Part shown: in pieces, positions 1-64,000 of the stretch
Layout of the letters: every line of letters starts with the position of its first letter
Numbering within the stretch: position 1 is the first letter of the stretch
Source of the DNA: Candidatus Bathyarchaeota archaeon
GTDB lineage: Archaea > Thermoproteota > Bathyarchaeia > Bathyarchaeales > Bathycorpusculaceae
Length of the DNA: 64,000 nucleotides
Reading direction: 5' to 3'
NCBI GenBank assembly: GCA_963768425.1
Contig: CAVYHV010000014.1
Span: 128,001 to 192,000, forward strand
The notes under the pieces: generated by a model
What the model saw: only the letters and a program-made list of their open reading frames with translations
Told to the model about the DNA's origin: nothing
The model's database searches: none
Position numbers and translations under genes: made by a program

Positions 1-17
1 TATGGGTTGGCCTCGTA

Positions 18-938
18 TTGACCACGCCAGCTACTGCATTTCCCAATGGTCTTCCGTTTGCGCTTGCGAACGCTGGAACATTTTTGGCAACGAACGGATG
101 GCGAGTAATGTACGCGATAGGAGGTCTCCTTGCGCTCATAGGCGTATTGCTTAGATTTGGGTTGCCTGAATCGACTCGTTGGCTTATAACGCATGGTCGT
201 CCCAAAGAAGCCGATAGAATTGTTACGGAAATGGAAACACGCGCCTTGGAGTCTATGGAAGAACTTCCGCCCCTACCCGAATCACTTCCAATAGTCCAGA
301 AGCCGCAACCAGTTCCATACAGGGAAATATTCACGAATAAGCTTTACAGAAACAGAACTATCCTTCTCTTCTTCGTGTGGTTCTTCGGCTACATGACTGT
401 CTACATCAACGCTGCTGGGCTGTCAACAATTCTTGCGGGCGCAGGGTTCGCTTTTCCAGAAAACGGAATAGTTGTTGCTTTAGGTATCTTCGGATTCGTC
501 GTTGCAGGAATAATGGCGTTCTTCTTAGGAGACAAAATGGAAAGGAAGCTTTGGCTACCCATCTCCGCAGCCATCACCTTCGTAGGTGGTATACTCATTG
601 CTTTCGGCATCAGCAATTTAGGGCTTGCAGCCATAGGCGCACTGCTCATCTTCATAGGCATGGACTTCTTCGTTCCCATAACCTACACTTGGGTCACAGA
701 AAGCTATCCAACGCGTGCAAGGGCCACTGGATTCGCAATGGCGGACGGACTAGGGCACTTAGGCGGCGGTATAGGACTGATAATCGTCGGGGCACTTTTA
801 TCAATAATGAAATCTGCCTCGGTCGAATCGATACTTGTGCTATTCGTGATAATCGCGATGTTCCAGGTAATATCCGCAATAATAGCGCAATTTGGACCGA
901 AAACAGCCAACAAAAGACTAGACGAGGTTTCACCTTAG
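18..938 (+). CDS. MFS transporter (sugar/aromatic acid porter-like), N-terminus outside window
   Basis: Multiple TM helices; PESxRWL and ESYPTRARATG MFS motifs. Confidence 0.9.
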   Translation: MTTPATAFPNGLPFALANAGTFLATNGWRVMYAIGGLLALIGVLLRFGLPESTRWLITHGRPKEADRIVTEMETRALESMEELPPLPESLPIVQKPQPVPYREIFTNKLYRNRTILLFFVWFFGYMTVYINAAGLSTILAGAGFAFPENGIVVALGIFGFVVAGIMAFFLGDKMERKLWLPISAAITFVGGILIAFGISNLGLAAIGALLIFIGMDFFVPITYTWVTESYPTRARATGFAMADGLGHLGGGIGLIIVGALLSIMKSASVESILVLFVIIAMFQVISAIIAQFGPKTANKRLDEVSP

Positions 939-973
939 AAACGGCTTTCCCCGCAGCAATTTTTTTCTTTTTT

Positions 974-1681
974 TTAGTTTAATTTGAAGTAGATGCGTCT
1001 GTTACTTTTTCCTTTATTCTCAGTTTTCAAAAGCTCGACTTGCCCAACTTCCCGCAGGTTCTTGACATGAGTCCCTCCGTCCGCTTGTTTGTCAACGCCG
1101 ACGATTTCGACGATTCTCAGTGACGGCAGTTCAGGTGGGAACGCTCCAGCCATCTTTATAACGCCGGGAATTTTCATAGCTTCTTCACGGGGCAACTCAT
1201 ACCATTTCACGGCAACGTCGGTGCCAAAAAACCTGTTAGCCTTCGCGAAGTACGTTTCTAAGACTTGGCGGTCGAACGTTTCCAGATTGAAGTCGAATCT
1301 AATGTGGTCCAATTCAAGCTGGTTGCCCGTGATAAGAGCGCCCGTGCCCTGATTAAGCAGTGAAGCGACAACGTGGGCTGCTGTGTGACTGCGCATTAGT
1401 TTGTACCTCCGCTCCCAATCCAGTACTAGATGGACCTTATCACCTACTTGGAGCCCCTGACGGTCAACTTCATGTGAAATTTCGCCCGAAAACTTACCTA
1501 CATAAATCACGCTGTAAACTTCGGAGCCTTTGATTATTTTGCCTGTGTCGTTTGGTTGTCCTCCGCCTTTAGCGTAAAAGATTGTTTGGTCTAAAACAAC
1601 GAATTTTCCCTCATTAACCGCAACCACTTGCGCATCGGATTCTTTGAGGTAACTGTCAATCAAGAATAATGCTTTAGTCAT
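974..1681 (-). CDS. alaX: Alanyl-tRNA editing protein AlaX-M
   Basis: FYAKGGGQPND, HTAAH and DGGTH editing motifs, 235 aa. Confidence 0.95.
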   Translation of the reverse strand: MTKALFLIDSYLKESDAQVVAVNEGKFVVLDQTIFYAKGGGQPNDTGKIIKGSEVYSVIYVGKFSGEISHEVDRQGLQVGDKVHLVLDWERRYKLMRSHTAAHVVASLLNQGTGALITGNQLELDHIRFDFNLETFDRQVLETYFAKANRFFGTDVAVKWYELPREEAMKIPGVIKMAGAFPPELPSLRIVEIVGVDKQADGGTHVKNLREVGQVELLKTENKGKSNRRIYFKLN

Positions 1682-1782
1682 ATCCTTGTCGCCGTTAAGC
1701 GTCTATGCGCTGAAAAGCATATCAATTTTGCGCAGTTAAAAGAAAAAGCAAAATAGCACTTGCTTAGACAGTAATCTGTTGA

Positions 1783-3048
1783 TTGTTAATGCAGTTGGCG
1801 AAGTCTAGAAAAGCCCTCACTGACCCATACTTCTTGATTCTGTGCGTCATGGGAGCCTTCGCCATCTTAAGCTCCACCATGTCAAAAGACCCAGTTCTAC
1901 CCTTTTTCGTCTCAAAACTCAACACTCCCGCTGACCTTACCGGGTTCATCGCTGCCGCCTCCACTATCCCGGGAATCTTGGTCAGTTTGCCAGCCGCTTC
2001 ATTATCAGATCATTTTGGCCGAAGAAGATTTGTCCTACTTGCAACCTTCATCTTCGCCTCGGCGCCTTTCCTGTACTTGCTGGTTACGGCTTGGTGGCAA
2101 CTTGCACTCGTCAGGTTTTACCATGGCTTTGCAACCGCGATTTTTGTACCTGTTGCTGAAGCAACGATTGCAGAGCAGTTCCCAGCGAAAAAAGGCGAAC
2201 GTATTTCCGATTTCAACGCTGCAACATATGTTGGGAGAGGACTTGCACCCGCTTTGGGCGGTTACATATTGCTTTTGACAAATCAAGGCTTATCAACTCC
2301 GAGTAACTTTGCAACGTTATACGTAGCTGTCGGCGTCTCAGGCATAGTTGCGTTTGCAATTGCGCTACTTTTGCTTAGGGAGACAAAACCCATGCTCGCA
2401 GACGCTCCGAAGGCGCAGTTTTCAACCAGGAGCCTGTTGAGGGGTTGGCTTGAGGTTGCAACTAATAAGGGCACTTTGGTCGTTACGTTTGTTCAGTCAG
2501 TGCAGTATTACGTTTTCGGTGTCGTGGAATTCTATTTGGTGTTGTACATGCAGAAGGTTGCGGGTCTTAACTCGTTTGAAATAGGCATCGTCATGACTGT
2601 GCAAATCGTTTCTTTGATAGTGTCTAGACCTCTAATGGGACGTTTCTCCGATAGAACCAGCCGACGCATACCCGTCGTCATAGGCTGCCTCTTAAGCGGG
2701 GCGCTTCTGCTCATAATTCCATTTATCACGCAATACTGGGTATTCATTCTGATTTCCATTGGCTACGGCTTAGGCTTTGCCATGGTGGTTTCGTCAACTT
2801 CACCAATCATGGTTGAGGTCAACAGAGACTGCCTCATAGGCACTTCAATGGGTTTCTTGAGCACCATGATGGACATAGGACAAGCTATCGGACCCATAAT
2901 AAGCGGCGTAATCCTAGCGTCAATTCTCAGCTACACCGGCCTCTTTTCATCTTTGACGTTACTGCTTGCCGCGTCGGCTGTAGTCTTTTTTGTGTCAGGC
3001 GTAGCCAAAACAAGAGAAAAGAAAGAAAAAGCTGCCGAAAAACATTGA
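1783..3048 (+). CDS. MFS transporter (12 TM)
   Basis: SDHFGRRR and GRFSDRTSRR motif-A loops. Confidence 0.9.
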   Translation: MLMQLAKSRKALTDPYFLILCVMGAFAILSSTMSKDPVLPFFVSKLNTPADLTGFIAAASTIPGILVSLPAASLSDHFGRRRFVLLATFIFASAPFLYLLVTAWWQLALVRFYHGFATAIFVPVAEATIAEQFPAKKGERISDFNAATYVGRGLAPALGGYILLLTNQGLSTPSNFATLYVAVGVSGIVAFAIALLLLRETKPMLADAPKAQFSTRSLLRGWLEVATNKGTLVVTFVQSVQYYVFGVVEFYLVLYMQKVAGLNSFEIGIVMTVQIVSLIVSRPLMGRFSDRTSRRIPVVIGCLLSGALLLIIPFITQYWVFILISIGYGLGFAMVVSSTSPIMVEVNRDCLIGTSMGFLSTMMDIGQAIGPIISGVILASILSYTGLFSSLTLLLAASAVVFFVSGVAKTREKKEKAAEKH

Positions 3049-3062
3049 AAAACGTTTTCCAA

Positions 3063-3479
3063 TTAGGCTTTAGCTTTTTTACCGCCAAAATATTCTTTGA
3101 GCGGATTCCAATACCATTCTATCCAGCCGTCGGCAGCGTCATCTGCTATTTCTTCCGGAAAATCCGTTTGAACCATGACAAGCTCCGTTCCCTCAGGTAC
3201 CTTGTTAAAACACAGCTCCAGCCGTGAAGGGCCGTAGCCTTCTGGAAAATCAGTCGATGTCCACTCTTGAACTACCCGTTTTCCATCCTCAAGCTCAAGG
3301 TATTTTCCAGAAATATACCCGTCCCAAGCTGTAAATTTGCCTCCGACTGCTGCTTTGCCAGTGGCTTTGCTTCCTGTAAATTTGCTGTGTTTTTTCGGGT
3401 CAACATATGCATCGTAAACTTCTTTGGGAGATGCTGGAATTACCGCTTTTTGTTTTAGAGTTCTGACTTTTGTTTTCAT
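3063..3479 (-). CDS. SRPBCC/AHSA1-like protein
   Basis: ASPKEVYDAY..GGKFTAWDG..RVVQEW..GWIEWYW; probable start MKTKV at 3479. Confidence 0.85.
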   Translation of the reverse strand: MKTKVRTLKQKAVIPASPKEVYDAYVDPKKHSKFTGSKATGKAAVGGKFTAWDGYISGKYLELEDGKRVVQEWTSTDFPEGYGPSRLELCFNKVPEGTELVMVQTDFPEEIADDAADGWIEWYWNPLKEYFGGKKAKA

Positions 3480-3550
3480 AAAAAGCTCACCATAAAATCT
3501 AATGTGGAAGGGTTTTTTAACTTTAACTGTTAACTTACAATTGACCAAAA

Positions 3551-3772
3551 ATGGGAAGATGCACGGTAACGAAAGGTCAACGAAGAATCGGTAGAACCAT
3601 TCGGAAGCTTGAGGGAAGCGTGGAGCTCAGCGACAAAGAAAGTAAAGCCAAAGTAGCAGAGAAAAGCTATAGGCAAAAAACCCAAGCCGCTTCAGGGTAT
3701 ACGGATGATTCGCCCATTCAGAATTTGCGTGACCCAGCTAAATGGGAAAAGACAGATAAAAAGCAGCAGTGA
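3551..3772 (+). CDS. Small basic hydrophilic protein
   Basis: 73-aa ATG ORF, K/R/E-rich, fills intergenic gap. Confidence 0.55.
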   Translation: MGRCTVTKGQRRIGRTIRKLEGSVELSDKESKAKVAEKSYRQKTQAASGYTDDSPIQNLRDPAKWEKTDKKQQ

Positions 3773-3785
3773 AAAAATATTTTGT

Positions 3786-3931
3786 CAAAAAGAACGAATT
3801 GCCCAGCGAACCGAACGTTCAACAAGAGGTAGGTAAGATCGGGAATCCGTCTCTCTGGGGTTAATGGGGCATCTTGTTAAACGCCGATTCGCTGAAGCTT
3901 TGCTCTCTGATCGCTATGTGCTATTCTCGGC
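3786..3931 (-). ncRNA. Candidate structured ncRNA (long rod-like hairpin)
   Basis: Minus-strand stems CAGCGAAUCG/CGGUUCGCUG and CGUUUAACAAGA/UCUUGUUGAACG with G-U pairs; U-tract after; AT-rich box near 3955-3962. Confidence 0.45.
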
Positions 3932-4029
3932 AAAAAAACAATCACTTTTGATCTCTTATTAGTTTCACAAATAATCTATAGAAAATCTATAGCAGGCATT
4001 TAGGATGTCTTAAGTTTTTTAAGGCGGAA

Positions 4030-4413
4030 ATGTCTAGTTTTATTTGTGATTTTATGTCTGCTTCTTTGAATGTTGATAATAACTGGAACTTTAGGGTCTT
4101 TGATAAGCGGTTGATTGTTGTAAAAACCAAGAATGAACGCATTCGCAAAGCTGCTATTTTGGACGTTTTAACAAACGTGATGTTCGCCGTTGAAGTGCCA
4201 GATATTATTTCTATGGGGGAACTCGCAGTAGAAAAGGAGTATTCGGCTAACCTCAGAGTCTACACCGCGAAAAACATTGAAGGCGTCGACATGGACTTTG
4301 TTGATTTTTTTGAAGTTGTAGACGTAGACCAAGACATTGAAGACTTCATAAAAGCGTACTGGATTTACCCAAGCAAAATCCGTTTTGAACTAATCGATCT
4401 TGAAGAACCCTAA
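4030..4413 (+). CDS. Hypothetical protein
   Basis: 127-aa ORF with protein-like composition, acidic C-terminus. Confidence 0.7.
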   Translation: MSSFICDFMSASLNVDNNWNFRVFDKRLIVVKTKNERIRKAAILDVLTNVMFAVEVPDIISMGELAVEKEYSANLRVYTAKNIEGVDMDFVDFFEVVDVDQDIEDFIKAYWIYPSKIRFELIDLEEP

Positions 4414-4824
4414 ATTAACAAGCAAATTGTTAAGACACAACATGTTTACTTCAGAATATTTAGGCTAATCACCATCAGACCGCATGCAAAGCTCTTGTGA
4501 GTATTGAATAATACATTTCACTTATTTGCAACTTAACTGAGATGGGGCTAAAGGAAACACGATTAATTCAACCGTTTCAGTGTCAGTTTTTTCCGTTGGC
4601 TTTTTCTTTTGCTGCAAATTTTCTTCCAAATATCTAGTTTGGTAATTTAGTAAATTACACATGATTGTTATTTTGAAATTTTACCTATTAGGTTTTATGA
4701 ATTGGTGATCCATAAAAGATGTACCGTTGACATCTCCGCAGCGCTGATTCAAATCAACCCTTTGCGTCCCAATTTTTTTGTGGATTCCTAAAAGAACTTA
4801 AAATTAAGTCAAAACAAACCTAAA

Positions 4825-5730
4825 TTAACGTAGAACCATGTTCACAAATTTTTCAGGGTTAAACAGTTCCAGATCCTTATATGTTTGACCAACTCCGATA
4901 AAGAGAATCGGCTTTTGAGTCACATAGGTCACGCTGAGAGCTGAACCTCCTTTCACGTCAGCATCAACTTTCGTCAAAATTGTCGCATCTATGGCGACAG
5001 CTTTGTTGAATTCTTCTGCCTGCATAACCGCATCGTTGCCAATCAGCGAATCCACCGTTAAAACCGTCAGGTCAGGGCATACGACTCGTTTCACCTTGAT
5101 CAGCTCATTCATCAGGTTCTGGTTAGTTTGCATCCTGCCCGCCGTGTCAATCAAAACAATGTTGATTCCGTGAGCCTTCGCGTGGTTAACAGCGTCGTAG
5201 GCAACTGCCGCCGGGTCACCTCCATAGTTACTTTTGATAACACGTAAGCCCAAACGTTTCGCATGCTCTTCCAACTGCTCGATTGAGCCAGCCCGGTAGG
5301 TGTCTGCGCCAGCAAGCACCACAGAATAGCGTTTATCGGTAAAAAATTGGGCTACCTTGGCTATAGTTGTAGTTTTTCCCGTGCCGTTGATGCCGACAAA
5401 CATTAAGATAAAGGGCTCTTTATTCTTCCGCTTTTCCTCAGCTAACTTTAGCAAATCAACTTTTACGTTCGTTAACATGACTTCTAAAAGGACTTGACGA
5501 AGGTTTTCCTCAACGATTTTCTTGCGATCATCCAACCTCTTAACTTGGACGCCGACAAGGCGCTTTTCAAGGTCTTCGCTGATTTTGTCTGCCACTGGAA
5601 AAGCAACGTCATTCTGGCAAAGGCTCATTTTGAAATCTGATAAAATAGGATTCAGGTTTTCGTGTTTAAACTCGGTTGTAGTAACCTTACTTACTAAGCC
5701 TTTAAAACCCGACTTGAGCTTCTCAAACAT
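4825..5730 (-). CDS. ftsY: SRP receptor FtsY
   Basis: GINGTGKTTT, DTYRAG, DTAGR, TKVD, GG motifs; start MFEKLK. Confidence 0.97.
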   Translation of the reverse strand: MFEKLKSGFKGLVSKVTTTEFKHENLNPILSDFKMSLCQNDVAFPVADKISEDLEKRLVGVQVKRLDDRKKIVEENLRQVLLEVMLTNVKVDLLKLAEEKRKNKEPFILMFVGINGTGKTTTIAKVAQFFTDKRYSVVLAGADTYRAGSIEQLEEHAKRLGLRVIKSNYGGDPAAVAYDAVNHAKAHGINIVLIDTAGRMQTNQNLMNELIKVKRVVCPDLTVLTVDSLIGNDAVMQAEEFNKAVAIDATILTKVDADVKGGSALSVTYVTQKPILFIGVGQTYKDLELFNPEKFVNMVLR

Positions 5731-5734
5731 CGCT

Positions 5735-6175
5735 TCAAGGTTTCCCTTCTCTAGCTGATGAAAGCATATTTTCAAGCCTGCTTCTACCCGTGTTTATCCG
5801 TTCAGCCACCTGACTGAACTGTTGCTGGGCTGCATTCATGGTTTTTTCCAGTTCATCAAGCCGTTGTTTAAGGGTTACTTTTGCTTCAGCCAACGTTTTT
5901 TCAATCGAAACTCCGGCACCCATTCCCACGATAACTGTGTTTGTGTCGGCAAGTTTTGCTTTTACGTATGCGCTTCCTCCGATGGGAACCAGGAGTTCAG
6001 TGTTTTCTTTTTCTTTTTCTATTCCGTCTAACGTCATGTTTGCGTATGTCAGGTCTGAGATGGCGGCGTTTACCATGCTTATGCGTTGCTGCAGGGTTTC
6101 CGCAGTTTGCTCAAGATATCGCATTTCGACGCTGAGGCGTCTTAATTCTTCTTCCGATTTGTCTTGTTGCGCCAA
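5735..6175 (-). CDS. pfdA: Prefoldin alpha subunit
   Basis: Coiled coils flanking LVPIGG..VIVGMGAGVSIEK; canonical position before ftsY. Confidence 0.97.
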   Translation of the reverse strand: MAQQDKSEEELRRLSVEMRYLEQTAETLQQRISMVNAAISDLTYANMTLDGIEKEKENTELLVPIGGSAYVKAKLADTNTVIVGMGAGVSIEKTLAEAKVTLKQRLDELEKTMNAAQQQFSQVAERINTGRSRLENMLSSAREGKP

Positions 6176-6189
6176 ATCCTTATTCCTCC

Positions 6190-6417
6190 TTACATTTCCG
6201 TGACTATTTTTTTCAGAATTGGATTTTCAATCTGGTCGGCTGTGATTTCTTGGACATCATTAATTGTAATGTGGCATCTTTTAACGCGGTGTCTGCTGCC
6301 TATTTCGGCGTAAACCTTCTCCACTGCATGCTCGCTCTTGTCAGCCAACAGTTCTCTCACGAACGGAGTCTTCAAATTCGGCTTGCTGATTTGGCCGCTA
6401 ACTTTGAAAGCTTTCAT
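6190..6417 (-). CDS. rpl18a: 50S ribosomal protein L18Ae/LX (eL20)
   Basis: EHAVEKVYAEIGSRHRVKR motif; operon context. Confidence 0.95.
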   Translation of the reverse strand: MKAFKVSGQISKPNLKTPFVRELLADKSEHAVEKVYAEIGSRHRVKRCHITINDVQEITADQIENPILKKIVTEM

Positions 6418-6730
6418 TTTTCATCTTTCCGCACAACAACCACAGCGTTCCCAATAATAAACATATTCACCGAAAAACATGTCTAAACTGTACAAACTAC
6501 GCAGGGCCGCAAAAGCAGTTGAAACCAAAGATTATCAGACGCTTTTTGTGAAGGACCTTCCAAACTTATCGCGTAAGCGGAAGTCTGTAAGAAGAAGACA
6601 CTGGGAGATTATTCATAGTCGACAAACCCACTTTCAACGAGATTTTCCTGAATTTTTGGGGATAAACTTAGCGTTGGCTGGATCTGCGTTTTTAAAAAAT
6701 GATTTTTTTGGGATAAAAAGACTGGGATTT

Positions 6731-7399
6731 TTACAAAGTGCCTAAAGCATGCTCGATAATGAACATTTCAGGCCCAGTTGTCATGGATCCAGCGACCGAT
6801 GCATAAGAGTTAGCAATCAAGCCGGTTCCGACATATGGGACACCACAGTTAATTGTACCTACGTCAACGGGAACTTTGAAAACAGTCTCCAGGATTTTTC
6901 TTTCCTCATCCTTCAGCAGCGGGTGAGCAAGCACTCCCTTGTTGGTTGCCACAGCCAACGAGCCAACATATGGCAATGCAGCTATTTCCGTCGGCACCAC
7001 TTCGACGCCGAGGGTTTCGCTGATTTTCTTGATTTCAGCCTCTTTGAAACGCGGGTCGCAGACAGCGCCTTTGTCATTGGCTAAGACCAGGTTGCCGTAA
7101 GCGGTCTTCTTGGTTTCCATGATCGTGATTTTTCCTTCGTAAGCTGCTTTGATCTCTACGAGTTCCTCCTCGCGCATATAATTTGGCAGTAGCATGCCAT
7201 TGGAGTTTGCACAAATCAAAGCCCCTGCCAGAACCGACCCGCCTACTGCTGTGTAAACAAGCTTAGCGTTAAGCCAATCGGCGATTTCTTGGGCTTTTTC
7301 TTTCGGCACCATGCGCGGAATCATCACTATGTTCTCGGTTGCCATCGAATAGACGCCGATGCTTGGGCTTCCGACTATGCTGGATAAGTAAACAGTCAA
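6731..7399 (-). CDS. eif6: Translation initiation factor 6 (aIF6)
   Basis: GNLVLAND, ATNKGVLAHP, GTINCGVPYVG, TTGPE. Confidence 0.97.
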   Translation of the reverse strand: MTVYLSSIVGSPSIGVYSMATENIVMIPRMVPKEKAQEIADWLNAKLVYTAVGGSVLAGALICANSNGMLLPNYMREEELVEIKAAYEGKITIMETKKTAYGNLVLANDKGAVCDPRFKEAEIKKISETLGVEVVPTEIAALPYVGSLAVATNKGVLAHPLLKDEERKILETVFKVPVDVGTINCGVPYVGTGLIANSYASVAGSMTTGPEMFIIEHALGTL

Positions 7400-7521
7400 G
7401 AACTAATTTCTCCTTGGAAGACTCACAGTGTCGATGTTTCATGCAAACACCCTATTTTAGATTGCGGTGACATCAACATTTTCTGAAAGAAATAGATAAA
7501 AAAAGAAGAAATTGGGGAAAT

Positions 7522-9156
7522 TTATTTCATGATTGCGTCGAGATCTTCGTCAGGTGTCTTTATCGGCATTATGTTGAATTTTTCAACCAACACATTGAGT
7601 ATGCCTGGGGTTATGAATGCAGGCAGACTTGGTCCGATACGGATGTCTTTAATGCCGAGATACAGTAGCGACAGCAAAATGGCTACAGCTTTCTGTTCAT
7701 ACCATGACAGCACCAGCGAAAGCGGCAATTGGTTGATTGACACTCCAAATGCATCTGCCAACGCTTGCGCTATTTTAACGGCTGAGTAAGCGTCGTTGCA
7801 TTGTCCAATATCCAGCAGCCGCGGGATTTCGTCAATTGCGCCGAGATCTTTGTCGAAGAAACGGAATTTGCCACATGCCAACGTTAGTATGACGGTGTTT
7901 TTAGGTGCTTTCTCTACGAATTCGGTGTAGTAGCTTCTGCCTGGTTTTGCTCCATCGCATCCCCCGACCAAAATGAAGCGTTTGATGTGTCCACTCTTAA
8001 CTGACGCTATCACTTTGTCTGCTACGCTTAGCACCGCGTTTCTGCCGAACCCGACCAGAACCGTTTTGCCCTCAGCATCATCTGAAAACCCTGGGAGTTC
8101 GAGGGCTTTTTGGATTACAACTGAGAAGTCTCTGCCGCTGATATGCAGGACGCCAGGGTAACCGACTGGTCCCGAAGTGAAGATGTTACCTTTGTAACTG
8201 TCCACGGGGCGCTGGATACAGTTGGTCGTCATCAATATGGCGCCTGGAAAAGCGGCGAACTCTTTCTGCTGATTCTGCCATGCTGTCCCATAGTGACCAT
8301 AGAAATGCGCGTATTTTTTCAATCCGGGGTAGCCGTGAGTGGGCAGCATTTCGCCATGAGTGTAAACGCTTATCCCTTTACCTTCGCTTTGCTTGAGAAT
8401 CGCCTCTAAATCGATGAGGTCATGTCCCGAGACAAGAATTGCTTTGCCTTTTTTGTGTCCCAACGGCACCTTTGTAGGTGTGGGGTGCCCGTAAGTTTCG
8501 GTGTTTCCCGCGTCCAGCAACTCCATTGCGCGGACGTTGATTTCTCCGCATTTGAAAACCAAAGTTACAAAATCGTTGACTCCTAGTGCCATATCAAGGG
8601 GTGCGGCAAGTCCTTGGTTGATGAAATCGAAGACTTTATCGTCTTTTTTGCCGAGAAGCGCAGCGTGAAAAGTGTAGGCGGCAACTCCTTTTAGCCCATA
8701 GGTGAGCAGCCACTGAAGCGAGTGAAGGTCAGCGTTGACGACGGGGTCGGAATTTATTCCATATTTTTTGCCCTGCAAAATTAAGCCGGCAGTGGTTTTC
8801 TCAAGTGCCAGGTTGAATTTGGAGTTGACTACGCCTTTTATCGCGTAAAGTCTGCTTCGTAGTTGTTCTTCACGCTGGGCGGTTTTTCTGATGTAAGCGG
8901 CAATGGCTTCTGGGTCGAAGTTTACGTTTGTGAGGGTGGCGAAGAGGGCTTCGCAGGTGAAGAGGTCAGTTTCCGCGTCCCTTACTCCTGCAGCTTTGGC
9001 TTCGGTTGAAAGTTGCCCCAGCCCGCGGAGCATGTAGACAAGCAGGTCTTGAAGTGCAGCCACGTCGGATGTTTTTCCGCAGACGCCGGCAACCGTGCAG
9101 CCTTGCCCTTTGGCTGTTTGTTCACATTGATAACAGAACATTTGATTTTGACTCAT
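7522..9156 (-). CDS. hcp: Hybrid cluster protein (hydroxylamine reductase)
   Basis: MFCYQCEQT..GCT..GVCGK, SGHDL, THGEMLP, GGCDG, GQCND, WYEQKA. Confidence 0.97.
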   Translation of the reverse strand: MSQNQMFCYQCEQTAKGQGCTVAGVCGKTSDVAALQDLLVYMLRGLGQLSTEAKAAGVRDAETDLFTCEALFATLTNVNFDPEAIAAYIRKTAQREEQLRSRLYAIKGVVNSKFNLALEKTTAGLILQGKKYGINSDPVVNADLHSLQWLLTYGLKGVAAYTFHAALLGKKDDKVFDFINQGLAAPLDMALGVNDFVTLVFKCGEINVRAMELLDAGNTETYGHPTPTKVPLGHKKGKAILVSGHDLIDLEAILKQSEGKGISVYTHGEMLPTHGYPGLKKYAHFYGHYGTAWQNQQKEFAAFPGAILMTTNCIQRPVDSYKGNIFTSGPVGYPGVLHISGRDFSVVIQKALELPGFSDDAEGKTVLVGFGRNAVLSVADKVIASVKSGHIKRFILVGGCDGAKPGRSYYTEFVEKAPKNTVILTLACGKFRFFDKDLGAIDEIPRLLDIGQCNDAYSAVKIAQALADAFGVSINQLPLSLVLSWYEQKAVAILLSLLYLGIKDIRIGPSLPAFITPGILNVLVEKFNIMPIKTPDEDLDAIMK

Positions 9157-9221
9157 ATTTTTTCCCTGCCAACATAGGGGCGGCATCCCATTTAGTCATT
9201 GTCCCGAATATTTTAGGGATT

Positions 9222-10175
9222 TCAAAACTTAGTAAAATCCACACCCAGCCGCTTCGACAATTTAGGCAAATCATTCAAAACGTAAACGAAGGCGTAACCC
9301 ATCCAGCCATCCCACCGCTTCTCCGCAATCTCCCTCAAAGCTGGGATAGCCTCCCTCGGGTCAACGGGTTTTTCGCCGTTGAAAAGGACGCTAAAGATTT
9401 TTGCGCTCCAAACATCCAGCGGAAAACCCATCCGCGGCATCACAAGCTCCGCCGAGTAATCGCCGATTCCCTTTAGGGTACGAAGCTTCTTCTTTGCTTC
9501 TTCAGGAGCCATAACCCACAAGTCATCCATGCTGGGAAAACCTTGGTTCAACGCCTCCGCAATCGCTTTGAGGTTTTTAGCTCTGTACCCAAGTTTAGCC
9601 GTCGCCATCAGCTTCTCAACCGACGCCTTCGCGATCGTTTCGGTTAAAGGCCAGTAACGCATAGTTTTTCCGTCAAAACTGGCTTTGTCGCCGAATTCTG
9701 CAATGAGTAAATCCATCATTTGATTACTCCTTTTTATTGGAGCCATCTGAAGAGTAAGGGCTAGAATCAATGCTGGAAACAGCTCAGGCCAACCCACCGT
9801 GTGCATCCCGAACAAGTCCTTGACTACGTCCCGCAGGATGTTGTCTTTATTGCTGAGTTTGTAGAATTCCTTCAAGTCTTCTTCGGTTTTCAAGGCTCGT
9901 CTCAGCATACGGGTCACGATCTGTTTTTTGGAGGCGTCAAAGGCATCTTTGGAATAAATTGTGCATTGGATTTTGGGTTTCTGCACTGTTCCCGTGGACC
10001 ACAATTTTAGACCCAAAAGTTCGCCAGAGAATCGAGTGACTGTCCAGCAGGTTCCTGCCTCGTATACTTCGTCGGGTGTAGACCACCACCAACCAGCTGG
10101 CTTACGCAAAGTAAGGTCAAAACTGTAGGGTGGAACTGGTTCGAACTCGTCAGAGAATGCTTCCTTCAAATTCAA
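9222..10175 (-). CDS. HhH-GPD DNA glycosylase (AlkA/Ogg1-like)
   Basis: LGYRA, LKGIGDYSAE helix-hairpin-helix, FPLDVW. Confidence 0.85.
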   Translation of the reverse strand: MNLKEAFSDEFEPVPPYSFDLTLRKPAGWWWSTPDEVYEAGTCWTVTRFSGELLGLKLWSTGTVQKPKIQCTIYSKDAFDASKKQIVTRMLRRALKTEEDLKEFYKLSNKDNILRDVVKDLFGMHTVGWPELFPALILALTLQMAPIKRSNQMMDLLIAEFGDKASFDGKTMRYWPLTETIAKASVEKLMATAKLGYRAKNLKAIAEALNQGFPSMDDLWVMAPEEAKKKLRTLKGIGDYSAELVMPRMGFPLDVWSAKIFSVLFNGEKPVDPREAIPALREIAEKRWDGWMGYAFVYVLNDLPKLSKRLGVDFTKF

Positions 10176-10235
10176 AAAGAAACCCTAAGTATTCAAGAGT
10201 ATGCTCAGATAAAAAAAGATTACACAAAAAAAGAG

Positions 10236-11393
10236 TTAGATTTTGTAGTATCTCGCGTACAGAACTATGCCTGCCGCCAAGATAGCTACGCAAGAAATCG
10301 AAACCACCGCCAAATCAACGAGGACTGCTGGTCTTGTGATTGCTGCGCCTCGGAGGAAAAGCGACGACAACGCGTTTGTGACATAGTAGCTGGGGACGAA
10401 TTTGCCTGCGACTTGAGCGCTTGAGGATAGGGATGCGCCGACAAACGTGCCTAAGAAAAGCTGGGGAAGTACGAAGAGAAAGCTTATGCCTGTTGCTGCA
10501 CCTGCGGATCTTGAGATTGTTGCTGTAATTAAGCCGAACCCAACGTTTGAAAGCGAGAATATTAACACGATTAAGAAAGCGAACGAGTATGAGGATGCTC
10601 CGACCGCAGGTCTGAAGCCTAAAGCGTACGTCATTGCGAAAACTAAGGCTGCTTGGATCAGAGCGATGCACATGTATGAAACTACTTGGCTTGCCATGAA
10701 CTCTGAAGGGGTTGTAGGCGATATTCGGATGCGTTTCATCATTCCGTTTTCCCTGTCTGTTGTGAACGATTGAGCAACCATCATTATCAGAAAGATCGAC
10801 GCAAACGTGAACATACCAGGCGCGATGTAGTCAAGTGCGGAGGTGGTTTTCGTTTCCACGAGAGATGCGGTTTGGATTTGAAAGGGGATCTGCAACTGCC
10901 GGGTTTGCCCTGCTACGGATGCGAGGGCTTGTTGGATTATTGGCGGGATCGCTTGGGTTGCAACTAAGGAGCCTTTGTCTAGATACAATTGAACCGAAGT
11001 GTTTGTCCACTTTGACGGTTCATTGGAGAATGCTTGGTAACTGGCTAGGCTGCCGCTGAAATCTGACGGAATAACAATTACTGCCTGCACATTACCTTGG
11101 GAAAGGTCGCTTTGCGCTGTCGCGTTGCTGGCGTAAACATCAAGATTGATTATTTTCGTATTAACTAGAGCTGTGACAAGTATCTGGGAAGCGTTAACGT
11201 TGCTGGCTTGGTCCATGTTGACGACGCCGATGTGGTAGCTAACTGTTTGGGCGCCGCCTACTCCGCCGAACGATGCTCCGAAAGCGAATACAAAGACTAT
11301 TGGGAAAAGGAAAATCATGAAAAGCACTGCCGGCTCGCGAATTGTCCGTTTAAGTTCCTTTTTGGCTAATGCTGCCATTCGCTGGAGTTTCAA
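10236..11393 (-). CDS. ABC-2 exporter permease
   Basis: N-terminal TM, extracellular domain, DRENGMMKRI, five C-terminal TMs. Confidence 0.92.
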   Translation of the reverse strand: MKLQRMAALAKKELKRTIREPAVLFMIFLFPIVFVFAFGASFGGVGGAQTVSYHIGVVNMDQASNVNASQILVTALVNTKIINLDVYASNATAQSDLSQGNVQAVIVIPSDFSGSLASYQAFSNEPSKWTNTSVQLYLDKGSLVATQAIPPIIQQALASVAGQTRQLQIPFQIQTASLVETKTTSALDYIAPGMFTFASIFLIMMVAQSFTTDRENGMMKRIRISPTTPSEFMASQVVSYMCIALIQAALVFAMTYALGFRPAVGASSYSFAFLIVLIFSLSNVGFGLITATISRSAGAATGISFLFVLPQLFLGTFVGASLSSSAQVAGKFVPSYYVTNALSSLFLRGAAITRPAVLVDLAVVSISCVAILAAGIVLYARYYKI

Positions 11394-12146
11394 TTAGGGT
11401 TCCCCCTGATGTTTCTTCCCGTGAGTTTAATGAAAAGCTCCTCAAGATTCTTGACTTGGTGTTCTGCAATGAGTGCTTCAGGCGAACCCTCCGCGATGAG
11501 TTTGCCACGGTCAATTATGCCTACGCGATCACATAGTTCCTCGGCTTCCTCCATATAATGGGTGGTTAAAACTACAGTTTTGCCCTGGTTTTTTTGGTTT
11601 TTTATGAAATCCCAGACGGCGTGGCGAGACTGCGGATCCATAGCAACGGTGGGTTCATCCAGAAACACGACTTGGGGGTCATGAATTAATGCCAAAGCCA
11701 AGCTCAGACGCCGCTTCATTCCGCCACTATATTTCGCCGCGATCCTTTTCGCGTCTTCTTTAAGATCCAAGGTGGCAAGCAGAAGTTTACTTCTTTCTTT
11801 TAGCAGCTTTCTGTTCATGCAGTGAAGGTTCCCAAATAGCTCCAGGTTTTCTGCTCCTGACAGGTAGGGATAGACGGCTGTTTCTTGTGGGCAAACCCCG
11901 ATTAACTCTTTGACTTGCCGGGTTTCCTTTTGAACGTCGTGGCTGTAGATTTTGGCTGTTCCGCCTGAGGGTTTAACGAGTCCACAGAGGATGTTTATTG
12001 TGGTAGTTTTGCCTGCGCCGTTTCCCCAACAGCCCAAATAGTTCGCCTTTGGTGACTTCCAAATTGAGGCTGTCCAGCGCAGTTTTGTCTTCGAATTTTT
12101 TGGTGAGGTTTTGGATTTCTATTGCTGGTTCCGACATTTTTGTCAT
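11390..12146 (-). CDS. ABC-2 exporter ATPase (single frameshift near 12025)
   Basis: NGAGKTT, YSGGMKRR, FLDEPT; N-terminus MSEPAIEIQNLTKKF lies in another frame. Confidence 0.9.
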
Positions 12147-12275
12147 CTCAAGTTCTCAGTAGGCATTGCGGAATTTAGTTTCATGTTCAGGGGTTGCAGA
12201 AAGAAAAAGCTCTTTGTAATGCGTATAAAGGCTGTTTTCGACTAAAGTGGGTGAAAGAAAAGGACTTGCCCAGTT

Positions 12276-13172
12276 TTATGGAATGTCATCCGTCCATGTG
12301 GGGAAAATGTAACCTGTGTATAGGATATTTGGGGAAACGGCTTGTACAGTTGATTCGTTTTCTAGGCTTTCCCGAATCTCGCGCAGTTCTTTTGCGGTAG
12401 GTGTCCAAGCGAGGAAAAGGTAGTTGTTGGGTATGTTGCTGAACCCCCAATAGAAGAGCGTGTTCGGATAATGTTTCTGCCAGATGACGTTAACAGCGTT
12501 CGGGTCAGCTTCAGGTTTTAACTGAACGTGGAAAGCACTGATTATGTCGTTCGAAGCGTCTGGGTACCAATCGATAGATAACGTAATAAGATAGTTTTTT
12601 ACCATTCGATCAAGCCTACGGCGAACCGTTTTCGCTGATACACCGATTTCCTCAGCAACCGTTGAAGTTGCTTTGCGCGAGTTATCCTTCAAGGATAGAA
12701 CAATTTTGTAGTCGAGCTCACAAAGTTTCGTTTCAGGATTAAAGTTGAATAGCATGGAAGCGGGGACAGGAGAAACAGTTATTCCAACGATAGGTTCAGG
12801 CATCTGAGCGGCTTCTTTGACGAAGTGGACCAGCCTGCCTAATTCAGCTATGTTTTTCAGGTATGCGCCGATATACAGAACGTTTCCGCCGCCGAGTGCC
12901 AGCCAGTAAATGGACCCGTTCTTTTCCAGTTTTGGGTTAAGATCACGGGTCGAATTGAGTTTGGATGTTCCGAAGATTAGGATAGATATGCCGTTTTTCG
13001 CGATTAAGCTGAGTTTAGCGGTGAATTTGCGTATGATTCCAAGCTGGATTAAGGATTGAATGCGGTTGTGAACTGCGGTTACAGACAGGTTCAGTTTCTC
13101 CCCTAATTCGCGGTATGAAAGTCGGGAATCTGAGAGCAATAACTGACAAAGAATCACATCTGTCTTGTCCAA
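12276..13172 (-). CDS. Lrp/AsnC-family regulator with two HTH modules
   Basis: LDKTD..DSRLSYRELGEKLNLS and LDYKI..NSRKATSTVAEEIGVS. Confidence 0.85.
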   Translation of the reverse strand: MDKTDVILCQLLLSDSRLSYRELGEKLNLSVTAVHNRIQSLIQLGIIRKFTAKLSLIAKNGISILIFGTSKLNSTRDLNPKLEKNGSIYWLALGGGNVLYIGAYLKNIAELGRLVHFVKEAAQMPEPIVGITVSPVPASMLFNFNPETKLCELDYKIVLSLKDNSRKATSTVAEEIGVSAKTVRRRLDRMVKNYLITLSIDWYPDASNDIISAFHVQLKPEADPNAVNVIWQKHYPNTLFYWGFSNIPNNYLFLAWTPTAKELREIRESLENESTVQAVSPNILYTGYIFPTWTDDIP

Positions 13173-13321
13173 GAGCCGACACCTTTGCCGTCTGTTATAT
13201 TGCGGATTGCTTAAAGCCTTTAGCATTTGCTTCTTGAACTGTTGCACTTGTTTCATAAGTTTTGGAATAGAAGCAGATAAGTGGATGAAAACGGCTAAGT
13301 ATTTCCGGTGACGCAAACTAG

Positions 13322-15027
13322 GTGAAGCATAGAAAAATCTTGATTGCGACGGTTCTCATAGTAATTTTGGTTGTGTCTTTTTTTTAGCGTCTGACCTTCT
13401 TGCGCCGGCAAAACAAACCGTGGGCCCTTCAAAGCCGTTTTACGTGGGAATTGAAACAGGTTGGAACGCTACGGTTGCCGACTGCGAAGCCTTGATTGAT
13501 CAAGTTAAAGATTACATTAACATGTATATTATCGCCTCGCCGCAAGTCATCAAGAACGTGACAGAGCTTAACGAGGTGTGTGACTACGCTTATGCTGCTG
13601 GATTGTACTTTATGCCCGAGTTCTACGAACAGTTCTTTCTCAACGACACAGGATATATTCCCTCCGAATGGTTTAATGCGGCTCAAGAACGGTATGGAAG
13701 TCATTTGCTAGGCGTCTACTACTATGATGAACCAGCTGGAAGCCAACTGGACACGACTCAAATCATAAAAAACACAGTCATAACTCCAACTTCCCCAGCA
13801 AAAAGTTACCTGGACTACAGCAACTACTTCTTTTGGCTTTGGAACCATGGCAGCGGCGGCGGTTTAACACTAACTTCAAGTTACCTTAAAAATGTAAATT
13901 CTTCCCTTTTTACTTCAGACTACGGCTTGTACTGGTTCGACTTCGAACTCGGATACAACACGATTTTAGCGCAGTTCGGCTGGAACAACAGCAGACCAAT
14001 GCAGATTAGCTTAGTTAGGGGTGCGGCGGAAGCACAAAACAAAAGTTGGGGCGCAATAGTCACTTGGACATACAATGGGTCACAAAACGGGGGAACCTAC
14101 CTGGAACCGCCATCACAGATGTACAGCGACATGGTTTTGGCCTACAATAGCGGCGCATCGTACGTATCAATCTACGATTCATCACAAAACTATGTTAACA
14201 CAACGTTAACTCCTGACTACAAAAACGAATTGAAGCATTTTTGGAACTATGTCCAGCAAAACCCTGACAAACACGGCAGCCAGAAAGCTACCGTCGCAGT
14301 TGTGCTGCCTCAGGATTACGGTTTCGGCTTCCGTAGCCAAGACGATTCAGTATGGCAATACCACAGTGCAACAAGCTGGACACAGCAACTTTACATGAAC
14401 GTTACAAACCTTCTCAGCCAGTACAAATCAAGTCTAGACATTGTTTACAGTGACCCGCAGTTCCAAAGCACGATTAAAAGCGAGTACAAAAAAATCTTGT
14501 ATTGGCCGCAGGACTTTGAAAACAACGTAAACTATCAGGTTACGGACCTTAATGACAGTTTAGGGTACAACACTATCCAAGACGCCGTGTCGTCCTTCGC
14601 AACCTATGAAGGCCAAACGGTTATGGTTAATCTCGGCACGTACCAAGAAAACGTCGCCATAAACAAACCAGTAACCCTAACCACCGAAAACAAGAACGCC
14701 ACCATAATAGAAAGCAGGATGAACGGGACAGCGCTGACAATTGACGCTGACAACGTGACCGTGGCGGGATTCACGTTAAAGAACGCCGTCAGCCCTTTAC
14801 CGACGGCAGGTATTGGAATAATGCTTGAAGACGCCCATAACTGCAGCATAACGAACAACATCGTTACCGATGACTACGTGGGAATCCTTCTTGCAAACTC
14901 AAGCTACAACGTTTTCAGAAATAACGAAATCAGAAGCAACACCTTCAACCTGATTCTTCAAAATTCCGAGCCAAATAGCATCGATACTTCGAACATTGTT
15001 GATGGCAAACCATATTCCTTCGGTTAA
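13322..15027 (+). CDS. Membrane-anchored/secreted protein with aromatic-rich N-domain and C-terminal NosD/CASH beta-helix (frameshift in T-run ~13380)
   Basis: GTG start then hydrophobic signal at 13322; YYYDEP, SDYGLYWFD; TIQDAV..GTYQENVAINK beta-helix start. Confidence 0.75.
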
Positions 15028-15153
15028 CTAGCTTTGCCGTGCGCTCGAAAATTTACTGAAAAATGAAATTTCAATTCACAATTCAAATCAGAAAGGTCTC
15101 CGACCGGGGAGGTAGGTTCTTTCTTGTGTGTACAAGCCGACCGGTCGGGTCAA

Positions 15154-15189
15154 TGTCAATACACTTTGTCAATACACTTTGTTGATACA
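15154..15189. repeat. Three tandem 10-bp TGT-N4-ACA units at 13-bp period (probable operator)
   Basis: TGTCAATACA ctt TGTCAATACA ctt TGTTGATACA. Confidence 0.6.
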
Positions 15190-15318
15190 GCAGGCAAGCA
15201 TATGCTTTTCTAGACTTGCATTAAGATTTCGTTTTTGTCATCCCCCTTTGTTTCCCATAGAAACTCTTGTTGTAGGCATCACACAGTAACAACTTCTAAA
15301 AAGCACCCCTGAACCCCA

Positions 15319-15915
15319 TTGAGTGAGGTAAAACCTTTGAAAATTGCAATAATCGGAAAAGGCAATGTCGGCACAGCACTCAGCAAAGGCTTAAGTGGCA
15401 AGCACGAAGTGAAGTTTGGTCACCGAGACCCTGCGGAACCTGTCGCTGACGCAGCAAAATGGGGAGAAGTAATCATTTTGGCAGTACCCTACGACAACGC
15501 AGAAGACGCGATTAAAGAAGTCAAGCCTTACGCGGACGGAAAGGTTGTCATCGATGTCATGAACGCTATAGGATCGAAGATGGAGCTGAACATAAGCTGC
15601 ACGACCTCTACCGCAGAGGAAACCCAAAAGAAGCTGCCTAAGGCGCGGGTTGTCAAAGCGTTCAATACCGTTTTCGCGAGTAACCAAAACACGGGTAAAA
15701 TTGGCATGGAACAGTTGACGGCTTTTATCGCAGGCGACGATTCGAAGGCTAAACAAACGGTTGATCAACTAACGCGGGACATAGGGTTCGACCCAGTCGA
15801 CGTCGGACCTCTTAAGTCTGCGCGGTATCTTGATGCCATGGCCATAATGGTAATTAATTTGGCCTACAGCTATGGCATGGGACCAAAAATAGGCTACAAG
15901 CTGGTCAAAGCTTAA
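15319..15915 (+). CDS. NADPH-dependent F420 reductase-family oxidoreductase
   Basis: IGKGNVG Rossmann motif, ILAVP, VVKAFNT, IAGDD, DVGPL. Confidence 0.9.
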   Translation: MSEVKPLKIAIIGKGNVGTALSKGLSGKHEVKFGHRDPAEPVADAAKWGEVIILAVPYDNAEDAIKEVKPYADGKVVIDVMNAIGSKMELNISCTTSTAEETQKKLPKARVVKAFNTVFASNQNTGKIGMEQLTAFIAGDDSKAKQTVDQLTRDIGFDPVDVGPLKSARYLDAMAIMVINLAYSYGMGPKIGYKLVKA

Positions 15916-16004
15916 GCTCGGGCAAAATGCTGCCGAAATAAACTATCTATTTTAACTGCGTAAGACACTTTATGATCATCACAGTCCACTATGTAGCGAA
16001 ACAA

Positions 16005-16514
16005 ATGAGTAGCGATTTTCCGAGATTTTTCGCGGTAGCCGCGATCATTGTTGTTTTGCTAGCCGTAGGCGTGCTCGGAATAATTATAGGTTATAATCTG
16101 AAACCAGCAACTTCCATCAGTGCTTCCAGCGAGAAAGCGGGCATTACGTTGGTTGTTCAAAGCGACTTAACTCTTGGCCCCGACGACCAACTGCATGACA
16201 GTTTCGTTCCCTGCAACTTCACTGTCTACGCAAAACAAGTTGTAGACCTCACCGTCGTTAATTATGACAGCGGAGAGCACTCATTTACAAGCCCAAGTTT
16301 GGGCGTGAATTTTGCGATACCGCCAAGCAACGTCACAGGGTCACCCACAGTTTCCAATTTCCAATTCACTGAAGCCAACGCAGGAGTTTACCGCTGGTAC
16401 TGCACTTACCCATGCGACACAGACGCAGGGGGCTGGGCAATGACTGCTGGCACCGACGGGCAACCTGGTCAAATCGGTTTTATGGGCGGGTTTGTTACCG
16501 TGCTACCGGGGTAA
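16005..16514 (+). CDS. Membrane-anchored cupredoxin-fold protein
   Basis: N-terminal TM; VVNYD..EHSF; AGVYRWYCTYPCD..AM..GFMGG. Confidence 0.7.
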   Translation: MSSDFPRFFAVAAIIVVLLAVGVLGIIIGYNLKPATSISASSEKAGITLVVQSDLTLGPDDQLHDSFVPCNFTVYAKQVVDLTVVNYDSGEHSFTSPSLGVNFAIPPSNVTGSPTVSNFQFTEANAGVYRWYCTYPCDTDAGGWAMTAGTDGQPGQIGFMGGFVTVLPG

Positions 16515-16678
16515 GTCATCGGTCGTTTCCGAAGGATTATGATGCGGTTATACGAATGCGACCGGTAAGCATCAAAAGGAATGCGGAAAAAGTGCTCGGG
16601 AAGTTGTGTTTTGAGGGAAAAGTTTAAGGGTTAAAGTAAGTTATGGTTTGCCGTATTCCTGATCTTGAGGTTTATAGT

Positions 16679-17236
16679 TTGGCAACTAAACTTGGAACAA
16701 TTGAAGAACGCAAGGCAGAAGTCCTGATTAAACTCCGAAAATACAAGCTTATTGAAAAAGAAGCAGGCAAGTATGAAGGCGCAGTAGCATACATAATTGA
16801 TATTCCGCAGGACAAAGAAAAAGCATTAATCTGGTGTATTTTAGGCGAAGCAACCGTAGGCATAGCCGCAATGAATACCCTGTACAAAGTGATGAAAGAA
16901 AAAGAAATTGACCGCGCAATAGTCGTCACCGAAGGACGTTACACCCATGCCGTGAAGCTTGGTGCAAAAAAGAAGCAGGTTGAACTGCTACCCAAGTCTT
17001 TCCCAGTTTTCGACATTTTCGAACATGCACTTGTGCCGCTGCATGAAATCCTAAGTGAAAAAGAAAGAACCCAGCTTCTGACACAATACAAAGTTAAGCC
17101 CTACCAGATGCCACAAATAAAATCAGGCGACCCTGCAGTCAAAGCGATAGGCGCAAAACCAGGCGACGTGCTTAAAATCACGAGAAAAAGCACTACCGCT
17201 GGCGAACACATCACCTACAGATACGTGGTAGAGTAA
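16679..17236 (+). CDS. rpoH: RNA polymerase subunit Rpo5/RpoH with eukaryote-like N-terminal domain
   Basis: C-terminal [39 protein letters not shown] plus ~110-aa N-domain; start uncertain (16643-16679). Confidence 0.93.
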
Positions 17237-17331
17237 AAAAACTCAACCCCAACTCTATTTTTTGTTCGTACAAAAAAATAGTATTTGAGGCATTCTTGAT
17301 TAATAAAAAGGAATTAAACAATTTAAAAGAG

Positions 17332-17889
17332 TTATTTGGCGATCATTACTTCTGTTGACTTTACGATTGCTTCTACTTCGTCGCCTACCTTGATGTCTAA
17401 GTCCTCAACTGCATCCTTAGTTATGACGGCGGTAACAATTACGGGCATTTTTACTTCAACCTTCACTTTAGCGGTAATGACGCCTTTTTCAACGGCTACA
17501 ACTTTCCCTTTAAAACGGTTTCTTGCACTCAACTTCAAACTTTTCACCTCCACTTTTGCTGAATTAGACAAAACAGTTCCCAAATAGCTCTCAACCTGCT
17601 TATACTCAACCAGCAAACTTCGCCCTAAATCCGTCAGCTTCGCGCCGCCGCCCCCAGACTTGCCGCCCTTGTATGTTTCCAATATTGGCTGCTCAATTGT
17701 GTCCTGAATTTCTTGTAAGTAATTCCAAACGTAACGATAGGACATGCTCAAGCTTTCGGCCGCTTTTGAAATAGAGTTTTCTTTATCTACAGCTTCTAGA
17801 ATTTCTGCGCCGCCTTTGCCAATCAAAGGCTTGTCTTTGTATTCCAACCAAACTTTGCATGAGAGCTTATGTTTTTTGTCAGTTGACAT
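17332..17889 (-). CDS. modE: ModE-like regulator (wHTH + TOBE)
   Basis: SISKAAESLSMSYRYVW, GGKSGGGAKLT, SARNRFKG, AIVKSTEV. Confidence 0.92.
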   Translation of the reverse strand: MSTDKKHKLSCKVWLEYKDKPLIGKGGAEILEAVDKENSISKAAESLSMSYRYVWNYLQEIQDTIEQPILETYKGGKSGGGGAKLTDLGRSLLVEYKQVESYLGTVLSNSAKVEVKSLKLSARNRFKGKVVAVEKGVITAKVKVEVKMPVIVTAVITKDAVEDLDIKVGDEVEAIVKSTEVMIAK

Positions 17890-17949
17890 TCTATCATTGG
17901 TTATGTTAAGAAAACCTTATAAATCTGATTAGACGCGGTTGGAGACGTT

Positions 17950-18123
17950 TCAGATTTTTCTCTTAGCCTTTATTCCGCCTAAGCAAATTATGGTGCCTGC
18001 GGCTCCTCCACTTAGAATCGGAAGCACATGGGAATTTGTGCCTCCAAAAACTATTGAAGATGCAACAATCACCACAGCCCAAATTAACACAACCCCGATA
18101 ACTACGACACGAAACCTCTCCAA
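17950..18123 (-). CDS. Small 2-TM protein (57 aa), not in ORF track
   Basis: Hand translation from TTG: MERFRVVVIGVVLIWAVVIVASSIVFGG..LPILSGGAAGTIICLGGIKAKRKI. Confidence 0.55.
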   Translation of the reverse strand: MERFRVVVIGVVLIWAVVIVASSIVFGGTNSHVLPILSGGAAGTIICLGGIKAKRKI

Positions 18124-18190
18124 CTCAAAGCGCCTTCCAAAATTTGATTGATGCTTTCTAAGGTTTAAAATTTCTGAAAAGCATGAAAGG

Positions 18191-18907
18191 TCAAAATTCT
18201 AATTCTCCGCTGATGAATTTGCGTGATATCTCGCTTTTCGGGTTTTCAAAGAAGTCTGTGGGTTTAGCGACCTCCACTATTTTGCCGTTGTAGATATGGA
18301 CTATTTCATCCGCAAGTCTTCTTGCCTGAGTGAGGTCATGGGTCGCCATAACTATAATGCGTTGAGCATCTTTCCGGTTTACTATGGCTTTCTCGATGAT
18401 GACGGAGTTGTTCGGGTCCAAATTGGCTGTCGGCTCGTCTAAAAGCAGAACATGGGGTTCAATCAGGAAAGCTCTGGCTAAAGCGATTCTTTGTTGTTCT
18501 CCACCCGAAGTCTTTTTTGCTCTGCGTTTTTCAAATCCTGAAAGCCTCACCGCTTGTAAAGCGTCAGCCACTTTTTTTGTGATTTGATCTTTTGGCACTT
18601 TCCTTATGCGCAAGCCATATACTAAGTTTGAGAAAACATTTGTGCTAAACATTACACTCTTCTGGAACACCAGAGTGGAAACTTTACGTAAAGCTTTGCA
18701 TTCGATAGGTTGATTATTGAAAAACAGTTTTCCAGCGTCGGCGTTTTCTAAGCCAGCCATAATCCGCATAAGTGTAGTTTTGCCTGCTCCGTTAACACCT
18801 AAAAGGACAATTATTTTGCCGCCCTGCAGATCTAGCGAAACTGAATGCAGAGCCTTTACGGCTCGATAGCTCTTCTTGACATCTACCAGCTGAAGACGGG
18901 CACTCAC
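18191..18907 (-). CDS. tupC: Tungstate ABC transporter ATPase
   Basis: GVNGAGKT, SGGEQQR, LDEPTANLDP; operon context. Confidence 0.88.
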   Translation of the reverse strand: MSARLQLVDVKKSYRAVKALHSVSLDLQGGKIIVLLGVNGAGKTTLMRIMAGLENADAGKLFFNNQPIECKALRKVSTLVFQKSVMFSTNVFSNLVYGLRIRKVPKDQITKKVADALQAVRLSGFEKRRAKKTSGGEQQRIALARAFLIEPHVLLLDEPTANLDPNNSVIIEKAIVNRKDAQRIIVMATHDLTQARRLADEIVHIYNGKIVEVAKPTDFFENPKSEISRKFISGELEF

Positions 18908-18910
18908 GTT

Positions 18911-19657
18911 TTAACCTCCACCTAAACCTCGCCAAAAGGACATTTTACCCCATAATCCCTCTTCTTGCCTGACCCGCTCTACGAGGCTTATCGTCAAAGC
19001 TAAAACGATCACTATTGCCATAAGCAATATCGCGTATGCCATGGCGACGTCGAAGTTTCCGAAGTCTATTTCCGTTGCAATAGCAGTGGTTAAAACTCTT
19101 GTTTCTCCAAGCAAGTTTCCGCCTACGATTGTTGCTATACCTAATTCGCCAAAACCTCTGTTAAAAGACGCAGTTATGGAAAGCACCATTGACCACACAG
19201 TTTCCCGAATAAGTGTTAGGTTCGTTCTGAACCCTGACGCACCAAGGGTTTTAGCTAAATCTCTTAGTTGAGTATCAGCTGTGCCCAGCGCGTTAGCGGT
19301 GAAACTTACTATGATAGGGGTAACCAAAATGGCTTCGCCGATTGCGATTCCATTTAGAGTGTAAAGCAAACGTAAAGAACCAAATTCACCATTCCTAATA
19401 AATAACAAAAACAAAAGTAATCCCAGCGCAACCGTCGGTATCCCTATTAACGCATTAAAGACGCCTTTGACGAACCATTTTCCCCTGAAATTGTATAAGC
19501 CTAAAGCTACAGCTATTGGAATACTCCATATGCAAGACAGTAGTGTTCCTAAACCCGCGACGTAAATTGATCTATAGACTGTTGAGTAAACTTCAGGATT
19601 GCCACTTATGATCAAGTTGATAGCTTGCTGAAAGGCTTTTACGATTATATCAGCCAT
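18911..19657 (-). CDS. tupB: Tungstate ABC transporter permease
   Basis: IPTVALGL, GELG..IVGGN..ETRVLTTAI. Confidence 0.92.
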   Translation of the reverse strand: MADIIVKAFQQAINLIISGNPEVYSTVYRSIYVAGLGTLLSCIWSIPIAVALGLYNFRGKWFVKGVFNALIGIPTVALGLLLFLLFIRNGEFGSLRLLYTLNGIAIGEAILVTPIIVSFTANALGTADTQLRDLAKTLGASGFRTNLTLIRETVWSMVLSITASFNRGFGELGIATIVGGNLLGETRVLTTAIATEIDFGNFDVAMAYAILLMAIVIVLALTISLVERVRQEEGLWGKMSFWRGLGGG

Positions 19658-19705
19658 TCACATCACAAAAGAAATGGGGGGAAATTTATTTGAGCTTTTC
19701 CATTA

Positions 19706-21097
19706 TTATTCTTCGGTTATTTTACCGCCGCTTTGAGTGTAGTTTATCGGTTGAGTCATAACAGGTTTTTGGCTGTCAGCGAAAATATAATTTGCGTAGT
19801 TCAGCGAAGAACTGGGTTCCATGTTTGCCATTTGTACATCGTACGATGAAGTGTACAGGTTGCCTGCCTCGTATCGGTACTGTGGTGGGCATTCGGTACC
19901 ATTAGCGTTGATCACGGGAACTGAATTTATGTAAGCATAGCTTTGGATCCAACTGTATAACGTGGAGTTAGATGAAGGGTTGTTTGCTAAAGGCACAAAT
20001 GGGTTAAACAATGTCTGATTATAGCTCGCTACTCCATAGTTCGTAATTACCTGTTGACCTGCAGTGGAAACTAGCCAGTTGACAAAAGTCATCGAAGCAT
20101 TAAAGTTTGTATTCGCCAAGTTGGCGTTTTGTGGGTTGTCAATTATTGCGCTGTACACATTAAGAAGCGATTGTTGACCTTGAATCTGGATTTGGAGTTG
20201 TATATCTCCATCGTCATGGTATGCGTAGTATGTTCCCGTATCTGAAAGTGTATATCCGCCGATGTTGCCATAATAGTTGGCTGCTAGCAGAGTCGGTCCC
20301 ATGCCTGTGCCGGTAGCTTTGAACCACGGTAGAGTAAGAAGTTGAGTATAGTTGCTGAAGCCTGCGGCCTTCCAAAGAGCAATCTCTTTAGTATTTGTCC
20401 CAGAAGCATCGTCCCTTGAGAACCAAAGCACATTGCTTCCTGGGGTTTGTGCTGCGTTGTAGATATCTATCATCGCTTGGGTAACGTTAGTCATGCCGTT
20501 AATGTGTGCAGGGTCACTTGCTGGACCGACTATGACGAAGAAGTTATAAGCTACGATTTTTCGGTCTACGCCGTAACCGTCTGTTAAGAATGGCAGTTCC
20601 TGTGATGGAGAGTGGACCAGTAGCATGTCTGCTGAGCCTGACTCTGCATCAGTAATGGCAACGCCGGTTCCTACGGCAACGAAGTTAACTGTAATCCACG
20701 GATATGTTGCCTGGAAAGAATCTTTGATGTCGTCTTTAATTGTAGTTCCATTGGCCAAAACTTCTGGTTGGTCTTCAAGTCCTGTATCATAAAGGCTTGT
20801 GGTTGTTGCAACTGTTAACGTAGTCGGGCTAGGGGTCGGTGTTGGAGATGGAGTGGGAGATGGCGTGGGAGTTGGGCTTGAAGTCGGCGAAGCTGTTGCG
20901 GTTGGTGAGGGCGTTGCAGTTGTTTTGGGCGATGAGGTTGGGGTAGGTTTAGGTGTTGCTGTAGGCGTAGGTGTTGGCGTTGGTGTAGGCTTAGTGGAGG
21001 AACCTGAGTAAGATATGTAACCGAAAACTCCAACTATTATGATGACGATTACTACGATTGCTGCGATAATTACATAAATGCTTTTCATTTTTTTCAC
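19706..21097 (-). CDS. tupA: Tungstate-binding protein with Pro/Thr linker
   Basis: [45 protein letters not shown]. Confidence 0.92.
20826..20993 (-). repeat. (Pro-Thr/Ser) low-complexity coding repeat in TupA
   Basis: [31 protein letters not shown]. Confidence 0.9.
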
Positions 21098-21112
21098 TGA
21101 TTTTAGGGAAAA

Positions 21113-21136
21113 CGATATGCTTATTTAAACATAACG
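21113..21136. promoter_or_regulatory. Putative ModE operator bracketing the tupA TATA box
   Basis: CGATATG-N10-CATAACG palindrome enclosing TTTAAATAA (minus strand), 16 bp upstream of tupA. Confidence 0.7.
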
Positions 21137-21203
21137 GTGCAACTAAACGTTCTTATCACTATACTGCACAAAAAAGCAAAAGGGCGACAAAAACACAAAG
21201 CAC

Positions 21204-21428
21204 CTAAACGGGCAGCTTTCGTTCTTCCAGCAACTCGCCGAGAATTACCAATGCTTCTGCAAGCGGCATCCCAAGTCTTTCAGCCAACTCAGACGCGGTC
21301 ACATCTGCTTTCTGCGGCAAAATGCTCGAGCGGGTGTAAGCTTTATGGGTTGGGTACATTACTGAAGCGTGAATGGCTTCGACAAGCAACTGCCAAAGCC
21401 GATCTTTTGTGTACTCTTCGGGATTCAT
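21204..21428 (-). CDS. Small HTH-containing hypothetical protein
   Basis: TASELAERLGMPLAEALVIL. Confidence 0.7.
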   Translation of the reverse strand: MNPEEYTKDRLWQLLVEAIHASVMYPTHKAYTRSSILPQKADVTASELAERLGMPLAEALVILGELLEERKLPV

Positions 21429-21544
21429 GTGTGTTCAAACATGCATGTGTTAATGGAGTTATTAACCTAACGCAAAGCTAAAGACTATGTGCAATAAACT
21501 TAATACCTTGCCTTCGCCGATGGAATATTAGAGGTTGAAGTTTT

Positions 21545-22516
21545 TTGAGGGCAGTTGTTTATAGCGGACCACACAAAATCAATGTTGAAGAGGTCCCTGA
21601 ACCCAAACTGATAGGCAACAGGGTTCTTGTGAAATTTAAAGCTGGAAGCATCTGTGGCACCGATATGCATCTCTACAAGGGTGACTGGAAATGGATGAAG
21701 AAAGGCAGAATCCTTGGGCACGATGCTTGGGGAGTGCGCGTTGACACGGGCGAACGTGTGATTATGGTTCCTATCGTTAACTGCGGGCATTGTTATTTTT
21801 GCCTGCGGGGATTGCCCACTTACTGCACAAAAGGTAAGTTTTACGGGTTGACTCGGGACGGTTTCTTTGCCGAATCAAAAGCGATGTTGCCAAGAAGCTT
21901 AATTCCTGTACCTGAAAACGTCAGCGATGAAGAAGCAGCGGTCGTGGAGCCTGTTGCCTTGGCGCTTCGTGTGCTCGATTACATGAAGCCGAATCTTGGC
22001 GATTGGGTGACGATTATTGGGCAGGGACCGATTGGGTTGCTTATGACGCAGGTGGCTCAGTTGAAAGGTTGCCGCGTTATCGCGGTTGACCTGGATGATT
22101 ACCGGCTTGAATATAGCGAGAAGTTTGGTGCAGACGCGGTTGTTAACCCAAAAGACGAAGATGTTGTGAATGCGGTTAGGAAGCTAACAAAGCATGGTTC
22201 AGACTTAGTTATTGAAGCTGCAGGGAATAGAGAAACTGTTGAGCAGACGCCATTTTTGGTTAGGAAGGCTGGGAAGGTGGCTCTGGTAGGTGAATCGAAG
22301 GGGTACTTGAATTTGGAGGATGCTGATGAAGCATCGTTTTTTACAATTTATATTTCTCCTGTTGAATATCCGTCGGCTGTGGAGCTAATCGCTAGAAAAC
22401 TGGTGGATGTGAAAGGTCTCATAACCCACAGGTTCAAGCTTTCAGAATTTGAGAAAGCCTTGCAAACCGTCGACACTCCGGCAGAGAAACCTCTCAAAGT
22501 GATAATAACAGCATAG
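21545..22516 (+). CDS. Zn-dependent alcohol dehydrogenase (MDR family)
   Basis: ICGTD, GHD, CGHCYFC..C, GQGPIG. Confidence 0.93.
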   Translation: MRAVVYSGPHKINVEEVPEPKLIGNRVLVKFKAGSICGTDMHLYKGDWKWMKKGRILGHDAWGVRVDTGERVIMVPIVNCGHCYFCLRGLPTYCTKGKFYGLTRDGFFAESKAMLPRSLIPVPENVSDEEAAVVEPVALALRVLDYMKPNLGDWVTIIGQGPIGLLMTQVAQLKGCRVIAVDLDDYRLEYSEKFGADAVVNPKDEDVVNAVRKLTKHGSDLVIEAAGNRETVEQTPFLVRKAGKVALVGESKGYLNLEDADEASFFTIYISPVEYPSAVELIARKLVDVKGLITHRFKLSEFEKALQTVDTPAEKPLKVIITA

Positions 22517-22627
22517 CTTTTCAAACTTTCACCATCAAGGATTTGCTGCACCCAATCATCTCAGGTGAACCGGGAAACTCAACATTTTATAATATAATGA
22601 TGTAAACTGTACTGAAGAGGAGCGCTT

Positions 22628-23425
22628 GTGTGGGAAGCGTTTTTGCCCGTTATCGGATTTCTAATCGGGCTGGTCTCAGTGATGGTTGGGCTCGGGGGAG
22701 GATTCTTAGTTGTCCCCCTGTTGACCTTGGTCTACGCTTTTGCTCCAGCGAACGCCGTCGGAACTAGCTTAGCAACAATTCTAATGACAACAGCTGTTGC
22801 ATCAGCGTACTTTGCAAAACAAAAGCAAACTTATTACAAAACGGGCCTAATCTTGGCTGTAGCCGCAGTTCCCGGGGCGATCTTGGGAAGTTACTTGACA
22901 GCAGAAGTGTCAGGGCAGATGATAGGCCTGCTTATCGGTGTTTTCTTGGTTTTTGTGGCGTGGCAAATGGCCAGTAGAAAAGGCGCAACGAATAGTTGTG
23001 AAAATTCAGAAGTTGATTCGGGTTTTTCTGAAAAAGAATTGCTCTCCAGAAAGAAAAGCGTGTTGTTTGGGCTTGTTCTCTGTTTTTTTGCAGGTTTATG
23101 TGGTGGTTTGCTGAGCATTCCAGGGGTGCTTCTGGTCCCCATTATGGTTTTGGTTTTGCGTATGCCATTTAAGACCGTAGCGGCAACTTCGGTTTTCATA
23201 ATGGTTTTCATTTCGTCAGCAGGGGTTGCTCAACATATCAGTTTAGGAAACATCAATCTTGAGTATGCGTTGCTTATAGGGTCTGGCTCGATGTTTGGAG
23301 GATTAATCGGTGTACATCTTTGCAAAATCACCAAGAGCCAAACGTTGCGTTGGGTTTTGGCAGGATTGCTTCTTTTTATTAGTTTACAGATGTTTCTAAA
23401 GTTCGGTTTGGGATTTAATTATTAG
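22628..23425 (+). CDS. TauE/SafE family exporter
   Basis: GLGGGFLVVP, AVGTSL, AATS; duplicated 4-TM halves. Confidence 0.9.
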   Translation: MWEAFLPVIGFLIGLVSVMVGLGGGFLVVPLLTLVYAFAPANAVGTSLATILMTTAVASAYFAKQKQTYYKTGLILAVAAVPGAILGSYLTAEVSGQMIGLLIGVFLVFVAWQMASRKGATNSCENSEVDSGFSEKELLSRKKSVLFGLVLCFFAGLCGGLLSIPGVLLVPIMVLVLRMPFKTVAATSVFIMVFISSAGVAQHISLGNINLEYALLIGSGSMFGGLIGVHLCKITKSQTLRWVLAGLLLFISLQMFLKFGLGFNY

Positions 23426-23615
23426 ACGGCAAATTGGTTGGAAAAGCCATCATGCAAACTTGCCATGCCTCAGTTTTCTCATTTACTATGAACCAGTTAA
23501 AAATGAAAAGTCAACAAAATTGCGTATTGCCCCGTATCTCAGAAAAAAGAAACAAACTGCAAAAATCTTTTATTCATATCATGTTTAAGTTACGTAAATA
23601 CGTACTTGAGGGATA

Positions 23616-26258
23616 AAATGGCTTCTTTTCCAACAAGCAAAAAGAAACTAAAAAGGAAAACGGAATCGGAACAAACTGGCACTAAGCGCAAGAAAACTGA
23701 AGATTCTCCAAAAGAGGCCAGGGAGCAAACAGAGTTTGACAGGAAACGCTTGGAAACCATCTTGGAGACGATTCCTTCAGCTGTGGTCATTATTGACGCC
23801 CCAAGCGGAAAAATCTCATACGTTAACAAACGTGCCATGCAGCTCTACGGTTTTGACACGTTAGGTCTTGGCTTGGACGAAAACGCGGCGAAAGTTAAGG
23901 CTAGGCGAGCGGACGGAACCGACTACCCAATCGAGGAAATGCCCGTAAGCCGTTCCCTAAAGTTCGGTCAAGAAGTGCGCAACGAAGAAATGATAATCGA
24001 ACGTCCCGACGGACAAGCCTTACTTATAGCCGCAAGCACGGCACCGCTAAGTGACATGAAAGGCAACATAACTGCAGCCATCGTCGTATTTGAAGACATA
24101 ACCGAACGCAAAAAGGCGGAAAAAGATCTGTTTAATCTCGCAAAGTTTCCGTCAGAGAATCCCTTTGCGGTGCTTCGAATCAACAGGGACGGCACGGTCA
24201 TGTATGCGAATGCAGAAAGTCGGCGGCTACCAAAACCAATCAGCGTTGAAGTCGGTGACATCGTCCGTCCGCTTTGGCTTAAGTATGTAACGGAGGCCTT
24301 ATCGTCTAACAGCAGGTCAGATTTTGAGGAAAGTGCTGAAGGCCGATGGTTCGAGTTTAAGGTAGCGCCAATTCTTTCCGAAGGTTATGTCAATATTTAC
24401 GGATCAGATATTACTAAACGCAAGGAAGCTGAAGAAGCAGCCAGAAAAGGCGAAGCTGCAATCGTTGCTTCAAAATATGCCAGAAGCCTAATTGAAGCCA
24501 GCTTAGATCCGCTGGTAACAATCAATGCTGAAGGCAAAATTACGGATGTCAACAACGCCACAGAGAAGCTACAGGATGCTCCAGAGGCAAATTATTGGAA
24601 GTGATTTTTCTGATTACTTCACTGAACCAGAAAAAGCCAAGCAAGGCTACCAAGAAGTTTTCGTCAAAGGATTCGTAAAAGATTACCCTTTGGCAATCCG
24701 CCACATATCTGGAAAAGTCACTGACGTCTTATACAACGCCACCGTTTACCGAAATGAAAGTGGAAAGATTCAAGGGGTTTTTGCAGCAGCGAGGGATGTT
24801 ACCGAACGAAAGAAAGCGGAAGCAGCGGTGCAGGCAGAACGGAAACGATTGTTTGATGTCCTTGAAACGCTTCCTACAATGGTTTGCTTGCTGACACCCG
24901 ATCATCATGTTGTTTTTGCCAACCGAAGTTTCCGCGAAAAGTTTGGCGAATCTCAAGGCAGGCACTGTTACGATTATTGTTTTGGAAACAAAGAGCCATG
25001 CAAGTTCTGTGAAAGCTTTGTTCCGTTCAAAACGGGGCAGCCTCATCATTGGGAAGTTAAAGCGCCAGATGGAAGCGTAATTGACGCCTACGATTACCCA
25101 TTCACTGACGTTGACGGTTCAAACTTAATCCTTGAGATGGACATTGACATAACGCCACGCAGGAGAGCCGAGGAACAGTTGCGCACCGCTTCATTATATG
25201 CAAGAAGCTTGCTGGAAGCCAGTCTTGATCCGCTGGTAACCATTAGCTCAGAAGGAAAAATTACCGATGTGAACAAGGCAACTGAAGACGCAACCGGATG
25301 TTCCCGTGAATTATTAATCGGAAGCGATTTCTCAGACTATTTTACCGAACCAGAAAAAGCTAAGGCTGGCTACGAAAAGGCGTTTACAGATGGCTTCGTG
25401 AAAGATTATCCGTTAGCAATACGGAACAAATCGGGAAAAATAACAGACGTTTTGTACAACGCAACAGTCTACCAAAACGCCGAAGGAAAAAACCAAGGAG
25501 TTTTCGCAGCCGCAAGAGACATCACCCAACGAAAAGCCATGGAGAACGAGCTCAGACAAACACTTGAAAAACTCAGACAGTCCAATGCCGAACTAGAGCA
25601 ATTCGCTTACGTTGCGTCGCATGATCTTCAGGAGCCATTGCGCATGGTTGCAAGCTATGTGCAGTTACTCCAACGTAGATACCAAGGAAAACTTGACGCG
25701 GAAGCCGACGAATTCATCGCCTACGCGGTTGATGGCGCCAATCGGATGCGCGGATTAATCGACGACCTTCTGACCTACTCACGTGTTGGAAGACTTGGCA
25801 AACCCTTCGAACCGACGAATCTCGATTCAACATTGAACATCGCTCTCAAGAATCTGCAAGCGTCAATCGCAGAAAACAAGGCCATTATAACACACGACAA
25901 ACTCCCAGTCCTCAAAGCCGACGGAGGACAGCTTGTTCAGCTATTCCAGAATCTAATAGGAAACGCTATCAAATTCCACGGTGCAGATCCTCCTTGCATT
26001 CATGTGTCAGCTAAAGATAAAGGAGGAGAAATTCAGTTTTCCGTGAAGGATAACGGTATAGGCATCGACCCGCAATACTTCGACCGATTGTTCAAGATTT
26101 TCCAGCGTCTTCACACCCGAGAAGAATATCCTGGGTCGGGAATTGGATTGGCAGTGTGCAAAAAGATCGTGGAGCGGCATGGGGGGCGAATCTGGATTGA
26201 GTCGGAACTGGGGAAAGGTTCAACTATTTATTTTACACTAAGTAAAAAGAAAGTGTGA
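23616..26258 (+). CDS. Multi-PAS sensor histidine kinase (frameshifted near 24570-24590)
   Basis: Five PAS/PAC-like domains; FAYVASHDLQEPLR H-box, NLIGNAIKF, DNGIG, GSGIGL. Confidence 0.9.
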
Positions 26259-26262
26259 GAAT

Positions 26263-26703
26263 ATGAATGAAGTTAGGCCCGTCGATATTTTGCTTGTGGA
26301 AGACAATCCCGGCGATGTTCGGTTAACCAAGGAAGCGCTGAGAGACGCGAAAGTGCTGAATGAAATCTTCGTTGCCAGAGACGGTGTTGAAGCTATGGAA
26401 TTTTTGGGTAGAAAAGGACGATTTTCAAAGGTGCCTTTGCCTGATTTAATATTGCTTGACCTCAACTTGCCCAGAAAAGACGGACGCGAAGTATTGGCTG
26501 AAATCAAAGAAGACCCAATTCTCAAGCATATCCCAGTTGTTGTGTTGACGACCTCTAAGGCTGACGAAGACATAGTCAAAACCTACAACCTACACGCCAA
26601 CGCCTACATAACTAAGCCAGTTGACCTCAACCGATTTGCAGAAATCATCCATGTACTCAACGAATTCTGGTTCACAATAGTCAAGCTGCCGCCGAAGGAG
26701 TAA
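26263..26703 (+). CDS. Single-domain response regulator (Rcp1-like)
   Basis: LLVEDNPGD, LLDLNLP, LTTS, YITKP. Confidence 0.95.
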   Translation: MNEVRPVDILLVEDNPGDVRLTKEALRDAKVLNEIFVARDGVEAMEFLGRKGRFSKVPLPDLILLDLNLPRKDGREVLAEIKEDPILKHIPVVVLTTSKADEDIVKTYNLHANAYITKPVDLNRFAEIIHVLNEFWFTIVKLPPKE

Positions 26704-26721
26704 CCACCGATCAAAATTCTT

Positions 26722-28122
26722 TTGATTGAAGATAACCCAGGCGATGCCCGCCTAATTAAGGAAATGTTAAAGGAAGAAAAATTCTCAGCTGAGAACTTGG
26801 AGCATGTTGAAAGACTTTCAACGGCGCGAAGCCTTCTAGCCGAAGGCGCCACAGATGTGGTGTTGCTGGATTTAGGTTTGCCTGACAGTCAAGGGCTCGA
26901 CACCTTTGAAAAGGTGCATTCCGCCCACCCACAAGTGCCCATCGTAATATTGACTGGGTTAAAAGACGACACTCAAGCCGTCGAAGCAGTCCGCAGGGGA
27001 GCACAGGACTACCTCAGCAAAGGAAAACTCGACGGACCACTCTTAGCCCGCGCACTAAAATATGCGGTTGAACGCAAAAAACTGGATGAAGCCGTCCAGA
27101 GGCAAGCTGACCTCATCGACCTCAGCCCAGATGCTATAATCACAAAAAAGCCTGATGACACCGTTACTTTTTGGAGTTTAGGCGCAGAAAAAATGTATGG
27201 CTATACAAGAGCCGAGGCTCTTGGGAAAAAAACACGGGCGCTTTTCAGAACAAAATTTTCGTCGCAGATGGAGAATATTGAAGAGCGACTGAAGAAAGAG
27301 GGAAAATGGTCTGGCGAGCTCTGTCACGAAACAAAGTCTGGATGTGAGTTGTCAATTCAAAGCTATTGGCAGGCGAGGTTTGACGAGAACGGTAACATGC
27401 TAGAAATCTTCGAGTCTAACGTGGATATAACTGAACGCAAGAACGCGGAGCGGCTGGCTGCTATTGGCGCAACTGCAGGCATGGTTGGGCATGACATCCG
27501 CAATCCGCTTCAGACAATTGCAGGCGAAGTGTTCTTGGCTCAGGGTGCATTAGTCGGCGTGCCCGACGGGGATTGCAAAGCAAGCCTTGAGGAAAGCCTT
27601 GACATCATCGAGCACCAGACAGAATACGTGAACAAAATCGTTCAAGACCTCCAAGACTACGCCAAGCCAATCAAGCCAGTCATAAAAGAAGTAGATTTGG
27701 AGAATGTCTGCGAAGAATTGCTTTCAAAAGCTAAAGTTCCCCAGAACGTTTCGGTGTCATGCCAAGTTGAACCTGAGGTTAAGCTTTTGTTGTCTGATCC
27801 CGACATAATTAAACGGGTTATGGTTAATTTGGTGACGAATGCAGTTCAAGCGATGCCTAAAGGCGGAAAACTCTGCATAAAAGCTTACCTGGACGGCAGC
27901 GACACCGTTCTAGTCGTTGATGATACAGGCTGCGGAATCCCCCAGGATGTTGGCGCAAAACTCTTCACACCACTATTTACGACAAAGGCTAAAGGTCAAG
28001 GCTTCGGATTAGCAGTTGTTAAACGAATGACGGACGCTTTAGGCGGCACTGTGAAGTTTGAAAGCGAAGTCGGGAAAGGAACCAAATTTTTTGTCCGTTT
28101 ACCCAAAGCAAAAAGCGAGTGA
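26722..28122 (+). CDS. Receiver-PAS-histidine kinase hybrid
   Basis: EDNPGD/LLDLGLPD receiver, PAS, GHDIRNPL, NAVQAM, GQGFGL. Confidence 0.92.
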   Translation: MIEDNPGDARLIKEMLKEEKFSAENLEHVERLSTARSLLAEGATDVVLLDLGLPDSQGLDTFEKVHSAHPQVPIVILTGLKDDTQAVEAVRRGAQDYLSKGKLDGPLLARALKYAVERKKLDEAVQRQADLIDLSPDAIITKKPDDTVTFWSLGAEKMYGYTRAEALGKKTRALFRTKFSSQMENIEERLKKEGKWSGELCHETKSGCELSIQSYWQARFDENGNMLEIFESNVDITERKNAERLAAIGATAGMVGHDIRNPLQTIAGEVFLAQGALVGVPDGDCKASLEESLDIIEHQTEYVNKIVQDLQDYAKPIKPVIKEVDLENVCEELLSKAKVPQNVSVSCQVEPEVKLLLSDPDIIKRVMVNLVTNAVQAMPKGGKLCIKAYLDGSDTVLVVDDTGCGIPQDVGAKLFTPLFTTKAKGQGFGLAVVKRMTDALGGTVKFESEVGKGTKFFVRLPKAKSE

Positions 28123-28260
28123 AAACTGTTTTTTTCGCGTTCCAATAGTATAGACCTCCATGAAATAATGCAAACTTTCGACTGAGAATTTTACCGCAAA
28201 GTATATTGCTCGTCGAGTTAGTGTTAACCCCAGTTTCGATTTGACTGGGAGCCAACATCT

Positions 28261-28947
28261 TTGCCAATAGAAGCAGTAATATTTGATTTAGACGGAACCC
28301 TTGCCAACTTCAACCTGGACTTCAAAGCGCTGCGTGCAGATGTGAGAAGCCACCTAATAAGAGCAGGCGTCCCAACATCAGTCCTGACCGTTAACGAAAG
28401 CATATTTGAAATGCTGAAAAAATCCGAAATATTCTTCAAAAATGGCGACAAAACGAATTCTGCCAAAGTTTTTGAACAAGTTCGCACTCAAGCTTTGGCT
28501 ATAGCTGAAAAATACGAAATGGAAGCCGCTACAACAACAAGCTTGCAAACAGGCGCCGTTGAAATGTTGAAAGAACTGAAGGCCATGAGTCTAAAGATTG
28601 GTTTATGCACCACAAACAGCGAAAAAGCGGCGAAGTACATTCTTCAACGCTTCAAAATCGAGGATTATTTTAAAACGATTGTCTCTCGAGACAAAGTCAA
28701 ATACGTCAAGCCGCACACGGAGCAGTTCGAGTTAGCGCTTAAAGCGTTGAGCGCAAAGGCGCAAGGAACCGTCATCGTCGGCGACAGCGTCGTTGATATG
28801 CAAAGCGCTAAAGAACTAAAAGCCATCGCCGTGGGAATTCCAACGGGCACAGCTACTTTAGAGCAGCTTAAGAAGGCCTCTTCAAACTTCATTATAACTT
28901 CTCTAAGTGACCTGCCAATGCTCATCAAAGAAATAAATAAACCTTAG
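28261..28947 (+). CDS. HAD-family hydrolase
   Basis: FDLDGT, TTNS, KP, VGDSVVD. Confidence 0.92.
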   Translation: MPIEAVIFDLDGTLANFNLDFKALRADVRSHLIRAGVPTSVLTVNESIFEMLKKSEIFFKNGDKTNSAKVFEQVRTQALAIAEKYEMEAATTTSLQTGAVEMLKELKAMSLKIGLCTTNSEKAAKYILQRFKIEDYFKTIVSRDKVKYVKPHTEQFELALKALSAKAQGTVIVGDSVVDMQSAKELKAIAVGIPTGTATLEQLKKASSNFIITSLSDLPMLIKEINKP

Positions 28948-31900
28948 GCAACGGTAACGACGCCTTCTTTGATTATGAGTTTTCTGTCCCTGACGAGTCG
29001 CCTAAGGATTTCGGTAAACACGTCTGGAACACTTTCAGCTGAATGGTTAAGCCCAAAAACCCTTGCGGTCTCCCAAATCAGCGATTCTTGGCTAATCCCC
29101 AACGCGTAACGTGTGACGAGCAACATTGCGGATTCGACTTCTTCAGGTGGAATGTATTCGGCTCTGCGTTTTGACTCAGGAATGCCTTGTACTGGAACCC
29201 GAATCGGGGTTTCTTTCAGATTGGGTGACCAAAGGAAGCTGCCTTTAAGCACCACTTTTTGTTCCTTCAGCAGATTGCTTAGTGCTCCTTTTACAGAGTG
29301 AGTTATCTGCGGCGTCACCTGTTTTATTCCCCATGCAGCTGCTAAACGCTCCACGGCGTAATCAAAGTGAACGGGTCCTTCATTTTGGACGAGTTCAATG
29401 AGGAGTTTGGTTTGGTTTTCTCGGTTTTCTGGAAAGTGAAACTGGTTCTTCTGTTTCGAATCCATTGAGCCGTTCGTTGAAGCGACTTTAATATACGGGT
29501 TAAATGAAGCTTTGAGAGGGTAGATTTTGTAGGGGATACCGATTTTTTCTATGCCTGCAAACTCGATTTTCTGCACGTCGGTCCTTGGTGCCATACCTTC
29601 TTTTACTTCAATTACTGGTTTTTGCGTCTCTTTGTCAAGCTGCTGTTTGCTGGCTTGCTCCAAGTTTTCTTTTAGCCGTCGGATTTCTGAGTCGCGTCTT
29701 GCAACCCAAGCCGGAGACCAAACACGGTGAATACGCCAGCCCAGTTGTCTTAGGACTTGTTCGCGGAGACGATCTCTGTCTCGTGCACTGCTGCTTGATT
29801 TGTATGAAACTCCGTCGCACTCTACGCCGAGCAAAAAGTTTCCTGGGTTAACTGGGTCGACTACACCGATGTCTATTCTGTAGCCGCTGCATCCTACTTG
29901 CGGGACAACTTCGTAACCCATCTTCTTGATTTCCGCAGCCACATCCTCGTCAAGAGCTGATTCAAACTCTCCTTCTCGGGCCTTAACCGACTCCAACGTT
30001 TCAGGTCCGTGCTCTGCGTAGTCAAGGTAGTACCGTAGGGTTTGGACGCCGACTGCTTTAGTTTCAGGGTCAACGTCGGTAGCTTTGATGGAGGCTACTA
30101 GAACGACTTTTTCTCGGGCTCTTGTGACTGCAACGTTCAAGCGTCGCTCTCCACCGGGTTTGTTGAGCGGACCGAAGTTCATCGCCATTTGCCTTTGATC
30201 GTCGTAGCCGTAGCCGACGCTGAAGAAGATTACGTCCCGCTCGTCGCCTTGAACGTTCTCCAAGTTTTTGACGAAGAAGCCTTCCAAACGGTCTTCTTTA
30301 AAGAAAGATTCGAAGTTGGGTTGCTCTTTAAGTCGACGATCTATAGCGTCTTCAACAGTTTCCATCTGGGCTATGCTGAAGGTCACAACGCCAAGGGTTT
30401 TCTTTGGGTAAAGTCTGAAATGTTCGAAAACAAGGTCCGCTACTTTTTCTGCTTCTTTAAGGTTGTTTCTTTTACCACCTCGGTCGTAGATGCCGTCTGG
30501 GACATAAACCAGCTTAACGCCTAAAGTATCAACTTGGGCTTGCGCAGCTGGGAAAGTTACAAGGGTATCATCGTAGAAACGATAGTTCGAAAACGCAATT
30601 AGACTTTCATGCTTGCTGCGGTAATGCCAGCGTAATGTTTTTACTGGTAGCCCTATGCCGAGGCACTCATCAAGTATGCTTTCGAAGATTTCTACGTCTT
30701 CGTCGCTGAGTTCATCCCAATCTACATCGTCAATCAGGCTTTTCTGGAAGAAAGATGTGGGCGGCAACTGCTTGTTATCGCCTGCGACAACCAGTGTTTT
30801 TCCGCGGTAAATTGAGCCGATGGCGTCTTCGGGAACAATTTGGGAAGCCTCGTCGAATAGGACGAGGTCGAATTTGCTGTCAGGCGGGAGGAATTGGCTG
30901 ACGCTTATGGGACTCATCAGTAAGCAGGGTTTCAGTTTGACGAGCAAGTTGGGGATTTTTTGGAAGAGCACTCGAATCGGCATAAGCTGCCTCTTTTTGG
31001 CGGCTTCTTTCTGAAGAATTGCAGCCTCCGTGTCGGCTGCTTGAATTAGAATGTCTTGGGGTTTACGGCTGTTTGCCTTTTCGATGACCATGCTGGAGCT
31101 CAGTCTGATGAGGCTCTGGTCGAGTTTTTTGAAGTCTGCGATTAACTGCTCATGGTTTTCCCATCTGAACCTGCCCAACGCAAGATCTTCATTGTATAAG
31201 GTGTTGATCCATTCTTGGTAAACTCCTTTGCGGAATACATCAATTAAATCCGCTGCCGGAAGTTTCTGTTCAGCAAGGCGATTAAAGAAAGGTTCTAAGC
31301 CTCGGAGGGCAAAGCGGTTTTTGATGTCTTTGAAGTCAACCCAAACTTGAATGTCGTCAACATGGTCGCGGAGAGTTTGGATGCGTTCGCCGATAACATT
31401 TATTTTCAAATCCTTTAGAAACTGGTTTTGGTACTTCATCGGCGACTCGAAACGAGCCTCGAAGCCACTTAGAACTTTCAAGGAAGCATCCCGTTTTTCG
31501 ATCAACTCAGTGTTGGATGGAGCTGCTGAGGGACCTTGAGCTGCGATTTGTGCGAAAGCTTCGGGAACCGCAATGTCCTGGAAAGCTGCCTGTACTTTTT
31601 GTGCCCATTCTAGAACAGTAACGATGTCTTGCCAGTTTGTTTCAAGTTCGTTGAAGCGTGAGCCGAATTTTTCGTGAAGCTGCACTTTTTCCCCGACGAT
31701 AGCGGTTTCTTTCTTGCGTACGTCTTCGGCGTTTTTGAGGTCTTCCAATAACTGCTTGTAGCTTTTGGGTTCCTCTTTAGATGTGGCAAGGGCATCCTTT
31801 GTTAACTCGCATAGTGAGCTCAATTGTTTTTCTGTTTCGCTAGCCCATTCTTCAATCAGCGACAAAGGTGTTTGCGTGAGTGTGGTTGTTGATTTTGGAA

Positions 31901-34634
31901 CGTTTGATGGTGTGAACAATTGATGGTCGTTGAGCTGTTGCTCCCATTTGCCTGTGGATTCCTGAAGCTCCAACCCCAAATTCTTAATCATGGGGGATGG
32001 GCTTGATGAGTTAGTGATTAGTTTCAGAAGATTCTCTGGGACGGTTGTTGCCCAGTTGAGTTTGCGGATTTCTGCTGTTAGCTCTAGAGCTTTTTCGGCG
32101 CCTTGAAAGTCTGTTTTGGATTTGTTGTAGAAGTGGCCAAGCAAGGTTCGCACTGTTTCCGTTGACTCCTCAATCTGCGCCTGCAACTTCTTGACTTTAC
32201 GGGCGTCAATAAGATCGGTCAGGATGGTTTTGGTAACCTTTCCGTCGTTGGTTACCCTTGCAATCTGTTTTTGGTCGTTGCGGTAACTCGAGTTAAACAG
32301 TTTAAAAGAGCTCTGGCTGTACGAACTGTACCTTGCAATTAACCCGTCTAAATCAAGCTGGTATAACCCGCTTGTGTATGTTTCGTCCAAGCGTCTTTGC
32401 ATAAAATCGTGGTCTTGATAGAGCCGTTTAGCCTTAGCCACGATATCACCGACTTGCTCGAAGTATTTGTTATCAAACCACTGCGGCTCAGGCTTATCCT
32501 CAGAGAAACACAGCAAAGCCATTCGCGACAATTCTTTGACCTGAGTGAGGGTTAACCCGTCGCTGTCCAACCCCAATATTGGAGCAAGAGCGTGGGAAGT
32601 TTCACGCCATTTTCTCGCCGCGAACTCCGTGCTCCTGATGAAAGCTAAGAACTTTTCGCGTTGTGGCAGAAATTCGCTGTCTTCTAGCTCGACCCCAGGA
32701 AGTATCCTGCTTAGGGCTTCAAGCTGTTTTTTGAATTCATCTGACTCGTTAAGAACCAAATCGAACAATGATGGGTGGTAGCGTTCCATGAGTTTGGCAC
32801 GGGTTTCCCTAATCCAGATGCTGATTTCCCAGTAGTTTTTGGCTTCAACACGAAGTTTTTCGGTGTTTGTGTTTGTTAGCCAATAGGGTTCGGGTTTGGG
32901 GCTTTCAGTCAGGAAACTGCTTACTTCTAACAGCCATTTGACGCCAGCAAAGGTTTCGGGTGGAAAAACACCCAGCTTCGATGAAAAATTTTCAGTTTCA
33001 GCTTGCAGGTCCATTAGGCTCTTGTTGATGCCATCAAGCGACGTCAGTACTTCAGAGCGAAGCTCAAGGTTGTAGGCTTCAGCACGGTAATCTACCCATG
33101 GAAAGTCGGGTTCTTCTATCACTTGCCAGACCTTGCTCAGTTGTGAAACGAGCGCTTCCAACTCATGCATCTTCTGAGGAGTGAGCGTTGCCAATTCGGT
33201 TAAGCCGACGGCCACGAAGGGAACTCGTTCAAGGCTGGATATTAAACTCAAAACTTCATATGCGCTCCTCTGAAAGAATGGCCGTTTCTCATGTAACGAA
33301 GCAACGTAACCGTTCAATGCTTCTCTGTACTCTGTCATTTTTTCAAACTCGTGTGCGGATGGCAACTTGCGGGGAACAAGGTTTTCGTCAAGACTTCGTT
33401 TGAGTTCAGCGACAACTTGCTGTTTATTGGCTTTGCTGCTGTGAAGTTCAAGACAGAAATGAGCCAGGCCGACTTCACTAAGGCGTTTGTAAACAACTTC
33501 GAGCGCTGCCATTTTGTCGCTGACGAAGAGTACTGATTTTCCATTGGCGATGCATTCTGCGATTATGTTCGCGATGGTTTGGCTTTTTCCTGTTCCCGGT
33601 GGACCCTTCATGACAAAGCTTTGTCCACGTAAGGCGTATTCAATGGATACGCGTTGGCTGCTGTCGGCGTCAAGAACTTGGTAGGTTTTGTCCGGCGGCT
33701 CGATTTTGTCAACGTCCTTCTCTTCAGGTAACCCGTCCAAAATGAGGTTGTCTTCTTTGATGCCTGCGATAGCACGAATTATTGGGTGTTGCGTGACCAG
33801 CGAAGAGTTTGCCTCCAAATCTTTGTAAATGACTAGTTTTTGAAATGAGAAAAGCCCTAAGTCAACCGATGGTTCTACCGTCCAGCCCAATTCCGCGACA
33901 ACCAAATTAACCTTGTCAAAGTAGCCTTGCAAAGTCAGGTTTTCCCAGTCTTCAGGCAACGGCGGCAAATCGATTTTGTAATCGTTTTTCAGTTTAACTT
34001 GCAGCGCGGGGTTTAAAACCTCTTCTTCCTCAACAGGCGGCAACCCGATACTGTAAGGTTGACGTATTGTGTCCCGTGTTAGCTCAAGAGGCACAAGAAT
34101 AAGGGGTGACTGGACTGGTTCTTTTGTCTCTAAATCAACCCAGTTAAGAGTGCCAAAAGCCACATGTAATATGCGTACTCCTCGTTCTCGGTAATCCAGA
34201 AGGGAGCGCCACTGCAGGGCTTTGAGGTTTCTTTCAAGTTCCAGTCGGGTCATTTCGCCAAGGACTAACTGGTTTGCCTTGGGATGCTGCAGCTCCTTTG
34301 GCAAATCTGCAGGTTCTTTCATGAATGCTTTGGGGTTGCCTTTCGCAGTTTTGGCTTTACCCTTCCCCCTTGAGGGTTCCTGAGCTTCCATCTTTTGGTT
34401 CTCCTCTGGAGGCATCCAGAACTCCAACCGTTTCTTCTTCAAGACCAATGAGCCAAAAATTGCTTGCATATCGGGTTGTGAGATTGATAGGCTTCCTCGT
34501 TTATTTTTGTGGAAGTATAGGAGGTTGTTTCTTCTTGACAAGTCGATTAATCTTGATTTCCAGTCTTCCACTCTTTTCATAGGCTGGGAAGTAACTGTTT
34601 GAGTCATAACTACGTCCACACCCTCGGGTTGCAT
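28944..34634 (-). CDS. DUF4011-SF1 helicase-Vsr-like nuclease-DUF3320 protein (Hhe-like defence protein)
   Basis: WKSRLIDLSRRNNLL, GPPGTGKSQT, FDEASQ, GDNKQLPP, HYRS, VQGDERD, RLNVAVTRAR, GVECDG, DRDRLR. Confidence 0.9.
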   Translation of the reverse strand: MQPEGVDVVMTQTVTSQPMKRVEDWKSRLIDLSRRNNLLYFHKNKRGSLSISQPDMQAIFGSLVLKKKRLEFWMPPEENQKMEAQEPSRGKGKAKTAKGNPKAFMKEPADLPKELQHPKANQLVLGEMTRLELERNLKALQWRSLLDYRERGVRILHVAFGTLNWVDLETKEPVQSPLILVPLELTRDTIRQPYSIGLPPVEEEEVLNPALQVKLKNDYKIDLPPLPEDWENLTLQGYFDKVNLVVAELGWTVEPSVDLGLFSFQKLVIYKDLEANSSLVTQHPIIRAIAGIKEDNLILDGLPEEKDVDKIEPPDKTYQVLDADSSQRVSIEYALRGQSFVMKGPPGTGKSQTIANIIAECIANGKSVLFVSDKMAALEVVYKRLSEVGLAHFCLELHSSKANKQQVVAELKRSLDENLVPRKLPSAHEFEKMTEYREALNGYVASLHEKRPFFQRSAYEVLSLISSLERVPFVAVGLTELATLTPQKMHELEALVSQLSKVWQVIEEPDFPWVDYRAEAYNLELRSEVLTSLDGINKSLMDLQAETENFSSKLGVFPPETFAGVKWLLEVSSFLTESPKPEPYWLTNTNTEKLRVEAKNYWEISIWIRETRAKLMERYHPSLFDLVLNESDEFKKQLEALSRILPGVELEDSEFLPQREKFLAFIRSTEFAARKWRETSHALAPILGLDSDGLTLTQVKELSRMALLCFSEDKPEPQWFDNKYFEQVGDIVAKAKRLYQDHDFMQRRLDETYTSGLYQLDLDGLIARYSSYSQSSFKLFNSSYRNDQKQIARVTNDGKVTKTILTDLIDARKVKKLQAQIEESTETVRTLLGHFYNKSKTDFQGAEKALELTAEIRKLNWATTVPENLLKLITNSSSPSPMIKNLGLELQESTGKWEQQLNDHQLFTPSNVPKSTTTLTQTPLSLIEEWASETEKQLSSLCELTKDALATSKEEPKSYKQLLEDLKNAEDVRKKETAIVGEKVQLHEKFGSRFNELETNWQDIVTVLEWAQKVQAAFQDIAVPEAFAQIAAQGPSAAPSNTELIEKRDASLKVLSGFEARFESPMKYQNQFLKDLKINVIGERIQTLRDHVDDIQVWVDFKDIKNRFALRGLEPFFNRLAEQKLPAADLIDVFRKGVYQEWINTLYNEDLALGRFRWENHEQLIADFKKLDQSLIRLSSSMVIEKANSRKPQDILIQAADTEAAILQKEAAKKRQLMPIRVLFQKIPNLLVKLKPCLLMSPISVSQFLPPDSKFDLVLFDEASQIVPEDAIGSIYRGKTLVVAGDNKQLPPTSFFQKSLIDDVDWDELSDEDVEIFESILDECLGIGLPVKTLRWHYRSKHESLIAFSNYRFYDDTLVTFPAAQAQVDTLGVKLVYVPDGIYDRGGKRNNLKEAEKVADLVFEHFRLYPKKTLGVVTFSIAQMETVEDAIDRRLKEQPNFESFFKEDRLEGFFVKNLENVQGDERDVIFFSVGYGYDDQRQMAMNFGPLNKPGGERRLNVAVTRAREKVVLVASIKATDVDPETKAVGVQTLRYYLDYAEHGPETLESVKAREGEFESALDEDVAAEIKKMGYEVVPQVGCSGYRIDIGVVDPVNPGNFLLGVECDGVSYKSSSSARDRDRLREQVLRQLGWRIHRVWSPAWVARRDSEIRRLKENLEQASKQQLDKETQKPVIEVKEGMAPRTDVQKIEFAGIEKIGIPYKIYPLKASFNPYIKVASTNGSMDSKQKNQFHFPENRENQTKLLIELVQNEGPVHFDYAVERLAAAWGIKQVTPQITHSVKGALSNLLKEQKVVLKGSFLWSPNLKETPIRVPVQGIPESKRRAEYIPPEEVESAMLLVTRYALGISQESLIWETARVFGLNHSAESVPDVFTEILRRLVRDRKLIIKEGVVTVA

Positions 34635-34719
34635 TATGATGCGGATGCTTCTTTAATATTTGCGGTATCTCCATACGGGCTCAGACAATCAATTACTTAA
34701 CTTTCAGGCGCTAAAAGAG

Positions 34720-35379
34720 TCACTTGGTTCTTGTAGCATGTTGAATTGCATCAAAAACCACTCGCCTCACGTTTTCAAGCCCAACATTCCGTGTTTCGAG
34801 AATCGCCAGCCCCAAACCCGACTTTTCAAGCTCAGCACGGCATTCCTCTGCGTTGCCGAGGGTATCCAAAAGCACTATGCCTTTGATTCCACTAAACATT
34901 GCAGCAAACGCCGCCTCATCAACCCCTTCCTCAAGCATCTTTTGTTTCATATGCTTGAAAAACTCAATCATCCCAGGACCCATAAACATTAAGTTATGGT
35001 CGGGGTCAGCCTCAAAAAATGCTCCGCCTCCGCCAAGCTGGCAATCGATACAGTTTGCCGCATTAACCTTGGTAATCCCATATTCGTCTATCAGCTTTTT
35101 CATTTCACCGTTTTGTCCAAGGCAAAGGTCACCATAAACCAAGACGACTTTGCCGCAATAACGTTTTAGGGATGCCTCCAAGACTTTGCAGAGGTTTGTC
35201 TCCAAGGTCTCATAGTCAACATGGAAGTATTTGCTGACGAAAACCAGCTCGGCATCCAATCGCCCGTCTTTGACCAAGCGCTGCAGCTCGTCTTTTAGAA
35301 CACTACAGGAAACCAGACAAACCTTGCCATTCCCGCTCGTAATCACGCATCTCCACGTAAACATGGATTTGACGCCCAA
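34720..35379 (-). CDS. DUF1638-like protein
   Basis: SCSVLKDE, FHVD, YGDLC, NCIDCQLGG. Confidence 0.75.
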   Translation of the reverse strand: MGVKSMFTWRCVITSGNGKVCLVSCSVLKDELQRLVKDGRLDAELVFVSKYFHVDYETLETNLCKVLEASLKRYCGKVVLVYGDLCLGQNGEMKKLIDEYGITKVNAANCIDCQLGGGGAFFEADPDHNLMFMGPGMIEFFKHMKQKMLEEGVDEAAFAAMFSGIKGIVLLDTLGNAEECRAELEKSGLGLAILETRNVGLENVRRVVFDAIQHATRTK

Positions 35380-35623
35380 AAAAGGTTTTCTAAAACCCCT
35401 TCAGAGCAAAAGGCAACGTGGAAACAGCAAAAACCATATTTCGCCAGACATGGGGAAATCAGGTAAGCTCATCTTGAGCCCTAAGCCATAAGAACAACCC
35501 AAATTGGTCTTTCCAAGAAATGGACCGACCAATAGTTTTTTGCCTCATTCTTACAAACAAAACCATAACATGAATTGATGGAAAATTAGGAACAGCTAAG
35601 AAAAAAAATAATTAAAAGCGAGT

Positions 35624-36490
35624 TTATGCGGCTTTTGGCTTGGCTTTGTCGACTGCTCCGCTTAGGCTGGTCATTTCTGAGTTTGCTTTGCGTATTAGTT
35701 CTGCGATTGTGTCTTTGGTGGGTATTGCTGCAGAGATGGATAATGCGATCGCTTTCTGGTGGGCTTGCTGCAATAATGGTTTAATTGTGTCTTTGGTCGC
35801 GTAGCTGATTTCTAATGCGAGGGCGAAAGCTTCTTGATTGCTTTGCTCAACACTTCTCCTTGTCGCGTCTACGTCGACTTTGAGTTGGTCGCCCACGATA
35901 ACTAATCCGTTGTCGAATACTGCACGCATTGAAATGCCTAATTCAACAGCTTTGATGTTTAATTTAGAGAGGACACCTGCAAGTTGCTCGCCGATTGCTT
36001 CACCTTTGCGGGCAACCAACGTATCTTTGCTTACCCAGACGCTGCCTGATTCGATGCGTGTTGGCAAGCCTACTAGGTTAAGTTGACTGATGATGGGTCC
36101 TGGAGGCTGACCTGTATTGCCTGCGGGAACAATGACATCCATGGCGGCTGTGTCGCCTGCCTTCGCGGTTGTTTTAACTTTGCCCCGTTCTAAAAGTAAT
36201 GCGAGTTTGAAGGGGTTTAGGCTTGTGAACAGGTAAACGTTTGATCCATCCAAGAATTGCTCAAGCTTCTTTAGGTCTTCCTGCTTCATTTCTTCGATGG
36301 CAAGTCTCACGAGCGTATTCTTTAAAACTCGAAGGTAAACTTTGCCTTGCATGGTTTTCTTTAACTCTTGAAGCTGTGAAGCACGAACCTTCTTCAGACT
36401 AGCAATGCCGATGGACTTGTACTCTTTAAGTATGTCCTTTATCGCGTCTACTTCGCTTGACTTTTCCTCTAACACTTGTTGGGACGGCAT
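35624..36490 (-). CDS. rpl10: 50S ribosomal protein L10 (P0)
   Basis: KNTLVRLA, NPFKL, AKAG, GNTGQPPGP. Confidence 0.97.
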   Translation of the reverse strand: MPSQQVLEEKSSEVDAIKDILKEYKSIGIASLKKVRASQLQELKKTMQGKVYLRVLKNTLVRLAIEEMKQEDLKKLEQFLDGSNVYLFTSLNPFKLALLLERGKVKTTAKAGDTAAMDVIVPAGNTGQPPGPIISQLNLVGLPTRIESGSVWVSKDTLVARKGEAIGEQLAGVLSKLNIKAVELGISMRAVFDNGLVIVGDQLKVDVDATRRSVEQSNQEAFALALEISYATKDTIKPLLQQAHQKAIALSISAAIPTKDTIAELIRKANSEMTSLSGAVDKAKPKAA

Positions 36491-36505
36491 AATTTCTCAA
36501 ACTCA

Positions 36506-37156
36506 TTAAGGTTTAATTTTAACTGGCTCACCCATGGACGTCTTGATGAAAGCGAACTTTACGTTTTTCAGACCACGTTTAAGTTTTCCATCTAAAACAC
36601 GAAGAACAGTCATGGTGTTCTCGACAAGGTCTTCATCCTTCATCTGCTGGGAGCCAACTGAAACTTGAATGGTTGGTTGGTTGCGCATTCTCACAACCAC
36701 CGTTTTACGATGCTTCTTGATTAAGGCTGCAATGTCAGCGTTAGGCGCTACGGGTATAGGCATTTTTCCTCTTGGACCCAAGACTGGACCCAGAATCCTA
36801 CCTACGAGAGGCATTAGAGGCGCTTCAGAAATGAAAACGTCATAGCCCTCAGCGAGCTTACGCAAATCCTTCTTTTTCCCATTTAACTGGTCTAAGTCGG
36901 CACGTTCAACAACGTAGTCCGCCTCAGCGTTCCTCGCTTTAAAGGCAAATTCACCAGAAGCAATAACACAGACCTTGTTAGGCTTGCCCGTTTCGTGTGG
37001 TAGCTCAACGATCTCTTGGATTTTGCCTTCAGGCGACTTCATGTCGATCTCTGTAATGTCCAGGATCAAATCTACTGTCTGATTGAACTTCTTGTCGCCA
37101 GACTTCGTCTTTGCCTGTTTAATTGCTTCAGATATTGTTTTGTTGTCTAGGGGCAT
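36506..37156 (-). CDS. rpl1: 50S ribosomal protein L1
   Basis: KFNQTVD, LGPVLGPRGKMP, KTSMG. Confidence 0.97.
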   Translation of the reverse strand: MPLDNKTISEAIKQAKTKSGDKKFNQTVDLILDITEIDMKSPEGKIQEIVELPHETGKPNKVCVIASGEFAFKARNAEADYVVERADLDQLNGKKKDLRKLAEGYDVFISEAPLMPLVGRILGPVLGPRGKMPIPVAPNADIAALIKKHRKTVVVRMRNQPTIQVSVGSQQMKDEDLVENTMTVLRVLDGKLKRGLKNVKFAFIKTSMGEPVKIKP

Positions 37157-37214
37157 TTTTAAGCCTCGTGCCAATGAGGGATTGGAAACCCATTATAAAA
37201 ATATTCGCTTATCA

Positions 37215-37703
37215 TTATTCGTTACCAAACAGTTGTTCATATTTTCCGTCGTCGATGTCTTTTTGGACTTCCCGCGGGTCTTTGCCTTCAACAGTGGCGC
37301 CTAGACTGATGCATGTGCCAAGCATTTCTTTTGTCGCCTTCTTTAGTGTAGGCGCTAAAAGTTCTGGACGCTTAATTTTGGCGATACGTACCATCTGCTC
37401 CATAGATAAATCGCCTATTTTAACGGTGTTAGGTGTCCCTGAGCCCTTCTCCACTTTTAACTCAGCAACAATAAGAGCCGAAGCAGTGGGAGTGCCTACG
37501 GTAACTTCAAAGGTTTTGTCCTCAGTGTCAACGGTGATTTTCACTGGAACCTTCATTCCAGCATAGTCTTTAGTAAGCTCGTTAATTTTGTTGACGATAG
37601 CCATGATGTTAACGCCTAACGGTCCGAGAGCTGGACCCAGAGGTGGACCTGCATTGGCTTGTCCGCCGTTTACAAGTAATTCAACAGATTTTTTTTCGCT
37701 CAT
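37215..37703 (-). CDS. rpl11: 50S ribosomal protein L11
   Basis: GGQANAGPPLGPALG, GMKVPV, GTCISLG. Confidence 0.98.
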   Translation of the reverse strand: MSEKKSVELLVNGGQANAGPPLGPALGPLGVNIMAIVNKINELTKDYAGMKVPVKITVDTEDKTFEVTVGTPTASALIVAELKVEKGSGTPNTVKIGDLSMEQMVRIAKIKRPELLAPTLKKATKEMLGTCISLGATVEGKDPREVQKDIDDGKYEQLFGNE

Positions 37704-37722
37704 ACTTTTTCACCAGTTTACT

Positions 37723-38193
37723 TTATCTTGCTTTTTCCACCAGTTTTACATAATCTGAGTGTACCGTAATAGGCAAAGTAAATGTCGCCTCAAGCAGTTC
37801 GAGGGTAACTTCGCCTTTTGACTTGTCAAGCCTTGTGATTTTAGCCCGCATACCCTTGAATGGACCACCTGTAATTTCAACAACGTCATCTTCGTTGAGG
37901 TCCTCCATGACAGGTTTGCGAACAATGTACCGTTCAATTTCAGCGAAGCTGACAAGGCCAGGAATTCGGGAGCGCACATGCCTTAAACCTGATATGGCTT
38001 CTTCCACCAAATGCGGTCCATCGGCCTCGACAAACACGTATCCTTTCAACGTGTCTGGCACAAGAAGAGCTTTTATGGGAATGTGGTTCATCTCAACCTT
38101 AGAAGCGATTAACCGGGCTACGTTTCTTTCCTGCCCAGTGGTTGTTTTAACCACGAAAATTTTGGTCTGCATTTGCTCTTCTTTCTTTTCCAT
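37723..38193 (-). CDS. spt5: Transcription elongation factor Spt5 (NusG)
   Basis: TTTGQE, KGYVFVEA, KOW GGPFKG. Confidence 0.97.
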   Translation of the reverse strand: MEKKEEQMQTKIFVVKTTTGQERNVARLIASKVEMNHIPIKALLVPDTLKGYVFVEADGPHLVEEAISGLRHVRSRIPGLVSFAEIERYIVRKPVMEDLNEDDVVEITGGPFKGMRAKITRLDKSKGEVTLELLEATFTLPITVHSDYVKLVEKAR

Positions 38194-38206
38194 AATTTAA
38201 TCCTTC

Positions 38207-38398
38207 TTAAGTTGTAGTGCTTGACGCGCCTGTGGATCCTAGGGCCCATGAAAGAAGCTTTATAATGTAGCCGATCACGCCAACTATGCCTATGCCGAGA
38301 AGACTAATCTTTATCGAGAGCCACAGCTCTTCCCGTCCAGGCTTGCTAGCGAGCTTCAGGGTTCGTCCCGCTTGCATTAACCAAGATTTTATACCCAT
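38207..38398 (-). CDS. secE: Translocase subunit SecE/Sec61-gamma
   Basis: LKLASKPGREE followed by TM GIGIVGVIGYII. Confidence 0.95.
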   Translation of the reverse strand: MGIKSWLMQAGRTLKLASKPGREELWLSIKISLLGIGIVGVIGYIIKLLSWALGSTGASSTTT

Positions 38399-38570
38399 AT
38401 CTATCGCACACTCAACATTTCATTATTCAATAATAAATGTTACTGTGACTTAAGCTTTAAAAACAAGTTCCTCAGGACCTTTAAAGTTTCCTAAAAGGGC
38501 CAGTTGCTGGTTTCAAATGCCCCAAGTAAATATAATACGTTTGCAACAAGTCACTGTTAGGTGCGAATTT

Positions 38571-39146
38571 ATGAATGCGGGTGCTGTGAAAGACAGTCTT
38601 TCGTTTGCTCATCGAAGATTATGCGAGTTAAAGACGCTTAATAACGGAGATTTGGCAGGCGCAAAACCAGAAGATAGGCAAATATTGATTGAAGAGTTTT
38701 TCTTTCACCTTGTCGGAGCGGTTGAGATTCTTGCCCAAATGATTAACAACCAGAGAACTCTTGGGTTAGATCCTGAAAGAGTTACTGTCAGAACAGTTTC
38801 CTGCAGATTAGCAGCTGCTGACCAAATAAAATCTTTGTTAAGTCAGTTGTATCCGACCACCAGATCTAGTGACCAACGTTGGCTGCCTCTTCCGCGTGAT
38901 CCTTATTCTGAAGATGGAAGTCATTTTAGAATTGTAGTTTATACATATTGGGTTAATCACTGCGGAGAGAATCCTCTCCACTTTCGTTCGGGAGCAGAAC
39001 CCAATGTTAGTTTGATCTTAGATCCAAGAAACCCCTCCGCTGGGAGCTCAAAGCTTGCGGCTATGGATGAGCTGCAAACGTTTTGGAATCTGGTAAACGA
39101 TAAATGTCGGCGAATCATAGGAATTTTGACTTCTGCGGCTTCATGA
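38571..39146 (+). CDS. Hypothetical helical protein, possibly HEPN-like
   Basis: Long ORF; EEFFFHLVGAVEILAQMIN resembles Cthe_2314-type HEPN helices, but no clear RxxxxH. Confidence 0.55.
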   Translation: MNAGAVKDSLSFAHRRLCELKTLNNGDLAGAKPEDRQILIEEFFFHLVGAVEILAQMINNQRTLGLDPERVTVRTVSCRLAAADQIKSLLSQLYPTTRSSDQRWLPLPRDPYSEDGSHFRIVVYTYWVNHCGENPLHFRSGAEPNVSLILDPRNPSAGSSKLAAMDELQTFWNLVNDKCRRIIGILTSAAS

Positions 39147-39190
39147 ACACCCTTGGCGATTTCTGAATACATTCCTGAAAAGCACTTTTT

Positions 39191-40014
39191 TCAGACTTTC
39201 TTAAAAGGCAAGCCAACCTCTTGCAGGGCAGACAACAACTTGGGTTTGTCTTGACTTGTTATGCCTTTCCAGTCGAGAATCGCCAATGAAACCTTCTCCA
39301 AAGTCTTATGTACGCATTGCGAGATCATTTCGGAATCGACATTGGAAACGGCATATTTTGGAATGATATGCCCAAATGCAGCTTCGCCTGCCAAAGCTAC
39401 GCGAGAGAACTTTTGGTTGTAGTGAGGCCCCCTACCCCGAGAACTGCTGAATCAGAGGGCGAGGAGAAATTAGCTATTGCCGTCATAGCAGCGTCGCCAA
39501 CAACGCGTGCGGCGGTCAAATCGTTCCATTGAGGCTCCGAACTGCCCAACTCAACAAACATGACTGGTAAATTTAAGGTTGGACCGTGATGGGTGCCTTC
39601 GTATGAAACTTCGTAGTCTAAGTTAAGTTCCTGTTTTAAGCTGCAGAATGCTCTAAGCGCGGATTGCATAGCAGTAGCAGGCGCAATAGATAGAGTACGG
39701 GTTAAACCTCCAAGTTCGGCTTCACCGAAGTTTCCCGTTGTATGAACAGAAAGGGTGGGTTTGCCGCTTCGGCTACTGTGGCGCGAAATAAAGACAACTA
39801 GCTGAGCGTTTGGGAAATCGTCCCCGAGGCATTGAGATTTTACTGCTTCTTCTTTAAGCGTAAGGAAGCTGATCTGTTTTCCACCGATTTCAACCATGTA
39901 AATAGTCGTTTCCTGATACTTTTGAGATGTCATTTTGAATGGGTAATGTCGAAGGACGCTTTCGGCTATGTTTACCCCAGCAACGTCGCATTTTGAGTGA
40001 ACGAGTAGGATCAT
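39191..40014 (-). CDS. dtdA: D-aminoacyl-tRNA deacylase DTD2 (frameshift near 39430)
   Basis: SRHSS, LSVHTTGN, EGTHHGPT, FVELGSSE, GHIIPKY, LDWK. Confidence 0.93.
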
Positions 40015-40195
40015 ACGGGCACTTCCTCTATCTCTTAGTTTGTTCTTTCTAAAAAAGTTGTTAAACTCTGTAAGACAGGCACATATGCTGGTCAAACATG
40101 AAATAGTTTTTTGAAACGATTCAGCTTTTCGCCCAGCCAGATTCTGCATAAAGCTTATAATTAATAGATAGGTTCAGCGTACGGGGTAACAAAAA

Positions 40196-41107
40196 ATGCA
40201 TCTGATCAATTTCAAAGAGTTGTCAAAAAAAGGCCTTAACGCAATTATTGATTTGGGCATTGATACAAAGCACAACCCTAAAAAGTACCGTAAAGAGTTC
40301 GACGGCAAGTCTATCGCCTTGATTTTTCAGAAGACGTCTACTCGGACAAGAGTTTCCTTTGAAGTTGCCGCTACCCAGTTGGGCGGTCACGGATTGTTTA
40401 TTGACTGGCGAACCACAAACTTCACTTTAGCAGATATTGGTGACGAAATCCGTTACTTGTCGCGGAACGTTGATCTCATTATGGCTCGGCTGCTTTACCA
40501 TTCTGACCTGCTGAAGATGGCAACTGCTTCGCGCGTTCCAGTTATAAACGGCTGCGATGACAAATACCATCCGAGCGAGATTATTGGAGATTTAATCACG
40601 ATAAAAGAGAAGAAAGGTACGCTTAAAGGCGTCAAACTCGTCTACATCGGCGTGCACAACAATGTCTGTAACTCACTTATCGAAGGCTGCACTAAAACAG
40701 GAGTCAAACTGACGACGGTGACGCCGTTTTTCAACGAAGCCGCGCGAGACGAGAAGTTAATGGCGGAAGCGAAGAAGTCTGGTCTGTGGCAGTCGACCTT
40801 GGACGCTAAAGAGGCGGTTAAAGATGCGGATTTCGTTTACACTGACACCTGGATTGACATGGAGTTTTTCACTGACCCCAAGTTCGCCGCTGAAAAAGAG
40901 AAACGCATCAAACTTATGATGCCATACCAAATTAACGCTGAACTGCTCAAAGGCAGCAAAGCCAGCATCATGCACGACATGCCAATCCACCGCGGATACG
41001 AAATAAGCCCAGAAGCCATCGAAAACCCGAAGTCAGTGATTTTTGAACAATCAGAAAACCGCCTGTACTCAGCAAAAGCAATAATGCTCACATTAATGAC
41101 TGCTTGA
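40196..41107 (+). CDS. argF: Ornithine carbamoyltransferase
   Basis: KTSTRT, HPSE, YTDTWIDM, HDMP, EQSENR. Confidence 0.88.
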   Translation: MHLINFKELSKKGLNAIIDLGIDTKHNPKKYRKEFDGKSIALIFQKTSTRTRVSFEVAATQLGGHGLFIDWRTTNFTLADIGDEIRYLSRNVDLIMARLLYHSDLLKMATASRVPVINGCDDKYHPSEIIGDLITIKEKKGTLKGVKLVYIGVHNNVCNSLIEGCTKTGVKLTTVTPFFNEAARDEKLMAEAKKSGLWQSTLDAKEAVKDADFVYTDTWIDMEFFTDPKFAAEKEKRIKLMMPYQINAELLKGSKASIMHDMPIHRGYEISPEAIENPKSVIFEQSENRLYSAKAIMLTLMTA

Positions 41108-41405
41108 TTTAATCGCACTTTCGCATATTCACAAATAGCTAGCTAAAACGACCATTCCACTCTTTAAAACTAATCTTTCAAACGAAAATTATCAGAATTA
41201 AAGTGTAAAAGAAAAAATGCACTTCTAATTCTTAACGAGGTTATGTCTCCAGCCCATTAGCAGTTTTTTCGGCAACTTGAAATGAGAAGTTCAACAACAA
41301 CATCAACAACAACAACCAAATTGTTGTTCTTCTCTGCTTCATATTTAAACCGCCGTAAGTTACAGATGGAAAGCAAAGTTAAAATGGCTCCAGATAACTA
41401 GGTTT

Positions 41406-41942
41406 TTGATGCTTCGCCTAGTATCTTTTCTAAGAGGGATCAATGTCGGCGGCCGTGTTGTTAAAAAAGAGAAGTTGAAAGAAGTCTTCGCCAGCTCAGG
41501 TTTTCAAAATGTTTCTACCTACAAGCAAAGTGGTAATGTGATCTTTGAAACCACATCGACAAACATGGAAGAAATCAAAAATGAAATTGAAGATGGGTTA
41601 ACCCGCGTGCTAAATTATAACGTTTCCGTTTTCATACGCACGCTTCCGCAACTTAAACAAATAGTTGATACGGAACCGTTCCAAAACCAGAGTAAAGAGG
41701 GGACAAGTTTTCTAGTGACTCTGCTTCCAAGTTCCTTTCCCAAATTCCCTTTGCAGTTGCCGTTAACAATCCCAAAGTCTACGGCGCTGATAATTTCGGC
41801 TGAGGGCATGGAAGTTTTCAGTGTTACTCATGGAGGCGGAGAAGGAGCGTTGCCTAACTCGTTTATTGAGTCAAAACTGAAGCTTAAAGCAACGACTCGT
41901 AACATGAACATTATTAAGGAAATCGTTGAAAAGTTCGGATAA
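41406..41942 (+). CDS. DUF1697 family protein
   Basis: FLRGINVGG, TYKQSGNVIF, TTRN. Confidence 0.92.
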   Translation: MMLRLVSFLRGINVGGRVVKKEKLKEVFASSGFQNVSTYKQSGNVIFETTSTNMEEIKNEIEDGLTRVLNYNVSVFIRTLPQLKQIVDTEPFQNQSKEGTSFLVTLLPSSFPKFPLQLPLTIPKSTALIISAEGMEVFSVTHGGGEGALPNSFIESKLKLKATTRNMNIIKEIVEKFG

Positions 41943-41962
41943 AGCAAAAATCAAAGAAAGAT

Positions 41963-42394
41963 TCAAGGTTTTTTCCTAACGTAACCGCAAGAGTAGCATT
42001 TTGCGTCGTGAACACAAACAACGTCACCGCAGCTGGGGCATCGAAATCTCTCAGCCTGATCCTTCAAGAACTCGTCCATACCCTTAGATTTGAGGATCCT
42101 TAAGTTTTCAACCATACTCATGCCGTAGCGTTCTCTGTAGCGTTTATCAAGATGGCTTAGTTTTTCGCAAGGCATCGTTTCACATTCGCTGCAGTATTTG
42201 ACTTCGTGGTGGGTTAGTTTTTTGCAGTCTCTTTTTATGTAACAGTTTTTAGCTCTAGGCTGGCAGCCTGCACAATAAGAGATTTTGCCCCGTACTCTCG
42301 GTACGCCGTGCATATAGGCAATATATCCTCTGCATATGCCGCAGTTCATACCGCAGGGTGCTACAAGTTCGGGGCTAAACAGCTCTTTGCTCAT
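41963..42394 (-). CDS. DUF3795 Cys-rich protein
   Basis: APCGMNCGIC, CAGC, CSEC..PC, ENL, CPSCG. Confidence 0.88.
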   Translation of the reverse strand: MSKELFSPELVAPCGMNCGICRGYIAYMHGVPRVRGKISYCAGCQPRAKNCYIKRDCKKLTHHEVKYCSECETMPCEKLSHLDKRYRERYGMSMVENLRILKSKGMDEFLKDQAERFRCPSCGDVVCVHDAKCYSCGYVRKKP

Positions 42395-42544
42395 GGGGTA
42401 TTATTAGGTAGGTTTCGTAACTTAACATTTTTGTCGGTTCTCGAAATAGAGGCAAAGACGCGAGCTTGCTTGAGGGAAAATTCTCAATGAGCGTTGTAAA
42501 ATGCCGGATGATCACGACCAAGCCAAACTAATCAGGCAAAACCC

Positions 42545-42670
42545 TTATTTTACTATGTTGAATTTACGCTCACATTCATCGCACATATATTCTTCGTAAA
42601 TAAAAAATTTGGTTACAACCTGTCTTTGAGGTTTTGAAATCTCATCATGGCAATTGGGACAATGGGCCAG
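42545..42670 (-). CDS. 41-aa Zn-ribbon microprotein (CTG start), not in ORF track
   Basis: GAGGT RBS, then (M)AHCPNCHDEISKPQRQVVTKFFIYEEYMCDECERKFNIVK. Confidence 0.65.
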   Translation of the reverse strand: MAHCPNCHDEISKPQRQVVTKFFIYEEYMCDECERKFNIVK

Positions 42671-42858
42671 TTCGGGTTACCTCTTATTTTCTTGTACGAT
42701 GCTAAAAGTATTTAAAATTTGTTGCAACTCAATCTGTAAAAATTTTAACGAACAAGAAGTCTAAACCCAAAAAGAATGGGCGTTTAGTTCTACTCACTAA
42801 CTATTAATTCTAACATTCCTCAACGTCTCGCTTCATTTTTGCATGATTATATGCTGAA

Positions 42859-43140
42859 TTGTGTACTAATGACAATTTGAACCATACTTATACCGGCGCC
42901 TTCTTTGCCAACGACAATCAGTTAGGCTTAACTTTAAGCGGCGATATACATAAGAATCCAAGTGGAAAATTATTGAAGAAAAAAGACAGTGTAGAAGTGA
43001 ATGAAGCAGAAACTTTTGAGTCATACAATGAGAAGTTGAGAAAGAAGTACGGTGACAACTGGCTAGGGAAAGGCAAGTGTACAGGACTGGAGTTTAAACG
43101 ATGGCTAGCTCTACGTGATAACAAAACAGAAATTCCATGA
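42859..43140 (+). CDS. Hypothetical protein, start uncertain
   Basis: Open frame; C-terminal half looks protein-like. Confidence 0.35.
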   Translation: MCTNDNLNHTYTGAFFANDNQLGLTLSGDIHKNPSGKLLKKKDSVEVNEAETFESYNEKLRKKYGDNWLGKGKCTGLEFKRWLALRDNKTEIP

Positions 43141-43402
43141 CGCAGGCGCCAAGAATCAGGTTAAGTGCATTCATTAACTATAATTATCAGGGCAATTCCT
43201 AACATAACACTTAATTGGGATAGGGAATTAGGAGATAATTGGGCTTTTGCGTCAGAGTCTTAAGGCAGGAGTCGAGTATTGAGGAAACATACTTCGAGGG
43301 TAATACGTTGGACCAAAACAAACGCAGCCTAGAATTAAGAGAAACCGTGAAGGTTTCGCGTCATTTCTTCCTACTGGCTGTTCTGGCTTATAGCCTCGAT
43401 CC

Positions 43403-44507
43403 TTAGTTGAACCAGTCTGGGCATGTGGATTTGAAATCGTTGAACCAGAAATTGGCAAGATCCAGAAGCCTTTTAGCTTCATCACGCGCTGCAGTGTATC
43501 CTTGCAGGTTTTCCCAAAGTTGCGCTATGATGCCCGGGTTGTCTTCGGCTATGAGTGTTGTTGCCGCTTTCTTACAAATCTCCGCCAGTATTTCTAACTC
43601 TTCAGCTCCAATGAAAGCCATCATCACCTCTAATGGAATCTCCGCAGCAGCATCTTTGATTTTATCCTTCAGATATTCCTTCAAGTATTCTTTCGGTAGT
43701 TTCAGCATAGCATTTGCTAACAGTTGTCGAGTATGTTCTTCCATCGCCCGTGCAAAGTCAGCCTGCTTACGTGCATCTTCATACCTCGCCTTCAAATTAA
43801 CGCATTCTTTGAAGTGCGTTTTTGCCTCTTCTTGCTTTTCCGTCTCTGGCGATCTTAGAAGTTGTGGAGTTGAAGCATCACCAAGAACGACAGCGTCAGT
43901 TGGCGCAGGGTACGATGTGGCTTGAATCGGAACTGCTCCGGCTCCAGCAGGGAGAACTGCTACTAGAACAGCGATGGCTCCTATGATTACAGAGAAAATG
44001 GTTAATGGTTGCGAAAAATCGAAAGTTGAGATAGATTCAGAACCGCCTCCGCCTCCTCCTCCACTGGTAGAAGTGCTTGATCCTGAGCTTGATCCACCAC
44101 CGATGACTACCGGTTGAGACACGGAGCCTGAAAAAGTTCCAGAGCCTGTTGGCATATGTGCTACTGGCGCATACTCACTTGCAGATTGGTAAGCGTGGTA
44201 GAAGTCATGCGTGAATGCACCGTTGAAACTGTAAGAATCTGATGCTCCATCGCCGTAGCCGATCGTAACGGGATCTACATTGTACAAGTCGACCCAAACT
44301 CTGAAATCTATAGTGGCGCCAACTGGAATTGATCCTCCAGCATATTCATACATGACTCCACCATAGGTGTAGCTTTCAACTGTGATTGATGGAAATCCGC
44401 TACTGTCTTGCTGTGCCCTTACAGGAACTGAGCTGAGAAGAAAAGGCCATTAGACCCGCAAATAAACCAATAGCAACAATTATTGAAACCCGACTCATTT
44501 TCCCCAT
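43403..44507 (-). CDS. Membrane protein: signal peptide, PKD-like domain, Ser/Gly linker, TM, helical C-domain (frameshift ~44445)
   Basis: VTIGYGDG..HAY PKD-like pattern; signal peptide in upstream frame. Confidence 0.65.
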
Positions 44508-44509
44508 AT

Positions 44510-45406
44510 TTATCTCATCCTCCCCTTTTTAGCAACTGACCAATTGCTCCTCATGCCCGATCCTGGAATTGACATCGTTCCGCGAACAGCTTTATCGAAA
44601 CTCGTTTGATTGATACCAAGAAACATGATGGATTGCAGAAATCCGCTAGGGTGAACATCTCCAATTGCATAAACAAGTTTGTTCAAACTGCCAGACTGGA
44701 TTAGGTTAGTGTGGTTGGAAGGCATTATGAACTGGGTTCCTCCAAAATCGATGATTTTAGACCGTAGGGGTTTGAACCTAGCAACTTCTGGGGAGACCTG
44801 AGGATTCATGTTTGGCACTCCGTTCATTTCCATCACCTTTTCTCTGGCAAGTATTCGGTTTGTGGAGCGCCTCAAGGATCGTGATACTCCGCTAAAGGCG
44901 ATGGCGAAGATGCTGAGCATCAATACGTAAATCGCAAATGTCGTGGGGTCTAGTGAGGTGCTCTTGGCTTCAAAAAGACCGACCATTACGGCTGATAAAC
45001 CTAAAATGCCACCGAATATTCGAGTGATCCCCGCAGGAGCGCTGTAGACTCTCTGAATCGCCTTTTTCTGGCTCAAGGTAATGTTGACTTCGTGTGGATT
45101 TCGCTCTGCCGAGGCGGGTGGCATATTGCCGAGGTTAAGAGGCTTGGAGGACTGAAAGGGTGGAGGCACTGGTTCAACAGTTGCCCCTTTGGTTGGAAGC
45201 TGGCGACCGCAATCGCCACAGAAACTGTAGCCCTCAGGTGCTTGTGCTCCGCAGAAAGGACAGAAACGTGATTTAGGAGAACTGTAAGCGGGTTGTGCAG
45301 GTTTTGTTTGTTGGGCGTTTTGAATCAAGGCTGTTCCGCAATCTGGGCAAAATTGAGGGTTTCCTTGAAGTTGTTTTCCGCATGCAAAACAAAAACCTTT
45401 AGGCAT
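44510..45406 (-). CDS. Double zinc-ribbon membrane protein
   Basis: CFAC/CPDC and CPFC/CGDC, two TMs. Confidence 0.85.
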   Translation of the reverse strand: MPKGFCFACGKQLQGNPQFCPDCGTALIQNAQQTKPAQPAYSSPKSRFCPFCGAQAPEGYSFCGDCGRQLPTKGATVEPVPPPFQSSKPLNLGNMPPASAERNPHEVNITLSQKKAIQRVYSAPAGITRIFGGILGLSAVMVGLFEAKSTSLDPTTFAIYVLMLSIFAIAFSGVSRSLRRSTNRILAREKVMEMNGVPNMNPQVSPEVARFKPLRSKIIDFGGTQFIMPSNHTNLIQSGSLNKLVYAIGDVHPSGFLQSIMFLGINQTSFDKAVRGTMSIPGSGMRSNWSVAKKGRMR

Positions 45407-46090
45407 TGTTGTTCACCGTTCAGGTTATTTTGTTCGCGGGTTTTCTATTTACTACTTATGATTTAAGGCTCATGATTCTGAGTTTTGTTACACAATCAAT
45501 AAATGTTCATAATCTTAAAATCAAGTTTCACACGCACTATGTACTTATAAAGAGATTTCTTAATAAGTGATGTAAATGCCTGATAATTATATTTGAATCC
45601 CTCTCTCCTCCAACGACGACGATAACCTGGCCGCCTGAAACGAGCGTAACGTTTTTTCCCAGACTCATAACCTTACAGTTTAGCGCCAATGCCTCGTCCA
45701 AATGTGTGTGAGATTGAATTTTAATCCTCTCTCCACTACCTTCCTTCTTACATGCACGTAATAATGATGGGGAGAGAGAGACAGGGGGAGGGGGGCACGA
45801 GACACAAACGATCTTTTCCAGCAGTTTGCTTGCAGCAGGTGAAGTATAGCATGCTAAAAATATTCTAAAAAAGAGGACGCGTTAACTAAAAAAATTACTA
45901 ATGGTTTAAGTGAACATGCTTTCTCAGTCTGTTCTCCACTTCAAGCAGACGGAGCAAGCATATACTGTAGTAGGAAGAAAGTAAAGCCAATGGAAAAATT
46001 AATTCAAGACATAAGCAGGGAAACTAGGAATCGTCTAGAATTGCCTAGCCTATTCTATTGCGTCTGCATCTAAATCGGCAAAAGCCGCGT

Positions 46091-46718
46091 TTAGTACGCA
46101 TAAACTATGTTAACGCTTGCGGTTGCTGCATTCGATACTGTGTTACCAATGAAAATATTTACAGTCACTGGATCGTTTGGAGAACCAAGCACTGGGAAGC
46201 CCACATTATATCCATATCCATTCACCCCAAAAGTTACTGTCTGATTATAGTGGACAAAACTCTCATAAGTCCAGCTTGTCTTTGCGTACCAGTCAGCATT
46301 GTCACTGCCAGAAGTATATAACGTCAAAGAAATATAGCCAGAAAAGTTGATGTAATATGAATAGGAACTGCCGCTTGGATTGACATCTCCTTGAGAAACC
46401 AAATTTGTTGTGTTATCAAAATTTTCCAAGGTTGAAAGTTCAGTCTCAGCTTGCTGTAGTTGACTAACAACTGATGAACTACTCGCAGAGGAAAATAGAT
46501 TTTCGTCAGCTAAAAACTGACTTTTTAAGCCCTCAAATTCTTGGTTAGTATGCGAGTGGGCATCGACATATGCTGAGGTGGAAGACTTGAAGATTATTGT
46601 ATGAGGCATTTGAACTACTCCAATAAGCAACAGCTACTGTAAGGGCTATCAACAAAATTACGCATGATATTGCCAATACTATGGTGGTTGTATTGATTTT
46701 TTCAATAGTATTTTTCAT
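46091..46718 (-). CDS. Membrane-anchored extracellular protein (frameshift ~46585)
   Basis: N-terminal TM in upstream frame, HSHTNQEF, coiled segment, beta-rich C-domain. Confidence 0.6.
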
Positions 46719-46783
46719 TCTTGATTACCGCTTGTCTATTTGACTTCTTTAATGATATAAATTCTTACTTCCATCATCTCTAA

Positions 46784-46963
46784 TGCAAAAGACAGTCGTA
46801 TCAGCAGCTGTCTTATGGTTTGCAGCACTAGGCTGCTTCATAAGAGCCTAGGCGACGGATTGCACGAGCGGGGGAAGCGAAGCAAGCTAGGAAAAAGTTC
46901 AACTAAAGCCAGGCGGCATTAGCTGGCTTTTTCATTAGATAGCTAGCTCTGCTAGTGAGGATA
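46784..46963. ncRNA. Candidate structured RNA or ssDNA element
   Basis: Nested stems TCTTATG/CATAAGA, GCAGC/GCTGC, AAAGCCAG/CTGGCTTT, AGCTAG/CTAGCT in a GC-richer intergenic island. Confidence 0.35.
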
Positions 46964-47244
46964 AAGCATAGTTAGTCCCTGTAGAATAAAAAATAAACGA
47001 GAACGATCTTGTCAACCGAAATTCTCTGTTGTGTTCTTGATACATAACGATTTACGAAATATAGCTTATATTCCTTTTTCGGGGCTGTACTTGTAACCGT
47101 AATCGTGGAGAATCTGGATGAGAGACGAGGGTTCATCTGATGATCGTATGGACTCGGTGACCTTAATTATCATCTAGAAAGGAATTAAAAAAGTGGAATA
47201 GCGAAAAAAAGGAAACCAATTAGTAAGATTTCAAGGAGAGCCTG

Positions 47245-48473
47245 ATGAAAATGCAAATGGAATTGGAAAAAGCTGATGTTAAAAGTTTTTATGTGTACGC
47301 TAAGAAGTCCTGTCCTAGACGCAGTTTAGAGGCTACAGCTTTAGTCAAATATCTTGTCGCGAACGGTTTGCTGACCGCCAGTAAGCCTAAGGAAGCAGAT
47401 TTAATTTTCATATATACATGTGGAGGCTTCAGTAAAAATGAGGCTTCTTCTCTGTTCACTATCAAGAAAGCGGTGGACATGCATGGAAGTCAAGTCATTG
47501 TCACAGGGTGCCTACCAAAGATTATCCCGGACAAACTCAAAGTTTTTCCCAACATTACCATTATTTCCCCAGACGAAATGGCAAAACTCGATTCATTAAT
47601 AAACGCAAAAATTCCATACTCCACTTTCTCTGATTTCAACCGTTAGTGGTATACATGATCTTATATAATGATAAGAGATTAACTCGTCTTAAACAAAACA
47701 TTATAACAAACGGTAAACTAAAAACAGGTAGCACTTACGTCAAAAAAAATCTTTTGCACAAATCAAGTACAGTTTTTATGGACCAAAGCTTTTATAGACT
47801 TGAAATTGCAAAAGGCTGCCTTGGCAATTGTAGCTATTGTGCAATAAAGTTGGCGATGCCTAAATTCCACAGCTATCCACCAAGCGAAATTATCGAAAAT
47901 TTTAGAAATGGATTAAACGCCGGTTACAAGAATTTTGCACTTATAGCTGGAGACATTGGCTGCTATGGCGTTGACATTGATACCAATTTACCCAAGCTTT
48001 TAGAAGAATTGTTCAAAGTAAAAGGCGACTATAAAGTAGCATTGGTTGATTTTAATGTTCGCTGGCTTGCAAAAAATTATTTGGAATTCTTAGAAGTTCT
48101 AAAATCTAATTCGGAAAAGATACTCAAAGTTATCATGCCCATTCAATCAGGCAGTGACAAGATTTTGAAACTAATGAATCGTCACTATGAGATCGATAAT
48201 GTTAAACGATGCATTCTAGATCTGAAAAAAAATATCCCAGAAATATTTATCGAAACTCACATAATGGTTGGATTTCCGGGAGAAACTGAAGATGATTTTT
48301 CCAGGTCTATTCAACTAGTTAAGGAAATACAATTCAGCAGGGTCCACGTCTACACTTATGAAGAAAGACCGGGTACTTTGGCACTGAGCTTATCAGAAAA
48401 AGTTCCGAGAGAGCAAATTGACAGACGGGTAAAAATACTGCAAAGAGAAACTAAAACTCGAGATGGAAACTAA
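47245..48473 (+). CDS. Methylthiotransferase-like radical SAM protein without TRAM (frameshift ~47645)
   Basis: UPF0004 Cys (SCP, TCG, TGCL); CLGNCSYC; PIQSGSD; MVGFPGETEDDF. Confidence 0.85.
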
Positions 48474-48744
48474 ATGCGACCCGCACGAGTAGCGCGTGTG
48501 TGTTTGAGTTGGGGATTAAAATTTTATTCAATCAAATGGCAAAAGCGCGCTAACTGTTAATTTACTTAAATTTCTTTAGCACTTAAACACATATACTTAT
48601 AAGTGTGTATGGACATAGTATGTTATGTGAATAAGTGAATCACAGCAAAAATGCAAAAAATAAACGCGAAATTTGGAAATTGGCGATTCACTTATTTTAA
48701 AAATGTAGTGACACGCAAATCTGCAATAAAAGCAAGTGAATAAA

Positions 48745-48888
48745 ATGGGCCGCATTAATGTTGACATTTCAGACGAACTCGAAAAACAACTAAGACTAAA
48801 AACAGTAGAAAGGTTCGGAGGCAAAAAAGGCGACTTATCCCGAGCTGTTCAAGAAGCAGTAAAAACATGGCTCGACAAAAAGCAATAA
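48745..48888 (+). CDS. Ribbon-helix-helix protein (47 aa), not in ORF track
   Basis: MGRINVDISDELEKQLRLKTVERFGGKKGDLSRAVQEAVKTWL. Confidence 0.8.
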   Translation: MGRINVDISDELEKQLRLKTVERFGGKKGDLSRAVQEAVKTWLDKKQ

Positions 48889-48900
48889 AGAATGAAGTCG

Positions 48901-49025
48901 CCCCTCCTCAATTACGATAACTACATTGTAAGAATGCCTAACAAAAAGGCACGGGGAAAGCCAGTTAGCCTCTAACACCTTCCGGAAGGTGTCATACGAG
49001 CAATCTAGCTGGAAACCCCTCCAGC
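48901..49025. ncRNA. Candidate structured RNA element
   Basis: Stems TTACGAT/ATTGTAA, TGCCT/AGGCA, CCAGTTAG/CTAGCTGG and a perfect 18-bp palindrome ACACCTTCCGGAAGGTGT. Confidence 0.4.
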
Positions 49026-49053
49026 ATCACATTAAGTTACATTTATCTGGTTG

Positions 49054-49212
49054 ATGAAAATGGTTAATAAAAATTTGGAACTTGTGTTCATCGATAAGCA
49101 AGGAAAATGGTACCCGCTAGACGAAGTCAAACATGAAGATTTAGCGACTGGTCTAGAAAAAATTTCTAAAGAAGTCGCCAAACGACTGCAATTAGTAAAA
49201 GAACAAAGATAG
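49054..49212 (+). CDS. 52-aa hypothetical protein
   Basis: MKMVNKNLELVFIDKQGKWYPLDEV.. Confidence 0.5.
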   Translation: MKMVNKNLELVFIDKQGKWYPLDEVKHEDLATGLEKISKEVAKRLQLVKEQR

Positions 49213-49326
49213 AAAAATTTCAGGTACTTGTTCACCAATTAACCAATAAAAGTAAATGGAAATCGGTTCAAAAATAACTCTGCCAACATTTCCCTAATCC
49301 TAATTTTCTAATAATAAAGAATCGAG

Positions 49327-49917
49327 GTGAAAAAAATGACTGAAGAACAAAAAAAGGCGCCGGTCAAGGCGATACCAAAATCTGAAACAACAGTAAAGCC
49401 CATAAAACATGTTCTCGCTAAACCTGTTCCTGCCAAAGTTCCTGCTAAGCGCATTCCTGCCAAACAAGTTCCCGCAGTACATGTCCTGACTACATTCGAC
49501 GATCTGATTGACAATTTTCGCAAAAACTTCATAGAAAGCATAGCTTTCCCATTTGATTGGATAAGTGTTGAACCTGTCGTTCCAGTTCGTGAAGCAACTG
49601 TAGATCTGGTCGATGAAGGAAACAAATTTGTGGTGCTCGCTGAGATGCCTGGCGTAACAAAAGACAATATTGACGTAGCATTGACGAAAGATGGCATAGA
49701 AATATCGGCTGAAACAGATGTTGAAACGAAAGATACGGAAAAGAACTTTGTAGTCAGAGAACGCGTTTACTCGCACATTTACAAACAACTAGCGTTCCCC
49801 GAAGAAGTAATCCCTGAGAAAGCTGAATCCACATTTAGGAACGGATTACTTGAAGTCTCCATCCCAAAAAAGACGATTGCACCCGCACCCAAAAAACACA
49901 AAGTAACAGTGAAATAG
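49327..49917 (+). CDS. Small heat shock protein (Hsp20)
   Basis: VDLVDEG, AEMPGV, RER, FPEEV, FRNGLLEVSIPK. Confidence 0.95.
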   Translation: MKKMTEEQKKAPVKAIPKSETTVKPIKHVLAKPVPAKVPAKRIPAKQVPAVHVLTTFDDLIDNFRKNFIESIAFPFDWISVEPVVPVREATVDLVDEGNKFVVLAEMPGVTKDNIDVALTKDGIEISAETDVETKDTEKNFVVRERVYSHIYKQLAFPEEVIPEKAESTFRNGLLEVSIPKKTIAPAPKKHKVTVK

Positions 49918-50072
49918 CCAATAACGTAGTAGCATTTTCATGCTCCTCACTATTTCCCGCAATATTTTTAAAAAACTCTCCTTATTCAAAGGTTTTTCTG
50001 TTTGAGAATTGGAAAGTGTCGAGTGGAGTTAACCTTTGAGAGAAATTCTTGGAGCGAACAGGGTATAAACGG

Positions 50073-50297
50073 TTATTGGTAGGTTTTATGCCTGTCCGTT
50101 GTCTCTTTGCTTATCTTGTTTTTTCCTAAACCGCCGTTGTGTGCGCTCAACACGAATTGAAGAGTGTTTTCTTTGAAAAATTCTCTAAATTGATTTCCAC
50201 ATTTAGTGCACTTGTACATCTTAACTCGGAATCGCCCAAAGTTCCATTCCTTTTCAGGGCCTTGCGTGTGCGCTGTACAATTAAGACATTTTGGCAT
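50073..50297 (-). CDS. Zn-ribbon protein, Cren7-like pattern
   Basis: MPKCLNC..PEKEWNFGRFRVKMYKCTKCGNQFR. Confidence 0.7.
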   Translation of the reverse strand: MPKCLNCTAHTQGPEKEWNFGRFRVKMYKCTKCGNQFREFFKENTLQFVLSAHNGGLGKNKISKETTDRHKTYQ

Positions 50298-50429
50298 AAA
50301 CGTCAACCTATCAAGCTAAAGAGCAAAATGGCTATATATTACACGTTAAGGCGCTAGTGCCAAAGGCTCATTTGCTTTTCCAGCGCGAATAGTGAATCAA
50401 ACTTGAAGAGGTTGTAGCCAAAAGCCGTC

Positions 50430-50618
50430 TTATCCTCTGTTAGGCGCCATTTTGAATTGGCGCCTTTGTTTTTTTCCACGAGGGGTGCGTGACCCCTTTG
50501 GCAATTCATTTTGCTTCTCACTTACTTTTTTGTTCTTCTTACCGCTGTATCGTTTCACTTCTTTTTCGTGAGATGGTGGTTGCTTTATTTCTTTATCAAC
50601 ACTTTCTTTTTCACTCAT
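50430..50618 (-). CDS. Small basic hydrophilic protein
   Basis: 62 aa, K/R-rich, GGTGA RBS. Confidence 0.6.
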   Translation of the reverse strand: MSEKESVDKEIKQPPSHEKEVKRYSGKKNKKVSEKQNELPKGSRTPRGKKQRRQFKMAPNRG

Positions 50619-50633
50619 ATTCTTTCACCTAAA

Positions 50634-50945
50634 CTATTTGGGTTTTAATTCTCTATCTTCACTATAGTCTCTGTCTTCATGGACTTCCTCTTCAGCTTCA
50701 TCTTCGCTTTCTTCTTCAGCCTCTCTTGCTTCTTCTCCTTTCGCCATTGCTTCATCTTCTGATTCGCCTCTTGGTGGATAAGCCTTATCCAACCAAACTT
50801 CAAACTGCGTTTTGCTTTCAGAGCTGGAAAAAGCCCATTTACACAATTCACTGATAACCTTGCTAACATCAATTTCGTGGTCGTCAGCCAAACGATTCAA
50901 AAACTCTTCCCAATTCGAAGGTAAAGACACAGAAAAACTACCCAT
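50634..50945 (-). CDS. RHH-like protein with acidic tail
   Basis: SFSVSLPSNWEEFLNRLA..VSKVISEL; E/D-rich C-terminus. Confidence 0.7.
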   Translation of the reverse strand: MGSFSVSLPSNWEEFLNRLADDHEIDVSKVISELCKWAFSSSESKTQFEVWLDKAYPPRGESEDEAMAKGEEAREAEEESEDEAEEEVHEDRDYSEDRELKPK

Positions 50946-51115
50946 CTAAAAACAAACTCCACTATTTTGTTAGCACTAAGTTATATTTAAGCTTCAAATA
51001 TCGCTTTGGAATTATACTTAGCTGCCTAATCAGTCGATGCCCAAAGCCAAACCCGACATTAAGCGCGTGATGAGTTAAAGATAAAAGCGACAGATGTTTT
51101 GGAGTTACTATCGGG

Positions 51116-51388
51116 ATGAGTCAGTTGACAAACGTTCAAGCAAGTAAATGGGAACCAGACGCTAGAACAGAACCAGAGCCTAGAAGAGAACCGTTGCCTA
51201 GAACAGAACCAGAGCCCAGAACCGAAACCGCGCCCAGGACAGAAACAGCTCCGAGAACGGAACCAATGAACAATAAGATACAAACAATCAAGTGCCCATC
51301 TTGCGGTTATCTTTTAGTATATTCTAAAGGAACTGAGAAACAAAGCATCAGATGCACAAAATGCGGACACATCGTCCAAGTAGAGTAG
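51116..51388 (+). CDS. Hexapeptide-repeat plus Zn-ribbon microprotein
   Basis: Six E(P/T)xPRT-like units, then CPSC..CTKC. Confidence 0.75.
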   Translation: MSQLTNVQASKWEPDARTEPEPRREPLPRTEPEPRTETAPRTETAPRTEPMNNKIQTIKCPSCGYLLVYSKGTEKQSIRCTKCGHIVQVE

Positions 51389-51627
51389 GATCCATTCAGT
51401 TTTGAGTTTGGGCGCGGGTTTTTTCACGAAATCACCTATATGGGTTGCTTTCATAACACACGTTTTAATTGTAGCACAAAAAAGATGATTATTTTGGTTT
51501 TTCTGAACATGACTTTGCAGTAACGCCGCACAAACCAATGAATGCATCAAAGGCGCGCATTTGCAACAGATCAGGATTTTTCAACAATGACTTTAATCAT
51601 TTCTTCTGAAGCTGCAATACCGTTAAC

Positions 51628-52530
51628 TCATCGAATTCGTAGATCCTTTTTTCTTTCTATTAAGTCTGTAATTTCGTCAAATTCGCTAGTGTAGTCTTTG
51701 TGTTCTTTAACCAATCTTTTGAGTCTGTTTTGGTTAAAGTAGCCTTCATAAAATCCGAAGAACATGATCGCAAAGAACCCATACACAAGATAGTTGCCAA
51801 AAGCTGCAACGCCTTGCGAAACAACTAAGAGTAAAATTGGAAAAAGTACACCGAGAGAACCAATATAAGCCGACATTGATCAAATTAGAGCACCCATAAC
51901 ATCAATCTTGTTATCATTTATGCTCTTGGCGAGACCTGCTTTTCGTTCCCAAAGAGTTGATGTATCACTGAAGTCAACTGCACTAAACAGACTATCAAAA
52001 GCTCCAATCGAAATATTGTTTGTTCGACTTTTGAATGCGCTGTTCATTTTTAGATGATAGAACTCTCGATGCTCCTGATATTCACGCTTTATAATTGTAG
52101 CATCAATATACGGTGTCCTTCTAACCATGCGGAAAGCATACTTAACGTTTTCAACAAACTTTTTACCGACCAGTTCTTGTTCAGCTTTTCTTGCAGCACG
52201 TGCCTCATTAAGTATATCTTGTTTTTCTTCTTCCTTCAAAATTTGTTTTTCTTTAGTTGTCATAATTTTGTGCGAAAATCGATGATTGTTAGAACATTTG
52301 TAAATTATAGTAGAAACCGGAGGAGGTACATATAATTCTGCGACTTTTTCTGCGCAATATGGGCAAATATATCCAGAATCGTGCCAATCTGGGTCTTCAT
52401 CTATCTCCTTGTTATTATCTTTCTCCCACTGTTTTATCCAATGCCTTGTTTGTCCCCAGCCACCGCTCAAACTTGGATACAGAACTTTCGAATCTTTTAT
52501 CGCTTGCATGATATCTGCTTCTGTTCGCAC
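51628..52530 (-). CDS. Membrane protein with Zn motif (probable frameshift ~51880)
   Basis: CPYC..CSNNH; the adjacent 82-aa ORF supplies two TMs. Confidence 0.55.
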
Positions 52531-52719
52531 TTGATTTTTTTCAACTTTTCTATTGTGAGTTCTTCTGGTTTTTCTTCATTCTGTATTGTTTGTTTTCTCT
52601 TCTTTCGTCGCAGACTGTTTTGTTTTGCTCATTTTCTTTTCCTCTACATTTAAATAATATCGTTAAGGAATAGACTTTTTTCTTTTTGGTTATTTGAAAA
52701 AACTAAATTTCCTCTGATC

Positions 52720-52818
52720 TTAACTGCAGCTTGATTCCTCAACCAACAAATTAACACTACGAATTGAGTTCAACCACAAGTTATTCGGATTGCCTTTAAA
52801 ACTAAAAACTGTCCCCAT
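52720..52818 (-). CDS. Possible 32-aa leaderless ORF
   Basis: ATG 23 bp downstream of a TATA that carries the 24-bp element. Confidence 0.3.
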   Translation of the reverse strand: MGTVFSFKGNPNNLWLNSIRSVNLLVEESSCS

Positions 52819-52852
52819 ACGATCTAATGTTTAAAAAATCTATTTAAACGTC

Positions 52853-52876
52853 TGTGACTGTTAAGTACCATCCACA
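52853..52876 (-). promoter_or_regulatory. 24-bp element, copy 1
   Basis: TGTGAC TGTTAA GTACCA TCCACA next to TATTTAAA. Confidence 0.7.
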
Positions 52877-53047
52877 ATAAGGGTTAGCTCTTATTTTGTT
52901 TCTTTCTTTGCTACAATTTGTTTCTTATACGATTCGCGCAAACAAGAATAACAAGACATTAAGTCTGACCCTCCTTCACCTGAATTACCAAAAAATAGAT
53001 AATGAAAAAATTGAAGTAGGATCAAATTCATTTATAGGCATCGTATA

Positions 53048-53363
53048 TTACGTTTTCTTAATCATCACTGCAATAAGTCCAATTAGTCCTCCGAGAACAA
53101 CAAGCATTCCGCCAAGTCCACCGCCAATGATTCCAACGATTATGAGTACGATTGCCCAAACGATGATGTGTTACGCTTTTTGAGCCAATGATCGCGATGA
53201 TACCACAAATGATAGAAACAATTCCGAAGTAAGCGAAGCCAAACGATATAAATGATCCAAAGTAACTGAAATCATAACCAATGAGCGAAAGCAATCCGAA
53301 AATTACCAGCAGTATTCCGCCAATGAACGCTAAGTAGTAGGCTATTCGAGAAATTTCTGACAT
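53048..53363 (-). CDS. Gly-rich 4-TM small membrane protein (frameshift ~53168)
   Basis: GGAGGTGA RBS; hydrophobic helices continue in the other frame (IVWAIVLIIVGIIGGGLGG..). Confidence 0.7.
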
Positions 53364-53590
53364 ATTCAAATTCACCTCCCTCAATCACTAAGTAAGGGCT
53401 TAAGATTCAGTTTAGGGCAGGCATATCCTGAATTTTAGACGCAAAGCACTTTTCACTTGCTTTGGCTTGAGACGAATTTTGCATAGTCTGACGCCTTATT
53501 GATCATTTTTCCGAAGGAGATATTTTAGGAGCAGAATCTGTGTTGCTTGCAGAATCTTTGTTTGTTGTTTGGTTAACGTTTTTTTTGGCG

Positions 53591-53749
53591 TTATATTCTT
53601 CGTCCTGAAACTAATCGGACAAGTATTATGAGGATGGCGATGACAAGAAGCAACCAAATGATGGCACCAAGATTGAAGAAGACAAAACCAAGAAGCCACA
53701 GAATGATAAGGATTGCAGCAACTACGAAAAGTAAATCAAGTAAGCCCAT
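53591..53749 (-). CDS. lmo0937/DUF5670-like membrane microprotein (52 aa), not in ORF track
   Basis: MGLLDLLFVVAAILIILWLLGFVFFNLGAIIWLLLVIAILIILVRLVSGRRI. Confidence 0.85.
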   Translation of the reverse strand: MGLLDLLFVVAAILIILWLLGFVFFNLGAIIWLLLVIAILIILVRLVSGRRI

Positions 53750-53799
53750 TTTTCAAAAACCTCACTTACAATTAACTCGGCAGAGCCTATTTTAAGATG

Positions 53800-53823
53800 T
53801 GTGACTGTGGATAACCAGCCACA
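53800..53823 (-). promoter_or_regulatory. 24-bp element, copy 2
   Basis: TGTGAC TGTGGA TAACCA GCCACA next to TATTTTAAG. Confidence 0.8.
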
Positions 53824-54238
53824 GCTTTAGCGTGTTATTTACTCTTTTGGAATCACAAATGTGAGTTTTTGAATTGTTTCCGGGTTCAATTTATTTCAAA
53901 CGTCAAGATAGTATTTTGTTTGTTTAATTGGCTATAGTTAGATTTTTTGAGAATTTCTTTAATGAAAAGAGAGAAGCAAAAGTCACTATGAAAAACATTC
54001 AACAACTAAGACAATCAAACGCACGAGTTGTTAAATTTAAATATTAAAAAGGTATACCTGAAATTTAGTCATCCGACGAGAATGATTGAAGAATTTTAAG
54101 CTCAAATGAGTTGGACTTGAATTGCGAGAATGCGGTATTTGTAGTTAATTGATCTGCAATAATTGAAAACATGTTAAAAGTGGAGTTAATGCGCCGGCTA
54201 GGAACCGTGTCTGTAACTGACGAATTCTGAGGCTGATC

Positions 54239-54944
54239 TCATAAAGGATTGCGAGCTGATTCTAGGAAAATTCTTTTAAGAATGGTCGCGCCATCGCTTA
54301 CCTTCAATTTTTTCTCTCCAAGTCTCATTCTATACTTAATAGGTACTTCAACAATTCCAAAGCTTCTTCGTTCTACTTCACTATTTAGTTCCACTTCTAT
54401 ATCAAAACCTTTTGACTTTACATGCCAATCTCTTAGGATTTCAGCGCGAATTGCCCGCAGTCCTGTCAGCGGATCTTGCATGTTTACCCCATTGAGTAAG
54501 CTATGAGAGAAAGCTAAAAGCTTGTTTCCCAAATAGAACAAGTTACGCAATGCACTTCTCTTCGGCGTAGCCATTAAACCTGTTTCCGCAAACCATGCCG
54601 ACCTCTGGGTGGTTATCGAGAATCTGGATCATTTTAGGGATATACTCCGCAGGATAAGTGAAGTCCGCATCTGTAACAACAACATAGTCTACATCGGAAT
54701 CTATGTACCTCATAGCTTTCAAGATGGCGTCGCCTTTTCCTAAGCCATCCTGAAATAGAATGTGTGCACCCAAATCTTTGGCAATTTCAACTGTCCGATC
54801 ATTGCTGTGCCCATCAACCACTAAAATCTGGTTAGGATTAATGTTTTGCGAAATCTCCTTTAACGTAAGACCTATACCTTCCTCTTCATTCAACGCTGCA
54901 ATTACGACGTCAGCGGAACATCTACTATCAAACTCTTTACTCAA
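54239..54944 (-). CDS. GT2 glycosyltransferase, DPM synthase-like (frameshift ~54560)
   Basis: AALNEE, VVDGHSND, TDADFTYP, DPLTG, FDIEVE, RLGEKKL. Confidence 0.88.
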
Positions 54945-55134
54945 TTAGTTCTTCATCTTAAGCTATTTTTCAAGTTAACTGACATGTTTAACCAATTTTT
55001 CTTTTTCAAAAGTGGACTAAAATTACAAAAAAGAGAGTTCGAATGAATAAATTAAGTCTCAACGCTCATTTACCCTTCTTTATGGCTCGTGATTTGAGCT
55101 ACTTTATATATAGTCATTGGCAGAGTTAAACTCG

Positions 55135-55158
55135 TGTGACTGTGAGCTCACACCGACA
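55135..55158 (-). promoter_or_regulatory. 24-bp element, copy 3
   Basis: TGTGAC TGTGAG CTCACA CCGACA next to GTTAAA. Confidence 0.8.
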
Positions 55159-55242
55159 TTCTGACTTTTATGTTGAGCTAAATAGTCCAAGTGCTGTGAT
55201 GAAACTGAAACTCGAAACTAAAGAAGAAATGATTGCTTCAGA

Positions 55243-56030
55243 TTAGTCTTCAGCTTTTTTCCAGTCGGATTCAAAACCTGTTCTGAGTACGCCTATAAGG
55301 TTGCTGTTGTTTGTCCAAAGAGAAGGACTTTCGCCTAATCCCGTTTCTTTAGAGGTAGTAATCAATGCTTCTTTATCATCAGACATTATGAAGTGATTCA
55401 AAGGTTCACGATGAAACTTGACATGAACCGAAGTGCCATCGATAAGTTTTTTCACTTTTTCTTTGAGCAAAACGTCAGGGCTTTCTCCTTCAAAAATTAG
55501 TCAAATCTGAGCTGCCTTTCTTTATTGCTTGCTTACATTCATCTGAAAACTGAGACAAAATCGGTATAATTCTTGCCTTGTCTGCAATCAACGCGACTTC
55601 TTTTCTCGAGTTTCTAATCAGTTCTGAAGTCTTTGCTAAAATTGCTTTCTTTTCCGCTATCAGTATGTAGATGCTTTCTTCTCCAGGAACCGGCTGTTTC
55701 CAATCCTTAAGGGACAGCCTCTGGACACTACTCCTCATACCCGTCAACCGATCATCAGATTTGTCTTTTTTCTTCCGCCACCAGAAAGCTTAAGGCATCC
55801 GAAATAGGAGTAGCCCGGACCTCAGCTGGTTTACCCATTAATCTTTCAATCAGGCCCATTTTTTCAAGTGACGGCAAAATTCTATAGACGTCTTCTCTGC
55901 GCACTTTTGAAAACTTCGCTACTTGTCCTACCGTAGTTTTTTCCAGCTTAAGTATTGCTAAGTAAACCCTTGCCTGATTAAGACTCAAACCCAAACCAAG
56001 CAAAAGATCCGTGTTTTCATCGTTTGACAT
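55243..56030 (-). CDS. TrmB-family regulator (three fragments from frameshifts)
   Basis: LGLSLNQARVYLA..SKVRREDVYRILPSLEKMGLIE wHTH; C-terminal FIMSDDKEALI..LWTN..FESDW. Confidence 0.85.
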
Positions 56031-56069
56031 TCTCTATTCATGCAATATAAAGATAGCTATCTAATATAT

Positions 56070-56552
56070 TTATTCAATTGGTATATCACTCTGCTTGATT
56101 AGGTAGATATCAGATCCAACTAGTCTCATACTAATAGTTTCTTTTTTAAATTTAGTATACTCTGGAAGTGTAGCCATCTTAACTCCCTTAATGATGATCT
56201 CCTTTCCTTCTTTGGTCTTCTTTACTTCTTTCTTAGATAGATCATAGCCATGTGTACGTGCAAATTCCTTTAAATATCGATCAAGTATTGGATAGACCTT
56301 TCTTACCAGTGCTTTCCTCTCTTTCAGATTTAGATTACTAAAGTTCTCTAATTGGAACACTTTCTCAAGGTTTAATCTATAGGCATTCCTTGACATCTTA
56401 CCTACTAGCTTTATAGCAGCAGCTAGATTAGAGTATTTAGGTTCTTTTCCTTTCCTTATAGTCTTTATTGATTCCACAGGTACGATATCAGCGAATAACT
56501 CTTCCTTAAGTTTACTTAGCTGTATCTTTATCTGTAGTGTTATCTGTAGCAT
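56070..56552 (-). CDS. Basic hypothetical protein
   Basis: 160-aa Lys-rich ORF in an AT-rich segment. Confidence 0.5.
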   Translation of the reverse strand: MLQITLQIKIQLSKLKEELFADIVPVESIKTIRKGKEPKYSNLAAAIKLVGKMSRNAYRLNLEKVFQLENFSNLNLKERKALVRKVYPILDRYLKEFARTHGYDLSKKEVKKTKEGKEIIIKGVKMATLPEYTKFKKETISMRLVGSDIYLIKQSDIPIE

Positions 56553-57227
56553 TAATTAAAGAATCAGACTCTAGTCTTTTTTTCTTTTCTCTTCTTTATT
56601 TTTGACATTTCAAAGCCATAGGATACTATTCTCTATACTGTGGTACTTAAGCATATGGATATGGTCTACATTGCTTAGACAACAAATAGAGTATAGAAAA
56701 AGACTCAGGATATTTTACTAAACTGTCGGATCTGTTGTTAAACTACATATCGCGCGCAGCATGTCAGAGGAATTGATCCCTTTCTGCTTTGTTCGCGTGT
56801 CAATATTATGTTCGATGGGAGGAGCACTTTTTCCAGTTCTTTGAGACCTTTGAGTACTAAAACACCTCGGGGAGTAATCTCGTAGACAATTCTTCCTTCC
56901 TTTACAGACTCTCTCCAATTAAACCCTGTTTGAATAGAACCTCGACAAATTCACTGAATGTTTTGGAGTTGACGAACCTTTTGCATGCATTTATATCTAA
57001 AATTTTTAGCAATTTTCAGAAAATTGCAAGGCTATATCCGTTTTTCGAATATTTGATTTGTCTTGATTTTGAAGGTTTCTCTTGTTAAAGAAGGAGAAAA
57101 ATTTGCTTAGTAATCTGAAGGAGGTTCAACTAAAATCCGATGGAAAAATTTTGAGACGTGTGTTATAGCAATTTCAGAATTACTTAATCGATTGCTCTAT
57201 TCGATTTAAATAAAAGGGATATTCGGC

Positions 57228-57569
57228 TTACGAGAGTACGAAGCCGATGATTATGCCTATTACGAATCCAATGCTTAGTGGTAGTATGCCTATGATGAGT
57301 GCACCGTATTGATACACAATTGACCCGTATTGAGTTGCATAATTTTTCAACGAACTAAGACTTAAACCGAAAAAGCCGAAGTAGGCAACTACGAAGAGTA
57401 TAATTGCAGCTATAATGGCAATCTTTAGGAATAAATGGATTAGATACCCCACAATCAATCCGACGACAAATATTATTATCATTAAGACAATGGGTGGCAA
57501 ACCACCTATGCTTCCAGAAGTAATAAAATGAAATACTTGATCTATCGCGCCCAAAATCCACAACTCCAT
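57228..57569 (-). CDS. Small multi-TM protein, FUN14-like pattern
   Basis: GLIVGYLIHLFLKIAI..LPLSIGFVIGIIIG. Confidence 0.75.
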   Translation of the reverse strand: MELWILGAIDQVFHFITSGSIGGLPPIVLMIIIFVVGLIVGYLIHLFLKIAIIAAIILFVVAYFGFFGLSLSSLKNYATQYGSIVYQYGALIIGILPLSIGFVIGIIIGFVLS

Positions 57570-57608
57570 CAATTAAGTTAATAGAGTTTAAAATAGCTAT
57601 TAAACTTG

Positions 57609-57633
57609 TGTGAGCTGTAGCCCCACATCAACA
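57609..57633 (-). promoter_or_regulatory. 24-bp element, copy 4 (1-bp insertion)
   Basis: TGTGAGC TGTAGC CCCACA TCAACA next to ATTAAA. Confidence 0.7.
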
Positions 57634-57723
57634 AAGCGTTATGCTGCTTGAAAAGTCAAGGTATGATTCAGAGCCCAAAAACTGTGAGATTATTCTATAA
57701 GCAAAACCTGGTTGATGCTCAAA

Positions 57724-57747
57724 TGTTGCTGTGGCTTCACAGTCACA
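57724..57747 (+). promoter_or_regulatory. 24-bp element, copy 5
   Basis: TGTTGC TGTGGC TTCACA GTCACA, 5 bp, then TTAATT. Confidence 0.8.
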
Positions 57748-57794
57748 CACACTTAATTCTGCAATAAACGACCTTTAGATGGAAGGTGATAGGA

Positions 57795-57932
57795 ATGCCT
57801 GAAGAGAAGAAAAAAGTTGAAAATGCTGCTGAAAAAACTGGAGAAGCAGTCGGCAAAGGCATCAAGAAAGGTGCTAAAGCAGTCGAGGACTTCGGGAAAG
57901 GAATAAAGAAAGAACTCAAGAAAAAAGAATAA
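57795..57932 (+). CDS. LEA/hydrophilin-like microprotein (45 aa), not in ORF track
   Basis: GGTGA RBS; MPEEKKKVENAAEKTGEAVGKGIKKGAKAVEDFGKGIKKELKKKE. Confidence 0.85.
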   Translation: MPEEKKKVENAAEKTGEAVGKGIKKGAKAVEDFGKGIKKELKKKE

Positions 57933-58253
57933 AGACAAAATCTCCTGTGGAAAACCCGAAGAAGCGGCGAATCTTGTAGACTGGACGAGAAACTGGCGAA
58001 AACAATTCTGAGAATACAGTTTAGCGCATAACCTGTTCTTCAGAAAATATTTAGTAGCTGCCACTCGCAGTTTCCTGTTCTTCTTTTCTATACTAGCTCT
58101 TCTTCTTCCTTAAATCGTTTCGGTCGGGGGTCTATCTCTACAGTTTAGACTCAGGCAGCTCATTCTCGATCTCTTTTTTCCAATTCTTCAAGATTTTTGC
58201 AGCGAATGCATACGTAACGCTTCTGGTTTACTTGAGATACTGTTTACCTGACA

Positions 58254-58602
58254 TCAGAGCGTTTCTACTTCAACCTCTTTATCATTCAGCATTCTCATGA
58301 ATCGTCCTCCTTCGTGAACTATCTCTCCTACAATTGCCTTATTGGTCTCCAAGAATAAGTGCCATGCATTTATGCAGGTCTCTATTACCAAGTAAACTTT
58401 CTGATACGATTGAGAAATAACATGCAATCGTATTTCTGCTACTCGATTGTTCAACTCTTCCTGTTTCGTGAAATCCATGGATTTCCCTATAACCTCCGTC
58501 ATTTCAATCAGACTTTTTTTTTATAATTTGCCTGTCCCTATTTGAAATTCCGATTTTTGTACACCAAAGTAGTTGGTAACCTTCAAGGGAAAATTTGCTC
58601 AA
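58254..58602 (-). CDS. Hypothetical protein (A-run frameshift ~58518)
   Basis: GGTGA RBS and TTG; removing one A from the 9-A run joins it to the 82-aa ORF. Confidence 0.5.
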
Positions 58603-58996
58603 CAAACATCACCTATACAATACATGTAACTGGCAATTATTAATTAGCTTATTCTTTATTTTCGTTTCACTCTAAATAGTTGTAGTTGGTGCTTTAACCA
58701 CAAGATTACCTGATTTTCAGCTCGGTGTCGCTTTTTGTTGTTGGCAACAGCAGAATAAACATTGGACTGAGCAGAAGCCCTAACCGGAAACGAATAACCG
58801 TTTCGTTACAATTTATAGAAAACCATTGAGAATACCCTTCAGGGCTTGTAACTTCTTGAAAAAATCGCAAGTTTTTCTTCTGAATAAAAGCATAAGCATC
58901 AGAATCTCCAATAGTCCCCTGCTCGGCCGCAAAAAACAGAAAACAAAAAGCTGCTAAACTACAACAGTTTAATTGAATGTCTGGGAGAAAGGCCAC

Positions 58997-59782
58997 TTGG
59001 CGATTATTGCTGTTTCAGACTTGCACCTAGGATTCGATGCCTCTGACAAGGCTGCGTTTACCCGCTTCCTCGGAAACCTTCAATCCGACCCCAGCGTTAC
59101 AGACCTCGTCCTTCTCGGCGACATCGTGGACATGTGGAGACGAGATTCATCAGGCATTTTCCTCGAGAACCATGATGTTCTCGACCTTATCAACGAACTA
59201 CAAGAAGAAGATGCGCATATATTACGTTGCAGGAAACAATGATTTCCACGTCCGCAAGCTACAAGGCCTAGGATACCCAATCAACTTCATTAATGGACCT
59301 GAAGCTTCAGCAAGACGGCCTGAATCGCAGGTTTGTTCACGGCTGGGAGTTTGACGAGATGCAGAGGAAGCACTTCATGGAATCGCTGTGCCACTCAATG
59401 TCTGATCAGAAGGGCGAACGCGACACTAACATTTGGGCTGCTCTTGGCCGTTACGAAAATGACCTGTCTCGTTTTTTCTCCATGATTGATCGGGGAAGAA
59501 AACGCCAAATCGCTGAGATGTTCCGGCTAGGTCCAGAGCAGAGGCTCATAGAAAACCTGAAAGGTGTAGAAAGAAAGGCCCGTTCCACAGTTCAGCCCAG
59601 GGAAGTTCTTGTCTTCGGGCACACCCACAGACCCTTCGTGAACAAGGCCGAGAACCTCGCAAATACCGGCTCATGGGTTACAGACTGCGCCTATCCACAA
59701 TACATATGTGCGGATAGAAGGTGGCAAACCCAGGCTATTCGTGTTCAAAGGAGCCGAGATAACGGAAAGAGCCGACATCTAA
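58997..59782 (+). CDS. Calcineurin-like metallophosphoesterase (LpxH-like), several frameshifts
   Basis: SDLHLG, GDIVD, GNND, VHG, FGHTH, NTGSW spread over different frames. Confidence 0.85.
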
Positions 59783-59854
59783 CTATCACTTCCATTTTTC
59801 TGCGGCTAAGAGTATGCGCGCTGCCCTGTTCTGATATTATGTATTGAAGTAGGC

Positions 59855-60240
59855 AGGTCTCTTCTATGATCTTGTTTAGGTTGTCTTCTCCAACTTTTCG
59901 GATGAACCTGCTAAGAACACTTCTTGTGTAGCCTTTCTCATCTTTCTTGATTAAACACAGTTTTCTAAGCCTTGGATCGGTGTCGAGTAGGCATGTCATT
60001 TCGCTTAGACTGCGAACACCCTTCATGCACATGACAATGAAGGTTCTGAAAAGTCCCAGGGGATTTCTGGAGGGACTGCCTGGCCCAGAAGAGTGAAAGC
60101 AATCTTTCAAAACGTTTTGTGCAAAAATTAGGTCGATATTTTCAAAGAGAATTTCAAGAATTTTATGTTCATCTTGTCCCGCCAGAATGCAGCGCCTAAG
60201 CTTGGACTCAAACTCGTAAAATACGATAGTCCAATTACTC
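59855..60240 (-). mobile_element. Truncated IS transposase N-terminus (DUF772-like; IS5/IS1182/IS4-type)
   Basis: GPGSPSRNPLGLFR..GVRSLSEM..LRKLC..YTRSVLSRF; no DDE domain. Confidence 0.65.
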
Positions 60241-60269
60241 TTATTAATTTAAGGACAAGCCAGCGCGCT

Positions 60270-60293
60270 TGTAGTTGTAGTTCTACAGTCACA
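60270..60293 (+). promoter_or_regulatory. 24-bp element, copy 6
   Basis: TGTAGT TGTAGT TCTACA GTCACA, 5 bp, then TTAAGTA. Confidence 0.8.
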
Positions 60294-60351
60294 AACCGTT
60301 AAGTAGAATTGAAAAGACATTGGGTCAGTCATACGAGAGGTGATTGGATAA

Positions 60352-60471
60352 ATGAGGTTTTTGCATAATAACAAAGGTGGTTTAGGTAGTTGGCTCTGGT
60401 CCGCTATTGTAGTAGTAGTATTAATAATAGTTCTTATCGTTGTTTTGAGATTTCTTTTTCATTTGATATAA
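60352..60471 (+). CDS. 39-aa single-TM microprotein, not in ORF track
   Basis: GAGGTGA RBS; MRFLHNNKGGLGSWLWSAIVVVVLIIVLIVVLRFLFHLI. Confidence 0.75.
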   Translation: MRFLHNNKGGLGSWLWSAIVVVVLIIVLIVVLRFLFHLI

Positions 60472-60530
60472 AGGGAAGCTAAGATAAAGATTACAACCTA
60501 ATCTTTAGCTTACCCTATCTGTTTGTTTTT
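60472..60530 (+). terminator. Hairpin followed by T-rich tract
   Basis: AGGGAAGCT..AAAGATTA/TAATCTTT AGCTT ACCCT, then T runs. Confidence 0.5.
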
Positions 60531-60789
60531 TATGTTGTTGTGTCGTTTTGTGTGTGTGGATTAAATTTTAATCTTTCTCTCTCTGAAACTTACGAATTAC
60601 TAAACTTAACGACGACCTTACTCTCACTGTACTAACCCTTAAGCAAACCCACAACTACACGAAGCGACACCCAAAAGACGGAAAAGACAGTGAGACCTCC
60701 GCTTAGCAGTTGTGCAGTAGTTCTTCGATCTCTTGAAAAACTATTTCAACTGACTATCGGAAGCCTTGAACAGCTGGTTTTACGCTTTG

Positions 60790-60954
60790 TTAGAGTTTTC
60801 TTTTGGCTTTGCCTAAGTCTTCTTCGATTTTCCCTTTTACTTTCTCAGCTTCGCCCTTAATTATTTGACCTGTGTTGCCAGTAATTTTGGCCCCGCCTTC
60901 GCGGATTTTGCCTTGGTCCTTTTTGAGTTTACCTTTAACTTCTTCTTCGCTCAT
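60790..60954 (-). CDS. csbD: CsbD family (UPF0337) stress protein (54 aa), not in ORF track
   Basis: MSEEEVKGKLKKDQGKIREGGAKITGNTGQIIKGEAEKVKGKIEEDLGKAKRKL; GGTGA RBS. Confidence 0.88.
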   Translation of the reverse strand: MSEEEVKGKLKKDQGKIREGGAKITGNTGQIIKGEAEKVKGKIEEDLGKAKRKL

Positions 60955-61000
60955 AAAATTTCACCAAAAGAATAGAGTCTCTGCGATTTTATTAAGCGTA

Positions 61001-61024
61001 TGTGTATGGTGCTTAACACTCACA
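61001..61024 (-). promoter_or_regulatory. 24-bp element, copy 7 (degenerate)
   Basis: TGTGTA TGGTGC TTAACA CTCACA next to ATTAAG. Confidence 0.7.
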
Positions 61025-61791
61025 ATGATGAACATAGCCTTCGCAATGTACGCTGATCAACGATTGCTTTTGGGCCTTCCAAAAACTTACATCATAGAAG
61101 GGAAGAAGCCTATTCACGATTAAGCTAATCATCAGAACATATAAACAATAAATAATTTCTGGGTTGACTTGTTCTTTGTCACAACCCGCGGAAGGCCTTT
61201 GCCCTTGCAGTGTACGCTGAGTTAACTACCATCACAATACAAGCGCGCCTATCAGCATAATAAGGCCTGCAGTTAAGGATGAACATAAAGTTAAAGTAAT
61301 AGCATAATAACAATCACCTAAGCTTTCATCAGCAAGATATGCAAATCATCTTATTATTCCGAGAAGTGTTCCGAGACCAAGATACATTATCATGTCCCAA
61401 TTTGTAAAATTGTAAGCACAGAAAGAAACGCCAAGTGCCATTGTGTTAGCGAATGTTATTAGTCTGCGCGCGTGCTCACAATAAATTAACGTTACATACA
61501 ATTACAGAAGTGCGTGCCGGCCTGTTGCAGAATTCCAAAGAAAGAGAGATTTTGATAAATTTAGGTTTATTCTTGATATTCATCTGGATTCTTTTGACAG
61601 GAAGATATTTGATATTCTCAAAGAGAAAGATCAGCTTCTCACCCTACCCGAGTTAGGAGAGGACTCAGAGTTTGCCTTTCAACTGTCATGATCCATCTGG
61701 AGTGGCTTGGTCTAACCATATCTACAGAATATTCTATGATTTGTTTCATAAGTATGAGCGCATTCTCAATTCGTCAGGGAGAAGTCTGCAG

Positions 61792-62569
61792 TTAAGATTT
61801 CGTTGAGTTGGCGATGCGATTTTGAACCGTTTCGGATAGCTTTTTCCTCAAGTTTTCATCGTCGTGGGTCCATACATTGATCTGGTCAATTCTCTTAAGC
61901 TAGTTCTTCATCACCAATAACGTTTATGAACCATCTTTGAAAGTCTTGACGCTGAAAATGAAACGTGACAGACTGAATGGGTACTATTTGGAGTTTTTCG
62001 GCGAACTCAATTGTGTTACTTGCAGTTATTCCAGTATTTTTTCCGAGCGCAATGTAAAATTGAAAGCTTTTTTCAAAGGGAACGGTGTTGATTAGGTTTA
62101 GCGGTAGGAATGGAGTATTCAACTTTTTCCCCAGCTCTATCGCCCATTCCTTCACTCTACCCATGTTCAGATCGTCCATGATGGTTCTATTTTGGCTAAT
62201 CATGCAGCCTCCAAAACCAGCAACGTCAATAAGCTTGAGAGACTTATTTTTAGCCAGTAATTTTTTTTGGTTGGCTTCAGTATTTAGCGCTTTCGCGTCT
62301 TCCTTATTCTCGCATAAGAAATAGAGCGCGACATTTTTGCCTTCAAAGTCCTTCTCCATAAAATCCACAGCTTCGTTGTAAACGCTGTTTCCAGCCCCAC
62401 CGCCAACAATAATGTTTTGGAATGATGCAATGTCCGCTGGACCCTTGCTAAGATCCGCGAGAGTTGCATCCATGTTGTAGGTTGTTTTGAGGGTGTCAGC
62501 TATGGTATGTGCTACTTGTTCATTTAATCCACTTATTGTCGAAAAAACTATTAGGGTTTTTCCCGTCAT
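61792..62569 (-). CDS. Flavodoxin-like domain fused to DUF5752-like domain (frameshift ~61895)
   Basis: TLIVFSTISG..VAHTIA flavodoxin start; SFQFY..EFAEKL..SVTFHFQRQDFQRW..GDEELA(KRI). Confidence 0.8.
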
Positions 62570-62622
62570 TGTTCTTCACTTTCCTTATATCACATTTAAC
62601 ACGCACGCTTAATTTTAAGATG

Positions 62623-62646
62623 TGTGACTGGGAATAAACAGCTACA
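62623..62646 (-). promoter_or_regulatory. 24-bp element, copy 8
   Basis: TGTGAC TGGGAA TAAACA GCTACA next to TTTTAAG. Confidence 0.8.
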
Positions 62647-62846
62647 CCTGCACTGGCGATTGCGTTAAGTAAGCTTTTTTTATGTTTAGCTTCTGCCCAT
62701 CTTGCGAGTAAGGTTATTGACACCTTCTTGTTTATCATACATGAGCTTCAAACTTTTGTCTTAAATAGCGAAATTAAGTGAATAAGCTAAAATATGCCAT
62801 TAAAATATGTTTGAATATTCTTGCACTATGACTATTTATTCAATTT

Positions 62847-63173
62847 TTAAGATTTCAATTGCTTTCTTATGATGATGAAAAGCGCCAAAAGGAGCAGTGC
62901 GCCAATGACGCCTGAGGTGATACCTGTGATGTACCAAGCTTCCCACGGAGGCATGAAAGTCATAAGGTACTTCAGTGACCCGATGAGGATAAATAGGGAA
63001 GCAGACCCTATGAATGAAATTACCAGGGAAACCAAGATGCTAATAATTACACTTGTTATGAGAATTTTTTTGAGGCGTTTCTTAAGTTCACCCTGTTGTT
63101 CATGTACATATTCTCTTATAACGGCTTTTATCTCATTGAAGAAAGACTCGATAATTTCCTTTATTGTGGGCAA
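62847..63173 (-). CDS. YqjE/phage-holin-family-like 2-TM protein
   Basis: Amphipathic N-helix, TM, LMTFMPPWEAWYITG, TM. Confidence 0.7.
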   Translation of the reverse strand: MPTIKEIIESFFNEIKAVIREYVHEQQGELKKRLKKILITSVIISILVSLVISFIGSASLFILIGSLKYLMTFMPPWEAWYITGITSGVIGALLLLALFIIIRKQLKS

Positions 63174-63231
63174 TTAATTCTTCCTTCTTCGTCCAAAGAG
63201 AGCAGATTGTCAGCCAATTCTATCAAAATCT

Positions 63232-63459
63232 TCATTGATTGTGGACGTTTATTGTTCCTTGTGGCTTTGCTGACTTGAATAAATAATATCCGTACAGGAA
63301 CAGGAAGAGTGCTATTACTAAACTGCCTAGTCCTAATGGGAGAACAAGGCTTGTTGCAATGAATTTAAAAACTCTTAAGAGTACTGCAAGTCCAAAAAAT
63401 ACTATCAGAACTGCTAATATACAGATTCCTACACCGCCAATCCAACTTCCAAATCCCAT
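63232..63459 (-). CDS. Small 2-TM protein
   Basis: 75 aa, two hydrophobic helices, GGTGG RBS. Confidence 0.75.
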   Translation of the reverse strand: MGFGSWIGGVGICILAVLIVFFGLAVLLRVFKFIATSLVLPLGLGSLVIALFLFLYGYYLFKSAKPQGTINVHNQ

Positions 63460-63513
63460 ATTTTTCCACCTTTACCCCATTTATTTCTTCTCTTGATTGT
63501 CCAATGTTATTTT

Positions 63514-63666
63514 TTACGTCCTGAAAGCTAGTCGTGCAACTATTATGCTTATGGCTGTGACAGGCAGAACCCATATTATGGTGCCTAGGTTAAAAAAAAC
63601 AAAACCAAGGAGCCAAAAGTTAACAAGTATCCCAGCGACTAAGAAAAGTGAATTAAGTAATCCCAT
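63514..63666 (-). CDS. Second lmo0937/DUF5670-like microprotein (50 aa)
   Basis: MGLLNSLFLVAGILVNFWLLGFVFFNLGTIIWVLPVTAISIIVARLAFRT; paralog of 53591-53749. Confidence 0.75.
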   Translation of the reverse strand: MGLLNSLFLVAGILVNFWLLGFVFFNLGTIIWVLPVTAISIIVARLAFRT

Positions 63667-63713
63667 TCCAACGTCTCACTTACCATTAACTTGGTAGAGC
63701 CTATTTTAAGATG

Positions 63714-63737
63714 TGTGACTGTGAACAAACAGCTACA
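63714..63737 (-). promoter_or_regulatory. 24-bp element, copy 9
   Basis: TGTGAC TGTGAA CAAACA GCTACA next to TATTTTAAG. Confidence 0.8.
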
Positions 63738-63779
63738 GTTTCATCACTTTCTCTTTATACTAAGATTAATCTATTAGGC

Positions 63780-63905
63780 CTATCTTGACTTTTGTCTTTC
63801 AGCCCTATCAAGTTTCTTCTTCTTGCGGGCATCTTCTCGCTCTTTCTTTTTTCGAGGCTGAGGTTTTCCCCGATCTTGTTCGCCTGTTTCTCCTTTCTTA
63901 CTCAT
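63780..63905 (-). CDS. 41-aa highly charged microprotein
   Basis: AAGGAG RBS; MSKKGETGEQDRGKPQPRKKKEREDARKKKKLDRAERQKSR. Confidence 0.65.
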   Translation of the reverse strand: MSKKGETGEQDRGKPQPRKKKEREDARKKKKLDRAERQKSR

Positions 63906-64000
63906 CTAACAATCTCCTTATGATGAAGAAACGGCTGTAAGCTTTGCAATCCCGTTTCTTTTCTTTTGTAATTTAAGTGAATACAGTTTTTTATGAGTTG

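Follow-up and report, generated by a model that had tools for sequence, protein, structure and literature searches.

In archaea, Ptr2 of Methanocaldococcus jannaschii and TFB-RF1 (PF1088) of Pyrococcus furiosus reportedly bind upstream activating sites. With these two proteins, with SurR, and with TrmBL1/Tgr, which binds the TGM motif of Thermococcales, the position of a site decides its effect: sites upstream of the BRE/TATA activate and sites downstream repress. In bacteria, general stress regulons are controlled by sigma-B (Bacillus/Listeria), RpoS and EcfG; archaea are not known to have sigma factors.

The window analysed here is a 64-kb stretch of a Bathyarchaeia genome (G000; other G numbers denote comparison genomes). 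A preliminary description of it reported nine copies of a 24-bp palindromic element. With the loose pattern TGTN3TGTN6ACAN3ACA, allowing up to one mismatch, eight matches are found (copies 1–3 and 5–9 below), all confined to 52853–63737; across 100 dinucleotide shuffles of the window, matches averaged 0.12 and never exceeded 2. The ninth (copy 4) is 25 bp long and fits the motif matrix only when one base is removed, and copy 7 is degenerate, as its matrix score is 8.7. The nine copies form a cluster in a low-GC "stress island" at 52.8–63.7 kb of the window (matrix scores in gene orientation):

Copy 1, 52853–52876, minus strand: score 25.2, TTTAAA at 52843–52848; no credible gene within ~300 nt downstream, where there is just a doubtful 32-aa ORF (52720–52818).
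Copy 2, 53800–53823, minus strand: score 28.0, TTAAAATA at 53788–53795; precedes a DUF5670 membrane peptide gene (53591–53749), and the promoter probably also drives a 108-aa membrane protein (53058–53384); motif kept at the orthologous promoters in G013 and G012.
Copy 3, 55135–55158, minus strand: score 22.2, TTTAAC at 55125–55130; precedes a family-2 glycosyltransferase gene, split into 54543–54944 and 54239–54574, with its start 190 nt downstream; the orthologous G003 site scores 17.0.
Copy 4, 57609–57633, minus strand: 25 bp with an extra base in the proximal half, 24.5 once this is removed; precedes a 114-aa membrane protein (57228–57572), divergent from copy 5; the G003 orthologue is a normal 24-mer with the same downstream gene.
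Copy 5, 57724–57747, plus strand: score 32.3, the best of the window, TTAATTCT at 57753–57760; precedes a lysine-rich protein of 45–48 aa (57786–57932); motif retained upstream of the G003 orthologue.
Copy 6, 60270–60293, plus strand: score 26.1, TTAAGTAG at 60299–60306; precedes a 39-aa membrane peptide (60352–60471); motif retained upstream of the orthologues in G013 and G001.
Copy 7, 61001–61024, minus strand: score 8.7, TTAATAAA at 60988–60995; precedes a CsbD-like gene (60790–60954); in G001 the promoter of the CsbD orthologue carries a well-matching site (22.4).
Copy 8, 62623–62646, minus strand: score 26.2, TTAAAATT at 62611–62618; precedes a 224-aa flavodoxin-like protein (61895–62569); G013 has two paralogues, with the motif kept at both.
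Copy 9, 63714–63737, minus strand: score 27.9, TTAAAATA at 63702–63709; precedes a second DUF5670 gene (63514–63666), with two membrane protein genes behind it in the same direction (63232–63459 and 62847–63173).
Extra weaker site, 15268–15291, plus strand: score 21.6, outside 52853–63737; precedes an F420-dependent NADP oxidoreductase-like gene (15319–15915).

All nine copies lie between ORFs. Each has its RTCACA end turned toward the gene, with a TTAA/TTTAA core beginning 4–5 bp beyond it, as first described. The paralogy of copies 2 and 9, promoters of two DUF5670 genes, is likewise borne out. A start codon soon after the TATA box had been claimed for eight of nine; this was slightly generous, because a credible nearby start (36–58 nt beyond the motif) is present at seven, the exceptions being sites 1 and 3. 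The statement that the first 52 kb hold no copy is correct for the pattern, but the matrix adds the weaker site at 15268–15291. A transposase fragment (DUF772, 59745–60110) adjoins copy 6. The flavodoxin-like gene of copy 8 has the deepest metatranscriptome contigs, which come mostly from relatives 90–95% alike and are uninformative on starts or induction.

Across the genome, the loose pattern (up to one mismatch) has 38 matches and the matrix 42 sites (score at least 20), with the oriented consensus TGTKGY-TGT-N6-ACA-RTCACA, a 24-bp imperfect inverted repeat. Thirty-eight of the 42 sites are situated outside ORFs of at least 120 aa, a fraction of the genome amounting to 26% (binomial p ~1e-18). 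The flanking sequence was not part of the matrix training; a TTTAWA-like box appears in it at +29 to +35, and nothing on the opposite side. TTWA begins 3–6 nt past the motif at 27/42 sites, compared with 4/42 on the opposite side and 3.9% of random positions. The better-conserved RTCACA half is gene-proximal, 4–5 bp ahead of the TATA box, and the site therefore spans approximately −58 to −35, abutting or overlapping the BRE position. The element is thus over-represented, non-coding in location, and placed at a constant distance from the core promoter with one end always facing it, as a regulator site would be, and it is upstream of and adjacent to the BRE/TATA, as are sites of the Ptr2/TFB-RF1 type. 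In a feeble test for a weak BRE, AA was found in the final 5 nt ahead of the TATA box in 54% of 26 tRNA promoters and 29% of 28 regulon promoters.

The evidence supports the preliminary description in taking the element for a cis-regulatory site common to a co-regulated gene set, with fixed TATA spacing and orientation; the element is also conserved at orthologous promoters. On the other hand, the description underestimated the scope: the window is a cluster within a regulon of ~40 promoters in this genome. The strict pattern TGTN3TGTN6ACARTCACA occurs in 53/61 genomes of the genus, where the reversed pattern, used as a control, has one match in total. It is also present in three of the six genomes of the sister genus and in 23/301 genomes of the class (Bathyarchaeia); outside the class, 1/341 genomes of the phylum has it, which is the control level. 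The motif thus extends well beyond the window to the genus, the sister genus and a few other Bathyarchaeia. G163, from a distant family, has 38 strict matches with identical TATA spacing. Orthologous single-copy promoters retain the site although spacer and flanks drift: it is kept at 17/29 MsrA loci, at 28/30 and 13/17 loci of versions B and A of an Sso10a-type gene, and in the own promoter of a small protein, P77, at 30/30 loci and at nine of nine further orthologues in the genus and sister genus (39/39 examined).

The genes behind motif-bearing promoters encode DUF5670 (three times), CsbD, a KGG repeat protein, MsrA, a Cpn60_TCP1 thermosome paralogue, a multicopper oxidase, a DEAD helicase, an alpha/beta hydrolase, LarA and a flavodoxin-like protein, a set that is functionally coherent and stress-type as far as its annotation goes. 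The motif-linked genes of G163 are of the same kind: CsbD, Hsp20, DJ-1/PfpI, glyoxalase, and a receiver protein with a histidine kinase. A histidine kinase and a receiver-only protein adjoin sites in G000 as well as in G163.

Taken together, these sequence comparisons suggest, with a probability of roughly 0.8, that a sequence-specific regulator docks on the element and through it controls a general-stress-like regulon, in this archaeon as well as in its relatives. A dimer or tetramer would sit on the palindrome. The geometry of two TGT-N12-ACA palindromes offset by 6 bp might reflect two offset dimers, as with Fur/DtxR, but the sequence agrees just as well with nested palindromes. The bound factor probably helps TBP/TFB to load, because the site precedes the TATA box with a rigid spacing and is always oriented the same way. 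Judged solely from this upstream position, the factor would rather be an activator.

The best candidate for this factor is P77, a choice that remains tentative at somewhat below even odds. P77 is a basic protein of ~90 aa (G000:C10:48030–48299), whose promoter holds the top-scoring motif site of its contig. It is present, mainly as a single copy, in 48/61 genomes of the genus, including all 30 with at least six strict matches, and is absent from seven of the eight without any strict match. In the sister genus it is found in exactly the 3/6 genomes that have the motif, and G163 has five copies; G017, G050, G074 and G303 have two to four sites each, with P77 not detected. Distant P77 homologues are found without the motif, and their own promoters carry other conserved repeats, one of which ends in TGTTACA, similar to the distal half-site of the motif. 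Among six genes checked for co-distribution, only P77 covers all 30 motif-rich genomes of the genus, and only P77 agrees with the outlier G163 and with the 3-versus-3 split among the sister-genus genomes. An Sso10a-type gene, A or B, is present in 24/30 of these motif-rich genomes and a RAM-only protein, counted at family level, in 26/30; MsrA is missing from 3/21 motif-rich genomes in a smaller draw of 41 genomes, and TrmB-like orthologues (at least 72% identity) occur in ~21/61 genomes of the genus. A TrmB-family regulator gene (55243–56030, minus strand) is itself situated inside the island, where it is split over three frames; it is intact in G003. As a regulator it was rejected, its orthologues having this restricted distribution.

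It is also possible, though again short of even odds, that the site is real and its factor is encoded elsewhere, being neither P77 nor the Sso10a-type protein. The factor might, for example, be a winged-helix or TrmB-type paralogue, perhaps receiving its signal from the histidine kinase–receiver pair, with P77 as the most conserved target, such as a dormancy or RNA-binding stress protein. The protein itself leaves room for this: P77 has no match in Pfam, NCBIfam or PDB sequences, and searches with sequence and model revealed no recognisable DNA-binding fold. The predicted structure (pLDDT 75.8) has a small beta-beta-alpha-beta core and a long helix. Foldseek gave no match for it at E ≤0.001, and VIA-align, with a best Z of 4.6, no clear structural relative; what weak similarity there is points to split beta-alpha-beta domains of a generic kind, ribosomal and ACT-like domains among them. 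Its basic C-terminal helix is not conserved across the lineages that have the motif in common. Furthermore, the genomes lacking both motif and P77 are small, and since MsrA is missing from them too, together with the TrmB-like gene and the majority of HTH_45 genes, P77 may simply be the most faithful target. Co-occurrence counts overstate the support, because relatives are not independent. The kinase and receiver-only protein found near sites in G000, and again in G163, would suit a factor encoded elsewhere, as would the result of a scan of 115 ORFs around the G163 sites, in which no regulator gene adjoined a site. What speaks for P77 over such a factor is its unique presence in 30/30 motif-rich genomes, its match to the sister-genus split and G163, and the motif in its own promoter at 39/39 loci.

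Whichever protein binds, it could instead be a repressor that occludes the upstream edge of the BRE/TATA until a signal frees the stress promoters, which seems rather unlikely. The last bases of the motif do extend to the BRE position of this genome's tRNA promoters. In addition, the repeats in the promoters of the distant P77 homologues are downstream of the TATA box, the usual position for a repressor. Autoregulated small repressors are common. However, occlusion needs neither a single spacing nor a single orientation of a near-symmetric site, and the archaeal cases mentioned above place activating sites upstream of the BRE/TATA.

That the regulator is the autoregulated winged-helix protein of the Sso10a/HTH_45 type is distinctly improbable, even though this is a genuine DNA-binding family and its promoters so often carry the motif. 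It exists in two versions:

Version A, G000:C1:47083–47235.
Version B, represented by G019.

The broken G000 copy matches Pfam HTH_45 (PF14947, E 3.6e-07); by sequence, version B matches PDB 1r7j (E 5.3e-08) and 4hw0 (E 1.1e-04), and version A matches 1r7j (E 0.011). The versions replace each other almost perfectly across genomes, with both present in G068 only. Against a regulatory role, 18/61 genomes of the genus have neither version, including G016, G020, G054 and G056 with 8–14 strict matches, and in G016 the B-type promoter site persists without the gene. In G163, with all its sites, the homologues found have no upstream motif, and the copy of the present genome is disrupted by two frame shifts. 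The gene is more likely a member of the regulon than its regulator.

Hardly tenable is the view that the element is an alternative TFB/TBP core-promoter class, as the preliminary description had offered, or a mobile-element end or recombination site: despite the constant distance to the TATA box and the DUF772 fragment beside copy 6, an inverted repeat of 24 bp whose central 6 bp are free is unlike a 6–7-bp BRE, and the bases nearest the TATA box are variable. Around the 42 sites, the flanking sequence has near-zero information except for the TATA box, so that the sites are not copies of one element, and the site persists at orthologous single-copy promoters amid drifting flanks.

A binding site for a stress regulator is thus the preferred reading, and the motif appears to mark an undescribed stress regulon in Bathyarchaeia, with the small protein P77 as its possible regulator. 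Literature searches yielded no description of the motif, in agreement with the initial impression that no archaeal motif like it had been described.

Several known sites and proteins share single features with this system. The E. coli CRP site is TGTGA-N6-TCACA and the LexA box is CTGT-N8-ACAG. The element resembles them in its letters, with an outer TGTGA...TCACA and an inner CTGT...ACAG, but the spacings here are N14 and N6 and the host is archaeal, and no membership is claimed. It has ATCAC in its half-site in common with the TGM and SurR sites, and a TrmB-family gene lies in the island, whereas its half-sites are opposite in orientation and differently spaced, and the TrmB orthologues are confined to about a third of the genus. 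The motif-preceded winged-helix gene belongs to the same family as the Sso10a proteins of Saccharolobus (PDB 1r7j, 4hw0), which, according to PMC4941522, are regarded as architectural yet believed to be sequence-specific factors.

In gene content, the set strikingly resembles bacterial general stress regulons, with CsbD, a KGG/GsiB-type repeat protein, MsrA, small hydrophilic proteins and membrane peptides of the lmo0937/DUF5670 type; it differs from them in using a palindrome by an archaeal TATA box instead of a sigma-factor promoter. In architecture, it resembles the sites of Ptr2 and TFB-RF1, which are likewise palindromic and directly upstream of the BRE/TATA at a rigid distance, presumably for TBP/TFB recruitment. 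No Lrp-type (Ptr2) or PF1088-type gene was linked to its sites here, and unlike those of Ptr2 and TFB-RF1 it has a sequence and length of its own (24 bp with four TGT/ACA triplets) and a far larger regulon of ~40 promoters.

The 24-bp palindrome that stands just upstream of TATA boxes in the window is genuine and conserved: a cis-regulatory site that belongs to a stress regulon not described before. A loose pattern (TGTN3TGTN6ACAN3ACA, at most one mismatch) run over the 64-kb window gave 8 matches, all within 52853-63737, against 0.12 on average, and never more than 2, in 100 shuffles. The preliminary description had counted nine copies; eight are recovered by this pattern, and the ninth, at 57609, only after one base is taken out. 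This copy carries one surplus base in its gene-proximal half and reaches a matrix score of 24.5 once the base is removed, and its orthologue in the relative G003 is a regular 24-mer. Because the assembly of the genome under study (G000) contains many single-base frame breaks, the surplus base is possibly an assembly error. With a matrix score of 8.7, copy 7 (61001) is degenerate; the remaining copies score 22-32. All nine lie between ORFs, as had been described, and in all nine the RTCACA end faces the gene. The cluster is situated in a stretch of lower GC content (36-43% from 46 kb onward vs 41-50% earlier), and one more, weaker site is found in the window at 15268.

Several genes of G000 are broken, and a transposase fragment is found within the cluster:

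Frame-broken genes and transposase fragment (positions in the window unless a contig is given)
54239-54944, glycosyltransferase, broken over 2-3 frames
55243-56030, TrmB-like regulator, broken over 2-3 frames
58973-59847, metallophosphoesterase-like gene, broken over 2-3 frames
59745-60110, DUF772 transposase fragment, adjoining motif copy 6
G000:C1:47083-47235, HTH_45 gene, likewise frame-broken

The breaks in these four genes are probably single-base assembly errors; metatranscriptome contigs of relatives are one base shorter at 59200/59202, 59294 and 59684. No Rfam family was matched in a scan of the window.

Over the whole G000 assembly (2.96 Mb, 33 contigs), in which the window corresponds to C14:128001-192000, the loose pattern has 38 matches. 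A matrix seeded with the window sites and iterated over the genome finds 72 non-redundant sites at a score of at least 14 and 42 at a score of at least 20, with the oriented consensus TGTKGY-TGT-N6-ACA-RTCACA. Thirty-eight of the 42 fall outside ORFs of at least 120 aa, although such ORFs make up 74% of the genome. The flanks of these 42 sites had been kept out of matrix training. On the RTCACA side they reveal a TATA-like box (TTTAWA) at +29 to +35, and the other side is blank. A TTWA core begins 3-6 nt past the motif in 27 of 42 cases (opposite side, 4 of 42; random positions, 3.9%), so that the fixed TATA spacing reported for the window extends to the genome. Since the flanks carry no information apart from this box, the sites are not copies of a mobile element, an origin that the preliminary description had kept in view. 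Two near-identical matrix matches (G000:C4:11420 and C28:45153, score 21.9) have no TATA box at the usual distance and are situated 170-190 nt ahead of 92-aa proteins without a Pfam family.

The first credible ORF behind each site was compared with Pfam (55 proteins, G000), and the target set resembles a bacterial general-stress regulon. Many of the small proteins preceded by the motif have no family. The thermosome paralogue, together with the TATA-type promoters, marks the organism as an archaeon.

Pfam assignments of proteins encoded behind the sites in G000
DUF5670 membrane peptides, three
CsbD
KGG "stress-induced" repeat protein
methionine sulfoxide reductase MsrA
Cpn60_TCP1 thermosome paralogue
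769-aa multicopper oxidase
DEAD-box helicase
alpha/beta hydrolase
LarA
flavodoxin-like protein
F420-type oxidoreductase
RAM-domain-only (AsnC_trans_reg) protein
glycosyltransferase
histidine kinase (weak site)
C2H2 zinc-finger peptide
HTH_45 winged-helix protein

Two groups of paralogues were encountered among the small proteins. Three paralogous promoters with the motif (G000:C1:46577, C14:287922 and C3:25611) are followed by a conserved leader of ~93 nt and then by a peptide of 41 aa (MVEDK...CKGC...) that contains cysteine and belongs to no known family. Weaker sites (scores 18-20) at G000:C30:84806, C9:16268 and C14:44929 lie ahead of small proteins with a common Cys-x-Cys...AMN.AI..H segment, which is also the N-terminus of a histidine kinase.

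The motif is retained in orthologous promoters, for example at 17 of 29 MsrA loci of the genus (score at least 16, same position before TTAAG) and at all 30 loci of P77, a protein of no known family; the 12 MsrA loci lacking it are mostly more distant orthologues. In the corresponding islands of G001, G003, G012 and G013, several orthologues of the window genes are again preceded by the motif: DUF5670, the flavodoxin-like gene (two paralogues), a 39-aa peptide, CsbD, a 114-aa membrane protein and a lysine-rich peptide. At a DUF5670 locus of G001 and a CsbD locus of G012, by contrast, no site scores 17 or more. With a strict pattern (TGTN3TGTN6ACARTCACA), matches were found in 53 of 61 genus genomes, 0-15 each, against a single match in total for the reversed control pattern. 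Across the class, 23 of 301 genomes have the strict pattern: 9 of 14 in the genus, 3 of 6 in the sister genus g21, a few from two other families of the order (six matches in one 8-kb stretch of G268, three in G303), and G163, from a family outside the order, with 38 matches and none in the other nine genomes of its family. Outside the class, one of 341 genomes of the phylum has one strict match, which equals the result of the control pattern and is chance level. The spacing between motif and TATA-like box is unchanged in the relatives.

The G163 sites precede genes for CsbD, Hsp20, DJ-1/PfpI, glyoxalases, DUF1428, a bacterial PH domain protein, PRC-barrel proteins and a receiver protein adjoining a PAS histidine kinase, as well as homologues of the RAM-only protein and P77. 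The resemblance of these targets to those of G000 implies that two distant lineages share both site and theme. A 110-aa protein (G000:C12:25617-25946) is 83% identical to its counterpart in G163 (L238:347-676) and lies less than ~1.5 kb from a motif site in both genomes; this likeness hints at a recent gene transfer between two motif-bearing lineages. In G268 (C5:22962-30604, L328), the six matches form a second kind of "stress island" in another family, and a P77-like gene lies directly behind the apparent end of a superoxide dismutase gene.

The near-palindrome keeps one distance and one orientation relative to the TATA box and, assuming a start ~25 nt past the box, occupies roughly -58 to -35. 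A dimer or tetramer would bind it; the outer triplets lie at a distance of 21 bp and the inner ones at 9 bp, which would suit either nested or offset dimers. Position upstream of TATA and rigid spacing favour a putative activator at the site. The main alternative is that the bound factor would occlude the BRE. In tRNA promoters of G000, A-rich bases stand ahead of TTTAAA- or TTATAT-type boxes, and regulon promoters have an invariant CACA and 4-5 variable bases at that position, a contrast that is weak in numerical terms. Only 5-8% of sampled words of the stretch were present in metatranscriptomes (4 runs from 2 studies). The contigs are mostly 90-95% alike and hence come mostly from relatives; they cover, among others, the flavodoxin-like gene (at the greatest depth), the gene of the 114-aa membrane protein and CsbD, and promoter use is unreadable from them because contigs do not resolve transcript starts, strands or induction.

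The protein proposed to act from the site is P77, of ~90 aa including a basic N-terminal leader, whose gene (G000:C10:48030-48299) lies behind the best site of its contig (score 32). P77 occurs in 48 of 61 genus genomes, mostly in single copy, and in 30 of 30 with at least six strict matches. A profile search added G024. Seven of the eight genus genomes without a strict match lack it, and the eighth, G041, has P77 together with a variant site. It is missing despite 1-5 strict matches from G009, G017, G050, G057 and G074, three of which are only 56-68% complete, and from G303 outside the genus. In the sister genus, it is found in exactly the three of six genomes that have the motif, and G163 has five copies. 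Under the same procedure the Sso10a-type gene reaches 24/30 and the RAM-only protein 26/30 at the family level, fewer as orthologues, and MsrA is missing from three motif-rich genomes. At each of 30 loci the P77 promoter carries the motif and, behind it, TAGC and TTTAAG or TTTAAAC, and further orthologues have the same layout (9/9).

Weak N-terminal homologues of P77 in other families do not have this motif upstream (0 of 12). Those of family f24 (L321-L330) have two tandem boxes ending in TGTTACA past the TATA box of their own promoter, and these boxes are essentially confined to such promoters. In genus g16 of family f7 (L320, L323, L329, L339), each of 4 genomes has a 16-bp palindrome, ATGAATATATATTCAT, in the gene's own promoter, and 1-3 additional sites elsewhere. 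Such own-promoter repeats are what self-controlled DNA-binding proteins would be expected to show, which falls short of proof.

Another factor, neither P77 nor the Sso10a-type protein, has a nearly even chance of being the regulator. The co-distribution argues for P77; on the other side, the genomes free of the motif are small ones from which many accessory genes have gone together, the P77 gene stands alone, and its basic C-terminal helix differs among lineages with a common motif. P77 also has no match in Pfam, NCBIfam or PDB sequences and no clear structural relative. Its model (pLDDT 75.8) has a beta-beta-alpha-beta core and a long helix; Foldseek against the PDB gave nothing at E 0.001 or better, a wide VIA-align search gave a best Z of 4.6 to generic split beta-alpha-beta domains, and a protein atlas gave no usable match. 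Homodimer prediction (score 0.30, mark 0.42) speaks neither for nor against. P77 is the best single candidate, at somewhat less than even odds.

The Sso10a-type protein is an improbable regulator. Its gene, directly behind the site at G000:C1:47304, has two frame shifts in G000 and is intact elsewhere, and its product is of the HTH_45 type and groups by sequence with Sso10a (PDB 1r7j, 4hw0). Two diverged versions substitute for each other across genomes, A in 15 and B in 32 of 61 genus genomes, both only in G068, and the motif lies ahead of A in 13 of 17 loci and of B in 28 of 30. Eighteen genus genomes have neither, including G016, G020, G054 and G056 with 8-14 strict matches; G016 retains the B-type promoter site without the gene, and the G163 homologues found have no motif ahead of them. 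The gene is thus more probably a faithful target than the indispensable regulator.

Other candidates were set aside. The TrmB-family gene of the island (three frames in G000, intact in G003) has close orthologues (at least 72% identity) in only ~21 of 61 genus genomes, and several motif-rich genomes lack them. HTH_45, present in 271 of 301 class genomes, does not discriminate as a family, and its other paralogues in G000, G016, G020, G054 and G056 show no consistent upstream motif; in G000 and G016, one paralogue type lies divergently to a site. A scan of 115 ORFs adjoining the G163 sites found none with a DNA-binding domain. The Sso10a/HTH_45 family is large in G000 (26 matches at E <=0.01) and nearly gone from the small motif-free genus genomes (0-2 matches in G006, G018, G052 and G198).

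Bathyarchaeia are uncultured archaea that abound in sediments, peat and soil, and to our knowledge the organisation of archaeal general stress responses is largely open. The suggestion of a new regulon is upheld by a conserved site, ~40 target promoters and the lack of an earlier description: a full-text literature search found no promoter motif or regulon for Bathyarchaeia and no archaeal CsbD/KGG regulon. The analysis yields a defined 24-bp site, a set of target promoters that drive much the same kinds of gene as bacterial general-stress regulons, and a few candidate regulators open to testing as recombinant protein without culture. The motif is also usable as a marker for stress-gene sets in metagenomes and metatranscriptomes of motif-bearing lineages. 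If P77 binds the site, it would add one more DNA-binding family, with no recognised fold. The fuller reading, to which we give a probability of about 0.35, is that P77 founds a new small archaeal DNA-binding family and acts as master general-stress activator in a few Bathyarchaeia lineages. It would switch on ~40 promoters from the 24-bp site adjoining the BRE, and its scattered occurrence, which extends to a distant genome with 38 sites and five gene copies, would go back to a transferred regulator that then recruited promoters. Archaea would in that case have their own equivalent of the sigma-B/RpoS regulons, based on the TBP/TFB machinery.
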